Of a stretch of 11,722 bases of DNA, positions 1 to 11,722 are shown piece after piece; within the stretch, counting starts at the first letter, position 1; the number at the start of each line of letters is the position of its first letter. The notes beneath the pieces were generated by a model that had not been told where the DNA came from, searched no databases, and worked only from the letters and a program-made list of their open reading frames with translations. Origin of the DNA: Archangiaceae bacterium (GTDB lineage: Bacteria > Myxococcota > Myxococcia > Myxococcales > Myxococcaceae); contig JAYVCD010000278.1 of the NCBI GenBank assembly GCA_043750125.1, positions 1-11,722 on the forward strand. Reading direction: 5' to 3'. A program made the translations under genes and the position numbers.

Positions 1-814
1 TGCGGATCTTCTCTTTGAGCTCGACCAGGGTGGGGGTGCCCAGCTTGTCGGCCAGCGCATCGTCGAGCGGAGGGACCTTCTTTTCTTTCAGCTCCTTCAG
101 GGTGACGGTGAAGGTCGCGGTCTTGCCTTTGACTTCTTCGACCCGGTAGCTCTCGGGGAACGTGTAGTCGATCGGCTTGGTGTCACCGACCTTCATCCCT
201 TCAATCTGGGGAAGGTTTGCGTCAATCAATTCTCCGGGCGCGACCTCAACGGTGATGTCGGTGCCCTTGTTCCCCGGGAAATCTTTGCCGTCGAGGGTGG
301 CGTTGAAGTCGATCACCGCCATGTCGGTCAGCTTGGCGATGTCTCGACCTTCGACCTTCTCGAGGGTGGTGAAGTTCTGCTGCATCTTCGTCAGTTGCTC
401 GGTGACGGTTTCTTCCGCGACGACCGCGTTGAACTTCGCGAGCTTCAGACCTTTGTAGTCCTTCGCTTCGAGCACGGGTTTGACTTCGACGCGCGCGGTG
501 AAGGCGTAAGGCGCGTTGGGGTTCAAGGTACTCGAAGAGATGTGCGGCTCGGCGACGGCCTCGACCTTGTGCTCTTTGATCGCGTCGAGGAACGCCTTGG
601 CTTCGACCCGGCGAATGACGTCGGTCTCTACGTCGGCCTTGAACTTCTGCTCGAGGATCCTTCGGGGAACCTTGCCCGGACGGAAGCCCGGGATCTTCAC
701 TTCGCGTGAAAGCCGACCGTACGCGTTGGTGAGCTCTTGCGCGATGAGAGGCGCATCGACCTCGATGGAGAGCCTGCGTTCGATGGGAGAGACTTCCTCG
801 ACCTTGACCTTCAT
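1..814 (-). CDS. tig: Trigger factor (5' part; runs off the window start)
   Basis: Manual translation from ATG at 814: MKVKVEEVSPIERRLSIEVD...VKIPGFRPGKVP (GFRxGKxP ribosome-binding signature), then FKBP-like AVIDFNATLDGKDF...YTFPESY...KGKTATFTVTLKELKEK. GAGGA SD upstream. Absent from the ORF track because there is no stop in the window. Confidence 0.97.
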   Translation of the reverse strand, partial: MKVKVEEVSPIERRLSIEVDAPLIAQELTNAYGRLSREVKIPGFRPGKVPRRILEQKFKADVETDVIRRVEAKAFLDAIKEHKVEAVAEPHISSSTLNPNAPYAFTARVEVKPVLEAKDYKGLKLAKFNAVVAEETVTEQLTKMQQNFTTLEKVEGRDIAKLTDMAVIDFNATLDGKDFPGNKGTDITVEVAPGELIDANLPQIEGMKVGDTKPIDYTFPESYRVEEVKGKTATFTVTLKELKEKKVPPLDDALADKLGTPTLVELKEKIR

Positions 815-849
815 TGCTTCCTCGTTGTTGAAAAATTCTTAAGCGCGAG

Positions 850-878
850 GCTTTAGGCAATGCAGTTTGACGGGTCAA
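850..878 (-). promoter_or_regulatory. Putative sigma70-type promoter of tig
   Basis: Minus strand TTGACC-17 nt-TAAAGC followed by GC-rich CTCGCGC; same layout as the candidate tRNA promoters in this window. Confidence 0.45.
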
Positions 879-915
879 CGTTTGAACGGCACCGCCTGAA
901 CGGGCAGGAAGTCGC

Positions 916-1335
916 TCAGTCGCACTCGCCGGTCGGGGGACGGAAAAAGCGCGACTCAAATCGAGGGTAGACCCAGGTTCCCACCAGCATCCCCACCAGC
1001 GTGAGCACGGCAGGAACCTGGCCCTGGCCAATCTGAATCAGCGCCACCGCGGGACACGCGCCGCTGATCGCCCAGCCGACGCCAAAAAGGATTCCCCCGG
1101 GGATGATGCCGTCGTGCATCGGCCGCGCAGGCAGCGCCTTTCCTCGTGCGAGCAGCCGAAATCCTACGAAAGAAAGAGCGACAGCTCCTCCAAAGACAAA
1201 GAGCAATCGCAAGTCGCGGAACGTGAGCATCCGGTGAAGCTCACCGTAATCCGCAAAGCCGATGCGGGTCAGAGCGAAGCCCAGCGCGAGGCCCCAGGCA
1301 CCCAGGGCTGCCACTTGCCGGGTGGACGCCTTCAT
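916..1335 (-). CDS. YeeE/YedE-family (DUF6691/PmpB-like) sulfur-compound transporter subunit, 139 aa
   Basis: [22 protein letters not shown]...[24 protein letters not shown]; hydrophobic, with the GxxLFGxGWxxxGxCP motif. ATG (1333-1335) overlaps the upstream TGA (ATGA). The longer start at 1833 in the ORF track overlaps the upstream gene. Confidence 0.88.
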
Positions 1336-1826
1336 CCGAACACCGCCGCGACCAGAAGCGAAACGCCAATCGCCGTCCCCAGAAACGTGGCCGTCGCGAC
1401 GAGGCTGCCCGGCTGCAACCGCGAGCACCCCGACAGCCCGTGACCCGACGTACAGCCGCCCGACATCCTCGTCCCGAACCCAACCAGGGTTCCACCGACG
1501 AGCAACACCGCGAAGCTCAACCCACCGGTGCCCCACAGACGACTGAAGGTGTCGCCCAGGGTGACTCGAAGCGACCAGCCGCCGCTGGACAGTTGTCCCA
1601 ACAGCCCTCCGACGATCAGCATCAAGACGAAGGCGAGCTGGGCTTTGAACGACAAAGCGATCGGTGCCCCAGCCGCGTCGGGCCCGTCGATCTGCTCGCG
1701 CGGAGCCACCAGGCGTCCGAGCATTCCCGAAACGCCCATCAGCTTCCCGCTGGAAACGAAGAATCCGAGCCCCACGCCCGAAAGAGCGATCGCTCCCAGC
1801 CACCAGGACCACGGCGCCTGATTCAT
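1332..1826 (-). CDS. YeeE/YedE-family (PmpA-like) sulfur-compound transporter subunit, 164 aa
   Basis: [11 protein letters not shown]...GKLMGVSG...[38 protein letters not shown]; the GGCTSGHG motif is typical of this family. ATGA overlap with the upstream small ORF. Confidence 0.92.
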
Positions 1827-2014
1827 GGTCCACCCGCCAGGGTCTTTCCGTTGGGAAGGAGGTTCAGGGGTACGCGGGCACCCACCGACGAGAGCTTGAA
1901 CCGCTCGCACTTCTCGTGGTCGCCCTCGCAGCAGGTGATCTTCCAGATGTTCAACAGCGCCTTCAACTTGAACACTGGGTACAGCGGGCACGAGGGCATA
2001 TGGGGGCACGACAT
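1823..2014 (-). CDS. Small Cys-rich hypothetical protein, 63 aa
   Basis: [15 protein letters not shown]...[17 protein letters not shown]...VPLNLLPNG; 5 Cys. Its TGA overlaps the ATG of the YeeE/YedE gene. Confidence 0.75.
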
Positions 2015-2130
2015 CGGCCGAAGATAAGTCAGAGGGCACTGATCCGACAGTTGCAGACCTACACCTGTTGGGAGACCTGCAACACGACCTCACGCCTCAC
2101 AGCGCAGCGGGCAGGTGTAGGGTGCGCCCC

Positions 2131-2766
2131 ATGAAAATCCTCGTCATTGGCGCCTCGCAGGGCACCGGCGCTCTGTGCGTCAAGGCAGCGCTCGCGAAGG
2201 GTCACTTAGTGAGCGCGTTCTCGCGCACACCCTCGAAGCTCGACCTCACCCACCCTGCGCTGACGAAGGTCGCGGGCGACTTCCACGACGCAGCCTCGGT
2301 GGGCCGCGCGGTCGAAGGTCAGGACGCCGTGATCATCTGCGCGTCGCCGAGCTCACTGGGCGCGATCAAAGAGAAGCCCGACTATTTCTCGCGCGGAACC
2401 AGGTACTGCCTCGACGCGATGAAGGAACGCGGGGTGAAGCGCCTGGTGATCCTCAGCGCCCACGGAGTCGGAGCCAGCAAGCCCGCGGCGAGCTGGTTTC
2501 AGAGGACCTTGCTCATCGGCGGTCTGTTGAAGGGCTTCTTCCTTGATCACGAGGTTCAAGAGCGCATCACCCAGGAGAGCGGCCTCGACTTCGTCATCGC
2601 GCGACCGACGCGGCTCACCAACGGCAAGGCAAACGGGAAGTACGTCCGGACCGCAGAGTTGACCCGGGTGCCCGCGTCGATTTCGCGCGCCGACGTAGCC
2701 GACTTCCTGGTCGAGGCGTGCGAGTCGTCCACCTGGGTCGGCAAGGGCGTGCAGCTCGGCGGGTGA
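2131..2766 (+). CDS. NAD(P)H-binding protein (atypical SDR, flavin reductase/biliverdin reductase B-like), 211 aa
   Basis: MKILVIGASQGTG (Rossmann GxxxxxG), GQDAVI, GVKRLVILSAHG, SGLDFVIARPTRLT and ISRADVADFL. ATG at 2131 fits the fold start better than the 2068 start. Confidence 0.92.
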   Translation: MKILVIGASQGTGALCVKAALAKGHLVSAFSRTPSKLDLTHPALTKVAGDFHDAASVGRAVEGQDAVIICASPSSLGAIKEKPDYFSRGTRYCLDAMKERGVKRLVILSAHGVGASKPAASWFQRTLLIGGLLKGFFLDHEVQERITQESGLDFVIARPTRLTNGKANGKYVRTAELTRVPASISRADVADFLVEACESSTWVGKGVQLGG

Positions 2767-2791
2767 TCGTCTTCGCGCGCGGTTGCTGAAG

Positions 2792-2873
2792 TGGGCAGGA
2801 AGGGAGTCGAACCCTTACGTCTTTCGACACGAGATCCTAAGTCTCGCGCGTCTGCCAGTTTCGCCACCTGCCC
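2792..2873 (-). tRNA. tRNA-Leu (anticodon UAG)
   Basis: Acceptor GGGCAGG/CCTGCCC+A, anticodon arm CGAGA-CTTAGGA-TCTCG, long variable arm, T-loop TTCGACT. No encoded CCA. Confidence 0.96.
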
Positions 2874-2954
2874 CTGGGGCGACATTAGGCTTGGGGCACA
2901 AACGCCACCGCAGATTATTTTTTTCCGAGTTTTCAACCTTCAGAAAGGTGCCCC

Positions 2955-4034
2955 ATGAATCCGCCCAGCAATTGCAGCCCGACCGAAGTTCCAGCGACGG
3001 GGCCTTTCCACCTTGCGAGATCGGCAGCCACCGGGGGTTGAGGCGCCAAGCTCAGCCCGGGACGGCTGAGAGACATTCTGGCGGGGTTGCCGCGCAACAC
3101 GGATCCCAACCTCGTGGTGGGCACCGAGCATCCGGACGACGCGGCCGTCTTCCGGATGCCGGGGGGCGATCTGCTGGTGCAGACGGTGGATCTCATTTCC
3201 CCGATCGTCGACGACCCGGCCACCTTCGGAAAGATCGCGGCGGCAAACTCGATTTCAGACGTCTATGCGATGGGCGGAAGGCCTTTGACCGCGATGAACA
3301 TCGTCTGCTTCCCCACCAAAGAGCTGCCGTTGAGCGTGCTGCGTGAAGTCATCGACGGCGCGATGCTCGTCCTGGCCGAAGCCAGGTGTCTGCTGGTCGG
3401 AGGCCACACCGTCACTGATCCGGAATTCAAATTTGGGCTTTCGGTTTCCGGCGTCATCGAGGGTGGAGACATCTGGAGCATCGATCACGCCCGGGTCGGC
3501 GATGTCCTGATCCTCACCAAGCCCCTGGGCACCGGAGTGGTGAATCAGGCCCTGCGAAAGGGCAAGGTGAACGAGCATTCGATTGCGCACCAGCAGGCCG
3601 TGGCATCGATGATTTGTCTCAACGCCGCCGGGGCGCGCGCGGGCCGCATCGCCCACGCCAACGCAGCCACCGACATCACCGGGTTCGGGTTGCTGGGCCA
3701 CTGCGCCCAATTCGCACGGGCCTCTGGGGTCAGCTTCGAAATGCACCGGCAGTCGATCTTCTTCTTCGAGGGAATTCGGGACCTCGTCGAGTCGGGCATC
3801 ATTCCCGGGCGCGCGAAGGACAACGCGGACGCCTACAGGGCGATGGTCGCCGGGGTGGATTCCGAAGTGGAAGCGGCGCTGCTGTTCGACCCCCAGACCT
3901 CGGGTGGGCTGCTGCTTTCCGTGCCGGAAAAAAACGTTCAGCTGTTTTTCGACGCGCTCGAGGGCTGGACGCCAGGAGCGAAAGCGGTGGGCCGGGTCAT
4001 TCCCCGCGGGCCGCACGAAATCGTCGTTTGCTGA
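2955..4034 (+). CDS. selD: Selenide, water dikinase (selenophosphate synthetase) with selenocysteine at codon 29, 359 aa
   Basis: SD AGAAAGGTG, ATG at 2955, ...AATGG-TGA(3039-3041)-GAKLSPGRL... in frame with DDAAV, QTVD, PIVDDP, AANSISDVYAMGG, GGHT, LTKPLGTG, TDITGFGLLGH and DPQTSGGLL. The UGA sits at the Cys/Sec-x-x-Lys catalytic motif. Confidence 0.95.
3051..3070 (+). promoter_or_regulatory. Candidate bacterial SECIS hairpin
   Basis: CTCAGCC-CGGGAC-GGCTGAG: perfect 7-bp stem. The loop starts 16 nt after the UGA and has G at its second position. Confidence 0.75.
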
Positions 4035-4039
4035 TTCGC

Positions 4040-6499
4040 CTACTCGACTTTTTGACCGGGCTTCAGTCGTTGGTGGCCCTCGACCACGACGCGATCTCCG
4101 ACCTTCAGACCCTTGGTGACTTCCACCATGTTCGGTCCGACGGCCTGCACGGTGACCGGCACCGGGTCGGCCGTCCCATTCCTTGCGACCAGCCAAACCA
4201 GACCGCTGTCGAGCGCCGAGCGGGGAAGCATGATGCGCGAAGCGGCTGAGGCGTCGCTCTGGAACGTCGCTTTCACGCTCAAGCCCGGGCGCAGCAGGTC
4301 CGCGGGGTGCTTCAAATCGACTTTCACCATGACCGTGCCGCGGGCCTTATCGACCTGCTGCGAGATTTCTCGAACCGTCCCATCGAAGATTTTTCCCGGC
4401 ACGGCTTCGCTCTGAACCTGGACCACCTGTCCCATCTGAGCCATCGGGGCGTCGGCTTCATTTACGTCCAATTCGGCGACCAGGATCGTCAGGTCGGCCA
4501 CCTTGATCAGCGGCCGTGAGTCGCCAAAGGTGATCACCTCGCCGGGGTGAACCGAAACCTCGATGATCGTCCCGTCGATCGGAGAGCGAACTTTCGTCTG
4601 CTGCAACCGCTGTTCGATAAGCGACGTCTCGGCGGTGGCAATCTCGGCCTGCCCGATTGCGTTGTCCAGGTCGGCCTGGGTCGCCGCTTCGGCGTTGAAC
4701 AGCTGCTTGGTGCGGGCTCGATTGCGCTGGGCGGCGCGAAGCCTTGCGCGGGACAGATCGAGTTCGGCAATGGCTTGGGAATCCTCGAGCATGATCAGCA
4801 CCTGATTCCGGGTCACTTTCGCGCCGTTGGCAACCCGCACTTCCTTGATCCTCCCGGCCGTCGTGGCGCCGATCAGGATCATGTTGGGCGCGGACAAGAA
4901 TCCCGCGGCGACCAACGCCTGGCCATTGCGCGCATCAGCTCGAACCGCCTCGATCCGCAGGGCCGAAGGTTGGTCGGGCCGTGCCTCGACGGTTCCTTCC
5001 GGCCGCTTGACGAAAAACAGCGCGGCACCTGCGACGACGACGACCGCCAGCACCACCAGCCAGGGCAGTCGCGAGCCGCTTTTTTCCGGGTCCTCTTTGG
5101 ACAGTGAGAGGGACTCGAGCGCGCGAATCCGATCTGAGTCCGCGTCGCTGTGGCCCACGACCGGCAGGCTGGAAGGGGTGGAGCCTCGAGGCGGCCTGGG
5201 CTTGGCGGCCCGGGGAGCTGAAGAGGCGCGAGAAGGTTCCGGCTCGGGCACGGGGTTGCGCACACCGGGGAGCTCGTAATTCACCTGGGTGCGCTCCTCG
5301 GGAGAGGACTCATCCAGGTCCGGGTCATAGCCGGGGACGTCTTCCACTGCGCCGCGGGCCCGGGCCGGTAGGGCCGATAAGACCGACGAGACGGCTCGAG
5401 CCGGCGGGGGGGTAGGAACCGGAGGAAAAGTTCGGCCCGGCGGCGGAGTGGGAACCGGAGGAAGGGTCCGAGCCGGTGGGGGTGTCGGTGGAGGGTGGGT
5501 CTGGGCCTCGGGCGGCGAAGGGGCGGGAGGGACCGCTCGGTTTGGGGTGGCCGCCTGGACTCCCGTCACGCTTCGGGCAGCTGGAGCCGATGGAACCGGA
5601 GCTACGGGCCGGGCCGGTGCGGCCGCCTGGACCCCAGTGACGGTGCGTTCGGGCGGGGACCCTGTGGGGGCTGGGACCGCAGCGACGGCTCGGGCGGAAA
5701 CAGCCGCCTGGACCCCGGTGACGGTTCGGCCCGGTGGGGCCCACGAAGGCGAAGGGACCGGAGGGACACTGCGGGCCGATGCGGCCGCCTGGACCCCCGT
5801 GACGGTCCGGGCCGGTGGGGCGGAGGGCACGGGAGGAACAGCTCGAGGCGATGGCGCCGAGGGGACCGCAAGGAGGCTTCGACTCGATGGCGCCGATGGA
5901 GCGGGAGGGACGATTCGAGCCGACGCCGCTGAGGGAACCGCGGGGAGGCTTCGACCCGATGGCGCCGATGGAACGGGAACGGGGCTTCGAGCCGATGGCG
6001 CCGAAGGATCTGGAGGCAGCGGCCGAACCGAAGGGTCCGATAGGTCTGGAGGGGCGGGTCGGGCCGATGGGAGCGATCGGGCCGCCGAGGGGGCCGAGGG
6101 CACAGCAGACGCGGCCCGGGGCGCAGAGACGGCGGGGACCGGGGTCAGATCGTCTCGAGAAATCGTGGGCTGGTGAGCGACGGTGAGCTCGGGACCGAAG
6201 GGGTTGGCGTCCGCGACGGGCTCGAACGCCCCGAGGCTCGTCAACTTGCGCAGCACCTCTTCGACCATCTGAGTGCTTACCGGGGCTCCGTAATTCTGCG
6301 CAACTTCGAACAGCTCGGGGAACGTGCGGGTGCCATCGCAGGCGTGGGCCACCAGGGCGTCGAGCTTGCGCAAAGTGTGTTTGCGACCGCTCTTCAGGTC
6401 GGTCAGCCAGAACACAGTCGGATCGTTGGTTTTTTCGAGCTTGGTCCCAGCGGAGAGCCGCGGGCGCTCAACGGCCGGGGATGCACTCATTTCTTGCAT
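4040..6499 (-). CDS. Efflux periplasmic adaptor (membrane fusion protein) with N-terminal PqqD/RRE-like domain and Pro-rich repeat linker, 819 aa
   Basis: C-terminal ~320 aa: GRIKEVRVANGAKVTRNQVL, helical hairpin, VRSPIDGTI...PGE, LRPGLSV, GLKVGDRVVVEG. One TM segment at ~aa 478-497. N-terminal ~90 aa: RPRL...LTDLKSGRKHTL...CDGTRTFPEL...VEEVLRKLTSLGAFE. Start may be at 6490 instead. Confidence 0.9.
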   Translation of the reverse strand: MQEMSASPAVERPRLSAGTKLEKTNDPTVFWLTDLKSGRKHTLRKLDALVAHACDGTRTFPELFEVAQNYGAPVSTQMVEEVLRKLTSLGAFEPVADANPFGPELTVAHQPTISRDDLTPVPAVSAPRAASAVPSAPSAARSLPSARPAPPDLSDPSVRPLPPDPSAPSARSPVPVPSAPSGRSLPAVPSAASARIVPPAPSAPSSRSLLAVPSAPSPRAVPPVPSAPPARTVTGVQAAASARSVPPVPSPSWAPPGRTVTGVQAAVSARAVAAVPAPTGSPPERTVTGVQAAAPARPVAPVPSAPAARSVTGVQAATPNRAVPPAPSPPEAQTHPPPTPPPARTLPPVPTPPPGRTFPPVPTPPPARAVSSVLSALPARARGAVEDVPGYDPDLDESSPEERTQVNYELPGVRNPVPEPEPSRASSAPRAAKPRPPRGSTPSSLPVVGHSDADSDRIRALESLSLSKEDPEKSGSRLPWLVVLAVVVVAGAALFFVKRPEGTVEARPDQPSALRIEAVRADARNGQALVAAGFLSAPNMILIGATTAGRIKEVRVANGAKVTRNQVLIMLEDSQAIAELDLSRARLRAAQRNRARTKQLFNAEAATQADLDNAIGQAEIATAETSLIEQRLQQTKVRSPIDGTIIEVSVHPGEVITFGDSRPLIKVADLTILVAELDVNEADAPMAQMGQVVQVQSEAVPGKIFDGTVREISQQVDKARGTVMVKVDLKHPADLLRPGLSVKATFQSDASAASRIMLPRSALDSGLVWLVARNGTADPVPVTVQAVGPNMVEVTKGLKVGDRVVVEGHQRLKPGQKVE
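5385..6100 (-). repeat. Degenerate 36-nt (12-aa) coding tandem repeat in the MFP linker
   Basis: CGATGGCGCCGA-like units at 5849, 5885, 5921, 5957 and 5993 (36-nt period). GCCGCCTGGAC units at 5550, 5622, 5703 and 5784 (72/81/81 nt). Protein units PSAPSARSPVPV, R(T/S)VTGVQAA x4 and PTPPP(A/G)R x3. Boundaries approximate. Confidence 0.85.
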
Positions 6500-6504
6500 C
6501 GAGC

Positions 6505-7782
6505 TTATAGCTGAAGAGTCCCAATCGCGAAGAGCAGGCGATACGCCGCCAGCTCGCGATCAAAGTTCGAGATGAGCAACAGATTCTCGGCATTGGTAAG
6601 GGCAGACTGGGCCGTCGCAACCTCGAGAAAAGTCACCGTGCGAAGTTTGAACTGGGTAGTGACCAGCGCATAGTTTTCCTGCGCATCTTTGATCTGCAGC
6701 TCGGCCAGAGCGAACGAGCGCTTCGCAGTTTCCAGCTCGCTCAGGGCGCTGCGCAGTTGCTCGGCAATCTGCTTGACCAGCTGATGGGTCCGCAGCAGGG
6801 CCACCTCGGCGATCACCCGCTGCGCCTCGACTCGAAAGAACTCGTCTCCTCCCTGGAACAGCGGAAGCGTGAGCTGGGCGATTCCCTGGACCGTCAGCGG
6901 AAGCCCCTCGGAACTGGGTGGAATGGGGGGATTGCGGGGGTAGGCCTGGTCGTACCTGAAAAGCAGGTCCAGCCGGGGCCAGCGCAGACCTCCCAGCGAT
7001 TGCTCGAGGGCACGAGCGGCCGACGCCTGCTGTTGCAGCGCGCGCAGATCCTTTCGTTCTAAAGACGATGCGACCGCCTCGGCCAGACCGGGGAGCGCGG
7101 GCGTGACCGGCAGCGAAAGAGTCGCGGGCGGGCCGATGCCGACCAGACGCTCGAACTCGAGCTCCTGGATCTTCAGATCCTGACCGATTCGGACCCTGTC
7201 CACCTGGGCCTGACGAAAGCTGATCGTCGCCTGCAGCTGCGCGGTCCTCAAGGCGCCGCCGGCCTGGACGCGGGCGGTTGCGCTCGACACTTGCGCCTCG
7301 GCGCGCTGAACGGCGGCGTCTGCCACCAGGACCGCCTGTCTGCTGCGCAGCACCGCCACAAAGGCAGTGGTGACATCGAGCATCACCTGCTGGCGGGCGC
7401 GTTCGAGGAACAAGGTGGCCGCTTCGACTCCGAAGTGGGCCGCTTCCCGGCTGGCGAAGAAGCCCCTGCGGAAAATGGGCTGAAGCACTCTGCCTTCGGC
7501 CTGCAGCTGGGGCGACTGCACGAAGGGCGCCCGGTTCTGGACCAGGCCAAAACCCGTAATCGAAGCCTGGGGCGCGATCGCAACCCAGGTGGCGCGTCGG
7601 GTCACCTCGGCCTGCTCGATGTTCTGCTGAGCGATGCCGGTGTCTTCACTGCGATCGAGCGCCCGCTGGTAGGCGTCCTGGAGCGTGATCGCGGTGAGGG
7701 GGCCTTCGGCCTGGGCTGGTGCCGACCCGACGGCCGTCCAGAGCACCGCTGATGACAGGACAAGCTTCGCTTTGAAACGCAC
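6505..7782 (-). CDS. TolC-family outer membrane efflux protein, ~425 aa
   Basis: Signal-peptide-like start (GTG 7782) RFKAKLVLSSAVLWTAVGSAPAQA, then ITLQDAYQRAL, WPRLDL, LTLPLFQGG, AQENYALVTTQF...TFLEVATAQSAL and LLFAIG. Stop lies 5 nt before the MFP start. Start codon inferred. Confidence 0.9.
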   Translation of the reverse strand: MRFKAKLVLSSAVLWTAVGSAPAQAEGPLTAITLQDAYQRALDRSEDTGIAQQNIEQAEVTRRATWVAIAPQASITGFGLVQNRAPFVQSPQLQAEGRVLQPIFRRGFFASREAAHFGVEAATLFLERARQQVMLDVTTAFVAVLRSRQAVLVADAAVQRAEAQVSSATARVQAGGALRTAQLQATISFRQAQVDRVRIGQDLKIQELEFERLVGIGPPATLSLPVTPALPGLAEAVASSLERKDLRALQQQASAARALEQSLGGLRWPRLDLLFRYDQAYPRNPPIPPSSEGLPLTVQGIAQLTLPLFQGGDEFFRVEAQRVIAEVALLRTHQLVKQIAEQLRSALSELETAKRSFALAELQIKDAQENYALVTTQFKLRTVTFLEVATAQSALTNAENLLLISNFDRELAAYRLLFAIGTLQL

Positions 7783-7805
7783 AATCCCCAGGAAGCTGCG
7801 GTCTC

Positions 7806-8021
7806 TCAAGCGGCCAAGTATCGCGGAGGGCGTCTGGCGGTGCCAGGATTCGTCCGCCCCGACCCCGCTGCGGACCCCACATTGCGGCACCGAAGACACA
7901 GGATCTCGCCGTCGTCGGAATAAAGGCAATCTGCTCGCGCGACGAAGGTGCCGCAGCGCGAGCACGCAGCCACTTCAGTGGCCGCAGACAACGCCATCGG
8001 TGGCTCAGCTGACACCGCCAA
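7806..8021 (-). CDS. Small Cys-rich Zn-ribbon-like hypothetical protein, ~63-71 aa
   Basis: CSRCGTFVARADCLYSDDGEILCLRC (CxxC-x8-C-x9-CxxC). SD AAGGGAG 5 nt before TTG at 8021; alternative ATG at 7997. Ends 23 nt before the inferred TolC start. Confidence 0.55.
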   Translation of the reverse strand: MAVSAEPPMALSAATEVAACSRCGTFVARADCLYSDDGEILCLRCRNVGSAAGSGRTNPGTARRPPRYLAA

Positions 8022-8061
8022 GGTCACTCCCTTGTCCTTCTCCGTCGGCCGCTTCACGAAG

Positions 8062-8091
8062 CGATTCGGTGCTGCTCGCATCACCGAATCG
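8062..8091. repeat. Perfect 10-bp inverted repeat (hairpin or operator)
   Basis: CGATTCGGTG (8062-8071) / CACCGAATCG (8082-8091), 10-nt spacer. Confidence 0.6.
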
Positions 8092-8159
8092 ACTGCTTGT
8101 GCGCCGCAAACCAGAGGCTGAGGAAACTGCTCGTCGGCTTGATGCGGAGTGTCCCGAAC

Positions 8160-8198
8160 CACGGGGCCGGTCAGTCCGACGACCGACCGAACCCCGTG
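8160..8198 (-). terminator. GC-rich hairpin downstream of tRNA-Lys (possible terminator or processing stem)
   Basis: CACGGGGTTCGGTCGGTC-GTCG-GACTGACCGGCCCCGTG, starting 22 nt after the tRNA 3' end. No clear U-tract. Confidence 0.4.
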
Positions 8199-8220
8199 AA
8201 ATCCTCGATGCTTGCGTCTA

Positions 8221-8293
8221 TGAGAGCGGAGGGAATCGAACCCACAACCTATGGATTAAGAGTCCATTGCTCTGCCAATTGAGCTACGCTCCC
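8221..8293 (-). tRNA. tRNA-Lys (anticodon CUU)
   Basis: GGGAGCGTAGCTCAATTGGCAGAGC, anticodon arm ATGGA-CTCTTAA-TCCAT, GGTTCGATT, CGCTCTC+A. No encoded CCA. Confidence 0.96.
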
Positions 8294-8320
8294 TTACGTC
8301 TTGGCGGTCGAAGCGCGCGG

Positions 8321-8349
8321 TGTCTAAAGGATCACCTTGTGGGTGTCAA
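8321..8349 (-). promoter_or_regulatory. Putative sigma70 promoter of tRNA-Lys, overlapping the lgt 3' end
   Basis: TTGACA-17 nt-TAGACA followed by GC-rich discriminator CCGCGCGC. Confidence 0.65.
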
Positions 8350-9105
8350 CGAAGTCCGCGGGCCCCGCGCAATCAGCCAGACCCCGACCGCAAAAACCAG
8401 AATCACCGTGTACTGACCGGGCGTGAGGCCTGCGTACCTCCGGTCCACAAAGCTCAGATCCGAGGCGCGCAGAAAATCGAGGAAGAAGCGGGGCACCGTG
8501 TACAGCACCGCCAGCAAGCCCATCAACGTGCCGGGGCGGGGGTGAGTTCGTTTCACGAGGAAGAGGACGACCGCGATCGTCATCAGCACGAACATGTCGT
8601 AGAGCCCCAGGTCGTGGCGGGGGCCGCCGGGGAAGTCGACCGCGAGAAAGAAATCCGTTCGGACGCCCGGGTGGTCGTGGACCAGGAAGCAGCCGAAGCG
8701 TCCAATCGACCAACCCACCGACGTGCCCAGCGCCAATGGGTCGAGGTAGGGGGTGAGTGGAATCTTCTCTTTACGGAAGTAGATGAAGATTCCAACCAGG
8801 GCGCCCAGCACGCCGCCCATCGAAGACAGGCCGTCCCACACCCGCACCACGACCCAGACGCTCGTCAACAGCTCGGGGTGGTAGGCGAAGATGTGCATGA
8901 AGTGGCCGCCGATCAGGCCGAAGCCCACCGCCCACGGAACCACGTCGCGCAGCGGCTGATCGGTGACCTTCGCGTAGGTGCGGGCTTCTTTGGCTGCCAA
9001 CCAGGCGCCGATGAAGACAGCGATGGCAGCGACGACTCCGAAGACGTCAATCTTCTGCCCGAACGGAAGCTGCAGCGCGGGCAGGTCTAGATAGGGGATG
9101 GTCAC
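8332..9105 (-). CDS. lgt: Prolipoprotein diacylglyceryl transferase family protein (divergent), 257 aa
   Basis: Multi-TM; RVWDGLSSMGG, DPLALGTSVGWSIGRFGCF, RHDLGLYD, LYTVPRFFLDFLR and GLTPGQ correspond to the Lgt motifs. GTG start. Confidence 0.9.
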   Translation of the reverse strand: MTIPYLDLPALQLPFGQKIDVFGVVAAIAVFIGAWLAAKEARTYAKVTDQPLRDVVPWAVGFGLIGGHFMHIFAYHPELLTSVWVVVRVWDGLSSMGGVLGALVGIFIYFRKEKIPLTPYLDPLALGTSVGWSIGRFGCFLVHDHPGVRTDFFLAVDFPGGPRHDLGLYDMFVLMTIAVVLFLVKRTHPRPGTLMGLLAVLYTVPRFFLDFLRASDLSFVDRRYAGLTPGQYTVILVFAVGVWLIARGPRTSLTPTR

Positions 9106-9120
9106 GTGGAGCCGCGGACC

Positions 9121-9678
9121 TTAGCGTTGGGTGCGCAGGCCGATGCCTTCAATCGCGTCAGGCTTCGCAGCCGGGCCCACCAGCTGAAGCCACCCTTCGC
9201 GCATGTAGGCCGCCGTCCCCAGCACCACGATTCCGATCACCACCGCTGAGCCCACCCGAATCGGAAACCCGGGCGCCCCGGCAGTCGCGGCCAGGACGAG
9301 CGCAAACAGCAGCAGACTGCCCGCCTTTCCGTGCCATCGGTGCTCGACGCGAACGGCCCGGTGCCGCAGCCAGACGCAGAGCCACCCGATGGCGAGCAGC
9401 AGATCTCGCAACAACAGCGAGCCCCACAACCACAGCGGCAGCGCGGTGAACGCCGGCTCGGCGAGCCAGGCCAGAAATGTCACTGTGGCGACCTGCGCCA
9501 GCTTGTCGGCCACCGCATCGAGAGTGGCCCCCACGTTCGAGGTCAGATGGAAGCGGCGCGCGATCAGCCCATCGAGGACGTCCGAGGCGCCCAGGACGAT
9601 CAGCACCACCAGCAAGGGCAGCGGGTTGACCGCGCCCCGTTCCATTCCCTTCGCCCGCTCCTGGAAGGCGAGCACCAT
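9121..9678 (-). CDS. CDP-alcohol phosphatidyltransferase (PgsA-like), possibly N-terminally truncated
   Basis: Complete signature DVLDGLIARRFHLTSNVGATLDAVAD (DxxDGxxAR-x8-GxxxDxxxD), also LLLRD and WHGK. Similarity begins near ALVPVW (~9696). The ORF-track N-terminus is out-of-frame RND sequence. Confidence 0.85.
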   Translation of the reverse strand: MVLAFQERAKGMERGAVNPLPLLVVLIVLGASDVLDGLIARRFHLTSNVGATLDAVADKLAQVATVTFLAWLAEPAFTALPLWLWGSLLLRDLLLAIGWLCVWLRHRAVRVEHRWHGKAGSLLLFALVLAATAGAPGFPIRVGSAVVIGIVVLGTAAYMREGWLQLVGPAAKPDAIEGIGLRTQR

Positions 9679-9694
9679 CCACACCGGAACGAGG

Positions 9695-10098
9695 GCGCTT
9701 CTGAACCAGCACGTAGAGGGTGGGAATGAACAGCAGGTTGACCCCCGTGGAAACGAACATTCCGCCGAAGACCGAAGTGCCCAGCGAGTTGCGAGCGGCC
9801 GCACCCGCACCGCTGGCCAGGGCCAGAGGGACGACTCCGAGCAAGAAGGCGATCGAGGTCATCAGGATGAGACGCAATCTCGTCACTTGCTCGACAGGCC
9901 CACCAGCATCACCAGCCCAATCTGACAAAAGACGTCGTTGGGAAACCCGCGCAGCAGCTGCAACCCCAGCGCGCCGAGGATGGCCAGGGGCACCGAAAGA
10001 ATGACCACGAACGGAAGCGCGAAGCTCTCGTACTGGGCGGCGAGGACGAGGAAGACGAACAGCAGGCCGATGGCGAAGATCAGCTCCTCTCCGGCCTG
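9695..10098 (-). pseudogene. Remnant of an AcrB/HAE1-family RND efflux permease (C-terminal TM region only, internal deletion and frameshift)
   Basis: Frame [39 protein letters not shown]...[18 protein letters not shown]-stop (TGA 9883-9885). Frame B: TRLRLILMTSIAFLLGVVPLALASGAGAAARNSLGTSVFGGMFVSTGVNLLFIPTLYVLVQ. The usual NAILIVEFA... segment between them is missing. Confidence 0.9.
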
Positions 10099-10119
10099 CC
10101 TGCACTCGACCGGTGAGAT

Positions 10120-10860
10120 TCAACAGTGCGCTCGGAGGGACTCGAACCCACGACCCTCGGCTTCGAAGGCCGATGCTCTATCCAGCTGAGCTACGAACGC
10201 GTCGGAAAAGGGCGACCTACCGGGCTTGAACCGGTAACCCCAGGATCCACAATCCTGTGCTCTGCCAGTTGAGCTAAGATCGCCATTACAATTTTGGCTG
10301 CAGCGAGGCGCTAGGTACCAACCGCGTCTGCTCCCGTCAACAACACACACAAACGTCTCCGCCGCTTTGGCGATTCGAAGCCAGGTAATTTCGGGGTGCT
10401 CGGCGATGTACTGCCGAAGCGTGAGGTCGATTTTCTTGCGCACCGGGCCCTTCAGCGGGCCCCAGCCGCCCAGCAAACCCGGGATTCCCAGCGCCTGCTT
10501 GGACCACTTCCAGAAGTCGAAGCGGTCGGTGTGCTTGAGGATCAGCCCGTCCTTGAACTCGAACGCGGCGTCGATGACGTTGTGGACCGGTCGCCCGTTG
10601 GCGGGGGACTTGTACTTCGCCTCCCAGTGCGCGCTGCCCGTCTGGTCGTCGGCGTGGACGTCGCAGAAGGTGCGGTCATTGGGGTCGGCCTTGCGCTGCC
10701 CAAGAAGCATCCACATCGCGCGGGCATCGAGGCCCTTGAGGGACGAAAACACCGGGTCCGAGAACGCGACGTCGGGGTGGTAGCAGGCCACCATTCCCTT
10801 CGGGTCCGAGTTCTTGAAGCAGGTGTAGAAGGTCTCGATCAGCTTCTCGTTGGGGTGCAT
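10120..10860 (-). CDS. SnoaL-like/NTF2-family protein (conserved part ~158 aa, 10387-10860) whose frame stays open through two tRNA genes
   Basis: MHPNEKLIETFYTCF...MVACYHPDVAFSDPVF...AMWML...GSAHWEAKY...GRPVHNVIDAAFEFKDGLILKHTDRFDFWKWSKQALG. SD GGAG before ATG 10860. First in-frame stop at 10120-10122. Confidence 0.85.
   Translation of the reverse strand: MHPNEKLIETFYTCFKNSDPKGMVACYHPDVAFSDPVFSSLKGLDARAMWMLLGQRKADPNDRTFCDVHADDQTGSAHWEAKYKSPANGRPVHNVIDAAFEFKDGLILKHTDRFDFWKWSKQALGIPGLLGGWGPLKGPVRKKIDLTLRQYIAEHPEITWLRIAKAAETFVCVVDGSRRGWYLAPRCSQNCNGDLSSTGRAQDCGSWGYRFKPGRSPFSDAFVAQLDRASAFEAEGRGFESLRAHC
10127..10200 (-). tRNA. tRNA-Arg (anticodon UCG)
   Basis: GCGTTCGTAGCTCAGCTGGATAGAGC, anticodon arm TCGGC-CTTCGAA-GCCGA, GGTTCGAGT, CGAGCGC+A. 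Confidence 0.95.
10211..10284 (-). tRNA. tRNA-His (anticodon GUG), including G-1
   Basis: G-1 plus GCGATCT/AGGTCGC+C73, anticodon arm CAGGA-TTGTGGA-TCCTG, T-arm ACCGG-TTCAAGC-CCGGT. Confidence 0.96.
10312..10340 (-). promoter_or_regulatory. Putative sigma70 promoter of tRNA-His/tRNA-Arg
   Basis: TTGACG-17 nt-TACCTA (preceded by TGG) and GC-rich GCGCCTCGC. Confidence 0.5.
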
Positions 10861-10904
10861 GGGCGCTCCGTTGGGAACGTCGGACCCTTGACCAGCCGCG
10901 CGTC

Positions 10905-11483
10905 TTATCGATCCAGGACGGAAGGGTTTGCCGGAAGGACCAGCCACTCTTCGGGGCATTGCGCCAGCTGCGGGTAATACTTGCCCGCGCTCTGGCAGTA
11001 GTAGTTGACCGGCGGCTCCTGAATCGGCTCGGCCACGACAGGCGCAGCCACCGGGTACGGGTAGACGGGGGTCGGGTACGAGTACCAGACGTCGTTGATC
11101 CCCCACCACCAACCCGCCTGACCCGCCCGCCAACCGTAGTACCAGGAACCACTTCGCCAGCCGGGAGTGCCGAACCGGATCACCCCCCCGGGGCCGCGGT
11201 AATAAGAGCGGGCATAGAAGCGCGGAAAATAAGCTGGAGCCCGAAAGTCGGGCCGGTAAACCGGCGCGGAAACGTGGAAGCCGCCCCCGTTGTAGCCGTA
11301 GCCGCCGCGATAGCTGCCGTGACCAAAACCACCGTAGCCGTGGGATGCGCTGCCGCCGTGCCAGCCCGATCCTCGCCCGTGGGACAATGCGATTGCAGGG
11401 ATGAGGGCCAGACAGGTGGCAAGAAGAATTGAAGTCCGTCGCAGCCGGCGACGCGAGTGAGCGGACGATTGAACTTCGATCAT
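10905..11483 (-). CDS. Putative secreted Gly/Tyr/Pro-rich protein with C-terminal YYC...YYP...CP motif, 192 aa
   Basis: SD GAGGT before ATG 11483; basic plus hydrophobic signal RRRLRRTSILLATCLALIPAIALS; GH/GY-rich tract; WWW...YPTPVYPYP; YYCQSAGKYYPQLAQCPEEWLVLP. Confidence 0.8.
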   Translation of the reverse strand: MIEVQSSAHSRRRLRRTSILLATCLALIPAIALSHGRGSGWHGGSASHGYGGFGHGSYRGGYGYNGGGFHVSAPVYRPDFRAPAYFPRFYARSYYRGPGGVIRFGTPGWRSGSWYYGWRAGQAGWWWGINDVWYSYPTPVYPYPVAAPVVAEPIQEPPVNYYCQSAGKYYPQLAQCPEEWLVLPANPSVLDR

Positions 11484-11647
11484 GGCGACCTCATCTGAGA
11501 ACACCTCTAATACCCTTCAACTCGAGGCGCAGCGACTGGCGAGGTGCGGGGCTGCTTATGGGTTCGAGGCGACCGCTTAATCCAGGGGAAGGACGCGGTC
11601 GTGCCCCGAGAGCACGGCCGACCCCACCGCGACCTCGTCCTACCAAG

Positions 11648-11721
11648 CGCGCCCGGCGGGACTCGAACCCACGACCCTCGGCTTAGAAGGCCGATGCTCT
11701 GTCCGGCTGAGCTACGGGCGC
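11648..11721 (-). tRNA. tRNA-Arg (anticodon UCU)
   Basis: Acceptor GCGCCCG/CGGGCGC+G, anticodon arm TCGGC-CTTCTAA-GCCGA, GGTTCGAGT. Confidence 0.95.
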
Positions 11722-11722
11722 T

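Follow-up and report, generated by a model that had tools for sequence, protein, structure and literature searches.

A predicted RRE-fold domain ahead of the membrane anchor of a TolC-linked periplasmic adaptor in an Archangiaceae bacterium

A tolC-adaptor gene pair convergent with selD

The window analysed here is a whole contig (C278, 11.7-kb) of an Archangiaceae MAG that is fragmented (460 contigs, 89% complete), which limits any claim of a pump encoded elsewhere in the genome. On the reverse strand of the window, a small Cys-rich ORF is followed after a 23-nt gap by tolC and, 5 nt beyond the TolC stop, by the ATG of an adaptor (MFP/PAP) gene. The features of the locus are as follows.

2955..4034, forward strand: convergent selD, selenoprotein form (TIGR00476, E 3.6e-95), bounding the unit on its 3′ side
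4040..6499, reverse strand: 819-aa RRE-linker-TM-periplasmic adaptor (ORF, translation, TIGR01730, HlyD_D23)
6505..7782, reverse strand: TolC-family outer-membrane factor (PF02321 OEP, two repeats, E 2.4e-34)
7806..8021, reverse strand: small CxxC...CxxC ORF, a doubtful gene (71 aa from TTG; up to 118 aa from 8162)
8221..8293, reverse strand: tRNA-Lys(CTT) (ARAGORN and Rfam, 71.7 bits)
9701..10086, reverse strand: RND transporter pseudogene fragment, C-terminal ~160 aa (ACR_tran matches in two frames)

Of the three closely spaced reverse-strand genes named in a preliminary description of this DNA, tolC and the adaptor gene stand, but the small ORF has a weak coding signal and no homologues; the 5 nt between the convergent selD and adaptor stops (4035-4039) are as described. 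In an alignment with E. coli SelD (3u0o), the in-frame TGA of selD (3039-3041) falls at Cys17. The longest tolC ORF reaches to 7965, with the likely start at GTG 7782, just ahead of a signal-peptide-like stretch, and the protein scores 89.7 bits against TIGR01844, under the cut-off of 225. The tRNA-Lys gene sits between lgt and the small ORF and bounds the possible transcription unit, and a consensus scan returned nothing promoter-like; its only two terminator-like sites fall within the TolC gene and are not above shuffles.

No intact RND, ABC or MFS gene was found anywhere on the contig, in keeping with the earlier statement that the unit has no pump gene, but an RND pseudogene fragment, which that statement did not take in, lies upstream of the adaptor unit. 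The fragment is frameshifted, 5′-truncated and located directly after a tRNA-Arg gene, and it matches ACR_tran positions 961-1021 (E 2.2e-20) and 865-931 (E 9.9e-19).

The adaptor and its N-terminal domain

The gene product is a canonical periplasmic adaptor for a tripartite pump. It has the four domains of the AcrA/MacA type, with one N-terminal helix as its inner-membrane anchor. The protein scores 182.7 bits against TIGR01730 RND_mfp (cut-off 94.9) and matches HlyD_D23 at E 1.1e-23; phmmer matches in the PDB are the TriAB fusion 6vej (8.4e-23), MacA (7.2e-15), ZneB (5.2e-14) and AcrA (2.5e-11), with HlyD 8dck reached only at 2e-4. Its parts, all on the reverse strand, are listed below.

6215..6499, reverse strand: cytoplasmic PqqD/RRE-fold domain, aa 1-95 (profile, AF2, Foldseek, VIA)
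5132..6214, reverse strand: disordered Pro/Ala/Ser/Val-rich linker, aa 96-456 (composition, repeats, orthologue comparison)
5622-5821 and 5829-6008, reverse strand: tandem repeats within the linker, of period 81 and period 36/72, respectively
5096..5131, reverse strand: conserved cytoplasmic juxtamembrane motif R-I-R-A-L-E-S-L-S-L-S-K, aa 457-468 (homologue alignment)
5009..5068, reverse strand: single transmembrane helix, aa 478-497 (Kyte-Doolittle)
4043..5008, reverse strand: periplasmic adaptor proper, with membrane-proximal, beta-barrel and lipoyl domains and a short alpha-hairpin

The four-domain build with a short hairpin is that of AcrA, MexA, TriAB, ZneB and MacA. In the model of an orthologue, P0021, the hairpin helices have 29 and 26 residues, the best Foldseek matches are AcrA, TMexC, MacA and MexA at about 1e-20, and a helix is also present at the position equivalent to the TM helix. 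The only strong hydrophobic segment of the window's adaptor has a Kyte-Doolittle peak of 2.67 over aa 474-501, and approximately 477 aa lie ahead of the helix, as previously noted. Because this single TM helix precedes a canonical periplasmic adaptor, the N-terminal domain must lie in the cytoplasm, the location originally proposed for it.

RiPP recognition elements (RREs) are small winged-helix modules that bind short linear peptides by strand addition. The first ~90 aa of the adaptor had been read as PqqD/RRE-like, and the four lines of evidence agree that aa 1-95 are, as judged from sequence and predicted structure, a true PqqD/RRE-fold domain. A profile of 25 sequences (A1) matched PqqD 3g2b (E 1.3e-6), 5sxy (1.5e-3) and PaaA (0.015) in the PDB, and the similarity to PqqD at this level takes in the N-terminal P-x-L-R and D-G-x-R/T motifs. 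The AF2 model (pLDDT 76.7) is beta3-alpha3 (E19-23, E29-34, E39-44, H45-53, H60-69, H76-89), the fold of known RREs (PqqD; TbiB1, 6jx3; TruD, 4v1t-4v1v; MccB; Z 10.8-8.3). TbiB1 was the top Foldseek match (E 2e-4), and the matches to E ~0.02 are RRE-containing RiPP proteins, i.e., TbiB1, TruD, the cyanobactin heterocyclase entries 4v1t-4v1v, TigE, PqqD and lasso B1. VIA gave Z values of 10.8-10.4 for RREs (best 6jx3_B, 10.8; lasso-peptide RREs) and 8.3 for PqqD. The Pfam PqqD model did not match the window's domain, which falls below its threshold, and even with E values as high as 1 it picked up only three of the 25 family members; among homologues, weak NCBIfam matches to PqqD, PqqD_rel_X and the RRE end of the daptide protease were obtained.

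The RRE fold is itself a winged helix-turn-helix, and the domain could be a membrane-tethered DNA-binding winged helix, the protein then being an adaptor joined to a one-component regulator of the ToxR kind. Among the structural matches listed, the DNA-binding domains of the Fur family and of response regulators reach Z 5.7-6.9 (none above 6.9), and there are weak Pfam wHTH matches (GMT-wHTH at 0.19; PKMT_2nd in 8 of the 25 members). However, RREs score 3-4 Z units above these listed DNA-binding winged helices, the profile similarity is specifically to PqqD, and the domain is not basic (12 K+R versus 12 D+E, counted from the translation), so that we regard DNA binding as highly improbable.

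Linker, recurrence and spread of the fusion

The linker is composed of 25% P, 18% A, 13% S and 11% V. P0021, which is 72% identical to the window protein in the adaptor and 61% in the RRE, has a linker of only about 90 aa, modelled at pLDDT <50, and the RRE-to-TM distance is ~70-120 aa in four homologues versus ~383 aa here, the extra length being made up of the 81-nt and 36/72-nt tandem repeats. Because the 72%-identical orthologue has only ~90 aa, the comparison indicates that the ~380-aa linker is a recent lineage-specific tandem-repeat expansion and not a designed arm; the long flexible tether of the preliminary description is not conserved. The linkers themselves are not alignable, whereas in the juxtamembrane motif A, L, S and L are invariant in all five aligned homologues.

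An RRE fused ahead of the adaptor with no stop between them also occurs in P0021, P0006, P0008, P0013 and G133, and the closest homologues retain the domain instead of starting near the TM helix. HlyD-type domains are present in nine of 15 library matches. The G133 homologue is 42% identical in the adaptor and 25% in the RRE (E 7e-7), and it has no TolC or pump gene as a neighbour. The RRE-TM-adaptor architecture thus recurs, and the fusion is real and conserved. We regard as exceedingly unlikely an annotation or assembly artefact in which translation of the adaptor really begins close to the TM helix, the 1.4 kb ahead of it being non-coding sequence, an independent gene or a misassembled repeat. 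The linker is repetitive and atypical in composition and the source is a fragmented MAG, but the frame is open from 5 nt past the tolC stop, the GC3 of the RRE domain is gene-like (0.79), and the same fused order is found in the five homologues. Moreover, 5233-nt contigs from two runs of one study span the entire gene, linker included, with 0 differences and no indels or joints, and the contigs of a third run tile the linker without differences.

Across 201 genomes of the class, 40 contain the domain according to profile A1, none with more than five matches; the ORFs concerned are mostly 300-1000 aa long. HlyD-type matches occur in many of those scanned, tandem RRE-like copies are common, and TPR segments are present in 7 of 9 proteins. 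At 20 sampled loci, no canonical pump gene set adjoins the domain-bearing relatives, and an OEP gene was found at one, about 4.5 kb off. The neighbours are varied: FHA-sigma54 activators adjoin three relatives (L105, L108 and L116), Ser/Thr kinases are frequent, and the same-genome paralogues C239, C19 and C271 adjoin two-component, amidohydrolase and SpoIID genes.

Because most domain-bearing relatives lie in neither pump nor RiPP neighbourhoods, we keep open a regulatory or scaffolding role, in which the domain would bind a cytoplasmic partner, e.g., a kinase substrate, a regulator or a transporter tail, and would not be a cargo receptor. The protein would then belong to a lineage-specific membrane family (one or two RRE-like repeats, often TPR, one TM helix and an HlyD-like periplasmic part) that serves envelope signalling or assembly and not the export of a recognised peptide. 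The spread, domain content and neighbourhoods described above all point in this direction. However, the window protein and its close homologues have a full adaptor above the curated cut-off while the HlyD matches of the wider family are weak, the adaptor gene here directly follows tolC, and every strong structural match is to a peptide-binding RRE from a RiPP pathway; we therefore consider such a role possible but rather unlikely.

Pump partner and proposed role

HlyD-type T1SS and MacA-type ABC adaptors share with the window protein an N-terminal TM anchor, a cytoplasmic extension and a TolC partner. Their cytoplasmic N-termini are short, whereas that of the window protein is a folded RRE on a 380-aa linker, and its periplasmic part fails both the T1SS HlyD model (TIGR01843, 35.8 versus 208.65) and the MacA equivalog (50.6 versus 342). 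Compared with RND- and MacB-associated adaptors, it lacks an adjacent inner-membrane pump and has a 477-aa cytoplasmic region, and a helix replaces the lipid anchor typical of AcrA-like adaptors. At the metagenome loci of the nearest plain adaptors (n=80), MacB/FtsX-like matches were found at 40, ABC ATPase matches at 23 and RND matches at none, and within the genome itself, ABC_tran and MacB_PCD genes come after the closest paralogue (C235). Because the best solved relative by sequence is the RND adaptor TriAB, the pump type is not settled.

Known RREs are located on or beside cytoplasmic tailoring enzymes in RiPP clusters, whereas this one is on a pump adaptor, with no tailoring enzyme or credible precursor nearby. 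The daptide site-2 protease DapP, a membrane-embedded protein that works at a late stage of peptide handling and has an RRE at its N-terminus, provides a precedent for such a domain on a membrane protein (10.1101/2023.03.08.531785), but DapP is, in that account, a polytopic intramembrane protease in a RiPP cluster and the window protein a single-pass pump adaptor. The match of the window domain to the first 80 positions of NF041824 is weak (E 0.12, far under threshold).

The order of the three reverse-strand ORFs and their short gaps, together with the binding of precursor leaders by RREs described in the RRE-Finder paper (PMC7470986), would suit an exporter devoted to a RiPP or bacteriocin, with the RRE recognising the peptide encoded by the upstream Cys-rich ORF; in two relatives, an RRE-HlyD-like gene adjoins RiPP-type enzymes, namely LanB (L014) and ThiF with ATP-grasp (L109). 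We nevertheless find this very unlikely. The GC3 of the small ORF is 0.66-0.69 versus 0.77-0.83 in neighbouring genes, its only domain matches are weak ones to DUF7573 and PP0621, and no homologue of similar length was found among proteins of 39-125 aa, nor an orthologue in 60 relatives, where only weak zinc-ribbon matches at the N-termini of ~300-aa ORFs appeared. A CxxC-x(n)-CxxC zinc ribbon would be a folded metal site, unlike a typical leader-core precursor, and contig C278 holds no RiPP tailoring enzyme. Because the window contains 84 ORFs of at least 50 aa, this ORF is not beyond chance, and the Cys-rich peptide earlier put forward as gene and ligand is not upheld.

The reading we favour, tentatively and at slightly less than even chances, is that the RRE gives the adaptor of a tripartite pump a module for binding peptides on the cytoplasmic side, the pump itself being encoded at another place in the genome. 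The domain would probably bind a stretch of peptide there, be it a leader-like portion of a peptide or protein bound for export or the tail of the inner-membrane transporter. A disordered linker of freely varying length joins it to the membrane, with the conserved motif just before the helix, and the energising transporter would most likely be an ABC transporter of the MacB/FtsX type. Against this reading count the doubtful status of the small ORF, the only candidate peptide nearby, the lack of RiPP tailoring enzymes on the contig and of pump gene sets at the 20 sampled loci, and the failure of the Pfam PqqD model to match the domain. Because MacB-type pumps are believed to draw their substrates from the periplasmic side, capture of cargo in the cytoplasm and its delivery by the adaptor, as initially suggested, would fit poorly with the likeliest pump type. 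According to one review (PMC8277102), adaptors that have a TM anchor and a sizeable cytoplasmic domain partner ABC, MFS and T1SS pumps, and these cytoplasmic regions are essential for substrate recognition and assembly.

Overall, the core observation of the preliminary description holds, the description as a whole is partly confirmed, and its interpretation is partly supported. Neither an RRE-fused pump adaptor nor an earlier characterisation of this architecture was found in the literature searched, where no paper placed a peptide-recognition fold on the cytoplasmic end of a TolC-linked adaptor. By analogy with the cytoplasmic N-terminus of T1SS and ABC-linked adaptors, peptide binding by this domain would couple cytoplasmic recognition to the assembly or gating of the adaptor-TolC conduit.

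Gene order around the adaptor

The 819-aa protein scored 182.7 bits against the TIGR01730 RND_mfp model, the cut-off of which is 94.9, with residues 531-818 aligned to model positions 17-319 of 322, and it matched HlyD_D23 with an E-value of 1.1e-23. Judged by these sequence matches, the part from residue ~500 to 819 is a periplasmic adaptor of canonical type. Among solved structures, the closest in sequence were the TriAB fusion (8.4e-23) and MacA (7.2e-15), followed by ZneB and AcrA, and HlyD of the haemolysin system (8dck) reached merely 2e-4. The AlphaFold model of P0021, a metagenomic orthologue that is 72% identical over the adaptor, comprises beta-rich domains and a short hairpin and matched AcrA, TMexC, MacA and MexA at ~1e-20. 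Two narrower assignments were rejected. A type I secretion (T1SS) HlyD adaptor is not indicated by TIGR01843 (35.8 bits, cut-off 208.65) or by the P0021 hairpin, the helices of which have only 29 and 26 residues; the MacA equivalog NF008606 gave 50.6 bits against a cut-off of 342, yet the nearest plain relatives have a MacB-type context.

Because the only strong hydrophobic segment of the protein lies at aa 474-501, the preceding 477 residues must face the cytoplasm, which agrees with the preliminary description of ~477 aa ahead of one transmembrane (TM) helix. The gene and its surroundings are as follows.

Features of the contig from 4040 onwards, by coordinates and strand
4040-6499, minus strand, 819-aa adaptor ORF
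6505-7782 (or up to 7965), minus strand, TolC-family gene
7806-8021 (or up to 8162), minus strand, small Cys-rich ORF
8221-8293, minus strand, tRNA-Lys
8332-9105, minus strand, lgt
9121-9810, minus strand, CDP-alcohol phosphatidyltransferase gene
9701-10086, minus strand, broken RND transporter fragment (ACR_tran positions 865-931 and 961-1021, in two frames)
10120-11133, minus strand, SnoaL-domain ORF
10126-10283, minus strand, tRNA-His and tRNA-Arg
11647-11721, minus strand, tRNA-Arg

The source assembly is a metagenome-assembled genome of 6.17 Mb in 460 contigs (89% complete), and G+C in the window is 59-72%. The close spacing described earlier was found on both sides of the adaptor gene: the TolC stop codon lies 5 nt from its ATG, and the plus-strand selD converges on it, the two stop codons being 5 nt apart. 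The TolC-family protein matched PF02321 (OEP) in two repeats with an E-value of 2.4e-34 and has a signal-like N-terminus after GTG 7782, as expected of an outer-membrane factor; its TIGR01844 score (89.7) is under the cut-off of 225.15.

The window is the complete 11.7-kb contig, and it lacks any intact gene of the RND, ABC or MFS type, so the earlier statement that the operon has no pump gene extends to the whole contig. Where a TIGR01730-type adaptor would be expected beside its inner-membrane transporter, only a broken RND fragment was found. This C-terminal fragment, 5′-truncated and frameshifted, lies directly downstream of tRNA-Arg and tRNA-His and overlaps the beginning of the phosphatidyltransferase gene. 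It represents a pseudogene remnant outside the adaptor unit and probably a rearrangement scar at the tRNA cluster. Since the SnoaL-domain ORF spans two tRNA genes, its annotated 3′ part is probably non-coding. About 70 nt of tRNA-Arg recur at 11646-11716 and on five other contigs.

The convergent selD (2955-4034, plus strand) is of the selenoprotein form, with an in-frame TGA at 3039-3041 that aligns with Cys17 of E. coli SelD in the G-x-G-K motif; because ORF lists begin the gene only at 3087, its true N-terminus is missed. On the minus strand at 916-2093, two ORFs in overlapping frames each correspond to one half of the YeeE/YedE sulfur-transport family (Sulf_transp, DUF6691), and their nearness to selD suggests a selenium or sulfur uptake pair.

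The small ORF had been proposed as a gene for a Cys-rich peptide. An ORF with a CxxC...CxxC pattern does exist, but its GC3 is 0.66-0.69 compared to 0.77-0.83 for its neighbours, and no homologue of 39-125 aa was found in a collection of 5.8 billion proteins. Among 60 relatives, it had only weak matches to the zinc-ribbon N-termini of ORFs of ~300 aa. The small ORF is not established as a gene. Co-folding of the alignment of the N-terminal domain with the 71-aa small ORF yielded a score of 0.01, the mark being 0.32, which speaks neither for nor against a pairing.

The N-terminal domain and its link to the membrane

For aa 1-105, neither Pfam nor NCBIfam gave a significant match. PF05402 (PqqD) gave no match at E-values up to 10, and membership in the Pfam PqqD family by its gathering threshold is not supported. 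A HMMER search of 1.84 billion representatives returned 15 proteins at E-values up to 1e-3, nine of which carry HlyD-type domains, and further copies of the domain came from the genomes of relatives. PF05402 matched three of 25 aligned family members at E-values up to 1 (best 0.0025). The profile built from 25 such domains (A1) matched the PqqD structures 3g2b (1.3e-6) and 5sxy (1.5e-3) in the PDB, as well as PaaA, an enzyme bearing a RiPP recognition element (RRE), at 0.015. Leads from a protein atlas pointed to PqqD and MftB clusters, all below 0.9.

An AlphaFold (AF2) model of the domain from the 25-row alignment had a pLDDT of 76.7 overall and of 82-90 over residues 21-90. Three antiparallel strands (19-23, 29-34 and 39-44) are followed by three helices (45-53, 60-69 and 76-89) in a winged helix-turn-helix arrangement, and these elements recur in the independent full-length model of P0021. 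The top Foldseek match was TbiB1 in complex with its leader (5v1u_B, E-value 2e-4, TMt 0.73), and matches up to ~0.02 were RREs, comprising TbiB1, TruD, the cyanobactin heterocyclases 4v1t-4v1v, TigE, PqqD and lasso B1. Upon re-alignment, Z scores were 10.8 for lasso B1 (6jx3_B; rmsd 2.2, 82 of 85 residues), 10.5 for TbiB1, 10.4 for TigE and 8.3 for PqqD, compared to at most 6.9 for the listed DNA-binding winged helices of the Fur family and of response regulators; C-terminal winged helices of rickettsial PKMT methyltransferases reached 9.0-10.4. Because profile match, model and structural matches agree, the predicted PqqD/RRE fold of aa 1-95 is well supported, and the early reading of the first ~90 aa as PqqD/RRE-like is borne out by the AlphaFold and Foldseek results.

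The linker (residues 96-456) contains 25% Pro, 18% Ala, 13% Ser and 11% Val and is partly encoded by tandem repeats of 81 nt and 36/72 nt. The orthologue P0021 retains the domain ahead of the TM helix, with 61% identity over the RRE, an RRE-adaptor fusion of the kind that the preliminary description had proposed to look for. In P0021, the stretch from domain to TM helix has only ~90 residues, and in the remaining aligned homologues ~70-120. Because these links are short, the ~380-aa tether emphasized earlier, although present here, is a recent expansion; judged from the alignments, conservation extends to the presence of a flexible link, whatever its length, and to a juxtamembrane motif. That motif reads R-[IL]-x-A-L-x-S-L-[ST]-[LI], with A, L, S and L invariant in all five sequences. 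The full-length P0021 model, which is based on a 5-row alignment and hence weak in this respect, did not indicate docking of the motif onto the RRE by strand addition; its residues 93-188 are coil with a pLDDT below 50.

Two sequencing runs each contained one 5233-nt contig that covers 4040-8079 with zero differences, and a third run tiles the stretch. No indels or joints were seen across the contigs of these three runs, all from one sediment study. A second study contributed short identical pieces outside the linker, and in run X5 the linker was uncovered. As far as the contigs show, the linker expansion is not an assembly error. The runs containing the sequence were sediment metagenomes, with no RNA run among those listed.

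Relatives of the domain and candidate pumps

With the A1 profile at E-values up to 1e-6, the domain was detected in 40 of the 201 genomes sampled from the class, representing 25 of 66 genera. A single genome has as many as five matches; most lie in ORFs of 300-1000 aa, and tandem copies are frequent. Many of these proteins have added TPR segments and only weak HlyD matches. The genome studied here has four copies, on the present contig (C278) and on C239 (9255-11126), C19 (2054-3535) and C271 (5539-7143); two of the three paralogues have weak HlyD matches, and the C271 paralogue shares SpoIID and 5′-nucleotidase neighbours with a homologue in another genome (G012, locus L104). Metagenomic matches P0007, P0009 and P0010 are 98-111 aa long (stand-alone proteins or fragments). 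In P0012 (1390 aa, metagenomic), for which Pfam gave spurious partial matches only, seven distinct segments were matched by the RRE query, and the protein may therefore be an extended array of RRE-like repeats.

When 401 genomes from across the phylum were searched with the adaptor portion, one close homologue was obtained (genome G133; 42% identity over the adaptor, 25% over the RRE); its neighbours include no TolC gene and no pump gene. Two scans of genome contigs, and a metagenome scan for which the RRE alignment was used, yielded no relative, and a metagenome scan with the adaptor alignment yielded plain adaptors only (28-35% identity). None of the 80 nearest plain-adaptor loci matched the RRE profile; in 58 of them, the sequence continues for 600 nt or more upstream of the position equivalent to the TM helix.

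We examined 20 neighbourhoods of the domain from 17 genomes, within ~5.5 kb; ORFs were called by a crude method based on GC3 and annotated with Pfam. None contained a canonical pump gene set, and an OEP gene was present in one (L107, ~4.5 kb off). FHA-sigma54 activators adjoin three of the 20 loci, and Ser/Thr kinases are common. Numerous Ser/Thr kinases, FHA-sigma54 activators and a DUF2378 gene, together with same-family genomes of 9-11.5 Mb, would fit an origin in Myxococcota. RiPP RREs are encoded together with a precursor and tailoring enzymes, whereas no RiPP tailoring-enzyme family was found among the scanned ORFs of the 11.7-kb contig. Among the loci examined, the sole RiPP-like contexts were L109 (G177:C11, 5488-10135), where an RRE-HlyD-like gene adjoins ThiF and ATP-grasp genes, and, beyond the 20, L014 (G020:C276, 3833-7078 and 7181-8797), where such a gene adjoins a LanB dehydratase.

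The plain-adaptor loci bear on the type of pump: 40 of the 80 have a MacB/FtsX-like match (the FtsX matches being weak, at 36-51 bits), 23 an ABC ATPase match and none an RND match. Among the 32 loci of at least 8 kb, 22 have a MacB/FtsX and/or an ABC ATPase match, and ten have neither. A tblastn search with the window's TolC protein found no OEP in the 80 loci, a weak result as outer-membrane factors diverge. Within the genome, the closest adaptor paralogue, on C235 and with 28% identity, has ABC_tran and MacB_PCD genes after it, and FtsX-type permease matches lie on 13 contigs, only one of which (C138) also has a HlyD_3 match. On C282 (L123), positions 14968-18204 encode two MacB-type permeases with an OEP between them, the series running to the contig end; no adaptor or ATPase was seen beside them before the cut, and they are possibly an adaptor-less pump. 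RND and ABC types could not be told apart by BLASTP comparison with the other adaptors of the genome. Given these paralogue, FtsX and C282 data, trans-encoded pump partners are plausible, not assignable in the present assembly. We favour an ABC-type partner with moderate confidence, although the top solved relative by sequence, TriAB, is an RND adaptor. According to a review (PMC8277102), adaptors that are anchored by a helix and have cytoplasmic domains of some size are those of ABC, MFS and T1SS systems, in which the cytoplasmic regions are essential for substrate recognition and assembly.

Possible cytoplasmic recognition by an envelope-spanning adaptor

Our analyses show that the adaptor is linked to TolC and anchored by a helix, and that a disordered link connects it to an RRE-fold domain in the cytoplasm. 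The domain would bind a linear peptide in the cytoplasm, and, by analogy with the cytoplasmic ends of ABC and T1SS adaptors, this binding may couple cytoplasmic recognition to assembly or gating of the conduit. The main rival is a regulatory or scaffold role of the domain. It arises because the wider domain family is found in signalling-like neighbourhoods and because delivery of cargo fits poorly with MacB-type pumps, the substrates of which are generally taken from the periplasm. A further analogy is the daptide site-2 protease, which likewise has an N-terminal RRE (10.1101/2023.03.08.531785).

A wider reading, which we advance tentatively and consider rather unlikely as a whole, is that RREs were recruited beyond RiPP biosynthesis to the cytoplasmic face of envelope-spanning adaptors. 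A class-wide family with one or two RRE repeats, often TPRs, one TM helix and an HlyD-like periplasmic part would then use leader-type recognition to pick cargo or to sense a cytoplasmic peptide signal, and the adaptor described here would itself receive the substrate for an exporter that is linked to TolC and has a pump shared in trans.

In the main-text literature searched, we found no RRE or PqqD fused to HlyD or a membrane-fusion protein. The main texts on RRE-Finder (PMC7470986, PMC12710340) contain none of the terms 'HlyD', 'efflux' and 'secretion'; the supplementary RRE family lists may bear on novelty. Papers that name both PqqD and HlyD appeared to be genome-mining studies, and in the passages of one of them (PMC8939145) that were considered, no fusion is mentioned. 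What appears to be new is that two well-known modules recur in a lineage in an undescribed combination and position.

The review PMC8277102 describes the cytoplasmic ends of helix-anchored adaptors as structurally little known, though relevant to substrate recognition. The adaptor described here has a folded, recognisable, putative peptide-binding module at that end, and a possible role as a receptor for cargo or signal is therefore directly testable. If the wider reading is true, the RRE would extend from a marker of peptide tailoring to one of transport or signalling, which would bear on genome-mining tools that infer a RiPP cluster wherever an RRE occurs.
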